In this document: one piece after another, positions 1-64,000 of the stretch
Numbering within the stretch: the stretch's first letter is position 1
Layout: each line of letters opens with the position of its first letter
NCBI GenBank assembly: GCA_963749575.1
Contig: CAVVNM010000014.1
Location: forward strand, 79,603-143,602
Direction of reading: 5' to 3'
DNA: 64,000 nucleotides
Source of the DNA: an uncultured Alphaproteobacteria bacterium
GTDB taxonomy: Bacteria; Pseudomonadota; Alphaproteobacteria; Acetobacterales; Acetobacteraceae
Position numbers and translations under genes: made by a program
The notes under the pieces: model-generated
Databases searched by the model: none
What the model was told of the DNA's origin: nothing
The model's input: the letters and a program-made list of their open reading frames with translations, nothing else

Positions 1-648
1 GACGCCGCGGTGGCGGGCGCGATGGCGAGCAAGTATCGCAACACCGGCCAGACCTGTGTCTGCGCCAACCGCATCCTGGTACAGGACGGCGTGTATGACG
101 CATTCGCCGCCAAACTGAAGACGGCGGTGGAGGCGATGAAGGTCGGCAACGGCATGGAGCCTGGCGTGAGCCAGGGGCCGCTGATCAACGCCGATGCGGT
201 GAAGAAGGTGGAACAGCACATCGCGGACGCAGTGAAGCGCGGCGCGACGGTGGTGACCGGTGGCAAGCGGCATCAACTCGGCGGCACCTTTTTCCAGCCG
301 ACGATCCTCGCCAACGTGCCGCAGGACGCGATGATCTTCCGCGAGGAGACGTTCGGTCCGGTGGCGCCACTGTTCCGCTTCAAGACCGAGGAGGAGGCGA
401 TCAAGCTCGCCAACGATACCGAGTTCGGCCTGGCGTCGTATTTCTATGCGCGTGACGTGGGGCGGGTGTTCCGCGTCGCCGAAGCGCTGGAATACGGCAT
501 CATCGGCATCAACGAGGGGATCATCTCGACCGAGGTGGCGCCGTTCGGCGGCATGAAGTCGTCGGGACTGGGGCGCGAAGGATCGAAGTACGGGATCGAG
601 GACTACCTGGAGATCAAGTATCTCGCGCTGGGAGGGATTGCGACCTGA
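1..648 (+). CDS. gabD: NAD(P)+-dependent succinate-semialdehyde dehydrogenase, C-terminal part (5' end outside window)
   Basis: Frame is open from base 1. Translation has the aldehyde-dehydrogenase catalytic Cys context [11 protein letters not shown] and [11 protein letters not shown], with overall GabD/SSADH-like sequence. Confidence 0.85.
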
Positions 649-699
649 CGATCGGCGTCGGTCTGGACTGCACGCACGCCGGCACGGAGTAGCGAACCC

Positions 700-1824
700 A
701 TGTCTGGCTGGCCCGTGCGCCCGACGCCGCAGGAGCTTGACCGCATCGGACAAGAGGTGGCAGCGATTCGCGACCTCCAGCAGCAATTGGTCGAGCGCGA
801 TGCGTCTCTGAAGATGCACGACCGCGTGGCCCATCAATACCAGATAGCGGGCGGCAGCATCGTGCTGAATATTGCCGCACAACTACCCGCGAACCTGATC
901 GGTGTCGGATTGTTCGAACCCGGATCGACGCATATCGGCATCGGTCGGGTTTCGACCGGACTGGGATGTCCGCACGCGGAAACCGGCCCGGACTTCCTTG
1001 GTCTTCGACTGGCGTTCCGGACCAGGGCGGGCACCCGCGCCGACTTCATCGCGATCAACGACCCCGCGGCACCGACCGACACCCATGTTCAGTTCATCAA
1101 GCTGCTCGCAGCCACGGCGGCGGGTGCCGGCGAAGGAGTGTTGGCCAGCGGTGGGCAGCTTCTCGCAGGTCTGATCGGCAGCCTTGGGCTGGCGGAGGGG
1201 GGCAGGATATCCGCACACGTCTTGCGTCAGACGTCGCGCGCGGCACTGTCTTCCACTGCCTATCAGACCTACTGGACCGGGATCGAGGAAACCGGCGGCA
1301 TCGCTGGGAAGTTCGTAATCGAGCCGGTTTCCCAGGAGAACCGGCACCGCGCGCCGTCGGCCGGCAAATATCACCTGACGGAGGAGTGGCACGCGCGCCA
1401 GGCACGCGGGCCGGTGATGTTCGATATGTACTGGATCCCGTTCATCGACACGCATCAGACGTCGCTCGATGCACTGACCAGTGCCTGGAACGAACAACGG
1501 CATCCGGTCGGCACCGTGACGTTTCCGCAATGCGATCCGGTCAGCGAGGATGCCGGCCTTTGGGCGGCGCTCGCCGCCGAGATGGGGGCGGATCCGGGCA
1601 ACTGGGTTCACGACCAGGGCGACACCGTCCGCGAGCCCTCGACCGAGTTCGGCATCGCCCGCAAGATCGCCTATCGGAACAGCCAGGAGGGACGCGATGT
1701 GCTCCCGGAGGCGAGCTATGCACAGGTCTTTGTTACCGGCGTGATCGATGCCGACCTGGCCGCAGAGTTGCAACGGCGGCGCGCCGGAAAGCGGGACATC
1801 GGCCACATCGACGCGGCGCCTTAG
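700..1824 (+). CDS. Short catalase-related heme protein (catalase-core-like)
   Basis: 374-aa ORF. Catalase-core-like stretches (GSTHIGIGRVS, PDFLGLRLAFRT..DFIAINDP) and a C-terminal R-x4-Y motif (ARKIAYRNSQEGR) resembling the proximal Tyr ligand region. Assignment made by eye. Confidence 0.5.
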   Translation: MSGWPVRPTPQELDRIGQEVAAIRDLQQQLVERDASLKMHDRVAHQYQIAGGSIVLNIAAQLPANLIGVGLFEPGSTHIGIGRVSTGLGCPHAETGPDFLGLRLAFRTRAGTRADFIAINDPAAPTDTHVQFIKLLAATAAGAGEGVLASGGQLLAGLIGSLGLAEGGRISAHVLRQTSRAALSSTAYQTYWTGIEETGGIAGKFVIEPVSQENRHRAPSAGKYHLTEEWHARQARGPVMFDMYWIPFIDTHQTSLDALTSAWNEQRHPVGTVTFPQCDPVSEDAGLWAALAAEMGADPGNWVHDQGDTVREPSTEFGIARKIAYRNSQEGRDVLPEASYAQVFVTGVIDADLAAELQRRRAGKRDIGHIDAAP

Positions 1825-1918
1825 CCGATCCCGCCAAGCTCGTGCCGAGCGCGATGTTCCAGTTGTTGTGCTAGCATGACGGGACCCGGCCAATAACACG
1901 AGGGAGGGCAACTCCAAG

Positions 1919-3160
1919 ATGTCGGACAGCGATAGCTACGCGGTCGTACCGTATCCGCCGCCGGTCGGGCTTCAGGCGAAACTGTTGCTGGCACTGCACC
2001 GCGCACTTGAAGCGGGGCTGCGCTTCGAGCGCCGTCTCGAGCCGTTGTTTCGCGGCGGGTTGAACCAGGCGTTCCGCGAACCGCTCGCTGCGCTGCTGCA
2101 GCACCTGATCAACCGCAAGCGCCCGAACGATGGACTAAAGTTCGCCGAGGAGCGGATCGACCCCGACGAAGCGGCAAGCCTCGCCTCGATCACCGAGGCG
2201 TTCGGTGGCTACATGAAGCGCGCCTATGCACCGGGCAGCTTCGAACGGGGCGGCAATACCAAGACGCATGGGATCGTGCGTGCCGAGGTCGTCATCCGGG
2301 AGGGACTGCCCGAGCATTTGCGACATGGCGTGTTCGCCACGCCACGTTCATTTCCGGCCTTTGTCCGGTATTCCGGCCCGGGTCCCAATCTCCCTCCGGA
2401 CATCAAGGATGTCGGTTTCGGCAGCATGACGCTCAAGCTGATGGATGTGCCGGGGCCGAAACTGATGGACGACGAGAAGTTCACCCAGGATTTCCTGACC
2501 GTATCGACGCCGAGTTTCGTTACGCCGAACACGCGCGAGAACGCCAAGCTGCAGTGGTGGAGCTTTCGCGCGATGCCGGTGTTCTATTTCCTCAATCCGT
2601 TCGACTCGCATTTGCTCGATTTCTTCATGCAGGGTCTGTGGAACGAGACGCTGCACAATCCGCTAGCTACCCGCTACTGGAGTTGCGTGCCTTATCTGCT
2701 CGGTGAAGGGCAGGCGATGATGTACTCGTTCGCCCCGAAGTCGAAGGTGATCACGCGGATTCCCGGAGTGCCATTCGGGCGGGTGCCGCCGGACTATCTG
2801 CGCGACAATATGGCGGCGACGCTGGCGCAACAGGACGTGGAATTCGATCTCCTGGTCCAGGTGCAGACCGACCCGCATCTGATGCCGATCGAGAACGCAT
2901 CGGTGCGCTGGCCGGAGAAGCTGTCACCGTTCATTCCGGCGGCGACGGTGCACATACCGAGGCAGAGGATCGACACGCCGGCTCATGTGGCGTTTGCCAA
3001 GGTGCTGTCGCTCAATCCCTGGCACTGCCTGCCCGAGCACCGTCCGCTCGGCAACCAGAACCGCGCGCGGCGGGAGATGTACCATGAGTTGTCCCGCCTG
3101 CGCCAGGAGCGAAACCGCACGCCGCACATCGAACCTGTCGGGAACGAACTGGACACGTAG
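1919..3160 (+). CDS. Catalase family protein (short, core domain only)
   Basis: 413-aa ORF with good RBS (gagggaggg). Motifs GNTKTHGIVRAEV (distal His region), FVRYSGPGP..DVGFGSMTLKL and RREMYHELSRLR (proximal Tyr region). Confidence 0.6.
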   Translation: MSDSDSYAVVPYPPPVGLQAKLLLALHRALEAGLRFERRLEPLFRGGLNQAFREPLAALLQHLINRKRPNDGLKFAEERIDPDEAASLASITEAFGGYMKRAYAPGSFERGGNTKTHGIVRAEVVIREGLPEHLRHGVFATPRSFPAFVRYSGPGPNLPPDIKDVGFGSMTLKLMDVPGPKLMDDEKFTQDFLTVSTPSFVTPNTRENAKLQWWSFRAMPVFYFLNPFDSHLLDFFMQGLWNETLHNPLATRYWSCVPYLLGEGQAMMYSFAPKSKVITRIPGVPFGRVPPDYLRDNMAATLAQQDVEFDLLVQVQTDPHLMPIENASVRWPEKLSPFIPAATVHIPRQRIDTPAHVAFAKVLSLNPWHCLPEHRPLGNQNRARREMYHELSRLRQERNRTPHIEPVGNELDT

Positions 3161-3205
3161 CGCCCGGGTCTATGCGCGGCACGCGGTTGCCGGTAGACCA
3201 CGCCG

Positions 3206-3568
3206 ATGAAGTCCTACAAGAACGACAGCTTCGGCGAACGACTGACCACTGCGGCGGACGCGAGGACTGCCGCGCTGAAGCGGTTCCTGGCGCGCCCCGG
3301 GCCGGACGACCCCGCGGTGCTCGAACGCCAGGCAGCCCAGAAGGCGATCAGCGAAGCCCGGGAGGCCCGAAACGCCGAGCGAATGGCCGTGCGTGCGGCC
3401 GAGGCGGCGCGGCAGGCCGCCGAGCAGAAGGCGCGGGATGTCGAGGCCGCTGCCCGCGTTGCCGCGGATGCCGCGGGCGCCGCCGCACGTGCGGCGGAAC
3501 AGAAGGCGGCGCGCGACGCCCGCTACGCCGCACGGGCGGTGCGCCGCCAGCAAAAGGCGCGGCGCTAG
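3206..3568 (+). CDS. Small Ala/Arg/Lys-rich protein, DUF6481-like
   Basis: 120-aa ORF. N-terminus MKSYKNDSFGERLTTAADARTAALKRF followed by a long AEAARQAAEQKA-type helical low-complexity region. Confidence 0.45.
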   Translation: MKSYKNDSFGERLTTAADARTAALKRFLARPGPDDPAVLERQAAQKAISEAREARNAERMAVRAAEAARQAAEQKARDVEAAARVAADAAGAAARAAEQKAARDARYAARAVRRQQKARR

Positions 3569-3891
3569 GATTTCGGCGTCCCGGTCATCCTGGCGAACAC
3601 CATGCGGTCCTTGTTGTCGCGCATGAGCATCGTGAAGCCTGGAATGGTCTCGAGCCCGAGGCCCAGCGGCAGTGCGGTATCGGGATCGGGCTGGACCTTG
3701 GCGTAGCTTTGGCCGGAGACCTTCTCCCACTTGCCGGCTGGCTTCTTCACTTCGAGATTGACGACCGTTTCCTTGAGCACCATCCGGACGATCGCCTCCT
3801 TGGGACGCGACGGCTTGGTCAGGCTCGGGCAGCCGGCGATCATCTGCCAACCGTTGGCCAGCGCCCAGCGGGTCAGTTCGTCCTTGTCCAT
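3565..3891 (-). CDS. Hypothetical protein (108 aa)
   Basis: Internal ATG (MDKDELTRWALANGW...) of the 3565..4140 ORF. The upstream part of that ORF is Arg/Gly-rich junk. No family recognised. Confidence 0.4.
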   Translation of the reverse strand: MDKDELTRWALANGWQMIAGCPSLTKPSRPKEAIVRMVLKETVVNLEVKKPAGKWEKVSGQSYAKVQPDPDTALPLGLGLETIPGFTMLMRDNKDRMVFARMTGTPKS

Positions 3892-3968
3892 GCGGGGTCC
3901 TCCCAGTCTGCGGTCCGTGGTATAGGCGGGGGGTGCCATGTCGGCCATGGCGTGGCGAGACAGCGGTC

Positions 3969-4607
3969 CTAGCCGAGCTCGCCCGGCGTCGCGATCAGGC
4001 GGTCCGCACCGGCCGCCACCAGTTCGTCGCGACTGCCATAGCCCCACAGCACGCCGATCGCGCACAGTCCGTTGGCACGCGCACCCACCATATCGTGCGA
4101 GCGATCGCCGACCATGGTGGTGGCGTGTGGATCGAGGCACTCATTGCGCAGCACGGCGGCGATCAACCGCGCCTTGTCGTCCATGCTGCCATCCGGTTCG
4201 GTGCCGTAGACACCGCTGATCGTGCCGGCGAACTCCAGCGATGCGACGATGCGTGCGGCGAAGTCGTTGCGCTTCGCTGTGACGACGAGGCAGCGAGCCT
4301 GTTCCGACACGGTGCGCAGCGCCGCTGCAATACCCGGATAGACCGTCGCCATATGCAGTCCGATTGCGCCGTAATGCGCGCGATAGGCCATCATCCCGGC
4401 GTCGACCCGGTCATCGCCGTAGCGCGCCAGCAGACGCGCGATCACCTGCGGCAGTGGCGGACCGATCAGCGGCGTCACATCGAATGTCGGATCAGGCGTG
4501 TGCCCCAGCGCGAGCAACGCCGCCTCGCAGCTCGCCGCGATACCGGGACGGGAATCGATCAGCGTTCCGTCCAGATCAAGCAGGAAGGCACGCGCGGTCG
4601 GGTTCAT
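3969..4607 (-). CDS. HAD-family hydrolase (phosphoglycolate-phosphatase-like)
   Basis: 212 aa. HAD motif I DLDGTLIDS near the N-terminus and GDRSHD near the C-terminus. Start overlaps the upstream gene's stop by 4 nt. Confidence 0.8.
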   Translation of the reverse strand: MNPTARAFLLDLDGTLIDSRPGIAASCEAALLALGHTPDPTFDVTPLIGPPLPQVIARLLARYGDDRVDAGMMAYRAHYGAIGLHMATVYPGIAAALRTVSEQARCLVVTAKRNDFAARIVASLEFAGTISGVYGTEPDGSMDDKARLIAAVLRNECLDPHATTMVGDRSHDMVGARANGLCAIGVLWGYGSRDELVAAGADRLIATPGELG

Positions 4608-5473
4608 AGCGACGCGCAGCGCGCGATCGTTTCGCGCCAGCCGAGCAGGTCCTCGGGCCCGGCGAGCCTGCGCGCCAGGCCGGCGACGCCGGTGACCGGC
4701 AGCAGCACGCGCGACACGCCGGCGGCGGCGAACCCGGGAAGCTGTGCCAGGTCGTCCGGCATGCCGACGGTGATCTCCACCGCGGCGGGATCGCGGCCTG
4801 CCTCGCGGGCGGTGCGACGCACGATCTCGATCAGGTCGAGCGGCAGGCCGCGGCCAGGGAAGAAGCCGTCGCCGAGCCGACCGGCACGACGCGCGGCGGC
4901 CTCGGTGTGGCCGCCGATGATGATTGGAACCGCGCGATTGACCGGCTTGGGTCGCATGAATGCGTCCTTGAACCGGACGTAGCGGCCGGCGAAGTTTGGT
5001 GCATCGGCCGACCAGAGTTCGCGCATCGCGGCGAGGTATTCATCGGTGCGCCGGCCGCGGTTGTCGAACGCGGCACCGATCGCGTCGAACTCCTCCTTCA
5101 GCCAGCCGACGCCGATGCCAAGCAGGATGCGGCCGTTCGACATGTGGTCGAGCGTGGCCACCTGCTTGGCGACGATGACCGGATTGTGCTGCGGCAGGAT
5201 CAAGATGCCGGTGGCCAGCTTTATTCTCGTTGTGGCCGCGGCGACGTAGGCCATCCAGATCAGCGGATCGGGCAGCACGAAGTCGCCCTCGCCGCCGGGC
5301 AAGCGGCCGTCGGTCGTGTATGGATACGCCGATTGATAACCCCGCGGGATGACGGTGTGTTCCACCGTCCATGCTGATTCAAAACCCGCGGCCTCGGCCG
5401 CCTGCAGCAGTTCGATCGCGTGCGCCGGATCCGCATAACGGCCGGTATTGCAGTAACGCAGCCCGAATTTCAT
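4604..5473 (-). CDS. LLM-class (luciferase-like) F420/flavin-dependent oxidoreductase
   Basis: Start taken at MKFGLRYCNTGRY (frame-checked). Luciferase-like TIM-barrel sequence (LATGILILPQHNPV, GRILLGIGVGW). ATGA overlap with the upstream EEP gene. Confidence 0.8.
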   Translation of the reverse strand: MKFGLRYCNTGRYADPAHAIELLQAAEAAGFESAWTVEHTVIPRGYQSAYPYTTDGRLPGGEGDFVLPDPLIWMAYVAAATTRIKLATGILILPQHNPVIVAKQVATLDHMSNGRILLGIGVGWLKEEFDAIGAAFDNRGRRTDEYLAAMRELWSADAPNFAGRYVRFKDAFMRPKPVNRAVPIIIGGHTEAAARRAGRLGDGFFPGRGLPLDLIEIVRRTAREAGRDPAAVEITVGMPDDLAQLPGFAAAGVSRVLLPVTGVAGLARRLAGPEDLLGWRETIARCASL

Positions 5474-6183
5474 GCCAGCGCACCGTTCCGCGAACGTGGC
5501 AGATCGAGCAACAGCAGCGAATGATCCGACCATCCCGATAGCCGCTCCTGGTGCGAATATCGGATCGTGCCGGCGCGAGCGGCGAGACCTGGCGACAGGA
5601 AGGCGTGGTCGATGCGGAAGCCATTGCCGCGATGGCTGTACCAGGAGAACTCGCGCCCATCCGGATAGCGATGCCGCCACAGGTCGCGAAACCCGATCGC
5701 GCCCATGCTGTCCATGAAATGTGCGTCGATCGCGCCGGACTCATCGACGTAGGCACGGCAGGTATTGAAGTCACCGATCGCCAGCGCATCGCCATTCGTG
5801 CGCGCGGCGAATGCATCGACCAGTGTCTGCCAGTACGGCACCTTGCTCCGCAGGTTCGGCATGTACACACCGGTCAGCCGCAACTTGCCGAGATCGACAT
5901 CGACCAGCCGCCACGGCTCCTCGACATGCGCGCAGAGCGGCCCGCGTTCCACGAAACGCCGCCGCGCCGCGATCAGCACGCCGGTACGCCGCGGCGGCGG
6001 CGGCAGCTGCGTGACGTAACGATAGCCGGATGCCTGCAGCGCGACGCGCAATCGCTCGGCCGAATCGCCACCGCGATACTCCGACAGGATCAGCACATCG
6101 GCATCATGCCGCACGATCGCGGCGATGATGCCGGCGAGCCGTGTCCCGCCGCCTTGGCGAATATTCCACGCGAGCAGCCGCAC
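5470..6183 (-). CDS. Endonuclease/exonuclease/phosphatase (EEP) family protein
   Basis: 237 aa. Motifs LLAWNIRQGG, GDFN and SDHSLL are typical of the EEP fold. Confidence 0.8.
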   Translation of the reverse strand: MRLLAWNIRQGGGTRLAGIIAAIVRHDADVLILSEYRGGDSAERLRVALQASGYRYVTQLPPPPRRTGVLIAARRRFVERGPLCAHVEEPWRLVDVDLGKLRLTGVYMPNLRSKVPYWQTLVDAFAARTNGDALAIGDFNTCRAYVDESGAIDAHFMDSMGAIGFRDLWRHRYPDGREFSWYSHRGNGFRIDHAFLSPGLAARAGTIRYSHQERLSGWSDHSLLLLDLPRSRNGALA

Positions 6184-6189
6184 GCCACG

Positions 6190-7062
6190 TCAGACGGCAA
6201 CATACTCGCAGCGGAATCCGTTGCCCCAGCGCTTGACGCGGCCGCGCGACGGTGACGGGAAGTGCGCGAAGCAGCACAGCGTGCCGGTGTCGCAGTAGGT
6301 CTCCAGGAATTTGCGCCGCGTGTCGGCGCCCTGCTTCGGGTCGTAGTCGACCCGCATCGCCAGCTCCGGATACTTTGCCTGCAGCGGCGAATGGATCAGA
6401 TCGCCGGTGATCACGGCGTCGTTGCCGCCGCGACCAAGCGCCACCGCGTAGTGATCGATGGTATGGCCGGGCGTGGGCAGCAGTGCCACCATGTCATCGA
6501 CCGCATGGTCGCTGGTGACGAGGTCGCAGCGCTTCGCCTCGACGATCGGGATCACGCTGTCCACGATCGGCGGCAGCGCGGTCTTGTCGTTCTCGGCCAG
6601 CCAGTAGTCGAGCTCCTTCTTGGAGAACAGGTAGCGTGCCTTCGGGAAGGTCGGAACCCAGCGTCCGTTCTCCAGCTTGGTGTTCCACCCGACATGGTCG
6701 ACGTGCAGATGCGTGCACATCACGAAGTCGATGTCGCTCACCGTCAGCCCCGCCGCGGCCAGGCCACGCATCCACGCGTCGTCCTTCTTCTGATGCCAGA
6801 GCGGGCGCGCGGCGCGGTCCTTGTCGTTGCCGATGCAACTATCGACCAGGATGGTGTGGCGCCCGGTCTGCACGATGTAGGACTGAAAGCACAGCACCAG
6901 ATTGTCCTGTGCATCCATCGCCGCGGGCGCGAGCCAGGAACGGTTCTCCGCCAACACCTCGGGCTTGAGGTCGGGCAGGAATTCCAGTGCCGGAGTGAAG
7001 CCGCATTCCATCTCGACGATCCGGTGGATCGTCATGTCGCCGACGCGGAATGTGTTGGCCAT
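6190..7062 (-). CDS. MBL-fold metallo-hydrolase (lactonase-like)
   Basis: 290 aa. HxHxDH motif (THLHVDHVGW) and a downstream TPGHTIDH motif. Confidence 0.8.
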   Translation of the reverse strand: MANTFRVGDMTIHRIVEMECGFTPALEFLPDLKPEVLAENRSWLAPAAMDAQDNLVLCFQSYIVQTGRHTILVDSCIGNDKDRAARPLWHQKKDDAWMRGLAAAGLTVSDIDFVMCTHLHVDHVGWNTKLENGRWVPTFPKARYLFSKKELDYWLAENDKTALPPIVDSVIPIVEAKRCDLVTSDHAVDDMVALLPTPGHTIDHYAVALGRGGNDAVITGDLIHSPLQAKYPELAMRVDYDPKQGADTRRKFLETYCDTGTLCCFAHFPSPSRGRVKRWGNGFRCEYVAV

Positions 7063-7143
7063 TGGCTCGCTCCCTTGGATGGTTGGTCGGGTTGATGTTA
7101 GCTAGCGGCCCGCCCGCCGACAAATCCGCCCCCGGAGGCTCCG

Positions 7144-7662
7144 ATGAACGACACAACCACTGTGGCGCTGAACCCGGAGACCGTGCTGCAGCACATGAAG
7201 CGGAACGGCGTCACCGACGTGGTCTGGCTGCCGGACAGCGAAACCAACTGGCTGTACCTGCTGATGCAGGCGGAACCGTCGCTGCGGCTGATCGGCGTGA
7301 CGCGAGAGGGACACGCGTGCGCCATTGCCGCGGGGCTGCACGCCGGCGGGCACAAGCCGCTGATCTTGATCCAGAACACCGGGATGATGGAATCGGGCGA
7401 TTCGATTCGCGGCTGGCTGCTGGGGATGAACGTGCCGGTGGTGCTGATGGTCGGTTATCGTGGCTGGACGCGACACGGGGTCAACACCGATACCGCGGCG
7501 AGCTATACCGAGCGGTTCCTGATGGCGTTCGGCATCAACTACTATCTGGTCGAGAGCGACGCCGATGCACCGCGCATCTCGGTCGCGTTCGAGGAGGCAC
7601 AGCGCACCCAGCGGCCGGTGGTCGTGCTGGTGGGCGACGAGTACCACGGGTTCAACCGATGA
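7144..7662 (+). CDS. Split TPP-dependent decarboxylase, alpha subunit (sulfopyruvate/phosphonopyruvate decarboxylase family)
   Basis: 172 aa. Resembles ComD-type N-terminal (pyrimidine-binding) halves (VVWLPDSE..., GLHAGGHKPLILIQNTGM). Confidence 0.65.
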   Translation: MNDTTTVALNPETVLQHMKRNGVTDVVWLPDSETNWLYLLMQAEPSLRLIGVTREGHACAIAAGLHAGGHKPLILIQNTGMMESGDSIRGWLLGMNVPVVLMVGYRGWTRHGVNTDTAASYTERFLMAFGINYYLVESDADAPRISVAFEEAQRTQRPVVVLVGDEYHGFNR

Positions 7663-7740
7663 CGGGTTCCCCGCAAAGCGCGCAACCGCCGGCATTGCCT
7701 GCGCTCCTCGCAATCACGGCTTGAACCGGAGTTTCACCAC

Positions 7741-8334
7741 ATGATGCACACCGCCGAACTGCTGAAGGTGTTCGCCGAGCACCGCGGCGACGCGATCGTG
7801 GTGCCCGGACGCGGTGGACGGCACTGGGTGCAGCTGACCACGCGCGAGACGCTCGATGTGCCACTCGGCGATCCGGCGATGGGCGGACACGCAGGCTTCG
7901 CACTCGGCCTTGCGCTCGCGCAGCCCGACCGTCGCGTGGTGCTGTTCGATTCTGAAGGCGACATCCTGATGAGCCTCGGCATGCTGGCGACAATTGCCGA
8001 GCAGGCGCCGGCCAACTTCTACCATTTGCTGCTGGACAACGAATGCTATGCGACCACCGGCGGCCAGCCGGTGCCGAACGCGAAGACCGTCGCGTATGAC
8101 GTGCTGGCACGCGGCGCGGGTTATCCGCGCGCCTTCGCCTTCACCCAGTTGGCGGAATTCAGCCAGCACCTGCCGGGGATCCTGGCGCAGCCAGGGCCGG
8201 TGTTGGTCGCACTGAAGGTGCTGCCGGAAGTCGAGAACACGCCGATCGGCCGGCGCTCACGCTGGCAGACGCGGACCCGTGACAAGGTGGTCCTGGACCT
8301 GCGCGTCGAACTGGGGATCGGGGCGGCGGCATAA
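7741..8334 (+). CDS. Split TPP-dependent decarboxylase, beta subunit (TPP-binding half)
   Basis: 197 aa. TPP-binding signature region (LFDSEGDILMSLGMLATI...LLDNECYATTGGQ). Confidence 0.65.
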   Translation: MMHTAELLKVFAEHRGDAIVVPGRGGRHWVQLTTRETLDVPLGDPAMGGHAGFALGLALAQPDRRVVLFDSEGDILMSLGMLATIAEQAPANFYHLLLDNECYATTGGQPVPNAKTVAYDVLARGAGYPRAFAFTQLAEFSQHLPGILAQPGPVLVALKVLPEVENTPIGRRSRWQTRTRDKVVLDLRVELGIGAAA

Positions 8335-8339
8335 CCTCG

Positions 8340-8356
8340 GCTGCGGCAACCGCAGC
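8340..8356. terminator. Short hairpin between convergent genes
   Basis: gctgcgg-caa-ccgcagc: 7-bp stem with a 3-nt loop, directly after the decarboxylase beta gene and touching the stop of the minus-strand gene. Confidence 0.3.
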
Positions 8357-9294
8357 TAGCGCGAAATCGGCCCGGCGAATGTCGCTGCGAACCGCCGCAA
8401 CCCCGCCCATTGCTGGCGCAGATACGAGCCGCTGGCGAGCGCCTCCTCGCCCGTCGGATCCCCGGTCGCCACGTAGTCGCGGCTGAAGTCGGCGGTGCCG
8501 AAAACCATGTCCCACCACGGCAGCACCGCGCCGTAATTGCAGCTGCGCTGCCCCGCGGCCAGCAGCCCGTGATGCGCGCGATGGAACCGCGGCGAGATCA
8601 GCAGCCGTTCGCCCAGCCAGCCGAACGACACCCGCGCATTGGCGTGCGACAGGCTTTCGAGGAATCGCAGCACCAGAACCAGCAACGGGAACTGCAGGGG
8701 TGGCACGCCGATCGCCAGTGCGATCACGCCGAACCACAGCGCGCCGATGAGATCGTCCAGCAGGTGGTTGCGGTCATCCGACCAGAACGTCATCTGGCGT
8801 TGTGCGTGATGCAGCGAGTGCAGCGCCCACCACCAGCCGAACCGGTGCGACAGTCGGTGCCGCCAATAGTCGGCACAGTCCAGGATGATCGCGTACAGCA
8901 CGAAGGTCAGCACCGGCTGGCCGAGCAGGAACGGCAGCAGCCGCTCCAGCGTCGGCGGCACCCAGCCATGGTCCGCCAGGAACCCGTTCAGCGCCACCTG
9001 AGCGCGGTAGAACAGCACGAAGGTGAACAGCGGCAGCACCCCGACGCGCGAGACGATGGTGTACAGCACGTCGACCGTCACGGCACGGGCATCCGGCCAG
9101 CGCTCCACCGGGCGCCAATACTCCAGCGGCACGCAGACTGCGAAGGTGATCGCCACCTGGCAGGCGCCATACACTGCGAACAGCGCCCAGCCATACGACA
9201 CGTCCTCCCACTGCATCAGGCCCAGCGCATAGAGCAGCGGGAGCAGCAGATGCTCCTGGAGCCAGCCGGCAGCGAGATCGAACGGGTCGGGCAT
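8356..9294 (-). CDS. Fatty acid hydroxylase / sterol desaturase family membrane protein
   Basis: 312 aa, multi-TM, with histidine boxes HRLSH, HSLHH and HRAHH. Confidence 0.8.
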   Translation of the reverse strand: MPDPFDLAAGWLQEHLLLPLLYALGLMQWEDVSYGWALFAVYGACQVAITFAVCVPLEYWRPVERWPDARAVTVDVLYTIVSRVGVLPLFTFVLFYRAQVALNGFLADHGWVPPTLERLLPFLLGQPVLTFVLYAIILDCADYWRHRLSHRFGWWWALHSLHHAQRQMTFWSDDRNHLLDDLIGALWFGVIALAIGVPPLQFPLLVLVLRFLESLSHANARVSFGWLGERLLISPRFHRAHHGLLAAGQRSCNYGAVLPWWDMVFGTADFSRDYVATGDPTGEEALASGSYLRQQWAGLRRFAATFAGPISR

Positions 9295-9297
9295 GGT

Positions 9298-10254
9298 TCA
9301 GCGCGCGGCGATACTCGGCGCCGCGCTACCCTTGGGGTTGAGGAACAGGCCGTGCGGCGAGCGGCCGACCTCGATGGTCTGGTAGTCGCCGGTGGTCGGA
9401 TCCAGCACCGCGACCTTCTCGGCGAAGCGCCGCGTGATCCACAGCCGGCCGTCGGGCGCGAACGCGATGTCGTCCGGGCCGCCAGGGATCGGGTAGCTGC
9501 GGATCGGCGCCAGCGTGGCGGCATCGAGCGACGTGGTGGTGCCGCCGACCCGGTTGTTCACCCAGATGATCTTGCGGTCGGGCGAGAGGAACAGGTTGTG
9601 CGCACCCTTGCCGGTATGAATGCGCCCGGTCACGCGCCCGTCGGCCGGATCGACCACCGCCACATAGTCGGTACCCATGTCGGCGACCAGGACCTTGCCG
9701 TCGTGCCACAGCACCCCGGCCGGCGTCTTGCCGATCTTCGCGGTCCACAGGATGGCCAGTCGGGTCAGATCGATCGCCACCATGCTGTCGGTGCCTTGGA
9801 GGCTGACGAATACCCGCGAGGAGTCCGGCGCGTAGTCGAGGTGGCTCGGCATCGAGGCGATCGGGAACCGCTTCAGCAGCTGCATAGACGCGGCGTCGTA
9901 GACATCGACCTGGTTGCGGGCGAGGCCGTTGACCACCAGGAATTTGCCGTTCGGGCTGAACCCCAACTGGTAGGGATCGGCCATCGGCAGGCGCTTCTGC
10001 AAAGCGGCCGTCGCCGGATCGAGGAACAGCATCTCGTTGCCTACGGTGTCGCCGACCAGCAGGCTCCTGCCGTCCGGGCTGAGTGCGACGTGGTGCGGCT
10101 CACGCAGCACCGGGATGCGGCGCAGTTCCTTCTGCGACGACATGTCCACCAGGCTGATCGAGGCGCCGCCGGAGTTGATCACGAAGGCGAGGCCGGAGGC
10201 GGCGGCCGGGTACGCGATCAGCAGCGGCAGCAAGGCAGCCCAAATGAGGCGCAT
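9298..10254 (-). CDS. Secreted beta-propeller repeat protein (YVTN-like)
   Basis: Start at MRLIWAALLPLLIAYPAAASG (signal peptide, frame-checked). Repeated SPDG/APDG propeller blades. 3-nt gap to the downstream desaturase-family gene. Confidence 0.7.
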   Translation of the reverse strand: MRLIWAALLPLLIAYPAAASGLAFVINSGGASISLVDMSSQKELRRIPVLREPHHVALSPDGRSLLVGDTVGNEMLFLDPATAALQKRLPMADPYQLGFSPNGKFLVVNGLARNQVDVYDAASMQLLKRFPIASMPSHLDYAPDSSRVFVSLQGTDSMVAIDLTRLAILWTAKIGKTPAGVLWHDGKVLVADMGTDYVAVVDPADGRVTGRIHTGKGAHNLFLSPDRKIIWVNNRVGGTTTSLDAATLAPIRSYPIPGGPDDIAFAPDGRLWITRRFAEKVAVLDPTTGDYQTIEVGRSPHGLFLNPKGSAAPSIAAR

Positions 10255-10430
10255 AGGGCACGGCTCCGGCAATAATGGGGGTGGGTACGCCAACTCTCCA
10301 CGGTGTCGCAAGGCGGCTGGAGTCAAAGCGCCGCGTTGCCACTGGAACCAGTCGGGCGCGACATCGCCATATCGCGCCATCGCTGGAGATGGTTATGGTG
10401 CAGGGCACGCGACGAGAAAAGGGGATCAGC

Positions 10431-11048
10431 ATGCCTGGGTCTGGCCGGCGAACGCTGGAAGCACTCTTGGCAGCCTTGGTGGCGACGCTGTGTGCACCAC
10501 CTGGTGCATCGGGGCAGGCACCGGATCAACCCGTGCAACTTCCGACAGCTGACGTCACGGTGGTCTACCAGTTCGACAAGGTGCCAATGAATGGTCCGCA
10601 CAAGCTGACGGTCACCTACGCCGAGGCCGGGCAGCGGGTCCGGACCGACCTGTTCCGGTGGATCGAGGCGAAGTCTCCTTATCGGTCGACAATCTTCGAC
10701 CGCCCGGCAAACCGTCTGATTACTGTGGAACCCGAGAGCAGGTCGTACACCCAGTATGGCATCGGCAGTGCCGCCAATCCCGGAGAATTCATCAAGCCCG
10801 AGCTACATTTCAAGCGTGAGGGAACTGCCACGATAGCGCACGCCAAATGCACCGAGTGGGTGGTTGACGCAGTCGGCAAGACCAACGACGGAGACACGGC
10901 TTGTGTAAGCGACGATGGCGTCGTCCTCCGCCTGAGCTCCAAGAACCCGTCTGTCGCATCGCTGACTGCGACCGATGTTCACTATGGCGCGCCGCCGGAT
11001 GGCGAGTTCGACCCGCCGGCAGGCTATCGCAATCGGACGCCGCACTGA
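10431..11048 (+). CDS. Secreted hypothetical protein
   Basis: ATG with RBS aagggga. N-terminal signal-like LEALLAALVATLCAPPGASG. No family recognised; alternative start at 10389. Confidence 0.45.
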   Translation: MPGSGRRTLEALLAALVATLCAPPGASGQAPDQPVQLPTADVTVVYQFDKVPMNGPHKLTVTYAEAGQRVRTDLFRWIEAKSPYRSTIFDRPANRLITVEPESRSYTQYGIGSAANPGEFIKPELHFKREGTATIAHAKCTEWVVDAVGKTNDGDTACVSDDGVVLRLSSKNPSVASLTATDVHYGAPPDGEFDPPAGYRNRTPH

Positions 11049-11113
11049 CCGCGGCGCCGCCGGATTTCCCCGGCGCCTGAGCCGAGCGCCGGGGCGGGGC
11101 CTCCAAACAGCAA

Positions 11114-11136
11114 GACGGCCCCGAAGCGGGGCCGTC
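11114..11136. terminator. Bidirectional terminator-like hairpin
   Basis: gacggcccc-gaagc-ggggccgtc: 9-bp GC stem between two convergent genes. Confidence 0.45.
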
Positions 11137-11167
11137 CAGTTAGGCGTTGGTCAGGTGATCGACGTGA

Positions 11168-12061
11168 TCAGCTGCGCTTGCGACGGATCAGGCCCAATCC
11201 GACCAGGCCGATGCCCAGCAGGCCGAGCGAAGCCGGCTCGGGGGCAGCGAAGGTCTTCTGCAGCGCCTGGCCGCGGCTGATCAGCGAGGGGCAGGCAGCA
11301 ACGTTACCAGCAAGGCAGGCCGCATCGCCGCCAGGCAGGGTGAATTCGAACTGCAGCGTCATGCTGTAGAGCCCAGTGTCCGTCACCGGTCCCGCGAAGT
11401 TAAAGGAGTACCAGTTGGGGCTCCCTGTGTCGACGAACAGCGGGCTCGTGTCCAACAGCACGCCAGGCGACGCACAGGTGTTTCCCGGAGCGCACGCACC
11501 CGCCCCCGCGCCCTGGCCGTCGGTCGGATCATCATACCAGCGATTGATCATGGTGCCGCCGACTGCATCTTGGAAAGTGCCGCTGCCCGACGCAGCGAAA
11601 CCGTTCCTCGGGCCTGCGAAGCCGGTCGCGCTGACGGCAACTGTGACCGTCACGGCAGTCGCGTTGGTGTTGGTGACGCTCAGCGAGGAGCTGTTCAGGA
11701 TCTCAGTCGACCCGCTCAGCAGTGCGGTCGAGAGCGAGCCGGAGACCAGGACCCCGCCAGCGTTTACAGGGGTTAGACCACCGATCAGCAGCGAGTTGAG
11801 AGCGGGATCTTGATCGGCCGTGGTGACCGGCGGGCTGACGACGGTAACCTGATCCTGGGCGAACAGCTGCACGCCGTTCACATCGGCGGTAAGCTGCAGC
11901 GTCGCGTGCGCCTGCGACGTCAAACCAACGGCTCCGGCACCGAATGCAGCGGCACCGACCAAACCCAGACCTAGTAGCTTGCGGATCGGTCTCGTAGGTA
12001 GCTCCTCCAATGCGGTTGCCGGATTTCGGCGCCGCGATGCACGAAGGGATGATGCAATCAC
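11168..12061 (-). CDS. PEP-CTERM sorting-domain protein
   Basis: C-terminus AAPEPASLGLLGIGLVGLGLIRRKRS is PEP, then a TM helix, then a basic tail. N-terminal signal ends ...SQAHA. Thr/Gly/Ser-rich body. True start may be downstream of 12061. Confidence 0.75.
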   Translation of the reverse strand: MIASSLRASRRRNPATALEELPTRPIRKLLGLGLVGAAAFGAGAVGLTSQAHATLQLTADVNGVQLFAQDQVTVVSPPVTTADQDPALNSLLIGGLTPVNAGGVLVSGSLSTALLSGSTEILNSSSLSVTNTNATAVTVTVAVSATGFAGPRNGFAASGSGTFQDAVGGTMINRWYDDPTDGQGAGAGACAPGNTCASPGVLLDTSPLFVDTGSPNWYSFNFAGPVTDTGLYSMTLQFEFTLPGGDAACLAGNVAACPSLISRGQALQKTFAAPEPASLGLLGIGLVGLGLIRRKRS

Positions 12062-12243
12062 CGTGCCACGACTAGAAGTTGGCTTATATCAGCGGGTTAC
12101 AGACGGCGAAACCGCTGCCTTTCCGAGAGATTGTAAAATCTGCCGACAGCGCAACCCGCGGGTCGCCTGCTGCGGCGCGGTGAGGTTCCGGGAACGGCCG
12201 GGCGTCTATCGCTCCGGCCGCGGCGCAGCGCGCTGACCAAGGC

Positions 12244-13635
12244 TCACCGTGCGTTCGTCGCCTGAGCCAGCGGATTGTCTGCCGCACCTCGCCCCCGACC
12301 CCGCGCGAACACGCCCGTCGCGAAAGTGAAAAACACGCAGGCGGTGGTCGCGATCAGCACGTTGTCGGTATAGGCGTGCACGGCGAAGCCAACGAACACC
12401 AGCCGCATGATCACCTTGTCGGTCCGACACAACCGACGCGTGTGCCCCACCACCCACAGCACGAACAGCACGATCAGCAATCCGCGGCCAAGCTGCCCGC
12501 CCTCCACTGAAATCCTCAGATATTCGTTGTGCGCCGCCCAGCTCTGAATGATCCGCGCCAGTGCGCTGTCGGGCGGGATGATCGCATTGCCCGCCCCGAC
12601 CCCCCAGCCGAACCAGGGCGCCGCCGCCGCCGCCTGCTCGAACGGCGGCCAGAGCAGGTCGCGACCGCTGAAATTGCCGGCCTCGCTGTTCAGCACGTTG
12701 AACAGCCGCACCATCGACAGCTGCGGGGCCAGCGCTGCCAGCGGCGGCAGCAGGCAGGCGGCCAGCAGCAGGGGCAGGACGCGGCGGCGCCGCGGGAACG
12801 CGTCGGAGCGGACAAAGCCGAGGGTCAGGCCGGTCACCGCGGTCGCACCGACCAGCGGCGCCCGCGCCCCGGTCAGCACCAGGATCAGGAAATTCGCCGC
12901 CAGCAGCGGCAGCCAGCGCGACCGTCCGTCGCGATAGAGCTCGATCAGGCAGGCATAGATCGCGGCGAGGCAGATGCCCGCGAGGAATGCCGGGTGACCG
13001 AGGCCGGCCAGCCGCTGGCCGCCGCTGTCGACGAACGCCGCGCGCAGGCCCAGCAGGTCGAGCACCACGCCGCCGGCCACCGAGAGCAGCGGGATCCAGG
13101 CGGTGGCGCGCACCACCGCATTGCCCCAGCCGGGCGACAGTCGGCTGAATGCGAACGCGAACGGAGCCACCGAACCCAGCAGCGAACGCAGGCTGTCGGC
13201 CGGCGTCAGGTCTGGGTGCAGTCCGTGCGCCAATCCGGCAATGAACATCGCCAGGAACGCCAGGCCGGGATTGAACACATCGGCATAGAACCCGTAGCGC
13301 ACGATGCACAGCAGTGCGAGGCCGAGTTCGCCTGCCTTCACCGCCGCTATCGTGGCCTGGTACGCGCCGGGGCCCACGATGTCGCCCAGGGTCATTTCCA
13401 AGGTCGCGCCGGCGATCAGCAGCCAGGCGACGCAGACGGCGACCAGATGACGAAATGCCAGGATGCCGGTCGCGGCGGCGGCGAATATCGCAAGCGGCAC
13501 CCAGAACCAGCTCGGCGCAAGCATCGCGGCGGCGGTGGCGGCGGCGAAGGCGCCGCCGATCGCGAGCAGCACCGGTCGGCTCCGATCAGCCTGAGCGGAC
13601 CAGGGTGTCGGCAGCGGGATCGCCATGGCCGGCAT
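12244..13635 (-). CDS. O-antigen ligase/polymerase (Wzy_C) family membrane protein
   Basis: 463 aa, polytopic. Wzy_C-like motif WAAHNEYLRISVEGGQLG. Confidence 0.7.
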   Translation of the reverse strand: MPAMAIPLPTPWSAQADRSRPVLLAIGGAFAAATAAAMLAPSWFWVPLAIFAAAATGILAFRHLVAVCVAWLLIAGATLEMTLGDIVGPGAYQATIAAVKAGELGLALLCIVRYGFYADVFNPGLAFLAMFIAGLAHGLHPDLTPADSLRSLLGSVAPFAFAFSRLSPGWGNAVVRATAWIPLLSVAGGVVLDLLGLRAAFVDSGGQRLAGLGHPAFLAGICLAAIYACLIELYRDGRSRWLPLLAANFLILVLTGARAPLVGATAVTGLTLGFVRSDAFPRRRRVLPLLLAACLLPPLAALAPQLSMVRLFNVLNSEAGNFSGRDLLWPPFEQAAAAAPWFGWGVGAGNAIIPPDSALARIIQSWAAHNEYLRISVEGGQLGRGLLIVLFVLWVVGHTRRLCRTDKVIMRLVFVGFAVHAYTDNVLIATTACVFFTFATGVFARGRGRGAADNPLAQATNAR

Positions 13636-13752
13636 GCCAGCACGAAATCCCTAAGATTCTCCCCCTCGCCGCCCCTCGCCGGGCGGACGGGGGAGTATTC
13701 TTGTCGCGCACACTTGCTCTACGCTCACCGCAACAGCCGGGGGGAACGGACG

Positions 13753-14673
13753 ATGAGCGAATTGCGGGTGGTGGCGACGGGTCTGTGTTTTCCCGAGGGG
13801 CCGGTGGCCATGGCCGACGGCTCGGTCGTCCTGGGCGAGATCGAGCGCCAGACCGTCAGCCGCGTGCTGCCGGACGGCACGGTGCAGGTGATCGCCCGCA
13901 CCGGCGGCGGTCCGAACGGCTTGGCGGTGGGGCCGGACGGTGCCTGCTACGTCTGCAACAACGGCGGCTTCGCCTGGCGGCTGGAGGAGAACCTGTTCCG
14001 CCCGGCCGCGGCGTCATCCGACTACGTCGGCGGCAGCATCCAACGGGTAGATCCGAACACCGCCGTGGTCAGCGTGCTGTACGACCGCTGCGGCGCCAAC
14101 AAGCTGAACGGGCCGAACGACATCGTGTTCGACGCCCATGGCGGCTTCTATTTCACCGACCTCGGCAAGACCCGCGCGCGTGATCGCGACAACGGCGTGA
14201 TCTACTACGCGCTGGCGGACGGCTCGAGGATCGTCGAGGTCGCGTATCCCGCGCTGACCCCGAACGGCATCGGCCTGTCGCCGGACGGCGCGGTGCTCTA
14301 CGTCGCCGAGACCGAGCCGGCGCGGCTGTGGGCGTTCGACATCGACACGCCGGGGGTGGTGAAGAAGCATGGATGGCCGTCACCGCATGGCGGCCGGCTG
14401 GTCATCGGACTGCCTGGGTTGCAGCGGTTCGACAGCCTCGCGGTGGCGGCTTCCGGCAACATCTGCGTCGCGACGCTGATCACCGGCTGCATCAGCGTGA
14501 TCGCGCCGGACGGACGGCTGGTGCGGCAGGTGGCGATGCCCGATCCGGTGACGACCAACATCTGCTTCGGCGGAGCGGACCTGCGGACCGCGTACGTCAC
14601 GCTTTCAGGCACCGGCCAGCTGGTCGCCATGGAATGGCCCGAGCCGGGGCTGCCCATGGCGTACCACACCTGA
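13753..14673 (+). CDS. SMP-30/gluconolactonase/LRE family protein
   Basis: Start at MSELRVVATGLCFPEGP (frame-checked). The long upstream extension of the ORF is antisense to the ligase gene. Motifs NGPNDIVFD and PNGIGLSPDG. Confidence 0.8.
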   Translation: MSELRVVATGLCFPEGPVAMADGSVVLGEIERQTVSRVLPDGTVQVIARTGGGPNGLAVGPDGACYVCNNGGFAWRLEENLFRPAAASSDYVGGSIQRVDPNTAVVSVLYDRCGANKLNGPNDIVFDAHGGFYFTDLGKTRARDRDNGVIYYALADGSRIVEVAYPALTPNGIGLSPDGAVLYVAETEPARLWAFDIDTPGVVKKHGWPSPHGGRLVIGLPGLQRFDSLAVAASGNICVATLITGCISVIAPDGRLVRQVAMPDPVTTNICFGGADLRTAYVTLSGTGQLVAMEWPEPGLPMAYHT

Positions 14674-15072
14674 TCACTGTTCGTAGGCCAGGAAGCGGAT
14701 GATCTTCCAGCTGCCGTCGGGCTGGCGGGCGAACACGTCGGCTCGCAGCGTCGAGTGCCAGACCAGCCGCACGATGGCGAGATCGCCGGAGACCAGCACC
14801 TCGTTGATGCTCACGCTGTAGGACAAGCGTCGCGTCGGCTGGTCGAGCGCGCGGTGCAGCTGAGCGCACATGGCGGCATAGTCGCGCTCCGGCGCGCCGC
14901 GGAAATCGAAGCGCAGGGTGGGCGCGAACAGGCCGCAGATCCGGTCGGCCCGCCCGGCGTTGAAGTCGTCCATCCAGGTGAGCAGCGCGGCGCGGATGGT
15001 CGCCGCATCATCCTGGTGGGCCGGAGCGGCGCAGGACGTCACGCCGAGCAGCAGCGCGACGGCAAGGCGCAA
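14674..15072 (-). CDS. NTF2-fold (SnoaL-like/DUF4440) protein with signal peptide
   Basis: 132 aa. Signal MRLAVALLLGVTSCAAPA; NTF2-like pattern ...WMDDFNAGRADRI...DGSWKIIRF. Confidence 0.55.
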   Translation of the reverse strand: MRLAVALLLGVTSCAAPAHQDDAATIRAALLTWMDDFNAGRADRICGLFAPTLRFDFRGAPERDYAAMCAQLHRALDQPTRRLSYSVSINEVLVSGDLAIVRLVWHSTLRADVFARQPDGSWKIIRFLAYEQ

Positions 15073-15073
15073 G

Positions 15074-16319
15074 CTACGGCGCCCGCACCAGCCGGTGATG
15101 CTTGCGGCCCGCCGACAGCTTGATGACGTCGTCGTGCAGGTCGGCGATCGTCACCGTGTGGCCCTCATCGCTAACCGGCGCGTCGTTGATCCGCGCCCCG
15201 CCGCCGCGGATCAGCCGGCGCGCTTCGCCGTTGCTTCCGGCCAGGCCGGCCAGGGCGAACAGGCGGAACGCGGGAATGCCGGCGGCAAGCTCGCTGCGCG
15301 GCACATCGACGCTGGGCAGCGTATCCGCCGCCTCGCCTTCCTCGAACGCCAGCCGCGCGGTCTCCGCGGCATCGGCAGCAGCATCGGCGCCGTGCGCCAG
15401 CCGCGTCGCCTCGGTCGCCAGCAGCTTCTTCGCCTCGTTGATCTCCGCCCCGCCGAGAGCCTCCAGCCGGGCGATCTCGGCCAGCGGCAGGTCGGTGAAC
15501 AGACGCAGGAAGCGGCCGACATCCTCGTCCTCGGTATTGCGCCAGAACTGCCAGTACTCGTAGGGCGACAGCCCGGTCGCTGGTCAGCCACACCGCGCCC
15601 TGCGCGGTTTTGCCCATCTTGGCGCCCGACGCGGTGGCGATCAGCGGCGTGGTCAGGCCATACACCGTCTTGTTGTCGGTGCGCCGCGTCAGGTCGATGC
15701 CGCAGACGATGTTGCCCCACTGGTCCGAGCCACCGATCTGCAGCGTCACGCCATGGCGGCGGTTCAGCTCGCGGAAGTCGTAGCTCTGCAGGATCATGTA
15801 GTTGAATTCGAGGAAGGTCAGCGGATGCTCGCGGTCCAGCCTGATCCGCACCGAGTTGAAGCTCAGCATGCGGTTGACGGTGAAATGCGTGCCGACCTCG
15901 CGCAGCAGCGGGATGTAGCCGAGCGCGCTCAGCCAGTCGTCGTTGTTGGCGGTGAGCGCGTCGGACGGGCCGTCGCCGAAGCGCAGGAACGGATCGAAGC
16001 AGCGGCGGATGCCGGCCATGTTGGCGGCGATCTGCTCGTCGGTGAGCAGCTGCCGCGTCTCGTCCTTGCCGGAGGGATCGCCGATCCGCGTGGTGCCGCC
16101 GCCCATCAGCACCAGCGGCCGATGGCCATGGCGCTGCAGCAGGCGCAGAATCATGATCTGCACCAGGCTGCCGACATGCAGGCTGTCGGCGGTGCAGTCG
16201 AAGCCGATATAGGCGGTCACGGTGCCGGCACGCAGCGCGGCGTCCAGCCCCTCGGGGTCGGTGCACTGAAACACAAAGCCGCGCTCGGTGGCTTCCTGGA
16301 GGAATTCGCTGTTGGCCAT
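15074..16319 (-). pseudogene. tyrS: Tyrosine--tRNA ligase, reading frame broken by one apparent extra base near 15572-15574 (probably a consensus error)
   Basis: The N-terminal 240+ aa (ORF 15171..16319) stop matching at ...GAVWLTSDR. The sequence continues as [12 protein letters not shown]... through the S4-like C-terminus in the frame of ORF 15074..15304. Length minus 1 nt gives 415 codons. Confidence 0.9.
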
Positions 16320-16356
16320 GGTGTGTGTCGGCTAGCACAGACACGGACGGGGGAAA

Positions 16357-17433
16357 ATGCTGCGCACGATCGGACTGATGAGCGGAACCTCGCTGGACGG
16401 CGTCGACGCCGCCTGGCTGGAGACCGACGGCGAGCGGATCGGCGCATTCGGGCCGACGCTGACGCTGCCGTACGACGATCGGCTGCGCGCCGATCTGCGC
16501 CACATCCTGGACCATGCGCCGACGCTGGACCCGGACGACCCGCAGCTGAACAGCGCGGTGGCGCGGCTGACGGATTACCACGTGCGCGCGGTGGCCGCGA
16601 TCGGACGACCGGCGGACCTGATCGGCTTCCACGGCCAGACCATCCTGCACCAGCCGGACCGGCGACGGACCTGGCAGATCGGCGACGCCGCCGAACTCGC
16701 CAGGCGCACCGGCATCCCGGTGGCGCACGACTTCCGCGCCGCGGACGTGGCGGCGGGCGGACAGGGCGCACCGCTTGCGCCGGTCTATCACGCAGCGCTG
16801 GCGCGCGATGTGGCGAAGCCGCTGGCGGTGCTGAACATCGGCGGCGTGGCGAACGTCACCTGGATCGGCGCCGACGCCGAGCTGGTCGCCTTCGATACCG
16901 GTCCGGGCAACGGACCGCTGGACGACTGGACCGCACGCCACGCCGGCGCCGCCTTCGACCGCGATGGCGCGCTCGCCAGGTCGGGCCGGACGGTTGACGT
17001 GGTGTTGGACCGGTTGCTGGCGGACCCGTACTTCTCGCGGCCGCCGCCGAAATCGCTCGACCGGCTGGATTTCGCCGCCTCGCTCGCCACGAGCGGCCTC
17101 GAGCGCCTGTCACCGGCCGACGGTGCGGCAACACTGGTGGCGTTCATCGCCGCCGCGGTCGCCGCCGCCGCGCTGCCGGCACCGCCGGCACGGTGGTTGG
17201 TCACCGGCGGCGGGCGACATAATCCCGCGATCATGGTGGCGCTGCGGGCCCGGCTGGGTGTGCCGGTCGACCCGGTGGAGGCCATGGGCTGGGACGGCGA
17301 TGCGATCGAGGCGCAATGCTTCGGCTTCCTCGCCGCGCGCACCCGCGCCGGGCTGCCAATCAGCTTCCCCGGCACCACCGGCGCGCCGCACCCGATGACC
17401 GGCGGCAGGATGGCCGAACCCGGCAGAGCGTGA
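16357..17433 (+). CDS. anmK: Anhydro-N-acetylmuramic acid kinase
   Basis: 358 aa. N-terminus GLMSGTSLDGVDAA is typical of AnmK. Divergent from tyrS. Confidence 0.9.
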   Translation: MLRTIGLMSGTSLDGVDAAWLETDGERIGAFGPTLTLPYDDRLRADLRHILDHAPTLDPDDPQLNSAVARLTDYHVRAVAAIGRPADLIGFHGQTILHQPDRRRTWQIGDAAELARRTGIPVAHDFRAADVAAGGQGAPLAPVYHAALARDVAKPLAVLNIGGVANVTWIGADAELVAFDTGPGNGPLDDWTARHAGAAFDRDGALARSGRTVDVVLDRLLADPYFSRPPPKSLDRLDFAASLATSGLERLSPADGAATLVAFIAAAVAAAALPAPPARWLVTGGGRHNPAIMVALRARLGVPVDPVEAMGWDGDAIEAQCFGFLAARTRAGLPISFPGTTGAPHPMTGGRMAEPGRA

Positions 17434-18689
17434 TGCCCCGACCCGGACCACAGGCAAGGCTCTGGCTGGTCACCTTCGGCATGGCGGCGGTGATCATCTA
17501 TGGCTCGCTGTATCCGTTCGAGTTCCGGGTCCCGCCGGGCGGCGTTGGACCGCTGGCAACCTTGCTGGGCAGCGTCTGGGATCGGCCAAGCCGGAGCGAT
17601 GCGGTGGCCAACGTCCTGTTGTACATGCCGTTCGGCTGCTTCTTCCTGCTTGGTTCCCGCGGCGCCTCCCGCCGGCTCGGAGTACTCGCACTCGCCACCG
17701 CGATCGGCGGTCTGATGTCGCTGAGCATGGAGCTGACCCAGTACTATGATGTCGGACGCGTCACGAACTTCAGCGACCTGGTCACCAATACTCTCGGCAC
17801 GCTGCTGGGCGGTCTCGTTGCAATCGCGATCGGCGCGAGCTTCCGGGTGCCGTTGCTCGGTGAAGTGACCGCGCGTCCCGTCCCGGCTCTGCTGATCCTG
17901 TCATGGCTGGCCTATCGTCTGTATCCGTATGTGCCGACGATCGATCTGCACAAGTACTGGAATGCGCTGAAGCCGGTCGTGCTGACGCCGTCGCTCACCG
18001 GCTACGACCTGTTCCGCCAGACCGCGGTCTGGCTCACTCTCTACGCGCTGGTCGAGGCGGTGCTACGCCGGCGGTGGTCCGCGTTCGTCGCGCCGCTGTT
18101 CGCGATCGCCGCGATGAGCGCCCAGGTGATGATTGTCGACCTTGGTCTCAGGCTGGCGGAACCGGTCGGCGCCGCTCTGGCATTCGGGATCTGGCTGCTG
18201 CTCCTGCTGGTGGCTCCCGCACGGTTGCGGACCGGCGCGGCCGCACTGGCGCTGTGCTGCTACGTCGTCGCGCTGCGGCTGGAACCGTTCACGTTCCAGA
18301 CCGTCGGGCACCAATTCGGCTGGATCCCGTTCCTCGGCATGATGCAGGGTTCGCTGACGGTCGATACTTTGGCGTTCCTGGAGAAGTTCTTCCTGTACGG
18401 CAGCATGATCTATCTGATCGGCGATGTCCTCGGCCGCCGGCTGCCGGCAGCCCTGCTCACGGCCGCGCTGTTGTTCGCGACCAGCTGGGCCGAGACCCGG
18501 CTTCCCGGACGCTCGGCGGAGATCACCGATACGGTCATGGCGCTGACGATCGCGGCCATTTTCGCGCTGCTCGGGCCCGAGCGGGATGGCGGTTCGGCAC
18601 CTGCCGCCGCCCGGCTCACCGCCCGCGAACGGCGGGTGCGCGACTGGCAACGCGAGCAGGCGCGGGCACTGGGGGTGGAATTGGATTGA
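17433..18689 (+). CDS. VanZ-family membrane protein with long polytopic C-terminal extension
   Basis: ATG overlaps the anmK stop (TGATG). VanZ-like N-terminal part (IYGSLYPFEF, NVLLYMPFG, SMELTQYYDVGR, DLVTNTLG) followed by several further TM segments; 418 aa. Confidence 0.65.
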   Translation: MPRPGPQARLWLVTFGMAAVIIYGSLYPFEFRVPPGGVGPLATLLGSVWDRPSRSDAVANVLLYMPFGCFFLLGSRGASRRLGVLALATAIGGLMSLSMELTQYYDVGRVTNFSDLVTNTLGTLLGGLVAIAIGASFRVPLLGEVTARPVPALLILSWLAYRLYPYVPTIDLHKYWNALKPVVLTPSLTGYDLFRQTAVWLTLYALVEAVLRRRWSAFVAPLFAIAAMSAQVMIVDLGLRLAEPVGAALAFGIWLLLLLVAPARLRTGAAALALCCYVVALRLEPFTFQTVGHQFGWIPFLGMMQGSLTVDTLAFLEKFFLYGSMIYLIGDVLGRRLPAALLTAALLFATSWAETRLPGRSAEITDTVMALTIAAIFALLGPERDGGSAPAAARLTARERRVRDWQREQARALGVELD

Positions 18690-18780
18690 TCCCGGTCGCG
18701 GCCGCCGAAATGCGGTTCTGCCGCCTCACGGTCCAGGCAACGTCGCGTGCGCTCCGCCGCCTGCTGGCGGACAGTCCGGC

Positions 18781-19446
<666 letters not shown>

Positions 19447-19790
19447 GGCGTCCCGAAACCGCTTTCCTGTCGAAGCAGCAGACCCGAGGCGAGGCCCCCC
19501 TGGCCTCGGTCGCTCCCGCCGCATAAGCCTGTTAGCCCTGCTCCCCGCGCTCGATCGGGTATCACAGTAGAATGGTAACGCATCCCCTGCTTTTCAGTTC
19601 CGCGTGAATTCTTGACCTCTGCGGTCGGAATATCTAGCTTCATGCGGAGCGGCAATGGTGCCGCAAGGTTTGCTTCCTCCTACTGTCAGTTCGGCCCCCC
19701 GACCGACCGGCCCCCCGGGATTGGGCTCCAGTTCCCAGGGTTCGCATACTATAGAGTAGAAGCTTGGCTACTCCATAATGGAATTGTCGC

Positions 19791-20484
19791 ATGGCTTTCA
19801 TGTTCTTACGGGAGACGATACGGACATATCGGGAACGCGACCCCGCGGCGCGGTCCTGGCTCGAGGTCCTGCTGTGCTACCCAGGCGTGCATGCCGTCAT
19901 GTGGCACCGGCTGTCGCACTGGCTATGGCGCCATGATCTGCACCTGCTGCGGGCGGTTCTCGTCGCATATCGCCCGCTGGCTGACCGGCATCGAAATCCA
20001 TCCTGCCGCCAGGATCGGCCGGCGGCTGGTGATCGACCATGGCATGGGCGTGGTGATCGGCGAAACCGCCGAAGTCGGCGACGACTGCTACTTCTACCAC
20101 CAGGTTACCCTGGGGGTCGCCCGCACCAGCGGCGGCAAGCGACACCCAACCGTCGGCAACAACGTGATCATCGGCGCCGGGGCCAAGGTGCTGGGGCCGA
20201 TCACGGTGGGCGACAACGCGCGGGTCGGCGCCAATGCGGTCGTGCTGGACAACGTGCCGGACAACACCACCGTGGTGGGCATGCCGGCGCGCCCGGTGGA
20301 CCGCGCGCCGACCCGCGGCCGCAAGGGGCCGGTGTTCGATCCCTACGGCATCCCTTGCGACGACAGCCTCGACCCGCTGCTGCGCGATCTCGACCAGATG
20401 CACTGCGAGCTGGCCGAACTCGAGGGGCGCGTCGCACGGCTGGCAGAGGAGCAGATGCGCCAGCGCCAGGCGGCGGCGGAGTAG
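19791..20484 (+). pseudogene. cysE: Serine O-acetyltransferase, frame broken by one apparent extra base near 19951-19953
   Basis: N-terminus [32 protein letters not shown] (frame of ORF 19791). The remainder [19 protein letters not shown]...hexapeptide repeats lies in the frame of ORF 19612..20484. Length minus 1 nt gives 231 codons. Confidence 0.85.
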
Positions 20485-20487
20485 CCG

Positions 20488-20973
20488 GTGCAGCTTTCCA
20501 CCCGCGGGCGCTATGCGGTGATGGCGATGGTCGATCTGGCCACCCGCCAGACGCTGGGCTGCGAGTGCGGACCGATCTGCCTGGCGGAGATCGCGGCGCG
20601 GCAGAAGCTCAGTCAGGCCTACCTGGAGCAGCTGTTCGGCAAGCTGCGGCGCGCCGGGCTGGTGGATTCGGCGCGCGGACCGGGCGGCGGCTATCGGCTG
20701 GCGCGGCGGTCCGACGCGATGCCCATCGCCGACATCATCGCCGCGGTCGATGAGCCGATCCGCGCGACGCGCTGCGCGAACGGCAGTGCCGGCTGCATCG
20801 AAGGCAGCGGCGACGCCGGGCCGACGCGCTGCCAGACCCACGATCTGTGGGAGGAGCTGGGCCGGCAGATCCGGTTCTTTCTGCAGGGCGTCACCCTGGC
20901 CGACGTGGTCGCCGGCCGGATCATGGGCCGCGCCGTGAAGCCGGACCATGGCCGGACGCTGGCGGCCGACTAA
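20488..20973 (+). CDS. iscR: Rrf2-family transcriptional regulator (IscR-like)
   Basis: GTG start. [18 protein letters not shown]... wHTH, with a Cys cluster CANGSAGC...C. 161 aa. Confidence 0.8.
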
Positions 20974-20975
20974 CC

Positions 20976-22073
20976 ATGGTCTACCTCGACGCCAACGCCA
21001 CCGAGCCGCTGCGCCCCGAGGCCCGTGCGGCCATGCTGGCGGCGCTGGAAGTCACCGGCAATCCTTCGTCGGTGCATGCCGCGGGGCGCGCGGCGCGGCG
21101 AATTCTGGAGGATGCCCGCGAGTCGCTGGCCGCCCGATTTGGCGTGGCGACGCCGCACCTGGTGTTCACCTCGGGCGGCACCGAAGCCGATGCGCTGGCG
21201 ATCCATGCGCTGGGTGCCGGCCGGCGGGTGATCGTCGGCGCCACCGAGCACGACGCGGTGCGCTCGGCCGCGGCCGAGGCGTTGCAGCTGCCGGTGGATC
21301 GCGACGGGGTGGCCGATCTCGACACGCTGGCGGCATGGCTGTCGGAAGCCGCTCCGGCACTGGTCTGCCTGATGCTCGCGAACAATGAGACGGGCACGAT
21401 CCAGCCGGTCGCGGAGGCCGCCGAACTCTGCCGGCGCCACGGAGCCTGGCTGCACGTCGATGCGGTGCAGGCGGCGGGGCGGATCGATGTCCGCCGATCC
21501 GAGCTCGGCGCGCACAGCATCGCCATCTCGTCGCACAAGTTGGGCGGCCCGACCGGCGCCGGCGCCTTGCTGCTGGCACCCGACGTTGCCGCGATCACAC
21601 CGCTGATCGCCGGCGGCGGTCAGGAACGCGGCCGCCGGGGCGGCACTCCTCCGCTGCCCGCAATCGCCGGATTTGCCGCCGCGGCGTCGATTGCCGCGGG
21701 CGCCGCCCGGCTGGCGCCATTGCGCGATGCGATCGAGGCCGCCGCCGTGGCAGCCGGCGCCATGATCTGCGGTGCCGGTGCGGCGCGGTTGGCCAACACC
21801 ACCTGCCTGGCGCTGCCTGGCGTGCGCGCCGACGCACAGGTGATCGCGCTCGACCTCGACGGAATCGCGGTCAGTGCCGGCGCCGCCTGCAGCTCCGGCA
21901 AGGTGACCGCGAGCCATGTGCTGGCGGCGATGGGGCTCGGTCCGCTCGCCGGCCAGGCGATCCGGGTCTCTCTGCCGTGGAACGCAACCGCGGCCGACGT
22001 CGCTGCCTTCGCCGCCGCCTACCCGCGCATGGCGGGCCGGCTGCGCGAGGTGCTGGCGTCGCGCGCCGCCTGA
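20976..22073 (+). CDS. Cysteine desulfurase family protein (NifS-like, class V aminotransferase)
   Basis: Start [11 protein letters not shown] (frame-checked). PLP-Lys context [10 protein letters not shown] and active-site SAGAACSSG. Confidence 0.8.
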
Positions 22074-22089
22074 ACCCACATTGGCCGCC

Positions 22090-23293
22090 ATGACAGGACC
22101 TCCGCCACGCCCGAACCGCCCGGTCTATCTGGACAACCAGGCGACCACCCGCTGCGATCCCCGCGTGGTGGCAGCGATGCTGCCCTGGTTCACCGAGCAC
22201 TACGGCAACCCGCACAGCGTCGAGCACGTGATGGGCACCGAGGCGGAAGCCGCGGTCGAGGACGCTCGCGGCGCATGTCGCCGCGCTGATCGGCGCCGAT
22301 GCCAAGGAGCTGGTGTTCACCTCCGGCGCCACCGAGAGCAACAACATCGCCATCAAGGGTGCCGCCCGCTTCGCGCTGCGCGCCGGCAACGAGCGGCGGC
22401 GGATAGTCACCGTGGCGACCGAGCACAAATGCGTCCTCGAATCGGTGGCCGATCTGGCGGACGAGGGGTTCGAGCCGGTGTTCCTGCCGGTGCGCCCGGA
22501 CGGGCTGCTGGATCCCGATGTGCTGCGCGCGGCGCTGCAGGTACCGACGCTGCTGGTCAGCGTCATGGCGGTGAACAACGAGATCGGCGTGGTGCAGGAC
22601 ATCGCCGCACTCGCTGCCATCGCCAAGCAGGCCGGCGCGCTGTTTCACACCGACATCGCCCAGGCAGCGGGCAAGATTCCGCTCGACCTGACCGGCTGGA
22701 AGGTCGACCTGGCGTCGATCAGCGGCCATAAGATCTACGGCCCGAAGGGCGTCGGCGCGCTGTATGTCCGGCGGCGGCCGCGCGTGCGGCTGACCCCGCT
22801 GTTCTCCGGTGGCGGGCAGGAGCGCGGACTTCGCTCGGGCACCCTGCCCGCACCCTTGATCGTCGGAATAGGCGAGGCCTGTCGCCTGGCACAGATCGAA
22901 ATGGCGGCGGAGACGCAGCGGCTTGCCGGCCTGCGCGACAGCCTGCTGGACCGGCTGCGGACGGCGATCCCCGGCATCGCAGTGAACGGCAGCATGGCAG
23001 CGCGGATCCCCGGCAACCTGAACCTCAGCTTCCCCGCCGCCACCGCGGCGGACCTGATGGCGCGCGTGCCCGACCTCTGCGTGTCCACCGGATCCGCCTG
23101 TTCCTCGGCCACGATCGAGCCATCCTACGTGCTGCGGGCGCTGGGGCTGAGCGACGCCGCGGCCGCGCGCACCTTGCGGATCGGGATCGGACGCTTTACC
23201 TCGCCCGCCGATATCGACTATGCGGCGGCGGCGCTGGCTGCGGCGCATGACGGGGCGCCGGCTCCCGGCATCGAACGATTCGCCCAGGCCTGA
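22090..23293 (+). pseudogene. iscS: Cysteine desulfurase IscS-type, frame broken by one apparent extra base near 22270
   Basis: N-terminus VYLDNQATT...GNPHS...AVEDAR (frame of ORF 21916), then [24 protein letters not shown]... (ORF 22313..23293) with [10 protein letters not shown] and STGSACSS. Length minus 1 nt gives 401 codons. Confidence 0.9.
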
Positions 23294-23311
23294 ACGGAAC
23301 CGATTGGCCAC

Positions 23312-23644
23312 ATGCCAAGGATGACCTTCATCGAGCGCGATGGCACGCACCGCGACGTGGATGCGCCACTCGGCCTCTCGGTGCTGGAGATCGCGCACCA
23401 GCACGGCGTCGATATCGAGGGAGCGTGCGAGGGCTCGCTCGCCTGCTCCACCTGCCATGTCATCGTCGATCCTGCCTGGTCCAGGAAGCTCGCCGAACCG
23501 ACGGAGGACGAGGAGGATATGCTGGACCTTGCGTTCGGCCTGACCGAAACCTCGCGGCTCGGCTGCCAGCTCGTGATCACCGAGGCGCTGGATGGCCTGG
23601 TGGTGAAGCTGCCCGCCGGCACCCGCAATCTGCTGAACGAATAG
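23312..23644 (+). CDS. fdx: 2Fe-2S ferredoxin (adrenodoxin/Fdx type)
   Basis: 110 aa. Cys pattern [12 protein letters not shown] ... GCQ. Confidence 0.85.
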
Positions 23645-23648
23645 CGCC

Positions 23649-24809
23649 ATGCGCATCCTGGTCGCGATGTCGGGCGGGGTGGACAGCAGCACCGTCGCCG
23701 GGCTGCTGCACGAGGCGGGCCACGAGGTGATCGGCGTCACGCTGCAGCTGTACGACCACGGCGCGGCGGCCGGACGGAAGGGCGCGTGTTGCGCCGGCCA
23801 GGATATCCACGATGCGCGCCGGGTGGCGGATCATCTCGGCATCCCGCACTACGTGATCGACGCCGAGACGCGGTTCGCCGATGCGGTGATCCGCGACTTC
23901 GCCGACAGCTATGCGGCCGGTGAGACGCCGGTGCCCTGCATACGCTGCAACCAGACGGTGAAGTTTGCCGACCTTGCCGCGCTGGCCCATGGCCTCGGGG
24001 CCGAACGGCTGGCGACCGGGCACTACGTGCGGCGGATCGATGGCCCGGAGGGGCCGGAACTGCACCGCGCCGCCGACCACGCGCGCGATCAGAGCTGGTT
24101 CCTGTTCGCCACCACGCGCGAGCAGCTTGCGTTCACGCTGTTTCCGCTGGGGGAGATGGTCGACAAGCGGACGGTGCGCGCCGAAGCGGAACGGCTCGGT
24201 CTGCCGGTGGCCGCCAAGCCCGACAGCCAGGACATCTGCTTCGTCATGTCGGGGCACTACGCCGACACGGTGGTACGGCTGCGGCCGGACGCCGGCGAAG
24301 CGGGCGACATTGTCGATCGGGACGGCCGGGTGCTGGGCCGGCATGACGGAATCGCGCGCTACACGGTTGGTCAAGGCAAGCGGCTGGAGGCGGCGGCGAT
24401 GGATCGCGGGACGCGCCAGACCGTGGTTGCGCTCGATCCGACGCGGCGACGGGTGATCGTGGGGCCACGCGACGCAGGCACGCGAGTGGTGCGATTGCGT
24501 GAGGTGAACTGGCTGGTGCCGCCGTCCAATGGATCGCTGGCGTGCCAGGTGAAGCTGCGCGCGAGAGAGGCGCCGCAGCCGGCGACCGTGTCACCCACTT
24601 GCGCCGAGCTGACGGCCGGGGCGGTGGTGTGGCTCGATGCGCCTGCTCTGCCGGCGCCCGGACAGGCCTGCGTGTTCTACGCTGGCTCGCGTGTGCTGGG
24701 CGGCGGCTTCATCTGCCGGACCGCGGCGGCGGCGGCAGTTGACGCGGCGGGGGACGGCAGACTATCTCCCCTGCCCTTCGGATCGGATGGCGGCGTAGCT
24801 CAGCGGTAG
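23649..24809 (+). CDS. mnmA: tRNA 2-thiouridine(34) synthase
   Basis: PP-loop VAMSGGVDSS and conserved CIRCN, RDQSWFLF motifs. The ORF tail runs 21 nt into the tRNA gene, so the true C-terminus is uncertain. Confidence 0.9.
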   Translation: MRILVAMSGGVDSSTVAGLLHEAGHEVIGVTLQLYDHGAAAGRKGACCAGQDIHDARRVADHLGIPHYVIDAETRFADAVIRDFADSYAAGETPVPCIRCNQTVKFADLAALAHGLGAERLATGHYVRRIDGPEGPELHRAADHARDQSWFLFATTREQLAFTLFPLGEMVDKRTVRAEAERLGLPVAAKPDSQDICFVMSGHYADTVVRLRPDAGEAGDIVDRDGRVLGRHDGIARYTVGQGKRLEAAAMDRGTRQTVVALDPTRRRVIVGPRDAGTRVVRLREVNWLVPPSNGSLACQVKLRAREAPQPATVSPTCAELTAGAVVWLDAPALPAPGQACVFYAGSRVLGGGFICRTAAAAAVDAAGDGRLSPLPFGSDGGVAQR

Positions 24810-24863
24810 AGCAGGGGAATCATAATCCCTTGGTCGGTGGTTCAAATCCGCCCGCCGCTACCA
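24789..24863 (+). tRNA. tRNA with CAT anticodon (elongator Met, or Ile2 if lysidine-modified), CCA encoded
   Basis: Hand-folded cloverleaf: acceptor GGCGGCG/CGCCGCT, D arm GCTC-AGCGGTA-GAGC, anticodon arm GGGGA-ATCATAA-TCCCT, T arm GGTGG-TTCAAAT-CCGCC, then A-CCA. 75 nt. Confidence 0.9.
24832..24863 (+). repeat. Direct repeat copy 1 (attL-like): 3' end of the tRNA
   Basis: ggtcggtggttcaaatccgcccgccgctacca. Recurs at 28657..28688 with 2 mismatches. Confidence 0.9.
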
Positions 24864-25064
24864 ATCAGATCAAGGAGTTATACGCCGAAGCGAAGCTCGG
24901 ATGGCCCCCATGGGAAAATCCGGGGCGCAGGTGGGGAACCGTGAACGCGTTTTTTATTGCGCATCCTGATTGGCCACCGTCGCCCGGTTGGCGAGACACG
25001 ATGGTGCCCGAAGTTGCTCTGGAGCGAGGTGCCATATCTCATCAATGCTGACAGAGGCGCTTCC

Positions 25065-25584
25065 GTGGCGAGCATCACCATCCGCAACCTGGACGACTCG
25101 CTGAAATCCCGTCTGCGTATTCAGGCGGCGGTTCATGGCCGCTCGATGGAGGACGAGGCGCGTGACATTTTGCGCTCGTCACTCAATCAGAAGCCGCCGG
25201 AACCAAAGAACCTTGTCACGGCGATCAATGCCCTCCCTGCTGCGACCGTGTTCATTTCCGCCGTCACGCAAGCGGAAATCCTCCATGGCACTGGTGCCGG
25301 AAGGGAAGCGGCGAGAGGGGTTGGCACGGGCCGTCCGCACCGCGTTCGAGACCCACTTTCGCGGCCGTATTCTGCCCTTCGACTCGGAAGCTGCCTAGGC
25401 GTTCGTCCCCCTGGCTACCGGCCGCCGCCAGGCTGGCCGGCCGATGTCACAGGCGGACGTTCAGATTGCCGCGATCGCCCGATCCCGCGGTGCAGTCCTT
25501 GCCACCCGCAACGTGGCGGATTTTGCCGGATACGGGGGCGAGATCGCTAACCCTTGGGGTGGTTCCGCAAAGGAGCCGGCCTGA
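25065..25584 (+). pseudogene. Decayed fitAB/vapBC-type toxin-antitoxin module (RHH antitoxin fused to truncated PIN toxin)
   Basis: VASITIRNLDDSLKSRLRIQAAVHGRSMEDEARDILR is a FitA/VapB-like N-terminus. Near 25230 it jumps into the PIN middle (VFISAVTQAEILHG). There is a frame switch near 25290 and an in-frame TAG at 25396-25398. The C-terminus QADVQIAAIARSRGAVLATRNVADF is PIN-like. Confidence 0.7.
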
Positions 25585-25758
25585 AAAGTGCCGAGGCCGA
25601 TCCGCCGGTTTATTCCGGTACACCCGATAACTGGCTGAAATAGCTGATCTTTCGCCTCAAACCGGACGGAAGCAAATGGAACCGCTATTCAGCGCGCGAT
25701 CGCCGCCGCACACGCCGGTGCGTGCGCGCAATTCGTTGCTGCGCGGATGTCGTCGGCG

Positions 25759-28572
25759 TCAGAGGGTCTTTGTGGTGTTGTAGGCTCTGATGGCCAGTGC
25801 CTGCGCGGTAAGATCGTCAACGGTTTGGAACGCCCCCACAGCCACGCCGCCCAGCAGCAGCAGCGCGGTGGCCACTGGACCTCCGGGGCTGGCGAAGTTG
25901 CCAGGGGATTCCGCGCTGGCTATCGCGGTCGGATAAAACGATGAGAGGTCAGTAGCCGGCTGCGACGTATTCGAGCCGGCCGACTGGTATGCGCCGGCGG
26001 TCGCCTCAAGCGCCCCCAGGGATACCGGAGGTTCCACCGCCAGCGCGGTCTGCAAGGTGGGTTGGGCCGCTCCGCTCCAGCCGGTGAAGATCCCGGCCTG
26101 CTGCGCAATGCTGGCGATGTCGGCATCAGGATCGGTGGCGGCCAGCTGGGTGGCCAGGGCGTTCATCGCGTTGATCGAGCGGGTGCCGGTGACGTTCGCG
26201 GCGATCTGCACCGCCGGGCTGTCGATCTCTCGCGTCAGCGTGCCGTTCGCCAGCCGCGTGCCGGTCTGGGCAACCACGGTAAGGCTCTGCGAGCCGCCGG
26301 TGCCGGTGACGTAGGTCAGCTGCGCGAACTCATCGGCGGTGAAATCGGTCTGGCCGGTGACATTGTTGCCGGCCAGCCAGAGCTGCCCGCCGGTGCCGCC
26401 GCCATCGCCCAGCGCCACGCGATATCCGGCGATCGTCTGTCCGGCTGCTGCGCCGGCCTTGAACAGACCGACCATCCGGTAGCTGTCGCCAGCCTGGGCG
26501 GTGAAGTTGCCCGCGGTCTGCAAGGTGGGTTGGGCCGCTCCGCTCCAGCCGGTGAAGATCCCGGCCTGCTGCGCAATGCTGGCGATGTCGGCATCGGGAT
26601 CGGTGGCGGCCAGCTGGGTGGCCAGGGCGTTCATCGCGTTGATCGAGCGAGTGCCGGTGACGTTCGCGGCGATCTGCACCGCCGGGCTGTCGATCTCCCG
26701 CGTCAGCGTGCCGTTCGCCAGTCGCGTGCCGGTCTGGGCAACCACGGTAAGGCTCTGCGAGCCAGCGGTGCCGGCGACATAGGTCAGCTGCGCGAACTCA
26801 TCGGCGGTGAAATCGGTCTGGCCGGTGACATTGTTGCCGGCCAGCCAGAGCTGGCCGCCGGTGCCGCCGCCATCGCCCAGCGCCACGCGATATCCGGCGA
26901 TCGTCTGTCCGGATGCTGCGCCGGCCTTGAACAGACCGACCATCCGGTAGCTGTCGCCAGCCTGGGCGGTGAAGTTGCCGTCGGTCTGCAAGGTGGGTTG
27001 GGCCGCTCCGCTCCAGCCGGTGAAGATCCCGGCCTGCTGCGCAATGCTGGCGATGTCGGCATCAGGATCGGTGGCGGCCAGCTGGGTGGCCAGGGCGTTC
27101 ATCGCGTTGATCGAGCGAGTGCCGGTGACGTTCGCGGCGATCTGCACCGCCGGGCTGTCGATCTCTCGCGTCAGCGTGCCGTTCGCCAGCCGCGTGCCGG
27201 TCTGGGCAACCACGGTAAGGCTCTGCGAGCCGCCGGTGCCGGTGACGTAGGTCAGCTGCGCGAACTCGTCGGCGGTGAAATCGGTCTGGCCGGTGACATT
27301 GTTGCCGGCCAGCCAGAGCTGCCCGCCGGTGCCGCCGCCATCGCCCAGCGCCACGCGATATCCGGCGATCGTCTGTCCGGATGCTGCGCCGGCCTTGAAC
27401 AGACCGACCATCCGGTAGCTGTCGCCAGCCTGGGCGGTGAAGTTGCCGTCGGTCTGCAAGGTGGGTTGGGCCGCTCCGCTCCAGCCGGTGAAGATCCCGG
27501 CCTGCTGCGCAATGCTGGCGATGTCGGCATCAGGATCGGTGGCGGCCAGCTGGGTCGCCAGGGCGTTCATCGCGTTGATCGAGCGAGTGCCGGTGACGTT
27601 CGCGGCGATCTGCACCGCCGGGCTGTCGATCTCTCGCGTCAGCGTGCCGTTCGCCAGCCGCGTGCCGGTCTGGGCAACCACGGTAAGGCTCTGCGAGCCG
27701 CCGGTGCCGGTGACGTAGGTCAGCTGCGCGAACTCGTCGGCGGTGAAATCGGTCTGGCCGGTGACATTGTTGCCGGCCAGCCAGAGCTGCCCGCCGGTGC
27801 CGCCGCCATCGCCCAGCGCCACGCGATATCCGGCGATCGTCTGTCCGGCTGCTGCGCCGGCCTTGAACAGACCGACCATCCGGTAGCTGTCGCCAGCCTG
27901 GGCGGTGAAGTTGCCCGCGGTCTGCAAGGTGGGTTGGGCCGCTCCGCTCCAGCCGGTGAAGATCCCGGCCTGCTGCGCAATGCTGGCGATGTCGGCATCG
28001 GGATCGGTGGCGGCCAGCTGGGTCGCCAGGGCGTTCATCGCGTTGATCGAGCGGGTGCCGGTGACGTTCGCGGCGATCTGCACCGCCGGGCTGTCGATCT
28101 CCCGCGTCAGCGTGCCGTTCGCCAGCCGCGTGCCGGTCTGGGCAACCACGGTAAGGCTCTGCGAGCCAGCGGTGCCGGTGACGTAGGTCAGCTGCGCGAA
28201 CTCATCGGCAGTGAAATCGGTCTGGCCGGTGACATTGTTGCCGGCCAGCCAGAGCTGCCCGCCGGTGCCGCCGCCATCGCCCAGCGCCACGCGATATCCG
28301 GCGATCGTCTGTCCGGATGCTGCGCCGGCCTTGAACAGACCGACCATCCGGTAGCTGTCGCCAGCCTGGGCGGTGAAGTTGCCAGCTACGAGTGCATTGC
28401 TGATGCTGATTACGTCAACCGGCGCTGAGCTCGAGGCAGGAGTGGTTGATGTCGCAACTGCGGACGCGGGCGTGGTGCTCGAAACCGACGCGTCCTGCGT
28501 AGCGGGGTTGTCCGTTGTGAAACTGTAGCCGGCTGGCAGCTGCAACGAGAATGGAAGGATGCTCAAACTCAT
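25759..28572 (-). CDS. Repeat protein of unknown function: 64-aa S/T/P-rich N-terminus, 5 x 156-aa near-identical units, 93-aa tail with one hydrophobic segment
   Basis: Start chosen at MSLSILPF (ATG 28572); an alternative ATG is at 28635. Third codon positions are almost uniformly G/C on this strand. The opposite-strand 788-aa ORF is Arg/Gly-rich shadow. Confidence 0.75.
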   Translation of the reverse strand: MSLSILPFSLQLPAGYSFTTDNPATQDASVSSTTPASAVATSTTPASSSAPVDVISISNALVAGNFTAQAGDSYRMVGLFKAGAASGQTIAGYRVALGDGGGTGGQLWLAGNNVTGQTDFTADEFAQLTYVTGTAGSQSLTVVAQTGTRLANGTLTREIDSPAVQIAANVTGTRSINAMNALATQLAATDPDADIASIAQQAGIFTGWSGAAQPTLQTAGNFTAQAGDSYRMVGLFKAGAAAGQTIAGYRVALGDGGGTGGQLWLAGNNVTGQTDFTADEFAQLTYVTGTGGSQSLTVVAQTGTRLANGTLTREIDSPAVQIAANVTGTRSINAMNALATQLAATDPDADIASIAQQAGIFTGWSGAAQPTLQTDGNFTAQAGDSYRMVGLFKAGAASGQTIAGYRVALGDGGGTGGQLWLAGNNVTGQTDFTADEFAQLTYVTGTGGSQSLTVVAQTGTRLANGTLTREIDSPAVQIAANVTGTRSINAMNALATQLAATDPDADIASIAQQAGIFTGWSGAAQPTLQTDGNFTAQAGDSYRMVGLFKAGAASGQTIAGYRVALGDGGGTGGQLWLAGNNVTGQTDFTADEFAQLTYVAGTAGSQSLTVVAQTGTRLANGTLTREIDSPAVQIAANVTGTRSINAMNALATQLAATDPDADIASIAQQAGIFTGWSGAAQPTLQTAGNFTAQAGDSYRMVGLFKAGAAAGQTIAGYRVALGDGGGTGGQLWLAGNNVTGQTDFTADEFAQLTYVTGTGGSQSLTVVAQTGTRLANGTLTREIDSPAVQIAANVTGTRSINAMNALATQLAATDPDADIASIAQQAGIFTGWSGAAQPTLQTALAVEPPVSLGALEATAGAYQSAGSNTSQPATDLSSFYPTAIASAESPGNFASPGGPVATALLLLGGVAVGAFQTVDDLTAQALAIRAYNTTKTL
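26041..28386. repeat. Tandem array, 5 x 468 bp, nearly identical units, in frame with the CDS
   Basis: The landmark ggtctgcaaggtgggttgggcc occurs at 26047, 26515, 26983, 27451 and 27919 (period 468). Shadow ORFs also recur with the same period. Confidence 0.95.
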
Positions 28573-28656
28573 AGCTTGCAACTCACGATGCGGTGCCAGT
28601 CTAGGCTTGCATGCTTTACGAGCGCTGAAATTCATCGCGGGGGAAGCACGTTGACG

Positions 28657-28688
28657 GGTCGGTGGTTCAGATCCGCCCGCCGCCACCA
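28657..28688 (+). repeat. Direct repeat copy 2 (attR-like): partial tRNA 3' end
   Basis: ggtcggtggttcagatccgcccgccgccacca: 30/32 identical to 24832..24863, same orientation. Overlaps the last codons of the LysR gene. Confidence 0.9.
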
Positions 28689-29608
28689 TCCGATGCGGTG
28701 GTCCATGGCGCGGCACCCATGGTGAAGCGTCGCGCCAGGAAATCCAGCAGTACGGCAACGCGGGTTGGCCTTGGTCCGCCGGCCGGGGTGATCAGATGCA
28801 AAGCCAGCGCCGGCGCCGACCAGTCGTTCAGCACGATCTCGAGCCGCCCCGCTCGCACCGCGTCCCAGACGACAAAGTCCGGCTGCAGCGCCACCCCGCA
28901 GCCAGCCTCCGCTGCGAAGCCCAATGCCTCGGCGTTGGTCGCGCTGAGCGGCCCCTTCACGATCACCATCTCCTCGGTGCCGTTGGCATCGGTGAACCGC
29001 CAGGTCTCGCCGGTCGCGAGATACAGATAGCCGAGACACGCGTGATGCCGCAGATCGCGCGGATGGCTGGGCCGGCCGTGCCGGGCGAAATAGTCGGGCG
29101 CGCCGACCACCCAGCGGCGCACCGGGCATAGCCGGCGGGCGATCAGGCTGGAATCTGCCAGATCGGCGATGCGGACCGCGACATCGATGCCGCCGGCGAT
29201 CAGATCGACAACCCTGTCATCGAGCTGGAGATCGACCGAGACCTCGGGATAGGCCGCCAGGAACTCCGGCAGCGCCGGCGCAACATGCCGCAGGCCGAAC
29301 GACATCGGCGCGGCCAGCCGCACGCGGCCACGCGGCACCGCCGAGCTGGCGTGCGCCTCGGCCTCGGCCGCCTCGCCTTCGGCCAGGATGCGTGCCGCGC
29401 GCACCGCGAGCACCCGCCCGGCCTCGGTCAGCGCGAAACGGCGCGAGGTCCGGTGAATCAGCTTCTCCCCCAGCCGTGCCTCGAGCCGCTGTATGGCCTT
29501 CGACACAGTCGGACCGGACAGGCGCAGCTCCGCGGCGGCAGCGGCAAACGAGCCGGTCTCGGCCACCTTGGCAAAGACCGCCCAGGCTTCCAGGTCGGGC
29601 AGGCTCAT
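28667..29608 (-). CDS. LysR-family transcriptional regulator
   Basis: 313 aa. N-terminal wHTH LEAWAVFAKVAETGSFAAAAAELRLSGPTVSKAIQRLE. Divergent from the pirin genes. Confidence 0.9.
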   Translation of the reverse strand: MSLPDLEAWAVFAKVAETGSFAAAAAELRLSGPTVSKAIQRLEARLGEKLIHRTSRRFALTEAGRVLAVRAARILAEGEAAEAEAHASSAVPRGRVRLAAPMSFGLRHVAPALPEFLAAYPEVSVDLQLDDRVVDLIAGGIDVAVRIADLADSSLIARRLCPVRRWVVGAPDYFARHGRPSHPRDLRHHACLGYLYLATGETWRFTDANGTEEMVIVKGPLSATNAEALGFAAEAGCGVALQPDFVVWDAVRAGRLEIVLNDWSAPALALHLITPAGGPRPTRVAVLLDFLARRFTMGAAPWTTASDGGGGRI

Positions 29609-29624
29609 TCCGATGCCCCCAAAT

Positions 29625-29652
29625 CAGAAACGATGTCTTTCCATCCTTTCTG
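29625..29652. promoter_or_regulatory. Candidate LysR-type operator dyad in the LysR/pirin divergent promoter region
   Basis: cagaaa-N16-tttctg inverted repeat, 17 nt upstream of the LysR start. Spacing is longer than the classic T-N11-A, so this is tentative. Confidence 0.2.
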
Positions 29653-29708
29653 TTTTGCACGCCAGCGTCGAGCACCATGTTTCGCCCCGACTGAACAGGA
29701 GCACTGGC

Positions 29709-30407
29709 ATGATCGAACGCAGGAAGTTCGCCGAGCTGGGTGGCGCGAACCACGGCTGGCTGAACGCGAAGCACCATTTCTCGTTTGCCAACTACTACGA
29801 TCCCGCGCGCATGAACTGGGGCGCGCTGCGGGTATGGAACGACGACGAGATCGCCGCGAACTCGGGGTTCCCGCCGCATCCGCACGCCGACATGGAGATC
29901 ATCACCTATGTGCGCGAGGGCGCCATCACCCATAAGGACTCGATGGGCAATACCGGCCGCACCGAGGCGGGCGACGTACAGGTGATGTCGGCCGGCTCCG
30001 GTGTGCGTCATTCCGAGTACAACCTGGAAGACGCGACGACGCGGATCTTCCAGATCTGGATCGAGCCGACCGAGCGCGGCGGCAAGCCGTCCTGGGGTGC
30101 GAAGCCGTTTCCCAAGGCCGACCGCTCCGGCCACTTCGTGACGCTGGCGAGCGGCATCGCCGGTGACGCAGCGGCATTGCCGATCCGCGCCGATGCGCGC
30201 GTGATGGGTGCCACGGTGAAGGCGGGCGAGCGCATCAGCGTGCCGCTGGATCCCACCCGGCATGTCTATCTGGTGCCTGCCACCGGCGCGGTGGAGGTTG
30301 GCGGTGTGCGTATCGACGCGCGTGACGGCGCTGCCATCACCGATGTCGAGAGCATCGACATCGTCGGCCTGCAGGATGCCGAGGTGGTGTTGGTGGACGC
30401 GGCGTAG
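29709..30407 (+). CDS. Pirin family protein (single bicupin, YhhW-like)
   Basis: Start MIERRKF (frame-checked). Cupin metal motif FPPHPHADMEIITYV. Confidence 0.85.
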   Translation: MIERRKFAELGGANHGWLNAKHHFSFANYYDPARMNWGALRVWNDDEIAANSGFPPHPHADMEIITYVREGAITHKDSMGNTGRTEAGDVQVMSAGSGVRHSEYNLEDATTRIFQIWIEPTERGGKPSWGAKPFPKADRSGHFVTLASGIAGDAAALPIRADARVMGATVKAGERISVPLDPTRHVYLVPATGAVEVGGVRIDARDGAAITDVESIDIVGLQDAEVVLVDAA

Positions 30408-30422
30408 CCGAAGGAGACGGAG

Positions 30423-31307
30423 ATGCTGGATCTGGTGATCGAGGGCCGACGCAGAGATCTCGGCGGGGGGCTCGAGGTCGGGCGCGTGCTGCCGTTCGCC
30501 CGCCGGCGCATGGTCGGGCCGTTCATCTTTCTCGATCACATGGGTCCGGCGGATTTCCGATCTGGCGAGGGGATCGATGTGCGGCCGCATCCGCACATCG
30601 GCCTCGCCACCGTCACCTATCTGTTCGACGGCGAAATCCATCACCGCGACAGCCTTGGTGTCAGCCGGAAGATCCGGCCCGGCGAGGTAAACTGGATGAC
30701 TGCCGGTGCAGGCATCGTACATTCCGAGCGCACCGATCCTGCGTGGCGATCGAACGGCGGCCTGATGCACGGCATGCAGGCCTGGGTGGCGCTGCCGCGG
30801 GAGGATGAGGAGATCGCGCCGGCGTTTGCGCACCACGACGCGGACCAATTGCCGGAGACATCGGACCACGGTGTCTGGGCGCGGCTGATCGCCGGCTCCG
30901 CCTACGGGTTGAGCAACGACGTGAAGACGTTTTCGCCGCTGTTCTATCTGCACGTCGAGCTTGCCGACGGTGCGAGGATCGCGATGCCGGTCGAGCACAC
31001 GGAGCGCGCCGCGTATGTGGTGTCCGGGGCAGTGGAGCACGATGGCGCGCGGTATCCGGCCGGACGGCTGCTGGTGTTCGCGAACGGCGGCGAACCGGCG
31101 ATCGTGGCCGCGGGCGCACCGGCGCGCGTGATGCTGCTCGGCGGGGCGAGCATCGGTCCGCGGTTCATCTGGTGGAACCTCGTGTCGTCGCGACCGGAGC
31201 GGATCGAGCAGGCGAAAGCCGACTGGAAGTCCGGCCGGATGAAGTTGCCGCCGGATGACAGCAGCGAGTTCATCCCGCTGCCGGAGGAGGGGCCGGCTGC
31301 GGTCTGA
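30423..31307 (+). CDS. Pirin family protein (with C-terminal pirin domain)
   Basis: 294 aa. FIFLDHMGP and RPHPHIGLATVTYLF motifs. Confidence 0.85.
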   Translation: MLDLVIEGRRRDLGGGLEVGRVLPFARRRMVGPFIFLDHMGPADFRSGEGIDVRPHPHIGLATVTYLFDGEIHHRDSLGVSRKIRPGEVNWMTAGAGIVHSERTDPAWRSNGGLMHGMQAWVALPREDEEIAPAFAHHDADQLPETSDHGVWARLIAGSAYGLSNDVKTFSPLFYLHVELADGARIAMPVEHTERAAYVVSGAVEHDGARYPAGRLLVFANGGEPAIVAAGAPARVMLLGGASIGPRFIWWNLVSSRPERIEQAKADWKSGRMKLPPDDSSEFIPLPEEGPAAV

Positions 31308-31548
31308 TCGAGGATACAGCCGAGCCCTGCGCCATCGGGCCTCGCCGGGATGCAGCCACGGCAGGCGTGGTTCAGGAAATATCTGCCGCGTCGGTGCAAG
31401 CCGGGTGCACGCCGGGCACGTGGCCACTCCAGACGAACGAATCGAGCAGTGGTACGGCTGATTGCGCGACGAATGGACGGTGGCGGGCGAGGCCGTGTCA
31501 GTCCAGTACCACTGCCGTTGTCGTGTCAGTGGGAAGGAACGTCCAACC

Positions 31549-32763
31549 GTGACGATCGATGGAGGTGCGGAGTCCGCCTATGCCTGGCTTCGCCTTGCGA
31601 TCGGCGTGGCGCTCAGCACCCTCGGCGGTATCAGCCTGTGGTCCGTAGTGGTCGTGCTGCCCGCGGTGCAGGCGGAATTCGGCGTCGACCGTGCCACCGC
31701 CTCGTTGCCCTATACGCTGACGATGCTCGGCTTCGCGGTCGGCGGCGTGGCGATGGGACGCATGGCGGATCGCTTCGGCATCATGCTGCCGGCGCTGATC
31801 GGTGGTGTGGCGCTCAGCCTGGGCTACATCGCCGCAGCCAATGCCACCAGTCTGTGGCAATTCGCGCTGGCGCACGGGCTGCTGATCGCGCTACTCGGCG
31901 GATCTGCATCGTTCGGGCCGATCGTTGCCGACGTGTCCCACTGGTTCACCCGCCGACGCGGCACCGCGGTGGCGGTCGCTGCGGCGGGGAACTATGTCGC
32001 CGGCACGATCTGGCCGCCACTGGTACAGCACTTCGTGCAGACGGTGGGATGGCGGCAGACGCATCTCGGCATCGGGGTCATCGCCGCGGTGACAATGATC
32101 CCGCTTGCGTTGGCGCTGCGCCGCAAGGCACCGGCGCAGCAGCACAGCGCGACGCATGGCATTGCGTCGTCGCAGGCTTCACTCGGCATGTCACCGACTG
32201 CACTGCAGATCGTGCTGGCGATCGCAGGCTTCTGCTGCTGCGTCGCAATGTCGATGCCGCAGGTGCACATCGTCGCCTATTGCGGCGATCTCGGCTACGG
32301 CGTCACGCGCGGCGCGGAGATGCTGTCGGTGATGCTCGGCTTTGGCATCATCAGCCGCGTCGGCACCGGCTTTATCGCTGACCGGATCGGCGGACTGCCA
32401 ACTCTGCTGCTGGGCTCGATCGGGCAGATGCTGGCACTTCTGCTGTATCTCGGCTTCAACGGGCTTCCATCGCTCTACGTGATTTCCGCGCTGTTCGGCC
32501 TGGTGCAGGGCGGCATCGTGCCGAGCTATGCTATCGTGATCCGCGAATACCTGCCGGCGCGAGAGGCCGGGATGCGGTTCGGCGTGGTGATCATGGCGAC
32601 GCTGTTCGGCATGGCGTTCGGCGGTTGGGTCTCCGGCGTAATCTTCGATGTCACCGGATCCTACAGCGCCGCGTTTGCCAACGGCGCGTTGTGGAACCTG
32701 CTCAACGCCGGCATTGCCCTGACGCTGCTGACCCGTGGCGTTCGACGCGTGGCGCCAGCCTGA
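31549..32763 (+). CDS. MFS transporter
   Basis: GTG start 10 nt after ggaagga. 12-TM-type sequence with the MFS loop motif GRMADRFG. The start is uncertain (ORF is open from 31462). Confidence 0.75.
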   Translation: MTIDGGAESAYAWLRLAIGVALSTLGGISLWSVVVVLPAVQAEFGVDRATASLPYTLTMLGFAVGGVAMGRMADRFGIMLPALIGGVALSLGYIAAANATSLWQFALAHGLLIALLGGSASFGPIVADVSHWFTRRRGTAVAVAAAGNYVAGTIWPPLVQHFVQTVGWRQTHLGIGVIAAVTMIPLALALRRKAPAQQHSATHGIASSQASLGMSPTALQIVLAIAGFCCCVAMSMPQVHIVAYCGDLGYGVTRGAEMLSVMLGFGIISRVGTGFIADRIGGLPTLLLGSIGQMLALLLYLGFNGLPSLYVISALFGLVQGGIVPSYAIVIREYLPAREAGMRFGVVIMATLFGMAFGGWVSGVIFDVTGSYSAAFANGALWNLLNAGIALTLLTRGVRRVAPA

Positions 32764-32779
32764 ATCGGGTGACGAAACA

Positions 32780-33485
32780 TCACCCCACACCGATCAGTCC
32801 AGCCAGCCGCCGTGGATCATCGAGCAGTGGCTGGCTGGCGGCGTCGTAGACCAGCCTGCCGCGATCCAGAACGATCGCGTGCCCGGCGAATTCCAGCGCC
32901 AGGCGCGCATGCTGCTCGACCAGCACGATGGCAAGCCCGTCGTCCTGACGCAGGCGGTGCAGCGCGGCGAGCAGCGCATCGACGATGATCGGCGCCAGTC
33001 CCTCCAGCGGTTCGTCGAGCAGCAGCAGCGACGGATTGCCCATCAGCGCACGCCCGATCGCCAGCATCTGCTGCTCGCCGCCGGAAAGCTGGTTGCCCAT
33101 GTTGCGGCGGCGAGCCGCAAGCGACGGGAACAGTTCGTAGATGCGCTCGCGCGTCCAGCGTGTGCCGCCGCGCGCGGCGACGCCCAGGTTCTCGTCGACG
33201 TTCAGCGACGGAAAGATCTCGCGTTCCTGCGGCACATAGCCGATGCCGAGACGCGCGCGCTGGAACGGTCGCAGCCGCTCGATCGACCGGCCACGGAATG
33301 CGATGCGTCCGGCATGCAGTGTGGTGTGGCCAAGCACCGTCGCCAGCAGCGTCGATCTTGCCGACACCATTGCGTCCCAGCACCGCCAACGTGCCGCCGT
33401 CCGTCACGCTGAGCGAGACGCGTTCCAGCACCACGGTCTCGCCGTAGCCCGCCGACACGTCGTGCAGCGCGAGGCAGTCAGCCAT
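32780..33485 (-). pseudogene. HAAT-family ABC transporter ATP-binding protein (LivF-like), one apparent extra base near 33357
   Basis: N-terminus MADCLALHDVSAGYGETVVLERVSLSV..LGRNGVGK. It then shifts frame to STLLATVLG...LSGGEQQMLAIGRAL...LLLLDEP. Length minus 1 nt gives 235 codons. Confidence 0.8.
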
Positions 33486-34235
33486 GCTGGCGCTCGCCGA
33501 GATAGACCTCGCGCACGCGCGCATCGGCGGCGATCTCCGCCGGGGTTCCCTCGACCAGAACGCTGCCCTGCACCAGCACCGTGATGCGGCGGGCGAAGCG
33601 GAACACCAGCTCCATATCGTGCTCGATGATCAGCACCGCGATGTCGCGCGGGAGCTGTTCGATCACCTCGAGGATGATCGCGCTTTCCGCCGACGGCACG
33701 CCGGCGGCCGGTTCGTCCAGCAGCAGCACCGTCGGCCGCAGACCGAGCGCGATGGCGATCTCCACCAGACGCTGCTTGCCGTAAGGCAGTTCCTGTCACC
33801 GGAACCAGCGCATCATCCGCGATGCGCAGACGTTCGAGCAGTGCATAGGCCTGTTCCAGCGACGCGCGACGCGACGCCGACCGAGCGGCAGCATGTCGCC
33901 GCCGATGCCGGCATGTTCGGCGACGGCGAGAGCAGACATTCTCCAGCACCGACAGGCCGCGAAACAGCGTGTTGATCTGGAACGTCCGGCCGAGCCCGCG
34001 GCGCACGCGTGCCGCCTGCGGCAGATGCGGTGATGTCCTCGCCGCCGAGCAGGATGCGGCCTGCCGATGGCGGCAGCCGGCCGGTGATCAGGTTGATGAA
34101 CGTCGTCTTGCCGGCGCCGTTCGGGCCGATCAACGCGTGGCGCGCACCGGCCTCGAGGCGGAAATGGATGTCGTTCGCCACGATCAGCGCGCCGAAGCGC
34201 TGGTGCAGGCCGATGGTTTCCAGTGCCGGTGTCAT
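33478..34235 (-). pseudogene. HAAT-family ABC transporter ATP-binding protein (LivG-like), four indels
   Basis: Conserved pieces lie in three frames: MTPALETIGLHQRFG..GPNGAGKTT; RVRRGLGRTFQINTLF..ENV; LAVAEHAGIGGDM; SLEQAYALLERL; LPYGKQRLVEIAIAL..LLLDEP. Inferred extra bases near 34025, 33932 and 33795, and a missing base near 33870. Confidence 0.8.
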
Positions 34236-35188
34236 CGGCGCAGCAGCCGATCGATCAGGCCGAGCACGCCGCCGCGCGCGAACATCACCAGCAGCACCAG
34301 CAGCAGGCCGATCCAGAAATACCAGAACGCCGGCTCGAGTTTCGCCAGCTGGTCCTGCGCGATCATGTAGAGGCTGGCGCCGACGAAGGCGCCGTACAGC
34401 CGGCCGATGCCGCCGAACACCAGCATGATGACGATCTCGCCGGAGCGTTGGAAGCCAAGCACGGTGAGGCCGACGAACTGCGTGGTCTGTGCCAGCAATG
34501 CGCCGGCGATGCCGGCGAGTGCAGCGGATATCGTGTAGACGGTGATCAGTCGCCGCCGCACCGGCGAGCCGATCGCATGCATGCGGGCGGTGTTCTCGCG
34601 GATGCCGACCAGCGAGCGGCCGAATGCGAGTGCACCAGGCGGCGCGCGAACAGCCAGGCGACGAACAGCACGGCCAGGCAATAGAGATAGGCGGTGCGAC
34701 CGAACAGGTCGAAGCGGAAGATGCCGAGGATCGGATCGATGTCCACGCCTTGCAGCCCATCGGCGCCGCCGGTGACGAAGCTCGCCTTGTTCGCGGCCTC
34801 GGCCAGCAATGCGGTGATCGGCGAGGGTCAGCATCAGCAGCGTGAGGCCTTGGGTGCGCAGGATGACGAGACCCGACGCCCATCCGACCGCGGCGGCGGC
34901 GGCGGCACCGACCAGCAGGCCGGACAGCGGTTCGCCGGAGACGCGCACCGCGTAGATGCCGGCGGCATAGGCGCCGACGCCGAAGAATGCGGAATGGCCA
35001 AGCGTGACGATGCCGGCGTAGCCGAGCACCAGATCCAGCGACAGCGCGAACAGGATCATGATCAGGATCTGGCTGCCGAGAGACAGGTAGTCGTCGAAGC
35101 CGAAGTAAGCGGCGATCGCGATGACCCAGGGCAGCAGTTCGATCGCGCGCAGGCGGTGGCGGCGGATCAGCGCGTCGACGGGTGACAC
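34232..35188 (-). pseudogene. HAAT-family ABC transporter permease (LivM-like), two compensating indels
   Basis: The outer parts are in one frame. The middle (ITALLAEAANKASFVTGGADGLQGV...WLFARRLVHS) is in the frame of ORF 34546..34809. Inferred extra base near 34819 and missing base near 34625. Confidence 0.8.
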
Positions 35189-36049
35189 TCAGGCGCGACC
35201 GAACAGGCCCGCGGGGCGCCACAGCAACAGGACGATCATGGCGGCGAACACGAAGAAGGCGCCGAGTTCCGGCACCAGGTATTTGCACGCGGTGTCGCCG
35301 AAGCCCAGCAGCAGCGCGGCGACGAACGGACCGCGCAGCGAGCCGAGGCCGCCGATCGCGACGACCATCAGGAAGTAGACGAGATACTCGGTGGCGTAGC
35401 CGGGATAGATCGCCAGGATGTCGGCGCCGAGACCGCCGCCGAGTGCCGCGAGGCCGGAGCCGAGGGCGAAGGCGAGCGAGAACAGGCGGCGCGTGTCGAT
35501 GCCGATCAATTCGGCCATGCGGCGGTTGTCGACTGCGGCGCGCAGCTGGGCGCCGAAGTTGGTGCGCTCGACGCCGAGCCAGAGCAGCGCGATCAGCACG
35601 AAGCCGACGGCGATCAGGAAGGAGCGATACATCGGGAAGCTGCGGAAGCCGAGATCGAGCTGGCCGCTGAGCATGGCGGGCAGATGGATGGGCTGCGGCA
35701 ACGGGCCCCACAGGTAGCGCACGATGGCGACCGACATGAAGATCAGGCCGATGGTGAACAGCACCTGCTCCAGTTCGCTTGCGCCATACAGGCGAGCGTA
35801 GAGGGTGCGTTCGAGCACCACGCTGATCAGCGCGATCGCGATGAACGCCGCCAGCAGCGCGAGGCCGAACGGCACCGCGTAGGTGTTCATCAGCGTCACG
35901 GTGACGTAGCCGCCGGCCATCGCGAACACGCCGTGCGCCAGGTTGACAAAGCCCATCAGGCCCATGGTCACGGACAGGCCGACCGAGACGATGTAGAGGA
36001 TCATCGCATAGGCGAGGCCATGGAACAGGATGGAGGTCAGGGCTTCCAT
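35189..36049 (-). CDS. HAAT-family ABC transporter permease (LivH-like)
   Basis: 286 aa, intact. N-terminus MEALTSILFHGLAYAMILYIVSVGLSVTMGLMGFVNLAHG. Confidence 0.85.
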   Translation of the reverse strand: MEALTSILFHGLAYAMILYIVSVGLSVTMGLMGFVNLAHGVFAMAGGYVTVTLMNTYAVPFGLALLAAFIAIALISVVLERTLYARLYGASELEQVLFTIGLIFMSVAIVRYLWGPLPQPIHLPAMLSGQLDLGFRSFPMYRSFLIAVGFVLIALLWLGVERTNFGAQLRAAVDNRRMAELIGIDTRRLFSLAFALGSGLAALGGGLGADILAIYPGYATEYLVYFLMVVAIGGLGSLRGPFVAALLLGFGDTACKYLVPELGAFFVFAAMIVLLLWRPAGLFGRA

Positions 36050-36095
36050 CGGGGCTGCCCGCTTCCCGCGTCGCTGCGGGCGATGACAGGCGGGA

Positions 36096-37287
36096 TCATT
36101 TCAGGTGGTTGATCTCCTTCCACGGGTCCTTGACCATCGGTATCGTTTCGAACTCAACGTTGGCCAACTGCCCGTTCACCTTCTCGATCCGGCGGATGTA
36201 TTCGTTCTGCACGATGTCGCGCGTGTCGGGATCGATCATGATCGGCCCGCGCGGGCTGGCATCGTTCTTCCAGCCCTTCAGCAACTCCATCGTCTTCTCG
36301 GGATCGATGTTGCCCTGCTGCGCGATGATGGCGTGGAAGATCGCGGCCATGCCGTCATAGGCGCCGACCACCTCGAAGGCGGGCTGCTCAGTTGCGCCGA
36401 ACTCGGCCTGGTACGCCTTGACGAACGCCTGATTGGCCGGCCGGTCGCCTGCCGCGGAATAGTGGAACGCGGTCACCACGCCGAGTGCCACGTCACCCAT
36501 GTTCTGCAGTTCTTCATCGGTGGTGATGTCGCCGGTGCCGATCAGCTTGATCCCCGCCGCCTTCAGTCCGAGTTCGCCGAACGTCTTCATCAGCGCCGTC
36601 GCATCCTTGCCGCCGGGAACGAACACGAACACCGCATCGGGTCCGGCGTCCTTGGCGCGCTGCATGAAGGGCACATAGTCGGGATTGGCCAGCGGCATGT
36701 GCACGGAGCCGACGATCTGCCCGCCGGCATCGGTGAAGCCCTTGGTGAACGCCGCCTCGGCGTCGATCCCGGGCCCATAGTCGGTGACCGACGTGAATAC
36801 CTTCTTGATGCCGTTCTTCGCCGCCCACTGGCCCAGCGGATAGCTCGACTGCCACATGGTGAACGACGTGCGGGCGATGTACGGGCGACTTGGTGGTGAT
36901 CATCGCGGTGCCGGCATTCATGATGATGAACGGCACCTTTGCCTCCGTCGCCAGCGGTGCGATCGCCAGCGCGTTCGGCGTGTAGACCGTGCCGGCCAGA
37001 AGCTGCACGTGGTCGCGGGTGATCAGTTCCTGCGCCATGCGCTTGGCGACCTCCGGATTGGGCCCGGTGTCATCGCGGCGAATGATCTCCAGCTTCACGC
37101 CTGGCGGCAGGTCCTTCTCGTGCTGCTTCACGTAGAGCCGGATGCCGCGGTCGAGCAGTTCGCCCACGGCGGCGAATGGTCCGGAATAGGTATCGACGAT
37201 GCCCAGCTTCACCGTCTGCGCGAGCGCTGTCGTGCCGGCGCCGGCCACCAGGCAGGCTGCCGCGACGGCGGATGTCCAGAACCTCAT
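36096..37287 (-). pseudogene. HAAT-family periplasmic substrate-binding protein (LivK-like), one apparent extra base near 36883-36885
   Basis: The N-terminal part with signal peptide (MRFWTSAVAAACLVAGAGTTALA...ITTKSP) and the C-terminal part (YIARTSFTMWQSSYPLGQWAAKNG...) are in frames one base apart. RBS gggaggtg. Length minus 1 nt gives 397 codons. Confidence 0.8.
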
Positions 37288-37376
37288 GCGCGCACCTCCC
37301 ACTATTGTCCGCGTTCTGCCGCAGATCGACCGGGACAGCAACGGTGTGCGCGCGACGGCGACGGCGACGCGATGCG

Positions 37377-38066
37377 TCAGATCGGATGTTTCGCCGTCTG
37401 ATTGAACAGGATCTGCCGCTCCGCCTCGCTCGGCGGCGCGCGCCGGCGCAATTCCTTGCCGAGATCGATGCCACGCTGCACCGCCGGCCGTTGCTTGATC
37501 GTCTCGCGCCAGCGCGCGACGTTGGGGAAATCGTCCAGCGCCTGACCCAGCGGCTTCGAGATCAGCACCCACGGAAACGACGCCATGTCGGCGATCGAGT
37601 ATTCGTCGAGAATGTAGTCACGTCCCTCGAGCCGACGCTCCAGCACACCGAGGCAGCGGTTGTATTCATTGGCGTAGCGTTGGTGCGAATAGCTATGCTC
37701 GCCCTGCGCATAGTTCACGAAATGACTGAGCTGCCCCGCCATCGGCCCGAGATTGCCGACCTGCCAGAACAGCCACTCCAGCGTCTGCTTTCGCCCGCGC
37801 CGGTCGGTCGGCATGAACTGTCCCGACTTCTCGGCCAGATGCAGCAGGATGGCGCCTGATTCGAACACCGGCACCGTCTCGCCATCGGCGTCATGATCGA
37901 CGATCGCAGGCATGCGGTTGTTGGGGCTGATCGCCAGGAACTCCGGCTTGAACTGATCGCCCTTGCCGATATTCACCGGCACCACCCGGTATGGCAGGCC
38001 GCATTCCTCCAGCATGATCGACACCTTCCAGCCGTTCGGCGTCGGCCAGTAGTAGAAATCGATCAT
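37377..38066 (-). CDS. yfcG: Glutathione S-transferase, Nu class (YfcG-like)
   Basis: MIDFYYWPTPNGWKVSIMLEECGLPY...ISPNNRMPAIVD...ESGAILLHLAEK closely parallels E. coli YfcG. The ATG overlaps the upstream stop (ATGA). Confidence 0.8.
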   Translation of the reverse strand: MIDFYYWPTPNGWKVSIMLEECGLPYRVVPVNIGKGDQFKPEFLAISPNNRMPAIVDHDADGETVPVFESGAILLHLAEKSGQFMPTDRRGRKQTLEWLFWQVGNLGPMAGQLSHFVNYAQGEHSYSHQRYANEYNRCLGVLERRLEGRDYILDEYSIADMASFPWVLISKPLGQALDDFPNVARWRETIKQRPAVQRGIDLGKELRRRAPPSEAERQILFNQTAKHPI

Positions 38067-39220
38067 GCCTCGATACCTGCCGTGTAGCCGATCTCGGCCA
38101 GGATTTCGTCGGTATGCTCGCCCAACGCGGGACCGCCGCGGCGCACGCTGGTTGGCGTGGCAGAGAACCGCGCCGCCGGACGGGCCTGGCGCAGGCGGCC
38201 GGCACCGGGATGCTCGGTCTCCACGACGATGCCGTTCGCCACCACCTGCGGGTGCTCGATCATCCGGCTGCGCGTCAGCACCGGCGCACAGGGAACACCG
38301 GCCGCCGTCAACCGCTCCAGCCACTCCGCGGCGGGGCGCGTGCGCAACACCTCCTGCGTCATCGCCAACCGCTCGTTGATGTGCTTCTGGCGCAGCGCCG
38401 GCGTGGCGAAGCGCGGATCTTCCAGCCATTCCGGCCGATCCAGCGCCCGTGTCAGCGCCACCCACTCGCGATCGGTCTGCACCGCTGCGCTGATGTAGTC
38501 GTCTTCCGTCTGATAGATCAGGTCGATGAAGCTGGCCGCCTCCTGCTGCGGCAGTTCGTCACCGACGAAGGTCTGGCTGCCCATGTCGGAGCCCCACAGG
38601 AACGCCACCACCGCATCCAGCATCGAGAGCCGCACATGCTGCCCCTGCCCGGTCCGCTCGCGCGCCAGCAGCGCCGCGGTGATCGCCTGCGCCGCCACCA
38701 CGCCGGTCAGCTTGTCGGGCACGATGGTGCGCACCAGCCGCGGCCGTTCATGGTCGGAGCCGCCCTGGATGCTGGCGAGGCCGGACAGCGCCTGGATCAG
38801 CGGGTCGTACACCGGCTTCTGCGCGAACGGACCCTGCTCGCCGAAGCCACTGATCGAGACGTAGACGATGTCCGGCGCCAATGCCCGCACGTCGGCTTCG
38901 CCGAAACCCATCCGGTCGATCACGCCGCTACGAAAATTCTGGATGAACACATCGGCGCCGGCGATCAGCCGCTTCAGTGTCGCCACCCCGGCCGACGCCT
39001 TCAGGTCCAGCACGATCGAGCGCTTGTTGCGGTTGTTGTTGAGGAACGACGCCGAGAACCCGCCGCGTCGGTTGGCCGCGGCGCGGGTATGGTCGCCGCC
39101 GTCAGGGTTTTCCACCTTGATGACATCGGCGCCCTGGTCGGCCAGCAGCATGGTCGCCGACGGCCCCGACACCATCGAGGTCAGATCAACGATACGATAG
39201 CCGTGCAACGGTCCCGGCAT
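38063..39220 (-). CDS. CaiB/BaiF-family (type III) CoA-transferase
   Basis: Start MPGPLHGYRIVDLTSMVSGP (frame-checked, RBS gggggaag). Family motif ADVIKVENPDGGD. Confidence 0.85.
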   Translation of the reverse strand: MPGPLHGYRIVDLTSMVSGPSATMLLADQGADVIKVENPDGGDHTRAAANRRGGFSASFLNNNRNKRSIVLDLKASAGVATLKRLIAGADVFIQNFRSGVIDRMGFGEADVRALAPDIVYVSISGFGEQGPFAQKPVYDPLIQALSGLASIQGGSDHERPRLVRTIVPDKLTGVVAAQAITAALLARERTGQGQHVRLSMLDAVVAFLWGSDMGSQTFVGDELPQQEAASFIDLIYQTEDDYISAAVQTDREWVALTRALDRPEWLEDPRFATPALRQKHINERLAMTQEVLRTRPAAEWLERLTAAGVPCAPVLTRSRMIEHPQVVANGIVVETEHPGAGRLRQARPAARFSATPTSVRRGGPALGEHTDEILAEIGYTAGIEA

Positions 39221-39393
39221 GGCGTTTACTTCCCCCTGGTGGACAAGACCGTGTTCCGCCATCGCGCATGGCAGGTCAAGCTCACGAAAACGTGTTGCTG
39301 CACATGCGAAGGGAATGGCAATATCACTGTCGTAAGAAACCGGGGAGCTTCCAGGGGGCAGGACCCGTCCTGACTCAGACGTAGAGGTTTGCC

Positions 39394-40045
39394 GTGATGA
39401 CTCAGCCGCACCAGGCGCCGTTTGGTCTGGTTCTTGCCCAGATCGGCCGCATGATCGCCGCCGCTCTGCCGCTGCCGGATCGGGCACCGCCGCCGCATGA
39501 CCCGGTTTTCCTGCCCGACTTCGCCGACGCTGACCCCCGATCAGGCGCAGGAGATGCGCTATGGCAAAGGGCGCGACCGATGAGATGGCGCAGGCCCACC
39601 AACGAAACCGCGGGCGCGGGCGACGTCGCCCGGACCGCGTTGCTCGCCGGCCTGATCGCCGGCCTGCTGGTCAGCGGGGTCGCGGTGGTATCGGCCGCCA
39701 CGACGCTCGACATGGGACCCAAGGTCGGCGACATCCTGGTGTTCCGCCAGGGGGCCCGGATGCCGGGCGACTGGGAGTTCACCGTCGCGACCAGGGCGTC
39801 GCCCGCGGCCACATGCAGTCTGCGGCCCGAGGTGATGGCATCCGAGGGCGGCAGCCTGGTCGTGGAGCGAGCGCTTGCAGCAGCCGCGCGCGTTCCACGT
39901 GCACTGGGCCGGTGCTCACACCAGCGAGGGCACTGCTGACTGCGGCAACAATGCCGAGCTGGTGCTGGCGGGCCCGGACCTCCAGTTGCTGTCCAACGCG
40001 GTGGGCGGCGCCGGCGTGGTGCACAGGACCTTTGCCGGATTCTGA
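39394..40045 (+). pseudogene. Hypothetical membrane-anchored protein, apparent extra base near 39870
   Basis: ORF 39394..39939 contains a TM segment (ALLAGLIAGLLVSGVAVV). A better-looking continuation (RAFHVHWAGAHTSEGTADCGNNAELVLAGPDLQLL...FAGF-stop) lies in the +1 frame and ends at 40045. The start could be 39580. Confidence 0.3.
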
Positions 40046-40099
40046 GGTGTCGCGGCGACGGATTTCGCTGTTGCGAAACCCGGCGCGACGATCCGAGGG

Positions 40100-41795
40100 T
40101 CAGGTCTTGTCCAGCCAGAAGATGTCCTGCCGCACGACGTCGTAGACGCCGAAATAGTCGTACGGGTTGTAGCCCTTCACGTAATTCCACCAGACATCGT
40201 TGATCTGCTCCCAGCACAACGGCAACACCGGCGGATCCTGTTCCATGATCTCCTCGGCCTGGCGGATCAGTGCCTGGCGCTTGGCGGGATCGAACTCCGC
40301 GTCGATCTGATCCACCAGGGCATCGAAGTTCGGGATTGCTCCAGAACGAATAGTTCTGCGGTCCGCCGGTGCGGTACCAGGCGTTGAAGTAGTCCGACGG
40401 ATCCAGCAGCGTCGACACCACGGCGCCGATCGCCAGGTCGAAGTGCCCGTTGGGAGCATCGTCGAACCACACCAACTCCACCACCGTGCGAAGGTTGCAC
40501 TGCACATCGATGTTCTGCTGCAGCATCGCCTGGATCGCCTGCGCCCACAGCTTGAACGAGGCGACATCACGGACCATGAAATCGAGTCCCTTGATGCCGT
40601 TGGCGTAGCCGGCGGCCGCCATCAGTGCCTTGGCCTCCTTGATCGCTGCGGTCGGGTCCTCCTGGTAGCCGACCCGCTTGAACAGCTGATCGGTCGGCGT
40701 GGCGAACTCCGAGAACGGATACATGAAGCCGCCGACCCGCATCGGCGCCACATCCTTGGTGACGTCCACCAGGACGTGGCGATCGAGCGCCAGGTGGAAC
40801 GCGCGACGCACGCGCGGATCGTCGAACGGCTTCTTCTTGTCGTTCATCCAGGTGCCCTGGATCACGCTCTGATTGAACGCGGTGGTGGACATCCCCGGCG
40901 TGTCCTTGGCCTTGCGCGCGGTCACCGGATCGAGGATGCGCGCGTAGTCCACGCGGTTGGACAGGATCGGCCGCGCCGAGTTCGGGCGAGAACGGGATCA
41001 GATTGTAGAACTCGATGCCGTCGAGATAGGGCAGGCCCGTGGTTCCAGTAGTCCTTGTTCTTCTCCATCACCCAGACTTCGTTCTCGACCCGGCGCAGCG
41101 GACTTGAACGGCCCGGTGCCGGGAATGTTCGACACCTTGCGCAGGTTGTAGTTGTTCTCTTCGAGCGTCTGCTTGCGCACGATGCCGTTCCAGCCGCTGG
41201 CGATCGCCGCCATGATGAAGCTTGCCGGCCGTGGCGCGGACAGCTTGAACTGCACGGTATATTTGTCCGGCGTGCTGATTTCGCTCACCGCCTTGAACAG
41301 GATGCTGCGCGGGATGCTGACGCCCGCGGGCGGCTTGACGATGCGATCGAACGTTGCCTTCACGTCATCGGCGGTCAGGTCGGCGCCGTCGTGGAACTGC
41401 ACGCCCTTGCGCAGAAAGAACGTGTAGCTCGTGCCGTCCTTGGCGATCTCCCAGCTATGCGCGAGATCCGGGATGATCGTCTTGCCGCTGTCGCGCGGAT
41501 CATGGCGGATCAGGTTGTCGTACATGCAGCCCTGAGCACCGAGGCTGCCGACGGTGCCGGACTGGTGGAAGTCGAAATGCGGCAGCCGGTTGAGGATGCC
41601 GACGCGCAGCACGCCGCCGCGCTTCGGGTTCGGCTCCGGCGCCGCGAGCTGGAATTTCGAGCCGTCGTATACGATCGGGATCTCCGCCAGCGTGTGGGCC
41701 GGTCGCAGCCCGTACGCCGCGGCCATCGCCGCGGCGCTGCCTTGCAGAAAACCGCGGCGGCTCCATCTCCGGTTACCGGTGTTCATTTCGCTCAT
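40100..41795 (-). pseudogene. ABC transporter substrate-binding protein, family 5 (DppA/OppA-like), paralog 1, four apparent extra bases
   Basis: Tat-like signal MSEMNTGNRRWSRRGFLQGSAAA. Conserved segments lie in shifting frames, with breaks near 41098, 41036, 40980 and 40332. Length minus 4 nt gives 564 codons, the same as paralog 2. Confidence 0.8.
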
Positions 41796-41848
41796 TGGCG
41801 TCGTTGCCTCCCTATGGCTGTTGATTTGTGGTCGGGCTGCCGCATTGG

Positions 41849-41878
41849 TTGTCATCCCGCGCAGGCGGGGGATGACAA
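41849..41878. repeat. REP-like palindrome between the two binding-protein genes
   Basis: ttgtcatccc-gcgcaggcgg-gggatgacaa: 10-bp perfect arms, with a T run on the + strand only. Confidence 0.5.
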
Positions 41879-41898
41879 TTTTGCGGTTACCGCCCCAC

Positions 41899-43554
41899 TT
41901 ACGTTGACTTGTCCATCCAGAACGTGTCCTGGCGGCAGACGTCGTAGGCGCCGAAGTAGTCGTCCGGCCGCAGTCCCTTGACGTAGTCGTACCAGATATC
42001 GTCGATCTTCTCCCACGCCACCGGCAGCAGCGGCGGGTCCTGTTCGAAGATCGCTTCGGCCTGCCGGATCAGCGCCTGCCGCTTCGCGGGGTCCACCTCA
42101 CGATCGATCTGATCGATCAGCGCATCGACCTTGGCGTTGCTGTAGGCCGAATAGTTCTGCGGCCCATCGGTGTGATACCACGCGTTGAAGTAGTCGGACG
42201 GATCGAGCAGCGTCGATACCACCGCGCCGATCGCCAGGTCGAAGTGGCCGTTGGCGATATCGTCGAACCACACCAATTCCACCACGTAGCGCAGATTGGT
42301 GGTGATGTTCAGCGTCTGTTGCAGCATCGCCTGGATCGCCTGCGACCAGACGTGATAGCTGGCGAGGTCGCGGATCAGATAGTCCAGCCCCTGCATGCCG
42401 TTCGGATAGCCTGCTGCCGCCATCAGCGCCTTCGCCTCCTTCTCGGCGGCCGTTGGGTCGTCCTGATAGCCGAGCTGCTTGACCAGTTCCGCCTTTGGCG
42501 TGGCGAGATCGGAGAACGGATACATGAAGCCGCCGATCTGCATCGGCGCCACATCCTTGATCGCCTCGATCAAGGTCGGCCGATCGAGTGCCAGGTGCAT
42601 GGCGCGCCGTACCCGCGGGTCGGCCATCGGGCCCTTCTTTGTGTTGGTATAGGTCGCGTGGATGACGCTCTGGTTGAACGATGAGACCTTCATCCCCTTG
42701 GTCGCCTGCGCCTTCTTGAAGGTCACCGGATCGGTCACCCGCGCATAGTCCACGCGACCCGACAGGATCCCCGAACCGAGTTCGGGCGAGAACGGCACCA
42801 GGTTGTAGAACTCGATGCCGTCGAGATACGGCAGGCCCTTGTTCCAGTAGTCCTTGTTCTTTTCGACCACCCAGAGTTCGTTCTCCACCCGGCGCACCGT
42901 CTTGAACGGCCCGGTGCCGGGGTAGTTCGGCACCTTGCGCAGATTGTAGTTGTTGTCCTCCAGCGTCTTCTTGCGCACGATGACGTTCCAGCCGCTGGCG
43001 ATCGCCGCCATGATGAAGGGCGGCGGCCGCGGCTCGGACAGTTTGAACTCGATGGTGTATTTGTCGGGCGCGTTCACCTCGCTGACCGCGCGGAACAGGA
43101 TGCTGCGCGGGATGCTGATCCCCTGCGGTGGCTTCACGATGCGGTCGAACGTGGCCTTCACATCCTCGGAGGTCAGCTCCGCGCCGTCGTGGAACGGGAT
43201 GCCCTTGCGCAGATAGAACGTGTAGGTCTTGCGGTCCTTGGCGATTTCCCAACTGTGCGCCAGATCCGGAATGACGGCCTTGCCGCCGTCGCGCGGATCG
43301 CGGCGGATCAGGTTGTCGAACATGCAGCCCATCGAGCCGAGGTTGTTGTAGGTGCCCGACTGGTGCAGATCGAAATGCGGCACCCGGTTGGTGATCCCCA
43401 TGCGCAGCACGCCGCCATATTTCGGGTTCGGATCGGGTGCCGCGAGCTGGAACTTCGTGCCGTCGAACTGATCGGGAATATCGGCCAGCACCGGACGCGG
43501 GTACAGCCCATAGCCACCAGCCGCCAGCGCGGCGCCGGTCGCCCAGGAGACCAC
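41899..43554 (-). CDS. ABC transporter substrate-binding protein, family 5, paralog 2
   Basis: 551-aa ORF from GTG, intact. A Tat-type n-region (VIRTAVRARLTRR) lies just upstream in another frame from GTG 43591. This suggests one extra base near 43556 and a true span of 41899..43591 (564 codons). Confidence 0.8.
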   Translation of the reverse strand: MVSWATGAALAAGGYGLYPRPVLADIPDQFDGTKFQLAAPDPNPKYGGVLRMGITNRVPHFDLHQSGTYNNLGSMGCMFDNLIRRDPRDGGKAVIPDLAHSWEIAKDRKTYTFYLRKGIPFHDGAELTSEDVKATFDRIVKPPQGISIPRSILFRAVSEVNAPDKYTIEFKLSEPRPPPFIMAAIASGWNVIVRKKTLEDNNYNLRKVPNYPGTGPFKTVRRVENELWVVEKNKDYWNKGLPYLDGIEFYNLVPFSPELGSGILSGRVDYARVTDPVTFKKAQATKGMKVSSFNQSVIHATYTNTKKGPMADPRVRRAMHLALDRPTLIEAIKDVAPMQIGGFMYPFSDLATPKAELVKQLGYQDDPTAAEKEAKALMAAAGYPNGMQGLDYLIRDLASYHVWSQAIQAMLQQTLNITTNLRYVVELVWFDDIANGHFDLAIGAVVSTLLDPSDYFNAWYHTDGPQNYSAYSNAKVDALIDQIDREVDPAKRQALIRQAEAIFEQDPPLLPVAWEKIDDIWYDYVKGLRPDDYFGAYDVCRQDTFWMDKST

Positions 43555-43708
43555 GCCGGGTCAGCCGCGCACGCACGGCAGTACGGATCACTCATGGTGC
43601 TTTCCCTCCCTTTAAGGCTTTTCATAACCGCTGGCGGCGTGCTCAGATGGCGCGCTTAACCGGTCCGTTTTGCCAAAGATAACACGCCGGAATCTTGGGA
43701 GTCACGTC

Positions 43709-44765
<1,057 letters not shown>

Positions 44766-44769
<4 letters not shown>

Positions 44770-45806
44770 GCGGATTGCCGTCCGAACGCCGATCCGACGG
44801 GAGCGCGAGCCCGTTGCTCGAGGTGGAGAACCTCAAGAAGCATTTTCCGGTCTACAAGGGCGTCTTCTCGCGGGTTTCCGGCCATGTCTATGCCGTGGAC
44901 GGCGTGTCGTTTCACATCGACCGCGGTGAGACCCTGGGCCTGGTCGGCGAGAGCGGCTGCGGCAAGTCGACGGTGGGACGCACGCTGCTGAAGCTGCTCG
45001 AACCGACCGACGGAAAAATCCTGGTCCACGGCAAGGACATCACCGAATTCGACACCCAGCAGATGTTTCCGTACCGGGAACAGATGCAGATGATCTACCA
45101 GGACCCATACGCGTCGCTGAACCCGCGCATGTCGGCCGGCGACATCGTGGGCGAACCGCTGATCATCCACCAGGCCGGCACCCGCGCGGAACGCCAGGAG
45201 CGCGTCGCCAGCCTGTTCGAGCGCGTCGGTCTGCGGCCGGAGCACATGAGTTCGTTCCCCCACATGTTCTCCGGCGGCCAGCGCCAGCGCATCGGCATCG
45301 CGCGCGCGCTGGCGCTCGGGCCGGAACTGATTGTCGGCGACGAACCGGTATCCGCGCTGGACGTGTCGATCCAGGCACAGATCATCAACCTGCTGATGGA
45401 TCTGCAGGACGAGTTCAAGCTGTCGTATCTGTTCGTCGCGCACGATCTGGCCGTGGTGGAGCACATCAGTCACCGCGTCGCGGTGATGTACCTGGGGCGG
45501 ATCGTCGAGACCACCGACAAGGCCAGCCTGTTCGAGATGCCGCTGCATCCGTACACCGAGGCGCTGCTGTCCGCGGTGCCGATCCCGAAGGCGAGCGCAC
45601 GGCGGCGCAATCGGGTGATCCTTGCGGGCGACGTGCCAAGCCCGATCAACCCGCCGTCGGGTTGCCACTTCCATGCGCGCTGCCCCTATGTGATGTCGCG
45701 CTGCAGCCACGACGTGCCCGCGCTGCGCGAGGTGGTGCCGGGACACTGGACCGCGTGCCACCTGCATGACGGCGGGGTGCGGTTTCCACTGTCGAAGCCC
45801 AATTGA
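44766..45806 (+). CDS. Peptide/nickel-type ABC transporter ATP-binding protein (DppF-like)
   Basis: 346 aa, intact. Walker [10 protein letters not shown], signature [16 protein letters not shown]-terminal oligopeptide-type extension. 4-nt overlap with the upstream gene. Confidence 0.9.
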
Positions 45807-45902
45807 CTGTCATTGCGAGGAGCGCAGCGACGAAGCAATCTCCATCCAAGCGCGCATTTGGCTGGGGATTGCTTCGTCGGCTTCGCCTCCTCGCAATGAC
45901 AG
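45807..45902. repeat. REP/MITE-like palindromic element between convergent genes
   Basis: Left arm ctgtcattgcgaggagcgcagcgacgaagcaatc and right arm gattgcttcgtcggcttcgcctcctcgcaatgacag form a long imperfect hairpin. The arm sequence is of the type repeated many times in Bradyrhizobiaceae genomes. Confidence 0.7.
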
Positions 45903-45908
45903 GTGTAG

Positions 45909-46826
45909 CTACACCGCGCCCCTCAGCCGCGGGTCCAGCGCGTCGCGGATGCCGTCGCCCAGCAGGTTGAACGCGAGCACCGTGATCGTGATCGCCGCGC
46001 CGGGGAACAACACCAGCCACCACGGCGGCACCAGCCCGGCATTCAGCGAATCGGCCAGCATGTTGCCCCAGGTCGGCGTCGGCGGCGGAATACCGACGCC
46101 GAGAAAGCCCAGCGCCGCCTCGATGATGATCGCCACACCGAGATGCGTGGTGGCAAGGATCAGATACGGTGCGACGCACTGCGGCAGGATGTGCCGTGCC
46201 ATCATGCGCAGATGCGATGCGCCGAGGCCACGCGCGGCCTCGACATAGGACAACTCCTTCAGCGACAGCACGACAGCGCGGATCACCCGTCCGCCGAACG
46301 GTATTCGCGTGATGGCAATGGCGACGATCACGGTTCCCATCCCCGCACCGAGCGCCATCGCGATCGCCATTGCCAGGATCAGGTCGGGAAATGATTGCAG
46401 GAACTCGATGATGCGCTGGCTGATGATGTCGAAACGTCCGCCGAAATAGCCGCACGCCAGGCCCCACAGCGCACCGAACGTGGTGCCCAGCAATACCGCG
46501 CCGGCGGCAACGGTCAGGGACGCTCGGCTGCCGTAGATCACGCGGCTCAGCGTATCGCGTCCGATCTGGTCGGTGCCGAAGTAGTTCAGCGTGGACGGCG
46601 GCTTCGCCATGTGGCGGAAGTCGGCGCGGGTCGGATCGTGCGGCGCAAGCACCGGGGCCGCAACCGCCATGAAGACGATGCCGGCAGCGATGCAGCCCCA
46701 GAACGCCGACATCGGCGAGCGCCGGGCGAAGGTGCGCAGCACACGCAGGCTGCGCCGCAGCCAGGTCGGTTCGGCTACGGGGATACGCTCGAGCGGCAGT
46801 GCGGCGTCGGACTGGGTGACACTCAT
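45909..46826 (-). CDS. ABC transporter permease (DppC-like)
   Basis: 305 aa, intact. Binding-protein-dependent transport motif region YVEAARGLGASHLRMMARHILP. Confidence 0.9.
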   Translation of the reverse strand: MSVTQSDAALPLERIPVAEPTWLRRSLRVLRTFARRSPMSAFWGCIAAGIVFMAVAAPVLAPHDPTRADFRHMAKPPSTLNYFGTDQIGRDTLSRVIYGSRASLTVAAGAVLLGTTFGALWGLACGYFGGRFDIISQRIIEFLQSFPDLILAMAIAMALGAGMGTVIVAIAITRIPFGGRVIRAVVLSLKELSYVEAARGLGASHLRMMARHILPQCVAPYLILATTHLGVAIIIEAALGFLGVGIPPPTPTWGNMLADSLNAGLVPPWWLVLFPGAAITITVLAFNLLGDGIRDALDPRLRGAV

Positions 46827-47779
46827 CGGTAGCGGATCCTCGGATCGAGCCAGGCGGAGGTCAGATCGACCAGGATGTTCAGCAGCACGAATACGATCGA
46901 GTACAGGAACACCAGGTTCTGCATGACGAAGATGTCGCGCTCACTCACCGCGGTGTACATCGCGTAGCCGAGACCGGGCGTGCCGAACGCGCGCTCGACC
47001 GGGATCGAACCCGCGAGCACGAAGCCGAGCAGGATGCCCGACAGCGTAATCACCGGCAGCAGGGCATTGGGCAGTGCGTGCAGCGCGATCACCCCGCGGC
47101 CGCTCAGTCCTTTGGCGCGCGCGGTGCGAACATAGTCTTCACGCACCACTTCGAGCAGGCTGGACCGAGCCATGCGCGCAATGTAGGCGGCCTGACCCAT
47201 GCCCAGCACCAGCGCCGGCCCGATGACGATCTGCAGGTTCGACAGCGGATCGGTAAAAAACGCCACGTTGGCGAGCGGCGCGCGATAGCCGAAGCCGAAC
47301 AACAGCCCCAGCACGATCAGCATTGCCAGCCAGAAACCGGGCACCGCGAGGAACAGGATGCTGATGAAGCGCGAGATGTTATCGCCGAAGCTGTTCGGCC
47401 GCAATGCGCTGACGATGGCGACGGGAATGCCGACCAGCCACGACAGAACCACCGAAATCGCGGCGATCTCCGCGGTCAGCGGTCCGCGGCGCGCGATCAT
47501 GTCGGCGACGCTCTCGGAACGAAAGAATGAATGGCCGAGACTGCCGGTCAGGATATCGCCGATCCAGCGGAGGTACTGCACCACCAGCGGATCGCTCAGG
47601 CCAAGCTGCGCCATGTAGCTGGCACGCGCCGCCGGCGTGAGCTTGGTGAAGCCCTCCGGGCCGAAGATGGCGACCAGCGGGTCGCCCGGCAGTACGCGCA
47701 GCACGAAGAACACGACGATGGAGACGCCGAGCACCGTGATCGCACCGAAGGCGAGACGACGCAGAATGTAGCTGAACAT
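46823..47779 (-). CDS. ABC transporter permease (DppB-like)
   Basis: Start MFSYILRRLAFGAITVLGVSIVVF (frame-checked). 4-nt overlap with the downstream permease. Confidence 0.9.
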   Translation of the reverse strand: MFSYILRRLAFGAITVLGVSIVVFFVLRVLPGDPLVAIFGPEGFTKLTPAARASYMAQLGLSDPLVVQYLRWIGDILTGSLGHSFFRSESVADMIARRGPLTAEIAAISVVLSWLVGIPVAIVSALRPNSFGDNISRFISILFLAVPGFWLAMLIVLGLLFGFGYRAPLANVAFFTDPLSNLQIVIGPALVLGMGQAAYIARMARSSLLEVVREDYVRTARAKGLSGRGVIALHALPNALLPVITLSGILLGFVLAGSIPVERAFGTPGLGYAMYTAVSERDIFVMQNLVFLYSIVFVLLNILVDLTSAWLDPRIRYR

Positions 47780-47859
47780 AAGTCGCAGGTCCGCTTTCTT
47801 GTGGCGGAAATAATTGACGTTTGCCTCGGTTCCAGCCTGCGGCCCCGCAGGCGCGAAAG

Positions 47860-49188
47860 TCAAGCGCGGAAAAAGCGATTATCCGGCCGCGGCAGGCCGA
47901 GGTTCTCGCGCAACGTGGCGCCCTCGTACTCGCGGCGGAAGATGCCGCGTCGTTGCAGCTCGGGCACCACACGCTCGACGAAGTCGTCCAGACCGGCCGG
48001 CACGAACGGGAACATGATGTTGAAGCCGTCGCAGGCGTCGCTGAGCAGCCATTCCTCCATCTGGTCCGCGATCATCGCCGGCGTGCCGAGCAGCGCAGGG
48101 CCGCTATAGCCGCCCAGCCGTTGGGCAAGCTGGCGCACTGTCAGGTTCTCGCGTTGGGCCAGCCCAATGGCACGGTCGCGACCACTCTTGCTGGCGTTGG
48201 TTTCCGGGATCGTGGGCAGTTTCCCATCAGGATCGAAACGTGACGCGTCGGTCCCCAGCGCGATCGACAGCGACGCGATCGCGCTGTCGTAGTGCACCAG
48301 GCTGTCCAGTTTTGCGCGCTTCTCGCGGGCCTCATCCAGCGAATCACCGACCACGACGAAGGCGCCCGGCAGGATCTTCAGATGCTCGGGATCGCGGCCA
48401 AGCTTCGCCATGCGGCCCTTGATGTCGGCATACAGCGCGCGACCGCCGTTGATGTCGCCGGCGCCGGCGAACACCATCTCGGCGGTCTCCGCGGCAAGCT
48501 GGCGGCCGGCATCGGACGAACCCGCCTGCACGATCACCGGCCAGCCCTGGATCGGCCGCGCGATATGCAGCGGACCGCGCACCGAATAGTATTCTCCCCG
48601 ATGGTTCAGCACGTGCATGCGTGACGGGTCGAAGAACTCGCCGGTCTCGACGTTGCGGATGAAGGCGTCCTCCGCCCAACTGTCCCACAGGCCGGTAACG
48701 ACATCGTAGAACTCGCGAGCGCGACGATAGCGCTCGTCGTGGTCCATCGCATCGTCCAGGCCGAAGTTCAGCGCTGCGTCGGGATTGGACGTGGTCACGA
48801 TGTTCCAGGCGGCGCGCCCGCCGCTGATATGGTCCAGCGAGGCAAAGCGGCGCGCGACGTGGAACGGCGCCTCGAACGTGGTGGAGCCGGTGGCGATCAG
48901 ACCGATGTGCTCGGTGACCATGGCGAGCGCCGACAGCAGGGTGAACGGCTCGAACGATGTCACGGTGTGGCTGCGCTTCAAGGCGGCGATCGGCATGTTG
49001 AGCACGGCCAGGTGGTCGGCCATGAAGAACGCGTCGAACCGGCCGCGTTCCAACGTCTGGATGAACCGCTTGATGTGCGCGAGGTTGAAGTTGGCGTCCG
49101 GGTACGCACCGGGATAGCGCCAGGCCGCGGTATGGATCGTGGTGGGCCGCATGAAGGCGCCGAGGCGGAGTTGACGTTTGGCGGTCAT
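47860..49188 (-). CDS. LLM-class flavin-dependent monooxygenase, NtaA/SnaA/DszA family
   Basis: Start MTAKRQLRLGAFMRPTTIHTAAWRYP (frame-checked), 442 aa. Same strand as the permease genes and 80 nt upstream of them. Confidence 0.85.
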   Translation of the reverse strand: MTAKRQLRLGAFMRPTTIHTAAWRYPGAYPDANFNLAHIKRFIQTLERGRFDAFFMADHLAVLNMPIAALKRSHTVTSFEPFTLLSALAMVTEHIGLIATGSTTFEAPFHVARRFASLDHISGGRAAWNIVTTSNPDAALNFGLDDAMDHDERYRRAREFYDVVTGLWDSWAEDAFIRNVETGEFFDPSRMHVLNHRGEYYSVRGPLHIARPIQGWPVIVQAGSSDAGRQLAAETAEMVFAGAGDINGGRALYADIKGRMAKLGRDPEHLKILPGAFVVVGDSLDEAREKRAKLDSLVHYDSAIASLSIALGTDASRFDPDGKLPTIPETNASKSGRDRAIGLAQRENLTVRQLAQRLGGYSGPALLGTPAMIADQMEEWLLSDACDGFNIMFPFVPAGLDDFVERVVPELQRRGIFRREYEGATLRENLGLPRPDNRFFRA

Positions 49189-49228
49189 GGTGTCCAGTCC
49201 ATTCCTGACTGCAATAGGGAAGGCCCGA

Positions 49229-51547
49229 ATGACAGGTCGGTCCATTATAGGCGATACGCCCCGGCGGCGGGAGGATGCCCGCTTCACCACCGGCCAAGGC
49301 CGCTATCTCGACGATCTGCGCGGCGATGGTCCGGCGCACGCCGTGGTGCTGCGCTCGCCGCACGCACACGCGCGGATCAGCGGTGTGGACGCGAGGGCGG
49401 CGCAGGCGATGCCGGGCGTGCTCGCGGTACTCATCGGTGCTGACGCGAACGCCGATGGGTTGCAGCCCATGCGCCCGACCGTGGAAGCCAATGTGCAGAC
49501 CGGCGAGACGTTCGCGTTCGCGCCACAGCCGTTGCTGGCGGCAGACAAGGTCCGCCACGTCGGCGAGCCGGTCGCGCTGATCGTCGCCGAGACGCGTGCC
49601 CTGGCGCTCGATGCCGCCGAGCGGGTGGTGGTCGAGTACCTGCCGCTGCCGGCGGTCACCACGGCCGCCGACGCGTCCGCGCCAGGAGCGCCCCAGCTTT
49701 CCGCCGTGGTGCCTGGCAATGTCTGCATGGACTGGCGGTGGGGCGACGCGGACGCGACCGACGCAGCGTTCGCCGCCGCGGCACACACGGTCTCGCTGCG
49801 TCTCGATAATCATCGCATCGTCACCAGTCCGATGGAGCCGCGCGGCGCGGTCGGCAGCTTCGATGCGACGACCGGCCGCTATACGCTGTTCGTCTCCAGC
49901 CAGAACATCCACGGCAATCGCGACGCCACTGCCCGCGCACTTGGCGTGCCGGCGGCGGCGGTGCGGTTCGTCGCGCCCGATGTCGGCGGCGGGTTCGGCG
50001 CCAAGAACTTCACCTACGCCGAACATGCGCTGATCCTGTGGGCGGCGAGGCGCGTCCGCCGTCCGGTGAAATGGATCGCCACGCGCAGCGAGGGTTTCGT
50101 CTCCGACCACCAGGCGCGCGATCATCAGGCGGACGCCGAACTGGCGCTCGATGACGACGGACGGTTTCTGGCACTGCGGGTCATCAGCACGGCGAATATC
50201 GGCGCCTACATGGCAGGAGGTGCCGGCGCGGTGCAGACCAACCAGTACGTGCATCTGCAAGGCAGCATCTACGCGATCCCCGCTATCGCGCTGCGCGTCG
50301 TGACCGTGCTGAGCAACACCACGCCGATCGGCGTGACGCGCGGTCCTGGGTTTGCCGAGGCGGTGAACATCATCGAACGGCTGATCGACGCTGCCGCGCG
50401 GCAAGGCAACTTCGATCGCGCGGAACTGCGCCGTCGCAACATGGTGCCCGCCGCGGCGATGCCGATGACCAACGCGCTTGGGTTCTCCGTGGACAGCGGC
50501 AATTTCGCGCAGACCTTCGATCGGGCGCTGGCAGCGGCCGACGTCGCAGGCTTCCCCGGGCGGCGTGCCGAGAGCGAAACGCACGGGCTGCTGCGTGGTC
50601 TCGGCTACGCCTACCACATCAAGGCCACCGGCGGTTCGCCGCACGAGAACGTCGATATCCGTTTCGAGCCCGACGGTACGGTGTCGCTGATCACCGGCAC
50701 GCAGACCATCGGTCAAGGCCACGAGACGACGTTCCCGCAGATCCTCGCTGACCGGCTGGGCATTCCGAACCCGCTGATCCGCCTGTGCCAAGGCGACACC
50801 GACCTGATCCCGACCGGCGGCGGCCACGGCAGTTCGCGCGCGACCTATATGGGCGGCACGGCGATCTGGCGGGCGTCGGAGACGATCGTGCGGAAGGGTC
50901 GGACAGTCGCCGCCGACACGCTGGAGGCAGCAGAGGCCGACATCGTTTTCGCCGATGGACACTTTGCCGTCGCGGGCACCAACCGTTCAATCGCGCTGCT
51001 GGACGTGGCCGCCCGCGCGCGCGACGCCGGCACACCCCTCGACACCTATCATGCATGGACACGCGAGCACATGACCTACCCCAACGGTACCCACGTGGTG
51101 GAGGTGGAGATCGACCGCGATACCGGAGCGGTCGCATTGATGCGTCTCACCGCGGTGGATGACTACGGCGTACTGGTCAATCCGATGATCGCTGCCGGAC
51201 AGGCACACGGCGCGATCGCTCAGGGTGTCGGCCAGGCGCTGATGGAACACGCGGAGTACGACGCGCGATCCGGCCAGCTGCTGGCGGGTTCATTCATGGA
51301 CTACGCGCTGCCGCGCGCCGACGATCTGCCGCCATTCCATCTGGAATTCAACGCAACCCGCTGCACCACCAATCCGCTCGGCGTGAAGGGCTGCGGCGAG
51401 GCCGGCGCCGTCGCAATGCTGCCGGCGATCGGCAACGCGATCATGGACGCGCTGCAACCACTCGGCGTCACGCATTTCGACGGACCGGCGACACCGTTCC
51501 GGATCTGGCGTGCAATGCAGGGAGTCAGCCGTTCACCGCGCGAATGA
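49229..51547 (+). CDS. Xanthine dehydrogenase family protein, molybdopterin-binding subunit (CoxL/aldehyde oxidase-like)
   Basis: Start MTGRSIIGDTPRRREDARFTTGQGRYLDD (RBS gggaagg), 772 aa. No adjacent FAD or 2Fe-2S subunit genes. Confidence 0.85.
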   Translation: MTGRSIIGDTPRRREDARFTTGQGRYLDDLRGDGPAHAVVLRSPHAHARISGVDARAAQAMPGVLAVLIGADANADGLQPMRPTVEANVQTGETFAFAPQPLLAADKVRHVGEPVALIVAETRALALDAAERVVVEYLPLPAVTTAADASAPGAPQLSAVVPGNVCMDWRWGDADATDAAFAAAAHTVSLRLDNHRIVTSPMEPRGAVGSFDATTGRYTLFVSSQNIHGNRDATARALGVPAAAVRFVAPDVGGGFGAKNFTYAEHALILWAARRVRRPVKWIATRSEGFVSDHQARDHQADAELALDDDGRFLALRVISTANIGAYMAGGAGAVQTNQYVHLQGSIYAIPAIALRVVTVLSNTTPIGVTRGPGFAEAVNIIERLIDAAARQGNFDRAELRRRNMVPAAAMPMTNALGFSVDSGNFAQTFDRALAAADVAGFPGRRAESETHGLLRGLGYAYHIKATGGSPHENVDIRFEPDGTVSLITGTQTIGQGHETTFPQILADRLGIPNPLIRLCQGDTDLIPTGGGHGSSRATYMGGTAIWRASETIVRKGRTVAADTLEAAEADIVFADGHFAVAGTNRSIALLDVAARARDAGTPLDTYHAWTREHMTYPNGTHVVEVEIDRDTGAVALMRLTAVDDYGVLVNPMIAAGQAHGAIAQGVGQALMEHAEYDARSGQLLAGSFMDYALPRADDLPPFHLEFNATRCTTNPLGVKGCGEAGAVAMLPAIGNAIMDALQPLGVTHFDGPATPFRIWRAMQGVSRSPRE

Positions 51548-52379
51548 TCGCAGCCCATCGATCAAGCACCGGCAGGATCGTTGCCGCCTGCTCCGACGGC
51601 AGGCTGACCGACACCCGGTTCACGTCCAGCTCCTGATACCGCCTGATCAGATCGACGTCCTCCGCCTGTCCGCCGATCGAAATGTCGAACCCGTGCGGGT
51701 CGCGCCCGGCCTCCGCCGCCATCTGGCGGAAGCGCGGGATCAGTTCGGTCAGCGGTATCGGCGATCCCGCGGTGACCTGCGGCATCCAGCCATCGCCATA
51801 ACGCACCGCACGCCGTGCGCTGTACGGAAATGCCCCGCCCACAAGGATCGGAGGATGCGGCTTCTGCAAAGGCTTCGGCCGCGCCTGCATCGGACCGAAA
51901 TCCAGGAACTCCCCGTGATATTCTGCGGTATCCTGCGTCCAGATCGCCTGCATCGCCTCGATGCGTTCGCGCGCCAGCTTGTGACGCGTGGTGAAGCTGG
52001 TACCGTGGTTCTCCATCTCGTCCTGGTTCCAGCCATTGCCGACGCCGAACACGAAGCGCCCGCCGGACACCTGATCGATCGAGGCCACCAGTTTCGCCGT
52101 CTGGATCGGGTCGCGCTGCGCGATCAGGCAGACGCCGGTGCCGATCTTCAACGTGCTGGTCGCGGCCGCGGCCATCGCCAGGGTGACGAACGGGTCCATC
52201 GCATCATAGTAACGTTTCGGCAGATCTCCGCCCAGCACGAATGGCGTCTTGCGCGACAGCGGGATGTGCGAATGCTCCGGTGCCCAGATCATGTCGAAGC
52301 CGCGTTGTTCGAGCGCGCGGCCAAGTTCCGCCGGAGCCATCGAGTAGTCGGTGAAGAACATCGACGCTCCGAATTTCAT
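51525..52379 (-). CDS. LLM-class F420-dependent oxidoreductase
   Basis: Start MKFGASMFFTDYSM (frame-checked), 284 aa. 3' end overlaps the convergent Mo-enzyme gene by 23 nt. Confidence 0.8.
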   Translation of the reverse strand: MKFGASMFFTDYSMAPAELGRALEQRGFDMIWAPEHSHIPLSRKTPFVLGGDLPKRYYDAMDPFVTLAMAAAATSTLKIGTGVCLIAQRDPIQTAKLVASIDQVSGGRFVFGVGNGWNQDEMENHGTSFTTRHKLARERIEAMQAIWTQDTAEYHGEFLDFGPMQARPKPLQKPHPPILVGGAFPYSARRAVRYGDGWMPQVTAGSPIPLTELIPRFRQMAAEAGRDPHGFDISIGGQAEDVDLIRRYQELDVNRVSVSLPSEQAATILPVLDRWAAIIRAVNG

Positions 52380-52472
52380 GATGCCTCCGGTATCCCGCGA
52401 GCAAGCGCGTCGGTCGGTTGACTCTACAGACCACATCCTGTCACGCTTTCCGCTGGGCCAACAACTGGGGGA

Positions 52473-53612
52473 ATGGACATGCGCCGGATCGCAACAGCGA
52501 CGGCTGCGTTCGTCGCATTGCTGCTTATCGCCTTGCCTGCCTCGGCGCAGGACGTGATCAAGATCGCCGCCGGTGCCCCGCTGACCGGCCCGCTCGCAAA
52601 ACAGGGCCAGGAGGTCGCCAACGCCGTCAAACTTGCCGCCGAGGAATGGAACGCCAAGGGTGGCGTGCTCGGCAAGAAGATCGAGGTGATGGAGGCGGAC
52701 GATCAGGGCAACCCGCAGATCGGCGTCGCCGCGGCCGAGAAGGTTGCCGCCGACCCAGCGATCATGGGTTCCATCTGGGGCATCACCTCCGTCACCTGCA
52801 TTCCTGCGTCCGAAGTGCTCGACCGGTCCAACATCGTGCTGATCTCGCCGGGCTGCACCAATCCGAAGGTGACCGACCGCGGACTCAAGTCGGTGAACCG
52901 CGTCTGCGCCCGCGATGACTTCCAGGCACCGGCCGGTGCCGTATGGCTGATCGAGGAGCTCAAGAAGAAGAAGATCGCGGTGTTCGACGATGGCACCACC
53001 GGGCCGCGCGGCGGAGCCGATGAGTTCGAGAAGAAGGCCAAGGCACTCGGCGCCACCGTGATCCGCTATGTCATCCGTGCCGGCGACAAGGACTTCCGCC
53101 CGATCCTCGGCACCATTCCGAAGGACGTCGATGCCATCTATGCCTCCATCTGGGCGCCTGACGCGGCATTGCTGGTCAAGCAGCTGCCGGACGTCGGACT
53201 GAGCGTGCCGATGATGGGCCCCGACGGGCAGTTCGAGCCGGTCGACTATATCCAGGCATCCGCCGGCGCAGCGGAAGGCAACTACGTCAGCTTCCTGGTG
53301 CCCGACATGAGCAAGGTGCCCAGCGCACAAGCCTTCGCCAAGGCGTTCCAGGCGAAATACGGCACCGCCAGCTCGTATGGACCACTGGCCTATGAAGCGA
53401 CGAACATCCTGCTCAACGCGATCAAGACGGTCGGCAAGCCGGACCGTGCCGCCATTCGCGACGCGGTGCGCGCCACCAAAGGCTATCAGGGAATGCTCGG
53501 CAACTCGGTGACGTTCAACGACAAAGGCGACATCGATACCCAGACGATCTACATCTATCAGGTGAAGGGACCGGATTTCGTCCAGGTGAAGACGCTGAAT
53601 CTGGGAAGCTGA
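52473..53612 (+). CDS. HAAT-family periplasmic substrate-binding protein (LivK-like)
   Basis: 379 aa, intact. Signal peptide ...ALLLIALPASAQD. Confidence 0.85.
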   Translation: MDMRRIATATAAFVALLLIALPASAQDVIKIAAGAPLTGPLAKQGQEVANAVKLAAEEWNAKGGVLGKKIEVMEADDQGNPQIGVAAAEKVAADPAIMGSIWGITSVTCIPASEVLDRSNIVLISPGCTNPKVTDRGLKSVNRVCARDDFQAPAGAVWLIEELKKKKIAVFDDGTTGPRGGADEFEKKAKALGATVIRYVIRAGDKDFRPILGTIPKDVDAIYASIWAPDAALLVKQLPDVGLSVPMMGPDGQFEPVDYIQASAGAAEGNYVSFLVPDMSKVPSAQAFAKAFQAKYGTASSYGPLAYEATNILLNAIKTVGKPDRAAIRDAVRATKGYQGMLGNSVTFNDKGDIDTQTIYIYQVKGPDFVQVKTLNLGS

Positions 53613-53642
53613 GCAAGCTCAGCCAACCAGCGTCGCGCCTTC

Positions 53643-54446
53643 ATGGCGTCATCTGATCGCCGCGCGCCGCTGTTGGAGGTGCGCGGACTGTGCAAGGACT
53701 TCGGTGGCCTGCATGCGTTGCAGGCCATCGATCTCGATGTCCACGAAGGCGAGATCGCCGGCATCATCGGGCCGAACGGTTCGGGCAAGACCACATTCTT
53801 CAACGTGCTGTGCGGCATCCATCCGGCAACCTCCGGCCGGATCCGGTTCGGCGAGCACGCCGACATCACGCGCCTGGCGCCGCATCGCGTCACCCGCAGC
53901 GGTATCGCCAGGACATTCCAGAACCAGCGGTTGTTCAACCAGATGACCGTGCTGGAGAACGTGCTCGCCGGCATGGTGGCGCGCACGCGGGCAGGATTGC
54001 TGCCGATCATGCTCGGCATGCCCGGCGCACGCGCCGAGAAGGCCGCCGCCGAACAGCGCGCGGTGGAACTGCTTGGCCGGTTCGGATCGCGCCTCACGCC
54101 GCGCCGGGATCGCCGGGCCTATTCGCTGTCCTACGCCAACCGCCGTCGCCTGGAGATCGCACGCGCGATGGCCACCGAACCGCGCCTGCTGCTGCTCGAC
54201 GAACCGGCCGCCGGCATGAACCCGAGCGAGACACGCGAACTGATGGGCGATATCCAGCGCATCCGCGACGCGGGCCTTACGATATTGCTGATCGAACACG
54301 ACATGCGGCTGGTGAAGGGAATCTGCTCGCGCGTCGTGGCGTTCGACCACGGTGTGAAGATCACCGAGGGCAGCTTCGCCGACGTGCGCAATCATCCGGC
54401 GGTAATCGAGGCCTATCTCGGTCATCGCGCCGCTGCCGCCGCCTGA
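53643..54446 (+). CDS. HAAT-family ABC transporter ATP-binding protein (LivG-like)
   Basis: 267 aa, intact. GPNGSGKTT, YANRRRLEIARAM and LLLLDEPAAGMN motifs. Confidence 0.9.
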   Translation: MASSDRRAPLLEVRGLCKDFGGLHALQAIDLDVHEGEIAGIIGPNGSGKTTFFNVLCGIHPATSGRIRFGEHADITRLAPHRVTRSGIARTFQNQRLFNQMTVLENVLAGMVARTRAGLLPIMLGMPGARAEKAAAEQRAVELLGRFGSRLTPRRDRRAYSLSYANRRRLEIARAMATEPRLLLLDEPAAGMNPSETRELMGDIQRIRDAGLTILLIEHDMRLVKGICSRVVAFDHGVKITEGSFADVRNHPAVIEAYLGHRAAAAA

Positions 54447-54448
54447 GC

Positions 54449-55171
54449 ATGCCGCTACTGCAGCTCGACAACGTCATGGCATATTATGGGCCGGTCCGCG
54501 CACTGAACGATGTCAGCATCAACATCGAGGCCGGTGAGATCGTTTGCCTGCTCGGCGGCAACGCCTCAGGCAAGTCGACCACGATGAAGACGATCCTCGG
54601 CATGGTACGCGCGGCCGCGGGCAGCGTGCAGTTTGCCGGCGAGCGCATCGACCGCCTGCCGACGCAATCGATCGTCGCGCGCGGTATCTCTCTGGTGCCC
54701 GAGGCGCGCCGGCTGTTCGGCCGCATGACGGTGCGCGAGAACCTGATGATGGGCGCGTTCAGCCGTCGGCATGAATTGACCACCGATCTCGATGCCGACT
54801 ACCAGCGTGTCTTCGCGCTGTTCCCACGCGTCCAGGAGCGGCTCGATCAGTATGCCGGCACACTGTCGGGTGGCGAGCAGCAGATGGTGGCGATCGGACG
54901 CGCACTGATGGCGCGACCGAAGCTGCTGCTGATGGACGAACCATCGATGGGGCTGGCGCCGGTGTTCGTCGATCAGGTGTTCGACATCATCCGCTCGATC
55001 AACCAACAAGGCACCACGATCCTCGTCGTGGAGCAGAACGCTGCCGTGGCACTCGGCATCGCGCATCGCGGCTACGTGCTGCAGAGCGGGCGCATCGTGG
55101 GCGCCGACACCGCTGCGGCGCTGCTCGCCTCCGACGATATCCGCCGTGCCTATCTCGGGGATGAAGACTGA
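54449..55171 (+). CDS. HAAT-family ABC transporter ATP-binding protein (LivF-like)
   Basis: Start MPLLQLDNVMAYYG (frame-checked), 240 aa. GGNASGKST and LSGGEQQMVAIGRAL motifs. Confidence 0.9.
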   Translation: MPLLQLDNVMAYYGPVRALNDVSINIEAGEIVCLLGGNASGKSTTMKTILGMVRAAAGSVQFAGERIDRLPTQSIVARGISLVPEARRLFGRMTVRENLMMGAFSRRHELTTDLDADYQRVFALFPRVQERLDQYAGTLSGGEQQMVAIGRALMARPKLLLMDEPSMGLAPVFVDQVFDIIRSINQQGTTILVVEQNAAVALGIAHRGYVLQSGRIVGADTAAALLASDDIRRAYLGDED

Positions 55172-56122
55172 ATGCTGAGCTACAGCGACATACTTGCCAT
55201 CCTGCCGCAGCAACTGGTGTTCGGCCTTACGCTGGGAACGGCGTACGGCCTGATCGCGATCGGCTACACCATGGTCTACGGTGTGCTGTTCATGATCAAC
55301 TTCGCGCACGGCGACGTGTTCATGATCGGCGCCTATGTCGGCTGGGCGCTGCTCGGGGTGTTGTTCGCCTCGCACATCGTGCCGATGCACCCGCTGTTGG
55401 TACTGCCCATATTGCTGGTTGCGGCGATGGCGGTCACCGGTTTGCTCGGCCTGTTGCTGGAGCGGCTGGCCTACCGCCCGCTCTATCAGCGCGGCGCGAC
55501 GCGTCTCGGGCCGCTGATCAGCGCGGTCGGCGCCTCGATCTTTCTGCAGAACGCGGTCATGTTGATCGCCGGCGCGCGCGAGAAGGTCTACATGACCTAC
55601 GCGGTCTTTCCGCGCACCTGGCGCTTCAATCTCGGCGGCATCAGCATTTCGGTACTCGTCGTCGTCATCGGGTCGATCGCAGTGGCGATGATGCTCGGGC
55701 TCAATCAACTGGTGCAGCGCACCTGGCTTGGCCGCTCGATCCGCGCGGTGGCCGAGGACCGCGAGATGGCAGCGGTCATGGGCATCGATGTCTGGCGCGT
55801 CGTGGCACTGACCTTCTGCATCGGCTCAGCACTCGGCGGCGCCGCGGGCGTGCTGATCGGCTTCTACTACACGCAGGTGGATTTTTATATGGGCTACTCC
55901 GCCGGGCTGAAGGCGTTCACCGCGGCGGTACTTGGCGGCATCGGCAATGTGCGTGGCGCGATGCTCGGCGGACTGCTTCTCGGCGTGGTGGAAAGCCTGG
56001 CGGTGACCTTCATCAATCCGGCATTCAAGGACGCGATTGCCTTCGTGGTGCTGATCCTCGTGCTGACGTTCCGTCCCGGCGGCCTGCTCGGCGAGGCGCT
56101 GCCTGACTGGAAGCGCGTCTAG
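55172..56122 (+). CDS. HAAT-family ABC transporter permease (LivH-like)
   Basis: 316 aa, intact, polytopic. Start abuts the upstream stop. Confidence 0.9.
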   Translation: MLSYSDILAILPQQLVFGLTLGTAYGLIAIGYTMVYGVLFMINFAHGDVFMIGAYVGWALLGVLFASHIVPMHPLLVLPILLVAAMAVTGLLGLLLERLAYRPLYQRGATRLGPLISAVGASIFLQNAVMLIAGAREKVYMTYAVFPRTWRFNLGGISISVLVVVIGSIAVAMMLGLNQLVQRTWLGRSIRAVAEDREMAAVMGIDVWRVVALTFCIGSALGGAAGVLIGFYYTQVDFYMGYSAGLKAFTAAVLGGIGNVRGAMLGGLLLGVVESLAVTFINPAFKDAIAFVVLILVLTFRPGGLLGEALPDWKRV

Positions 56123-56126
56123 CGCG

Positions 56127-57120
56127 ATGCGGGCACTGCTCGCACCATGGCACCGCCTGGCCGTGCCCGCGGCGGTGGCGGCAGCGCTGGCAATACCGGC
56201 ATTTGCGCCGAACGCCTATGTCATGGGGGTCATCACCCGCATCTGTCTCTATGCGCTACTGGCACTGGGGCTGAACGTCGTCGTCGGGTTCGCCGGCCTG
56301 CTCGACCTGGGCTACGTCGCGTTCTTCGGCATCGGCTCCTACGTCTATGCGTTCTTTTCATCGCCGCATTTCGGACTGCACTGGCCGTTCCTGGTGGTGC
56401 TGCCGATCTGTGTGGGGGTGACAGCGATCTTCGGCATCCTGATCGGCGCGCCGACGCTCCGGCTGCGCGGCGACTACCTCGCGATCGTCACGCTGGGTTT
56501 CGGCGAGATCACCTACATCCTGCTGATCAATCTCGACCGGCCGATCGACATCACCGGCGGACCGAGCGGCATCATCACGATCGATCCACCGTCGTTCTTC
56601 GGCTTCGCCCTGCGCGACAACTGGCAGTACTACTATCTGATCCTGGTGCTGATGGGCGCGGCAGGTACTGATGTCGCGACGGCTTCGGGATTCGCGCATC
56701 GGCTGGGCGTGGCAGGCGATCCGCGAGGATGAGCTGGCAGCGCAGGCGATGGGCATCAACACCACCGTGGCGAAATTGCAGGCGTTCGCGATCGGTGCGG
56801 CATTCGCCGGCGCCGCCGGCGCGTTTCTCGCCTCCTGGCAGCGCTCGGTGTTTCCCGACAATTTCCTGTTCACCGAGTCGGTGAACATTCTGGCCATGGT
56901 GATAATCGGTGGTGTCGGCAGCCTGCCCGGAGTGATCCTGGGCGCGACGCTCATTGTCGCGCTGCCGGAGGTGTTCCGAGATTTTGCGCTGTATCGGATG
57001 CTGGCGTTCGGACTGCTGCTGATGGTGCTGATGATCTTCCGTCCGGGCGGGCTGCTATCCTTCACCGGGCCGCGCGAGGAGGCCGATCCCACCGAAAGCG
57101 CGCCGGTTCAGGCGGAGTAG
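56127..57120 (+). pseudogene. HAAT-family ABC transporter permease (LivM-like), one apparent extra base near 56658
   Basis: ORF 56127..56732 stays conserved until ...YYYLILVLMG. It continues in the frame of ORF 56671..57120 (LMSRRLRDSRIGWAWQAIREDELAAQAMGIN...). Length minus 1 nt gives 331 codons. Confidence 0.8.
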
Positions 57121-57121
57121 A

Positions 57122-57137
57122 TCGCGGGCGACCGCGA
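57122..57137. terminator. Short hairpin between convergent genes
   Basis: tcgcgg-gcga-ccgcga: 6-bp stem filling the 17-nt gap between two stop codons. Confidence 0.25.
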
Positions 57138-58232
57138 CTACTGCTCCACCATGCCCATCCACCACATGGTGCGTTGTCCGACATCGATGTCATACGCGCG
57201 CGCGAAATGCAGCCCGCCATCCTCGCCGATGCGGAACAACGAGAGCTGCGCGCCTGTGATGTGCGCAACCGCCATCAGGCGACCGCTGGGATCGATGTGG
57301 AAGGTGCGCGGATGTACGCCGTAGGTATCGATGTGCTCGATCAGGTGCGGCTCGCCGCTCGATTGGTCAATCGTGTAGACCGCCAGCGAGTTCTCGCCGT
57401 CGGCGCTGCCGGCACGGTTGGCGACATAGGCGGTACGTCCGTTCGGATGCACGTGCACGGTGCCGACTGCCTGACGGGTTACCGGCGCCCGCCCCAGGGC
57501 GTTCTTCCGAAACCGCGGCGTTGGCGACAGCGCGCCATTCGCGAGCTCGAACATGTCAAGCGCATTCTCCCGTTCCAGCGACACATAGACCCACGGCTTC
57601 GACGGATGGAAATCCAGATGTCGCGGCCCAAAGCCATAGCCGCCGTCGGGCGCAACCGAGACACCGTTGCTCAGTACGCCGTCCTTGAAATCGAACACCT
57701 TCAGCGCGCCCGGCTCCTCCGGCTTGCCGTCGGCGGCATCGTGGCCGCGAGTGACCAGGATGACCTGCCGGTTGTCCGGCGTCGCGCGCACCTGATGGGC
57801 GAAGATGCCCGCATCGATCGGCCCAGGCTGCGCGACCTCCTCGCCGGGCGTTCCATCCGCATTGATCCGGTAGACGCGGAGTGCGCTGGGATTGTTGAAC
57901 GCGACCAGCACGTACTGCGAGGGAATGTCGGTCGCCATGTGAATCGGCCGCGTCGGCAACCCGATCGGCGCGCCATGCGGGCTGAGCGCGCCGCTGTCGG
58001 GGTCGATGCGCAGCGCAGTCACGTGATGCGAGCTGCCGGCCGCGCCCATGCCCGACGCGCTGTCGCTGGTTGCCGCATAGAGGAATCGCCGCGACGCATG
58101 CGGCCAGACGTACTGCACGTTTGCCGGCAGTCCGATCGTGTCGCGACGGGTCAACGCCGCTCCTGCCACATCCACGTCGTAATGCGTCAGTTCCGGCCCG
58201 ACGCTCGCGTACAGCGATATTTTGTTTGGCAC
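57138..58232 (-). CDS. Lactonase-family 7-bladed beta-propeller protein
   Basis: 364 aa. Repeated propeller-blade pattern resembling 6-phosphogluconolactonase/muconate-lactonizing-type lactonases (YVANRAG..., HPRTFHIDPSGR). Confidence 0.65.
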   Translation of the reverse strand: MPNKISLYASVGPELTHYDVDVAGAALTRRDTIGLPANVQYVWPHASRRFLYAATSDSASGMGAAGSSHHVTALRIDPDSGALSPHGAPIGLPTRPIHMATDIPSQYVLVAFNNPSALRVYRINADGTPGEEVAQPGPIDAGIFAHQVRATPDNRQVILVTRGHDAADGKPEEPGALKVFDFKDGVLSNGVSVAPDGGYGFGPRHLDFHPSKPWVYVSLERENALDMFELANGALSPTPRFRKNALGRAPVTRQAVGTVHVHPNGRTAYVANRAGSADGENSLAVYTIDQSSGEPHLIEHIDTYGVHPRTFHIDPSGRLMAVAHITGAQLSLFRIGEDGGLHFARAYDIDVGQRTMWWMGMVEQ

Positions 58233-58236
58233 GTTG

Positions 58237-59319
58237 CTACCCCCACGGCTGGACTATGATCTTGGCATGCTGCTCGGGGTTCGCCAGGTCGGCAAACGCG
58301 CCCTTCACGCCGTCAAGTCCGACATGGCCGGTGATCAGCGGCGACACGTCCACCTTGCCTTCGGCAATGTGATGCAGGGCGGCGGCAAATTCCTCGCCGG
58401 TATAGCCCAGCACGAACTGTAGATTGAGCTGCTTGATGATGCCGAAGAACGGCTCGAAGCGGTCGGTCTCCATGCACACGCCGACCACCACGATGCGCGC
58501 ACCCGCCGGCGCGCCGTCGATGATCTGCTGGATCACGCCGGGGACGCCGACGCATTCGAACATCACCGCCGGCCGCTGCTTTGGGCCGCTGCCGAACAGC
58601 TGCGCATAGCGGCTGCCGTCATAGCCTGCGGGCGTCGCGGCATCCTGCCAGCTCTGATACGGCGAGGTCGCCGCCGGATCGATCACGACATCGGCGCCCA
58701 TCCGCAGTGCGAGCGCACGCCGTCCCGGCGAGAAATCCGCGGCGATGATCGGATGCACGTTTTGGATCTTCAGACCGGCGATCACCGACAGACCGACCGG
58801 GCCGCAGCCGATCACCAGCGGCACATCGTCATCCGCAAGCCGCGCGTTCTGCACGGCGTGCCAACCGACTGCGATCGGCTCGGTGAGTGCCGCCTTGTCG
58901 GCAGGCAGCCCGTTCGGCACTTCGAGCAGCAGACGCTCGGCCAGCGGCATGTACTGCGCGTAGCCGCCGGCAATGTCGTTGGAATAGCCGATGCCCTGAA
59001 CCGTGGTGCCGGCGATCGTCATCGGCATCGAGCAGACCAGCGTACCAGGCTTCAGGCGCTTGTCGGTAGCGGGACCATGTTCGACGATCTCGCAGCAGAA
59101 TTCGTGGCCGAACACCACGTCGCGTGCCGGATCCATCGGCCAACGTCCGCCCGCGCGGCGCGAACGGTCAACGAACTGCTGGGTGTACTTCGCCGCGTGC
59201 AGATCGGTGCCGCAGATGCCGCAGCACAGCGTCTTCACCAGCACCTGACCCTCGGCCGGCGTGGGATCGGCGACGGTGTCGACGACGATGTCGCCGTTGC
59301 GGAAGATCGCGGCACGCAT
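58237..59319 (-). CDS. Zinc-dependent alcohol dehydrogenase family protein
   Basis: Start MRAAIFRNGD (frame-checked). Catalytic Zn motif CGICGTDLH and Rossmann motif VIGCGPVGL. Confidence 0.8.
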   Translation of the reverse strand: MRAAIFRNGDIVVDTVADPTPAEGQVLVKTLCCGICGTDLHAAKYTQQFVDRSRRAGGRWPMDPARDVVFGHEFCCEIVEHGPATDKRLKPGTLVCSMPMTIAGTTVQGIGYSNDIAGGYAQYMPLAERLLLEVPNGLPADKAALTEPIAVGWHAVQNARLADDDVPLVIGCGPVGLSVIAGLKIQNVHPIIAADFSPGRRALALRMGADVVIDPAATSPYQSWQDAATPAGYDGSRYAQLFGSGPKQRPAVMFECVGVPGVIQQIIDGAPAGARIVVVGVCMETDRFEPFFGIIKQLNLQFVLGYTGEEFAAALHHIAEGKVDVSPLITGHVGLDGVKGAFADLANPEQHAKIIVQPWG

Positions 59320-59341
59320 GGCAGTTCCCCCGATTTGTTCG

Positions 59342-59956
59342 TTACGAAGCCAGCATCGTGCGAATGTCGGGCAGGTGCTCGCTGCCCCAGAACAGTTCGC
59401 CGTCGACGACGAAACTCGGCACCCCGAATACGCCTTTCGCCTCCGCCGCGCGGCTAACCAAGGCCACCTCGTCACAGCCGGCTTGCGCCTGCGCGGCAAA
59501 TGCTGAGCCATCGGCGCCGGACTCCGACAGCACCGCGGAGATAACCGCGACGTCCTCGATGTCCAGTTCGCGCTTCCAGAAGCGCTCGAATACCGCGTCG
59601 TGATAGCGGCGGAACACCGCATCGCCGACGCGCTGCGCGTACCGCATTCCGGCAGCGGCCAGCGCAGAGTCCCAGATCTTCTGCGGACCGCGGATCACCA
59701 GTCCACGTTTGCGCGCCTGGCGGCGACAGTCCATGTAGCTGTAGCGCACGCGGCGCCACTGATGGGCGTTGCGGTTCTCCTCCAGCACGCTGCCATCCGC
59801 GTCGAGCCGCGCCGAGCCAAGGAAGCTTGGGATGTCGAGCACGTAGGGCAGCCATTCCAGCCGCACCGAAAAATCGCGCTCCAGTCGGTATGCCAGGTCC
59901 TTGGCCAGATAGGCGTACGGACTCTTGTAGTCGGTGTACACCGTGATGCAGCGCAT
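59342..59956 (-). CDS. 2-hydroxychromene-2-carboxylate isomerase / DsbA-like thioredoxin-fold protein
   Basis: 204 aa. MRCITVYTDYKSPYAYLA and C-terminal GVFGVPSFVVDGELFWG are typical of the family. Confidence 0.8.
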   Translation of the reverse strand: MRCITVYTDYKSPYAYLAKDLAYRLERDFSVRLEWLPYVLDIPSFLGSARLDADGSVLEENRNAHQWRRVRYSYMDCRRQARKRGLVIRGPQKIWDSALAAAGMRYAQRVGDAVFRRYHDAVFERFWKRELDIEDVAVISAVLSESGADGSAFAAQAQAGCDEVALVSRAAEAKGVFGVPSFVVDGELFWGSEHLPDIRTMLAS

Positions 59957-59963
59957 GGTGCGA

Positions 59964-60593
59964 TCAGAGCGAAATGGTGCGTAGTTTCATCGCCTCGTCC
60001 CATAGCTTGTCGCGATCGGTATCGAACACCAGCTTCGGATCCTCCGGTATCGTGAACCAGCCGCCGAGTGCCAGTTCGCCGTCGAGCTGGCCAGCTCCCC
60101 AACCGGCATAGCCGAACGCGACGAGACTCTGCCTGGGACCTTGATGGTGACCGATATCGCGCAGCACCACAGGATTGGCGGTCATCGCAACGCGGCCGTC
60201 GATTTCGACGGTGCCGGCGCGGTGATAGTCGGCGCTGTGCACGATGAAGCCGATCTCCGGCTGCACCGGACCGCCGGCGAACACGCGCACGCTCCCCTGG
60301 CTGCCCTTGCTGTCGAGCCCGAGCGCATCCAGCAGTTTCGCCATCGGCATCTCTTTGAGCGGTCGGTTGATCACGATCCCCAACGCGCCGTCCTGGTTGT
60401 GTTGAACGATCAGGATGACCGTGTGTCGGAAGCGCGGATCACTCATGTCGGGGGTGGCAGCCAGAAGCTGGCCGGCGAGCGATCCGCCTGGCTGGGCGTC
60501 CTCGGGTTTCCCCAGCGCGACGTTGAACAGCAGCGGCGACACCAGCAGGACGCCGGACCACAGCACGACACGCCTGGACCGCATGAGCGCCAT
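59964..60593 (-). CDS. YqgE/AlgH family protein
   Basis: Start MALMRSRR (frame-checked). Conserved LLAATPDMSDPRFRHTVILIVQH...GALGIVINRP...GGPV...GYAGWGAGQL. Confidence 0.85.
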   Translation of the reverse strand: MALMRSRRVVLWSGVLLVSPLLFNVALGKPEDAQPGGSLAGQLLAATPDMSDPRFRHTVILIVQHNQDGALGIVINRPLKEMPMAKLLDALGLDSKGSQGSVRVFAGGPVQPEIGFIVHSADYHRAGTVEIDGRVAMTANPVVLRDIGHHQGPRQSLVAFGYAGWGAGQLDGELALGGWFTIPEDPKLVFDTDRDKLWDEAMKLRTISL

Positions 60594-60658
60594 TGCCCGA
60601 TATCCTGCCGCGATGAACGCGCGCGCGCAAACCGGTCCTGGGTTGGCCCGGCAGGCGG

Positions 60659-61522
60659 TCAGCGCGGTACCACGTTGCGGTAGAGATGCCAGGTCGCGTG
60701 CCCGAGTACCGGCAGGACGACCACCAGGCCGACGAACAACGGCAGCGACCCGAGCACCAGGGCGCAGGCTACGATCAGGCCCCATAGCGCCATGACGCCC
60801 GGGTTGGCCGCCACCGCGCGCACCGACGTCGATACCGCGATACCGATCCCGACATTGCGGTCGAGCAGCAGCGGGAAGGACACGACGCTGATCGCGAGCG
60901 CCAGCAGCGCGAACAGGAAACCGACGCCGATGCCGACGACGATCATCGTCCAGCCGGCCTGGGTGGTGAACACATCGCTGAGGAAGCTCGCGACGGAGGC
61001 CGGGGGCAGCGGGCCGAGCGTGGCGACGTAGATGATCTGCGCCACCACCAGCCATAGCAGGAACAGCGCGATCAGCATCAGGCCGAGCAACATGATCGAG
61101 CCGATCGACGGAGCGCGGAGGACACCGAACGCATCCACCCAGCGCACGTCGCTGCCTTGCTCGCGGCGCCGGCTGATTTCGTTCAGCCCAACGGCAGCGA
61201 ACGGACCGATCAGCGCGAAGCCGGATGCCAGCGGGAACAGCAGCGGGAGCAACCCATGGCCGGACGCCAGCCGGGCCAGGACCAAACCGATCGCCGGGTA
61301 GATGACGCATAGGAAGATGACGTCGGTGCGGTTGGCCTCGAAGTCGGCAAGGCCGCGCGCGAGCGCATTCCAAAGATCGCCGGGGCCGATGCGACGCACG
61401 GCGGGCGGCGCTTCCGCGGCGGCGCCCTGGTGCCAGTATTCTTCCGGTTTGGCGGCGCCGATCTCGTGCACCGCGAGGCGGATCTGATCCCAGCCCCAAC
61501 CGGGCGGACTTTGGATGACCAT
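60659..61522 (-). CDS. DUF2189-type integral membrane protein
   Basis: 287 aa. Several TM helices after a soluble N-terminus (GPGDLWNALARGLADF...). Confidence 0.6.
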   Translation of the reverse strand: MVIQSPPGWGWDQIRLAVHEIGAAKPEEYWHQGAAAEAPPAVRRIGPGDLWNALARGLADFEANRTDVIFLCVIYPAIGLVLARLASGHGLLPLLFPLASGFALIGPFAAVGLNEISRRREQGSDVRWVDAFGVLRAPSIGSIMLLGLMLIALFLLWLVVAQIIYVATLGPLPPASVASFLSDVFTTQAGWTMIVVGIGVGFLFALLALAISVVSFPLLLDRNVGIGIAVSTSVRAVAANPGVMALWGLIVACALVLGSLPLFVGLVVVLPVLGHATWHLYRNVVPR

Positions 61523-61641
61523 GCTTGTTCCTCCCCGACCATCGGTCAGGGAGCGGCAGCCCTCAGAGAGCCACGGCTCCCCGTGGGGGAACGATACGCT
61601 CAGGTCTGCCGGGGAAGCATCACAAAATGGCGACCGGCCGG

Positions 61642-62928
61642 TCAGCGCCCGACCGCTGCCACCGTGCGCGGATCGGCAGCCGGAACGGAAATCGCTCCGC
61701 CCCGGTCGGAGGCGAAGGTGCTGGGCTCCTGCACGCCGCGCCTGCCGAATGACTCGACCACCGGAACATCGGCCGGATCGATCGGCTGCATGCGCGGCTT
61801 GCGCGCCAGCGCCTGCTCGATGAACGGCGCCAACTCGGCTTGCTTCTGTCGCGCGCGCACTGCATCCCGCGCCTTGAACTCCGGCAGCAGCTTCGCTGCG
61901 AACAGCTCGAGCGAATCGCAGATATGCTCGTGTTTGTTGGTGCCGGACTGCTGCACGAAGATCACCTGATCGACACCGGCGGCCTCGTAACCCTTCAGAT
62001 GCGCGCGCAGCTGGTCAGGCGTGCCGATGCCGCCGCGACCTGCGTTGTCCGGCAGCCGGTCCTTCACCTCCAGGAACTGTTCCCACATGTTGGTGACGCC
62101 GGGCTGATGTTTGCCGAAGATGGCGATATAGCCGAGCGAGTAGCCGAAGAAACGGAAGCCATCGAGGCCGCGGCGGATCGCTTCCTGCTCGTCGGTGTGG
62201 CACGACATGCCGGTGACCAGCGCGATATTCGGATTGACGCTGTGGCCGATCGGCACGCAGTCCGGCGACTTGATGATGTCGTAGTATTCCTGCACCCATT
62301 TCGCCGCCAGTTCCGGTTCCAGGAACGCGAAGGTCAGCGCGCCCAGGCCGGCACGCGCGGCGCGATGGATGGTCTCGCGCTTGGAGCACGCCACCCACAT
62401 CGGCGGATGCGGCTTCTGCACCGACTTCGGCACCAGATTGCGGCATGGCATGTCGAAGTAAGTGCCGCGGAAGCCTGGATACGGCCGCATCGCCAGCATG
62501 TTGGCGGCCTGCTCGGTCGCCTCGCGCCACATCGCGCTCTTTTCTTCGGGCGTGATGTTGAAGCCTTCCATCTCCAGCGCGGTGGCGGATTCACCGGTGC
62601 CCCAGTCGGCGCGGCCGTTCGACACCAGATCCAGGGTCGCGATTCGCTCCGCCACGCGAGCGGGATGGTTGTATTTCGGCGGCATCAGCACGATGCCATG
62701 CCCCAGCCGGATCCGCTGGGTGCGCTGCGAGCAGGCGGCGAGGAAGATCTCCGGTGCGGAGGAATGCGAGTACTCCTCCAGGAAGTGGTGCTCGACCTCC
62801 CACACGTAGTCGATGCCGAGTTTGTCGCCGAGTTCGACCTGTGCCAGCGCTTCCTGGTACAGCCGGCGTTCGGAATCCTCGCCCCAGGGCTGCGGCAACT
62901 GGTGTTCGTAGAACATGCCGAATTGCAT
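61642..62928 (-). CDS. LLM-class flavin-dependent oxidoreductase
   Basis: Start MQFGMFYEHQLPQPW (frame-checked), 428 aa. Luciferase-like sequence (VWEVEHHFLEEYSHSSAP, LDLVSNGR). Confidence 0.8.
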   Translation of the reverse strand: MQFGMFYEHQLPQPWGEDSERRLYQEALAQVELGDKLGIDYVWEVEHHFLEEYSHSSAPEIFLAACSQRTQRIRLGHGIVLMPPKYNHPARVAERIATLDLVSNGRADWGTGESATALEMEGFNITPEEKSAMWREATEQAANMLAMRPYPGFRGTYFDMPCRNLVPKSVQKPHPPMWVACSKRETIHRAARAGLGALTFAFLEPELAAKWVQEYYDIIKSPDCVPIGHSVNPNIALVTGMSCHTDEQEAIRRGLDGFRFFGYSLGYIAIFGKHQPGVTNMWEQFLEVKDRLPDNAGRGGIGTPDQLRAHLKGYEAAGVDQVIFVQQSGTNKHEHICDSLELFAAKLLPEFKARDAVRARQKQAELAPFIEQALARKPRMQPIDPADVPVVESFGRRGVQEPSTFASDRGGAISVPAADPRTVAAVGR

Positions 62929-62942
62929 TGTGGTTCCCCTTG

Positions 62943-64000
62943 TCAGCCGCGGCCGGGTGCGATGAATTCCCACGGCGCGTATTCCTGGGTGATGTCGGTC
63001 ATCACCTCGATCAGCGCCGGCGAGTTCGCTGCCAGCGCCTCGCGCAGCGCGCCGCGCAGGCCGTCGGCGTCGTTGGCGCGCCAGGACGGCACGCCGAAAC
63101 TCTTCGCGTAGACCTGGAAGTCCGGGTTGCGCAGCTTCGAGCCGGCATCACGGCCCTCGAACAGCCGGCGCTGATCGCGCAGCACGTTGCCGTACGACGA
63201 GTTGTTGAACAGCACGGTCACCAGGTTGATGCCGAACTGCATCGCGGTCGCGAGTTCGGCGCCGCCGAACAGGAAGCCGCCGTCGCCGGTCAGCGCCACC
63301 ACCGGCCGGTCCGGCATCGCCACCTTGACGCCGAGCGCGGTCGGGAAGCCGGCGCCGAGCGTGCCGGAGAAACCCGACGTGATCAGCGTGCGCGGCGAGT
63401 GGATCGGGAAGCCGAACCAGGACACGTAGCCGGCCTGGGTCATCTCGTCGCACAGGATGCCGTTCTCCGGCAGCACGTCGCGGATCGCCTCGAGGAACGA
63501 CATCTGCGGCTGCACCTTCTGGATGGTCTGCGCGGTCTCCGCCTTGGCGCGCGCGATCGCCTCGGCGCGCGCGCCATCGTTGCGTGGCGCGACCACCGCC
63601 GCGAGCGCACGCGCGGCATCGGCGCTGTCGGCGACGATCGGCACATCGGCCTTCAGTCGCCGCATCTCGACCGGATCGATATCGATGCGCGCGACCTTCA
63701 GTCCGGCAGGTGCGGCGCCCCAGCGCGACATCGGCACTTCCAGCCGCGTGCCGAACGCGACCAGCAGATCGGTCTGCGGCCACAGCTTGTACGCCGACGC
63801 GATGGTGAGGCCGAGCGGATGGCGGTCATCGACGATGCCGCGTCCGCTGCGGAACGACACGACGGGCGCGTTGATGCGTTCCGCCAGCGCGCGGATCTCG
63901 GCTGCTGCGTGCAGCGCGCCGCCGCCGACCCACAGCATCGGCGCCTTCGCCTCATTCAGCAGTTTCGTCAGCGCGGCGATCCGGTCGGGATCAGGCAGCG
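62943..64000 (-). CDS. Thiamine pyrophosphate-binding enzyme (acetolactate synthase large-subunit-like), C-terminal part; 5' end outside window
   Basis: The frame stays open to the window edge. Central and TPP-binding domains (GTLGAGFPTALG, LTGDGGFLF...NNSSYG). Confidence 0.8.
   Translation of the reverse strand, partial: LPDPDRIAALTKLLNEAKAPMLWVGGGALHAAAEIRALAERINAPVVSFRSGRGIVDDRHPLGLTIASAYKLWPQTDLLVAFGTRLEVPMSRWGAAPAGLKVARIDIDPVEMRRLKADVPIVADSADAARALAAVVAPRNDGARAEAIARAKAETAQTIQKVQPQMSFLEAIRDVLPENGILCDEMTQAGYVSWFGFPIHSPRTLITSGFSGTLGAGFPTALGVKVAMPDRPVVALTGDGGFLFGGAELATAMQFGINLVTVLFNNSSYGNVLRDQRRLFEGRDAGSKLRNPDFQVYAKSFGVPSWRANDADGLRGALREALAANSPALIEVMTDITQEYAPWEFIAPGRG

Follow-up and report, generated by a model that had tools for sequence, protein, structure and literature searches.

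A tRNA gene and a displaced copy of its 3' end

The window (the whole 64-kb stretch of DNA that was analysed) comes from a soil Acetobacteraceae bacterium of a lineage known almost only from metagenomes. The left core flank of the locus is mnmA (23649..24809, plus strand; Pfam tRNA_Me_trans, E = 6e-69), which encodes a tRNA 2-thiouridylase and whose stop codon, TAG at 24807-24809, falls within the gene that follows: an intact tRNA-Met with anticodon CAT (CAU) at 24789-24863 on the plus strand. This is the single tRNA that ARAGORN reports in the 64-kb window, and Rfam RF00005 scores it at 66 bits vs a gathering score of 29. Please note that a CAT anticodon cannot tell elongator tRNA-Met from tRNA-Ile2 (lysidine). 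The gene order fdx-mnmA-tRNA is kept in 11 relatives, and the tRNA sequence itself is identical in L001, L003, L008, L012, and L084. The right core flank is a LysR-family regulator (28667-29608, minus strand; Pfam HTH_1 and LysR_substrate) with divergent pirin genes beyond it. Between these flanks, positions 24864-25758 have a GC content of 62.5%, compared with 66.7% in the window overall and ~70% in the directly adjoining flanks.

The 3' part of the tRNA through its CCA end (24832-24863, plus strand; GGTCGGTGGTTCAAATCCGCCCGCCGCTACCA) recurs 3825 nt further on, on the same strand, at 28657-28688 (GGTCGGTGGTTCAGATCCGCCCGCCGCCACCA), with 30 of 32 positions identical and two mismatches. A third copy of the 32-mer is absent from the window, and 100 shuffles of its sequence that preserved the dinucleotides produced no match with three or fewer mismatches. 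An earlier note on this DNA, made from the letters alone, had pointed to this repeat, and ARAGORN, Rfam, and the shuffles all bear it out. The second copy encodes, on the minus strand, the last seven codons and the stop codon of the LysR gene. No second tRNA gene is called there by ARAGORN or Rfam. LysR homologues are conserved only to "...APWT" (residue ~303) and diverge thereafter, so the 32-mer does not belong to the conserved portion of LysR genes, a possibility that the earlier note had named as one that would speak against its reading.

Empty site, insertion boundaries, and other occupants

It had been predicted beforehand, as a test, that relatives would carry tRNA-Met directly beside the LysR gene. 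They do: in a sister species (~88-90% nucleotide identity) the whole tRNA abuts the LysR gene in four contigs from four samples, namely L084 (ENA, a 140-kb contig) and the independent JGI contigs L100, L102, and L104. Homology to these contigs stops in the left flank at 24863-24871 and resumes in the right flank at 28657, and the sequence that follows the second repeat copy (TCCGATGCGGTGGTCCATGG...) is the one that follows the intact tRNA at the empty site (TCCAGTTCGGCGGTCCATGG...). In these genomes the LysR gene reads into the real tRNA. Because the site is empty in the sister species and the breakpoints fall at the repeat, 24864-28688 (3825 bp) is an insertion, here called the islet; the intact tRNA is its attL, the regenerated target, and 28657-28688 its attR, a displaced tRNA 3' fragment. 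The reading of the repeat as the attL/attR pair of a tRNA-integrated element, which the earlier note had proposed, is thereby supported.

The species is present in the JGI samples 3300055389, 3300062722, 3300064109, and 3300060670 and in the MAG (metagenome-assembled genome) GCA_936401745.1. Among contigs of the same species, no empty site was found, and all four that reach the attR side are occupied. We had taken L081, a contig that stops 3 nt past the tRNA ("TCC"), for a same-species empty site and have retracted this: the 3 nt are ambiguous because L107, with an identical MnmA, continues "TCTACATC..." into a variant of the islet. From the sequences here, an attB junction would read as the tRNA followed by TCCGATGCGG, and the junction of an excised circle as ...CGTTGACG + 32-mer + ATCAGATCAAGG.... 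Two exact-pattern scans of metagenome contigs returned no empty-site/attR or attL junctions, from a collection that evidently does not hold these samples. A scan of viral sequences gave no match to the attR junction of the sister-species element; its one match to the attL junction (L094) sits inside an unrelated phage coding region and is due to chance.

The same tRNA end has received other DNA. Four sister-species contigs (L099, L103, L105, and L106) carry a perfect 50-51-nt tRNA fragment beside an identical LysR protein with unrelated DNA in the interior, and the site is thus polymorphic in that species, empty in some contigs and occupied in others. In L003, two tandem islets lie at the tRNA, with a 46-nt copy that is exact and a third one that is degenerate as their boundaries; neither islet has an integrase. 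In the viral contigs L091 and L092, a stretch of 44-46 nt of this tRNA, without the complete gene, lies next to an ORF that matches Phage_integrase (31-33 bits vs a cut-off of 27.1). In seven of nine more distant relatives (L001, L005, L009, L012, L013, L020, and L021) no integrase lies beside the tRNA, and the nearest ORFs are ordinary and non-syntenic. This tRNA 3' end is a recurrent integration target, the same attB having been used repeatedly.

Alongside an intact attL, the islet has an attR of only 32 nt with two to three substitutions, vs 44-51 nt in all five other elements at this tRNA. The two substitutions of the window are shared by L082, and a third is present in L095, L096, and L097. 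The anticodon-loop part, at which integrases of this sublocation class have been reported to act (bioRxiv 10.1101/2020.11.02.365908), is missing from this attR, although all the other copies observed have it. Just upstream of the 32-mer at 28657, 10 of 12 positions match the tRNA anticodon stem (p ~0.002, post hoc). We first read this block as the vestige of a 50-nt fragment, which it may be, although its bases also align with the region upstream of a related gene in L089, a contig discussed below.

Contents of the islet

Next to the tRNA lies a leader of ~59-62% GC without a recognisable ORF (24864..25064), homologous to the leader of L107 but only 82-92% identical to it. The region beside the tRNA is the usual place for an integrase gene; here only ~200 nt separate the tRNA from a toxin-antitoxin pair, such ORFs as can be read in the leader match no Pfam or PHROGs family, and its DNA is unmatched in the phage collection. 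The pair begins with residues 1-54 of an antitoxin of ~82, of the FitA/VapB-like ribbon-helix-helix type (25065..25226, plus strand; Pfam PF22513, E = 5e-19), a remnant that is 67% identical to VapB of pNGR234b. It is followed by the remnant of a PIN-domain toxin (25227..25584, plus strand), located by tblastn with NGR234 VapC, residues 49-137 of which map from 25291 onwards. The antitoxin C-terminus and some 26 residues at the start of the toxin are gone through a deletion of ~160 bp, which leaves 518 bp vs ~680 bp in the plasmid matches; in addition, the reading frame shifts near 25290 and is interrupted by a TAG at 25396-25398, within the tblastn alignment. Judged by its reading frames, the pair in the window is demonstrably dead. 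Both genes are intact in L107, a metagenome-assembled genome (MAG) of the same species, with an antitoxin of 82 aa and a PIN protein of 145 aa (Pfam PF01850, E = 1.6e-14). FitAB/VapBC type II modules, such as those on Sinorhizobium megaplasmids (pNGR234b), have the same ribbon-helix-helix antitoxin and PIN toxin in the same order, with ~70% nucleotide identity to the rhizobial plasmid copies; they differ in that the window holds a pseudogene pair, intact only in L107. A spacer (25585..25689) follows, into which, in a same-species MAG, an IS-like element has inserted at the position corresponding to 25611-25618 (CGGTACAC); its end pieces of 40-52 aa gave no IS family.

The remainder of the islet is largely one intact gene for a protein of 938 aa (25759..28575, minus strand), here called the cargo gene, in which a unit of 468 bp is repeated 5.0 times in tandem with 98% identity (26044..28383; TRF). 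Its AF2 model (pLDDT 80.6, pTM 0.76) starts with a disordered N-terminus rich in Ser, Thr, and Ala, continues with five beta-sandwich units of 156 aa each, into which helices are inserted, and ends in a hydrophobic helix. The Foldseek matches to this model are all tandem Ig/FN3 arrays of a generic kind, among them PrgB Ig-like domains and pilin fusions. As modelled, the protein would resemble tandem Ig-like/FN3-like surface proteins in being a string of five beta-sandwich modules, and would differ from them in having no sequence-family membership and no evident signal peptide; it is probably surface-exposed. Pfam, NCBIfam, and PHROGs give only summed weak repeat matches below cut-off, and a search of plasmids with the protein gave no match. 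Homologues form ~106 clusters, of which all named ones are from Acetobacteraceae, and they likewise have exactly five units, with 85-92% identity between units. These comparisons point to an uncharacterised family, seen only in Acetobacteraceae, whose near-identical modules evolve in concert; it might be worth studying as a surface protein. The closest homologues (77-78% aa identity) sit in a chromosomal context away from any tRNA, Peptidase_M20 / gene / MFS. Nucleotide homology to two such loci (L088 and L089) covers the gene and its immediate flanks, including the upstream region (28576..28656, minus strand) as far as ~28652, and ends ~4 nt short of the 32-mer.

The earlier note had described the islet as a decayed toxin-antitoxin pair plus one repetitive ORF, with no integrase, excisionase, or transposase, and this description is accurate. 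Families of integrases, excisionases, resolvases, and transposases have no match among the islet ORFs, and tblastn with the integrases of L091 and L092 finds nothing in the window. The islet contains no phage structural or regulatory genes (PHROGs matches are sub-threshold, repeat-driven, and of unknown function), and its DNA has no match among 50,697 phage records. Similarly, insertion-sequence features are absent: there is no transposase, and the tRNA sequence found at both ends is repeated directly and not inverted. A scan of the islet for promoter and terminator consensus sequences found nothing.

Comparison of two strains shows flanks that are 98.3% identical and a cargo part that is 99.3% identical, while the tRNA-proximal (left) part of the islet is only 82-89% identical. 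A single integration with subsequent drift does not account for this difference. No integrase-bearing relative of the islet was found, and the better-preserved copy in the same species (L107/L095) also has no integrase, so that an integrase-bearing ancestor is something we infer rather than see.

Origin, mobility, and comparison with known systems

We consider it probable that this is a decayed, tRNA-integrated islet that has lost its integration module and is now immobile. Site-specific recombination, presumably by a tyrosine integrase, would have taken place between the tRNA gene that follows mnmA and a circular element whose attP was a copy of the 3' part of that tRNA. Integration would have regenerated the tRNA as attL and displaced its original 3' end by 3.8 kb to the LysR gene, where it would persist as a dead 32-nt attR. 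The integration module would then have been lost, the integrase presumably by deletion, to leave the present state of a leader, a dead FitA/PIN pair, a spacer, and one intact gene with five beta-sandwich modules. Signs of decay are the deletion, frameshift, and stop in the toxin-antitoxin pair, the substitutions in attR, and the IS-like insertion in the MAG copy. As the tRNA fragment has 32 nt vs 44-51 nt elsewhere and no attP arm accompanies it, one or more additional rearrangements must be assumed. The earlier note had spoken of an immobilised remnant whose cargo had been kept. The remnant stands, with no recombinase and a dead toxin-antitoxin pair. Retention of the cargo by selection is plausible, given an intact ORF and a dN/dS of 0.29-0.31 against homologues, and the gene may have arrived secondarily, because its upstream DNA reaches to ~4 nt from an unusually short tRNA fragment.

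Such a late arrival concerns the cargo only and is compatible with the explanation above. An att-flanked leader and toxin-antitoxin pair would have come first; the repetitive gene, with ~80 nt upstream and ~85 nt downstream (~25690-28652), would have been added afterwards, through illegitimate or homologous recombination that trimmed the tRNA fragment from ~50 to 32 nt, and the "cargo" would then not have been brought in by the element. The extent of homology to the non-tRNA loci, where the closest homologues lie, argues for this, as do a tRNA fragment that is uniquely short in this islet and a cargo part that is 99.3% identical between strains vs 82-89% for the left part. On the other hand, elements can bring such genes from the start, the L088 and L089 copies could be the derived ones, and the 10/12 anticodon-stem match could be the vestige of a longer, unclipped fragment. 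We hold this two-step origin tentatively, at somewhat below an even chance. We regard as very improbable any reading without an att pair, in which the repeat would be a chance match, a functional sequence at the LysR 3' end, or a second, degenerate tRNA gene. The copy does overlap the LysR stop codon; however, the shuffles yield no match, the LysR tail is unconserved in homologues, no second tRNA is called, and in the empty-site genomes the LysR gene runs into the real tRNA, which contradicts such a reading.

The islet could also be alive: an integrase-less, CIME-like or satellite-like element that is excised, moved, or accreted by an integrase acting in trans or in cis from another element with the same tRNA target. 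The CIME concept is established (PMC5704250), several unrelated elements share this attB, the site is polymorphic in the sister species, L003 shows a tandem accretion of two integrase-less islets, and the mosaic divergence of the left part (vs ~98% in the flanks) suggests exchange with a related element. Yet the two to three attR substitutions differ between strains, attR lacks the anticodon-loop part found in every other copy seen, no arm-type DNA is left beside it, all four same-species contigs that reach it are occupied, and the window has no homologue of the L091/L092 integrases; we regard a living islet as unlikely. A broader proposal strikes us as similarly doubtful: that in uncultured soil Acetobacteraceae this tRNA(CAU) gene is a place of ongoing exchange, where the integrases of unrelated elements swap small integrase-less islets (such as the one here and the pair in L003), accrete them, and replace parts of them, and where the five-module gene is a cassette complete in itself that travels between such islets and chromosomal loci and homogenises its repeats. 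If this were true, the islet would be a working piece of a trans-mobilised gene-shuffling system and not a fossil.

Returning to the decayed islet, its signature is that by which tDNA islands are defined (Islander; Hudson, Lau and Williams 2015, PMC4383910): an intact regenerated tRNA at one end, a 3' fragment at the other that points the same way, an empty site in relatives, and a hotspot with several elements. It departs from them in having no integrase gene, a very small size (3.8 kb), and a fragment of only 32 nt with substitutions. CIMEs, or cis-mobilizable elements, are elements without integration genes that keep attL and attR, and are decayed remnants of ICEs or IMEs (PMC5704250). The islet is like them in having neither integration nor transfer genes and in its att-derived repeats at a tRNA 3' end, with tandem accretion at the same site in the relative L003; unlike them, it holds no remnants of conjugation or mobilisation genes, and its host belongs to an uncultured alphaproteobacterial lineage and is not a streptococcus. 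Mobilisation in cis is doubtful because attR looks shortened and mutated. By this analogy, we would place it among decayed tRNA-integrated islets of a known kind, CIME-like. The current understanding of tRNA-targeted integration is unchanged; the value of the locus lies in a fully bounded, att-flanked, integrase-less islet with an empty site, alternative occupants, and strain-level decay. The Islander filter would reject it because it has no integrase gene, and integrase-based island finders would miss it.

The empty site and the insertion

The only tRNA gene in the window (24789-24863, forward strand) was called by ARAGORN as tRNA-Met with anticodon CAT, its identity being Met or Ile2, and it scores 66 bits against the Rfam tRNA model. 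A second copy of its final 32 nt (24832-24863) lies at 28657-28688, on the same strand and matching at 30 of 32 positions, exactly as the earlier note had written. One mismatch is an A-to-G change in the T-loop, and the other turns T into C at acceptor position 72. Chance matches to the 32-mer with three or fewer mismatches appeared in none of 100 dinucleotide-preserving shuffles of the window. We refer to the tRNA end as attL and to the second copy as attR.

A search with close LysR homologues led to L084, a 140-kb ENA contig from a sister species that is ~88-89% identical to the window in nucleotides on both flanks. Here the order is pirin-pirin, LysR, tRNA-Met, mnmA, and fdx, with no DNA intervening. 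Three independent JGI contigs (L100, L102, and L104) encode an identical LysR protein (P0228) and are arranged in the same way. In these contigs, the left-flank homology runs to 24871 and the right-flank homology starts at 28657, the overlap being the 32-mer, while the TCCAGTTCGGCGGTCCATGGCGCGGTACCC that follows the intact tRNA corresponds to the TCCGATGCGGTGGTCCATGGCGCGGCACCC after the window's second copy. Because they join the tRNA to the LysR gene, with breakpoints at the 32-mer, window 24864-28688 (“the islet”) is a 3825-bp insertion bounded by a duplicated tRNA 3' end. The earlier note had read the repeats as the attL/attR signature of integration into the 3' end of a tRNA gene and expected an empty site with tRNA-Met directly next to LysR; all four sister-species contigs bear this out. 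Within the same species, no empty site was found. Two scans of metagenome contigs, one for the empty-site/attR junction and one for the attL junction, also returned no match.

Is the second 32-mer simply a conserved part of the LysR gene? LysR homologues are conserved to '...APWT' and then diverge fully, and the window's tail, 'TASDGGGGRI*', is a translation of the tRNA fragment, so the repeat is not a conserved LysR feature. In empty-site genomes the LysR gene runs into the real tRNA and its tail reads 'DGSGGRI', reflecting T72. The LysR gene ends at a TGA that is the T-loop 'TCA' read on the opposite strand (within window 28667-28688); this stop codon lies in a dead fragment here and in a live tRNA in empty-site genomes. 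On the other side, the mnmA ORF stops at a TAG within the tRNA D-arm (24789-24809), a 21-nt overlap that is also present in L003, another Acetobacteraceae MAG.

No GTDB species representative has an MnmA more than 79% identical to the flanking one, and the best matches there come from Acetobacteraceae MAGs of soil and peat. The order fdx-mnmA-tRNA(CAT) is kept in 11 of these relatives, and in all of them the first 10 kb downstream lack both the LysR/pirin genes and the cargo gene. The DNA 3' of the tRNA varies from genus to genus.

Islet content and variation within the species

The tRNA-proximal end of the islet begins with ~200 nt holding no recognizable ORF. Next comes an antitoxin of the FitA-like ribbon-helix-helix type (Pfam PF22513, E = 5e-19). 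A ~160-bp deletion has joined it to the mid-portion of a PIN toxin gene, which is further disrupted by a frameshift near 25290 and by an in-frame stop (TAG, 25396-25398); these lesions were read against vapBC of Sinorhizobium fredii pNGR234b, where the pair is intact. A spacer of ~105 nt separates this remnant from the intact 938-aa cargo ORF (28575 to 25759, reverse strand), which contains exactly 5.0 tandem 468-bp units of 98% identity. The tRNA-proximal 0.9 kb has a GC content of 62.5%, compared with 66.7% for the window and ~70% for neighboring core genes. The earlier note's account of a decayed toxin-antitoxin pair and one repetitive ORF therefore holds. So does its report of no integrase, excisionase, or transposase: neither the cargo nor the other ORFs of at least 40 aa matched these families, or resolvases, in Pfam or PHROGs.

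Five same-species contigs from different samples, including MAG GCA_936401745.1, are 98.3-99.4% identical to the window. Four (L082 and L095-L097) each hold the start of the cargo gene, attR, and LysR; the fifth, L098, begins inside the attR copy and holds LysR and pirin only. The attR of L082 has the window's same two substitutions and those of L095-L097 have a third, so this copy is drifting.

The mnmA contig of that MAG, L107, shows the tRNA, a variant leader, and then an intact FitA (82 aa) and PIN (145 aa) pair. The pair is followed by an IS-like element, one end of which lies at L107 12261-12553 and the other at L095 1-155 of the same MAG. Its termini are perfect inverted repeats of 17 bp (GTAACAGGGGCAAAACC), and the 8-bp target that is duplicated around it (CGTTACAC) corresponds to window 25611-25618. 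Even this better-preserved copy of the islet contains no integrase. Leader and toxin-antitoxin region (window 24864-25623 vs. L107 11213-12261) are only 82-89% identical, with indels of 117 and 146 nt, whereas the 11-kb flanks are 98.2-98.3% and the non-repeat ends of the cargo gene 99.3% identical. A single integration followed by drift does not explain this mosaic; our suspicion is that recombination with a related element replaced one allele by another.

Other occupants of the site and the class of element

In four further sister-species contigs (the site being at L099 6921-6952, L103 2790-2821, L105 1682-1713, and L106 1853-1884), the LysR protein is identical to that of the empty site and no whole tRNA adjoins it. 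Instead, there is a perfect 50-51-nt tRNA fragment (…GGGGAATCATAATCCCTTGGTCGG…ACCA), followed by DNA that is unrelated to the islet and has small ORFs with no Pfam or PHROGs match. The attB is thus polymorphic in the sister species, empty or occupied beside an identical LysR protein. L003 carries two tandem, integrase-less islets (11117-17909) bounded by the whole tRNA and two further copies: an exact 46-nt copy at 14195-14240, 3 kb downstream of the whole tRNA, and a degenerate one with a 1-nt insertion at ~17860-17909, 3.7 kb beyond. The first islet is low in GC and has a trypsin-like ORF and a resolvase missing the N-terminal 42 profile positions; the second encodes an AAA_16/TPR protein.

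Two IMG/VR viral contigs (L091 4094-6178 and L092 436-1764) combine 44-46 nt of the tRNA 3' part, without a whole tRNA, with an ORF for a tyrosine integrase at a distance of 0.1-0.8 kb. The integrases score 31-33 bits against Pfam Phage_integrase (cut-off 27.1) and are 61% identical to each other. Their layout is that expected of attP-int, making them candidate modules targeting this tRNA. Beyond the tRNA part they have no similarity to the islet, and no integrase-bearing relative of the islet itself, as sought by the earlier note, was found. The tRNA copies in these other elements begin in the anticodon stem or loop and end with CCA; this stretch is among the sublocations within tRNA genes that integrase subfamilies are reported to use (bioRxiv 10.1101/2020.11.02.365908, citing Williams 2002). 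The tRNA site is a recurrent target of several elements.

The islet would have arisen by the standard mechanism of tDNA islands, in which a tyrosine integrase recombines an attP containing the tRNA 3' part (PMC4383910); later loss of most of the element, integrase included, would have left a CIME-like remnant. It belongs to an already known kind of element. Three of the four criteria for Islander-type tDNA islands apply, the integrase being the exception, and in descriptive terms the islet also matches a CIME (PMC5704250), a definition that additionally asks for functional att sites and descent from an ICE/IME. With attR both truncated and mutated, the islet is probably no longer excisable. 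Of the immobilized remnant claimed earlier, the lack of a recombinase and the ongoing decay are observed, and the immobility itself is probable, judging from attR. Mildly unusual are the mosaic left part, the cargo's native promoter region abutting the tRNA fragment, and the cargo family.

The cargo gene and its path to attR

The cargo protein has ~106 homologue clusters, and all named organisms are Acetobacteraceae (Roseomonas, Siccirubricoccus, Paracraurococcus, and others). Nearly all homologues have a length of 890-960 aa and carry a 'hypothetical' annotation; no counterpart was found on plasmids or in phages. Alongside the window gene (25759-28575), we examined three homologues (L088 10001-12856, L089 3393-6260, and L090 10001-12859), all with exactly five units of 468-477 bp (156-159 aa). 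Units are 85-92% identical in nucleotides within each homologue, compared with 98% in the window; from one genome to another they share only 63-80% of their amino acids. Being alike within a gene and diverged between genomes, they indicate concerted evolution. An AlphaFold2 model from a 40-sequence alignment (pLDDT 80.6, pTM 0.76) predicts a disordered N-terminus of 59 residues, five beta-sandwich modules that have helical inserts, and a helix at the C-terminus; Foldseek returned only generic tandem Ig/FN3 arrays from the PDB.

That the cargo has been kept, as the earlier note proposed, agrees with the intact ORF, with dN/dS values of 0.29-0.31 against the three homologues, and with the contrast to the dead toxin-antitoxin pair; retention by selection is plausible on these grounds.

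The two closest homologues (77-78% amino acid identity) lie in a non-tRNA setting, between Peptidase_M20 and MFS genes, and a third lies elsewhere. Nucleotide homology to the Peptidase_M20/MFS loci covers the cargo gene with ~80 nt upstream and ~85 nt downstream. Its upstream part ends ~4 nt from the 32-mer, so there is no attP-arm DNA beside attR. In addition, the attR fragment is uniquely short, at 32 nt vs. 44-51 nt in every other copy seen. The simplest reading of both observations is that the cargo segment joined secondarily, clipping the tRNA fragment; the element may instead have carried the cargo from the start. A block directly upstream of the 32-mer that matches the anticodon stem at 10/12 positions (p ~0.002, post hoc) is ambiguous, because the cargo's upstream homology covers the same stretch.

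In the short-read MAG contig L095 (300-1709), the cargo was assembled with two units (469 aa), almost certainly a repeat collapse, and short-read contigs L082, L096, and L097 break inside the array. Short-read assemblies will therefore under-report the repeat number of this family.

Follow-up and report, generated by a model that had tools for sequence, protein, structure and literature searches.

A taxonomically narrow family of acidic proteins in Acetobacteraceae with five tandem units of predicted Ig-like fold and signs of concerted evolution

Tandem Ig-like or cadherin-like arrays in bacteria are overwhelmingly extracellular. The Rap (Ra/CHDL) proteins of Rhizobium leguminosarum, including RapA2 and RapD, bear tandem cadherin-like domains of ~110 aa, are exported by the type I system PrsDE, whose genes are located at another place in the genome, and exert their action on the polysaccharide matrix outside the cell (PMC9298526, PMC5061743). 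The repeats of the Periscope Proteins (SasG, Rib, Sgo_0707 SHIRT and CdrA) vary greatly in copy number between close strains and are accompanied by a signal peptide, a ligand-binding head and an anchor in the wall or outer membrane (PMC8201768). SbsB from the Gram-positive Geobacillus stearothermophilus (PDB 4aq1) consists of consecutive Ig-like domains that are not repeated units, and it carries an SLH anchor. Giant repeat adhesins contain Cadherin_4 (PF17803), Big_9 (PF17963) or He_PIG (PF05345) modules. The protein described here, encoded in a 64-kb stretch of DNA (the window), is likened by description to the Rap proteins, which serve as a working analogy for its mechanism: both are alphaproteobacterial and tandem cadherin-like. 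However, Rap proteins have one to few Ra domains and lack the helices and terminal motifs of the family reported below.

The gene is located on the minus strand (25759..28572) and is complete, with 937 codons and a TGA stop, as supported by the ORF list, GC3, dN/dS and 106 homologues. Its frame stays open 5' of the ATG up to a TTG at 28758 in the ORF list. The ATG at 28572 was favoured as the start because the N-termini of 92 homologues align with the ATG-proximal MSLSILPF. The GC content at codon positions 1, 2 and 3 is 0.63, 0.57 and 0.84 on the minus strand, and the GC3 value favours this strand as the coding one, in agreement with the first-pass annotation. A 788-aa ORF on the plus strand (26062-28428) was discarded as a shadow of the repeat array. 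Against a 78%-identical orthologue (locus L001), dN/dS was 0.30 for the whole gene and 0.18 for the C-terminal tail, its most constrained part. Judged by these coding signatures, the 937-codon ORF is a real gene under selection. A promoter and terminator scan around it gave nothing useful, and an exact look-up of the 937-aa product retrieved no identical protein on record.

The predicted protein is rich in Ala, Gly and Thr, has a pI of 4.18 and contains 48 Asp residues, with neither Cys nor His. Similarly, 82 of 87 family members are devoid of Cys, with a median pI of 4.45 across the family. Gram-negative proteins that act outside the cell typically have such an acidic, Cys-free composition. 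On inspection, the sequence showed no Sec or Tat signal, LPXTG or PEP-CTERM motif, and the GGxGxDxUx nonapeptide repeats of RTX adhesins and type I substrates are absent (with Pfam, the complete protein gave no HemolysinCabind match at E<=10); on both points the first reading of the sequence was borne out. The protein also had no match to a type I target-domain in NCBIfam and no head, ligand-binding or anchor domain in the Pfam scan, while SLH, LPS-anchoring and RTX regions were found in neither the Pfam nor the NCBIfam scans.

The three-part architecture that had been proposed, namely a Ser/Thr/Pro/Ala-rich N-terminus (aa 1-63), five units and a 94-aa tail, proved correct, and all parts are given here in minus-strand coordinates. 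The family shares this layout: a short conserved N-terminal motif, a disordered Ser/Thr/Pro/Ala linker, five units of 150-170 aa and a constrained C-tail of ~94 aa. In the window protein, the motif at the extreme N-terminus (aa 5-16, ILPFSLQLPAGY, 28525..28560) is conserved in the alignment of 92 N-termini, with the family consensus PFxxQLPxGY (LPFxxQLPxGY) and a pLDDT of ~50. It is followed by a low-complexity Ser/Thr/Pro/Ala linker (aa 17-52, 28417..28524), predicted to be disordered (pLDDT 29-32) and variable in length and sequence among homologues. The lead-in segment (aa 53-63, VDVISISNALVA, 28384..28416), conserved in the N-terminal alignment with the consensus PxDxVxI, runs into the first beta-strand of unit 1 (model strand E60-68). 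Units 1 to 5, placed from the Tandem Repeats Finder array, cover aa 64-219 (27916..28383), aa 220-375 (27448..27915), aa 376-531 (26980..27447), aa 532-687 (26512..26979) and aa 688-843 (26044..26511), respectively.

The family-specific 94-aa C-terminal tail (aa 844-937, 25762..26043), supported by homologue alignment and dN/dS, bears a GA[FY]Q[ST]xG-like motif twice and has QxxAIxAY as its terminal motif; its pLDDT is 67-86, falling below 50 over the last 16 aa. A profile search of the tail against 5.8 billion proteins recovered only three family fragments and no other architecture, and NCBIfam, Pfam and profile searches gave no match to a known secretion-signal family. When the N- and C-terminal motifs were sought as regular expressions over 466 kb of sequence, they were met only in the family's own genes. 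The single hydrophobic stretch noticed earlier in the tail, PVATALLLLGGVAVGAF, is present in this protein, but the corresponding positions in homologues are occupied by D, E, S or Q. Since its hydrophobicity is not conserved, it was rejected as a membrane anchor, and no conserved transmembrane segment was found in the family.

Tandem Repeats Finder returned one array (26044-28383, period 468, 5.0 copies, 98% matches, 0% indels, score 4505), confirming the five near-identical, head-to-tail units of 156 aa seen at first pass. Pairwise differences between units amount to 2-13 nt and 1-4 aa. Fifteen nucleotide sites vary across the five units (9 synonymous, 6 non-synonymous) and divide them into the incompatible partitions {2,5}, {2,3}, {2,3,5}, {1,5} and {1,2}.

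The homologues (n=106 at E<=1e-47) include genome matches in the Acetobacteraceae isolates Plastoroseomonas hellenica, Siccirubricoccus phaeus, Roseomonas harenae and Roseicella aquatilis, in Acetobacteraceae MAGs and in several MAGs labelled only Alphaproteobacteria. By sequence similarity, they form an unnamed, taxonomically narrow family, recorded to date from no group other than Acetobacteraceae (Roseomonas-like isolates and MAGs). The UniRef label DUF3739 carried by P0061 was not reproduced by the Pfam scan. A tblastn search of the window protein against a plasmid collection gave no match, and the literature yielded nothing on the family's locus tags or on a Roseomonas secretome.

Searching for the unit and its copy number in relatives, as had been advised, gave five unit matches in 87 of 107 sequences. 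Among the 87 proteins complete at both termini, 71 have five units, three have five plus four beta-only modules, and 13 have one to four. Five full units are thus present in 74/87 complete members, in a comparison that is between species and covers between-protein identities down to ~36%. In the two- and three-unit members, the units are 0.89-0.98 identical; because of this near-identity, these members may be collapsed short-read assemblies, a criterion that does not apply to the six one-unit proteins. The four-unit P0099, with units ~72% identical, looks genuine.

Inside one protein, unit-to-unit identity ranges from 0.51 to 0.99, while between proteins it is 0.547 at the same position and 0.536 at different positions; in 119 of 275 cases, a unit was most closely related to another unit of its own protein. 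Units are thus closer within a protein than across proteins, whatever their position, which points to concerted evolution on an old five-unit scaffold. Within the limits of sequence comparison, these data show that the number of five is ancestral and apparently selectively maintained, and that the 98% identity of the units reflects concerted evolution by recurrent intragenic gene conversion or unequal recombination. The first-pass annotation had taken the near-identity as a sign of recent expansion. That view has to be abandoned, because the five-unit layout predominates across deep divergence; the near-identity represents homogenisation.

Scans with the whole protein matched DUF7196, DUF2155, DUF7443, TraM, an F420 oxidoreductase family and phrog_32075. 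These Pfam and NCBIfam matches were rejected because they are sums of five sub-threshold matches, and all six vanished in the single-unit scan. The single unit had no Pfam, NCBIfam or PHROG family match, and the well-characterised domain family for which the first reading had left room was therefore not found in Pfam or NCBIfam. Cadherin_4, Big_9 and He_PIG were not matched by the single unit or by 17 diverse units, even at E<=1, and single-unit and profile searches of PDB sequences met only TCR V-alpha chains (E>=0.03). However, the unit profile matched 434 representatives, and proteins of 1000-2700 aa contain 4-16 repeats of the part that matches its positions ~2-85. Of five large multi-repeat matches that were scanned, four meet Cadherin_4, two also Big_9, one He_PIG and one the RTX HemolysinCabind model. 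The profile reached P0139, P0143, P0153 and P0128 at E 1e-40 to 1e-59, and all four meet the Cadherin_4 threshold. Pfam matches overlap the residues aligned with the unit profile in P0139, P0143 and P0153; in P0139, the unit is found at 2218-2331, Cadherin_4 at 2203-2261 and Big_9 at 2209-2277. The beta-module is therefore a remote relative of the bacterial cadherin-like and Ig-like modules Cadherin_4, Big_9 and He_PIG. The earlier statement that no family could be recognised holds in that the unit has no curated family or solved structure, but not for the beta-module, given this remote kinship.

The full-length AlphaFold2 model (pLDDT 87.6, pTM 0.84) exceeds pLDDT 90 over the strand blocks. 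Each modelled unit opens with a block rich in strands, continues with helices and closes with a terminal strand, from which only ~2 residues lead to the first strand of the following unit. The unit is thus predicted to be an Ig-like beta-sandwich of ~105 aa with two helices after it and then a terminal strand that leads straight into the next unit. By inference, the protein may be rod-like. With the full model, Foldseek retrieved multi-Ig proteins, namely the SbsB S-layer protein (E 1.7e-9), GhpA base, N-cadherin and fibronectin. The dystroglycan Ig-like domain was also among the Foldseek matches. Structure prediction, which had been recommended, thus gave a confident Ig-like fold, but the single-unit model gave only generic Ig-like matches (E>=0.02, TM<=0.34). 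In that model, built from 17 sequences, the helical part is weak (pLDDT 29-56); it was not interpreted because the alignment was much shallower than in the full-length job. The window unit shares its predicted fold with the Cadherin_4, Big_9 and He_PIG adhesin modules, and its profile matches their repeated modules; unlike them, it carries an extra two-helix segment of ~50 aa, and its own sequence reaches none of the Pfam models. The protein also differs from giant repeat adhesins in being short, with exactly five units and terminal modules of its own.

The only tRNA that ARAGORN found in the window is a tRNA-Met (24789-24863), so the tRNA islet at whose edge the gene had been placed does not exist. 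The distance from the gene is ~900 bp to this tRNA-Met and ~200 bp to the decayed remnant of a FitA/PIN toxin-antitoxin system. Genes for type I secretion were found neither in the window nor beside the family gene in 24 related loci. In those loci, the neighbours encode M20 peptidase, MFS transporters, histidinol dehydrogenase, polysaccharide deacetylase and SbcCD-like proteins; no conserved partner gene was found among them, and synteny at clade level involves housekeeping genes only. This context is not decisive for type I export, because Rap genes are also dispersed.

Taken together, these features are best explained by a family of proteins with five Ig-like units under concerted evolution, exported independently of Sec to the surface or the matrix, a reading put forward with about even confidence. 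The surface-exposed or secreted protein proposed at first pass remains plausible. The protein would leave the cytoplasm without Sec or Tat, most likely through a type I secretion system encoded elsewhere and recognising the conserved C-tail. Outside the cell, it could form a surface or matrix component of fixed length, perhaps stabilised by calcium, that acts as a spacer or as a glycan or adhesion scaffold in the manner of the tandem cadherin-like Rhizobium Rap lectins. A strongly conserved extreme N-terminus is atypical of type I substrates, and its presence here hints at another export route or at a partner.

The protein could instead remain inside or associated with the cell as a scaffold, its N-terminal motif docking to a partner and its Ig-like units serving as an intracellular spacer. 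This would fit the lack of a Sec or Tat signal on inspection, the lack of secretion genes near any locus examined, and the succession of a conserved 12-aa motif and a disordered linker, which resembles targeting peptides in general. It is nevertheless unlikely in view of the acidic, Cys-free composition, of the extracellular location usual for such arrays, and of the giant adhesin-like proteins, including one with RTX repeats, to which the beta-module is related. An S-layer or paracrystalline array, in which the five units would make a flat or ring-like self-assembling tile on the outer membrane, is quite improbable. A lattice unit would be compatible with a fixed domain number, only one PDB match of the full model ranked above SbsB, the pTM is high for a chain of 937 aa, and the composition is suitable; but TM-scores to SbsB are only 0.08-0.14 at 8% identity, the scans revealed no SLH, LPS-anchoring or RTX region, and a literature search gave no S-layer report for the carrier genera. 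Phage origin, as an Ig-like decoration or fibre protein on an island beside the tRNA-Met, can be given very little credit. The tRNA and the toxin-antitoxin remnant are close, the neighbourhood differs from that of the closest orthologue, and BFVD matches to phage Ig/FN3 array proteins go down to E 2e-18; however, TM-scores for these are <=0.13, reflecting generic Ig arrays, the scanned stretches around the gene contain no phage genes, the single unit matches no PHROG family, and the gene GC (~0.68) is like that of the window (0.667).

Two further readings concern the number of units. As in Periscope Proteins, a variable-length stalk would let near-identical repeats change in number between strains and so alter how far the protein projects, with five as a recent state, in line with the first-pass view. 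The two systems share tandem folded domains from highly identical DNA repeats, intragenic recombination and, likely, a rod-like array. The 98% identity of the five 468-nt units is a hallmark favouring intragenic recombination in those proteins (PMC8201768), and 13/87 complete members do have one to four units. Such variability is doubtful here: the count is largely fixed at five in the between-species comparison, shorter members may be collapsed assemblies, and the Roseicella aquatilis assembly is fragmented at the family gene (223- and 473-bp contigs). Furthermore, the window protein begins with a 12-aa motif and a disordered linker and shows no signal peptide or LPXTG on inspection and no head, ligand-binding or anchor domain in Pfam. 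An array mis-built from fewer or more copies is hardly credible. Near-identical 468-nt repeats are difficult to assemble, and related assemblies break at the family gene, but the 15 distinguishing sites, the consistent frame and the lack of indels speak against it; five units also occur in relatives whose repeats have diverged, where the count is safe because diverged repeats assemble safely.

The preferred reading, a Sec-independently exported protein with five homogenised units, concerns an uncharacterised family restricted to Roseomonas-like Acetobacteraceae, whose unit lies outside Pfam, NCBIfam and PDB. Should it be merely another cadherin-like matrix protein, the value of the finding would be modest and mainly annotational. 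If export is true, the conserved N-terminal motif and the C-tail become candidate sorting signals. A bolder proposal, which we regard as a long shot worth stating, is a five-module device whose fixed length or closed five-fold arrangement (spacer, ruler or ring) is the selected property; it would be exported or docked through LPFxxQLPxGY and the GAFQ...AIxAY tail as a previously unrecognised signal pair, its count being actively preserved despite homogenisation. If the fixed-length reading holds, the family combines concerted evolution with a constant number of units and so inverts the Periscope principle of variable length. Bacterial surface proteins with highly identical repeats usually also vary in repeat number. 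This family offers a clear natural example of tandem domains repeatedly homogenised at the DNA level with a count of mostly five, in which the identity of the repeats is uncoupled from variability in their number, and this suggests selection on length or stoichiometry.

The repeat gene is a minus-strand ORF of 937 aa (25759-28572). Tandem Repeats Finder reported a single array (26044-28383; period 468 nt, 5.0 copies, 98% matches, no indels) which corresponds exactly to aa 64-843, i.e. five 156-aa units. The five-unit repeat ORF described in the first-pass annotation is confirmed. The units differ from one another by 2-13 nt and 1-4 aa. GC contents of 0.63/0.57/0.84 at the three codon positions identify the minus strand as the coding one, so that a 788-aa ORF on the plus strand (26062-28428), five-fold repetitive in its own right, is best explained as a shadow of GC-rich repeated DNA. 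The frame is open upstream as far as a TTG at 28758; nevertheless, the N-termini of 92 homologues fall no more than a few residues from MSLSILPF, which favours the ATG at 28572 as the likely start.

Among 5.8 billion proteins searched, 106 homologues with 35-78% identity were found, nearly all annotated as "hypothetical protein". According to the named sources and a genome scan, the family lies within the Acetobacteraceae. It is carried by isolates of Plastoroseomonas (Roseomonas) hellenica, Siccirubricoccus phaeus, Roseomonas harenae, R. nepalensis, R. populi, Pararoseomonas and Roseicella aquatilis, and by many soil MAGs, some of which are labelled Alphaproteobacteria only. In a comparison with the orthologue at locus L001 (78% identical), dN/dS was 0.30 for the whole gene and 0.18 for the C-terminal tail (aa 844-937, 25762-26043), which marks the gene as real and under constraint.

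At the extreme N-terminus a motif with the consensus PFxxQLPxGY is conserved; a variable S/T/P/A linker separates it from a lead-in, PxDxVxI, that is conserved as well. The C-terminal tail has QxxAIxAY at its end and two GA[FY]Q[ST]xG-like motifs before it. In the tail alignment, L...GA[FY]Q[ST]xG occurs twice, about 50 residues apart, as in an apparent internal duplication, and an invariant A..Y follows the second copy near the end. The hydrophobic stretch previously noted in the tail is excluded as a transmembrane anchor, because many homologues have charged or polar residues there. The tail profile found no other protein architecture, and neither terminal motif was found in other genes within the 466 kb of sequence scanned.

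Whole-protein matches in Pfam, NCBIfam and PHROG were rejected as artefacts in which five weak matches are added together, since separate scans of the N-terminus, the tail and one unit gave nothing meaningful in these databases. No family was matched consistently by 17 diverse units scanned one by one, and no solved structure was related by sequence. A profile built from 17 units and searched against 1.84 billion representatives (E<=1e-3) matched 434 proteins. Outside the five-unit family, unit positions ~2-85, the beta-module, are repeated 4-16 times in proteins of 1000-2700 aa. In a Pfam scan of five such proteins, four matched Cadherin_4, two also Big_9 and one He_PIG, and the Pfam match overlapped the unit-profile residues in three. 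One of the five carries RTX repeats and a toxin domain. These matches make the beta-module a divergent member of the bacterial cadherin-like/Ig-like superfamily, with remote cadherin-like ancestry, and the repeat protein belongs among tandem Ig-like/cadherin-like repeat proteins. The terminal modules and the composite unit of 156 aa, helices included, are family-specific.

The interpretation in the first-pass annotation was supported in part. Its "tRNA islet" is not confirmed, as ARAGORN detects a lone tRNA, tRNA-Met (24789-24863), across the entire window. On the lower-coordinate side of the repeat gene lie genes for an Rrf2-family regulator, a class-V aminotransferase, a ferredoxin, MnmA and this tRNA-Met, followed by a decayed toxin-antitoxin module (25065-25560, plus strand). 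In the latter, a PIN-domain remnant is joined to a FitA-like ribbon-helix-helix antitoxin that looks intact (Pfam E 1e-19); the remnant has lost its first ~30 profile positions and contains a frameshift near 25291 and an in-frame TAG. The other side (28667-32763) has a LysR gene in the same orientation as the repeat gene, 95 nt upstream of its start; two pirin paralogues and an MFS transporter lie beyond it on the opposite strand. This arrangement is absent from other family loci, and a regulatory link to the repeat gene is thus unproven. No window neighbour of the repeat gene is common to other loci; across the 24 loci compared, conservation of neighbours is limited to close clades and involves housekeeping genes. 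On the contig of the closest orthologue (L001 1-6745), genes for a CHAT-domain protein and for a TPS-domain (two-partner-secretion, haemagglutinin-like) protein of very large size lie about 3-10 kb upstream of that orthologue; the window has neither. Elsewhere in the window, a minus-strand Wzy_C O-antigen-ligase-like ORF (12244-13635) overlaps a plus-strand ORF of 714 aa (12529-14673), the pair spanning 12244-14673; the SMP-30/gluconolactonase domain of the latter starts only at residue 421, and its start is probably over-extended.

The full-length AlphaFold2 model, computed from a full-length alignment, has a mean pLDDT of 87.6 and a pTM of 0.84, with residues 1-55 and the last 16 disordered. 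Each unit is predicted to adopt an Ig-like fold, with a strand-rich block of ~105 residues, two helices and a final strand. The gap between this strand and the first one of the following unit is only about two residues, suggesting that the units are stiffly connected. The protein is acidic (pI 4.18) and has neither Cys nor His. It would be exported without Sec or Tat and may act outside the cell as a surface or matrix protein of fixed length. None of the 20 window ORFs that were scanned was recognised as a secretion-system gene. A non-exported scaffold and an S-layer subunit are less likely alternatives. The Foldseek matches in the PDB are chains of Ig-like domains that include the SbsB S-layer protein together with the GhpA base, N-cadherin, fibronectin and alpha-2-macroglobulins, with E-values as low as 1e-9 to 1e-12 but TM <=0.15; a single-unit model gave generic Ig-like matches only (E>=0.02). 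BFVD matches are generic phage Ig/FN3 arrays, and a phage origin of the gene is unlikely.

Five unit matches were found in 87 of 107 sequences, all cut with the unit HMM. Among the 87 proteins bearing both the N-terminal motif and the C-terminal tail, 71 have five units, 13 have one to four, and three (P0003, P0004 and P0005; 1315-1373 aa) have five full units and, as an insertion between units 3 and 4, four beta-only modules that lack the helical segment; the beta-sandwich is thereby shown to be separable as a module. A stalk of truly variable length is a less likely reading. Several short forms may be collapsed assemblies, because units in 2- and 3-unit proteins are 0.89-0.98 identical and the short-read assembly of Roseicella aquatilis NE82 is broken exactly at this gene (contigs of 473, 18009 and 223 bp; L023-L025). 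The two tiny contigs consist of unit sequence and nothing else. The fragmentation shows directly that, for this family, short-read assemblies give unreliable copy numbers; at least one 4-unit protein, with units ~72% identical, looks genuine. That the five-copy array is itself an assembly artefact is unlikely, five units being the prevailing number in relatives.

Unit identity within one protein ranges from 0.51 to 0.99, and between proteins it is 0.547 at the same position versus 0.536 at different positions. Of 275 units, 119 have their nearest relative within their own protein. Moreover, the 15 variable sites of the window array group the five units in mutually incompatible ways, as expected of gene-conversion tracts. 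Taken together, copy counts and identity patterns show that the five-unit scaffold is old, that its units evolve in concert and that their near-identity reflects homogenisation, which leaves the recent expansion proposed earlier unsupported. In contrast to Periscope Proteins (PMC8201768), this family combines high repeat identity with a largely fixed repeat number, and this contrast is its most interesting aspect.
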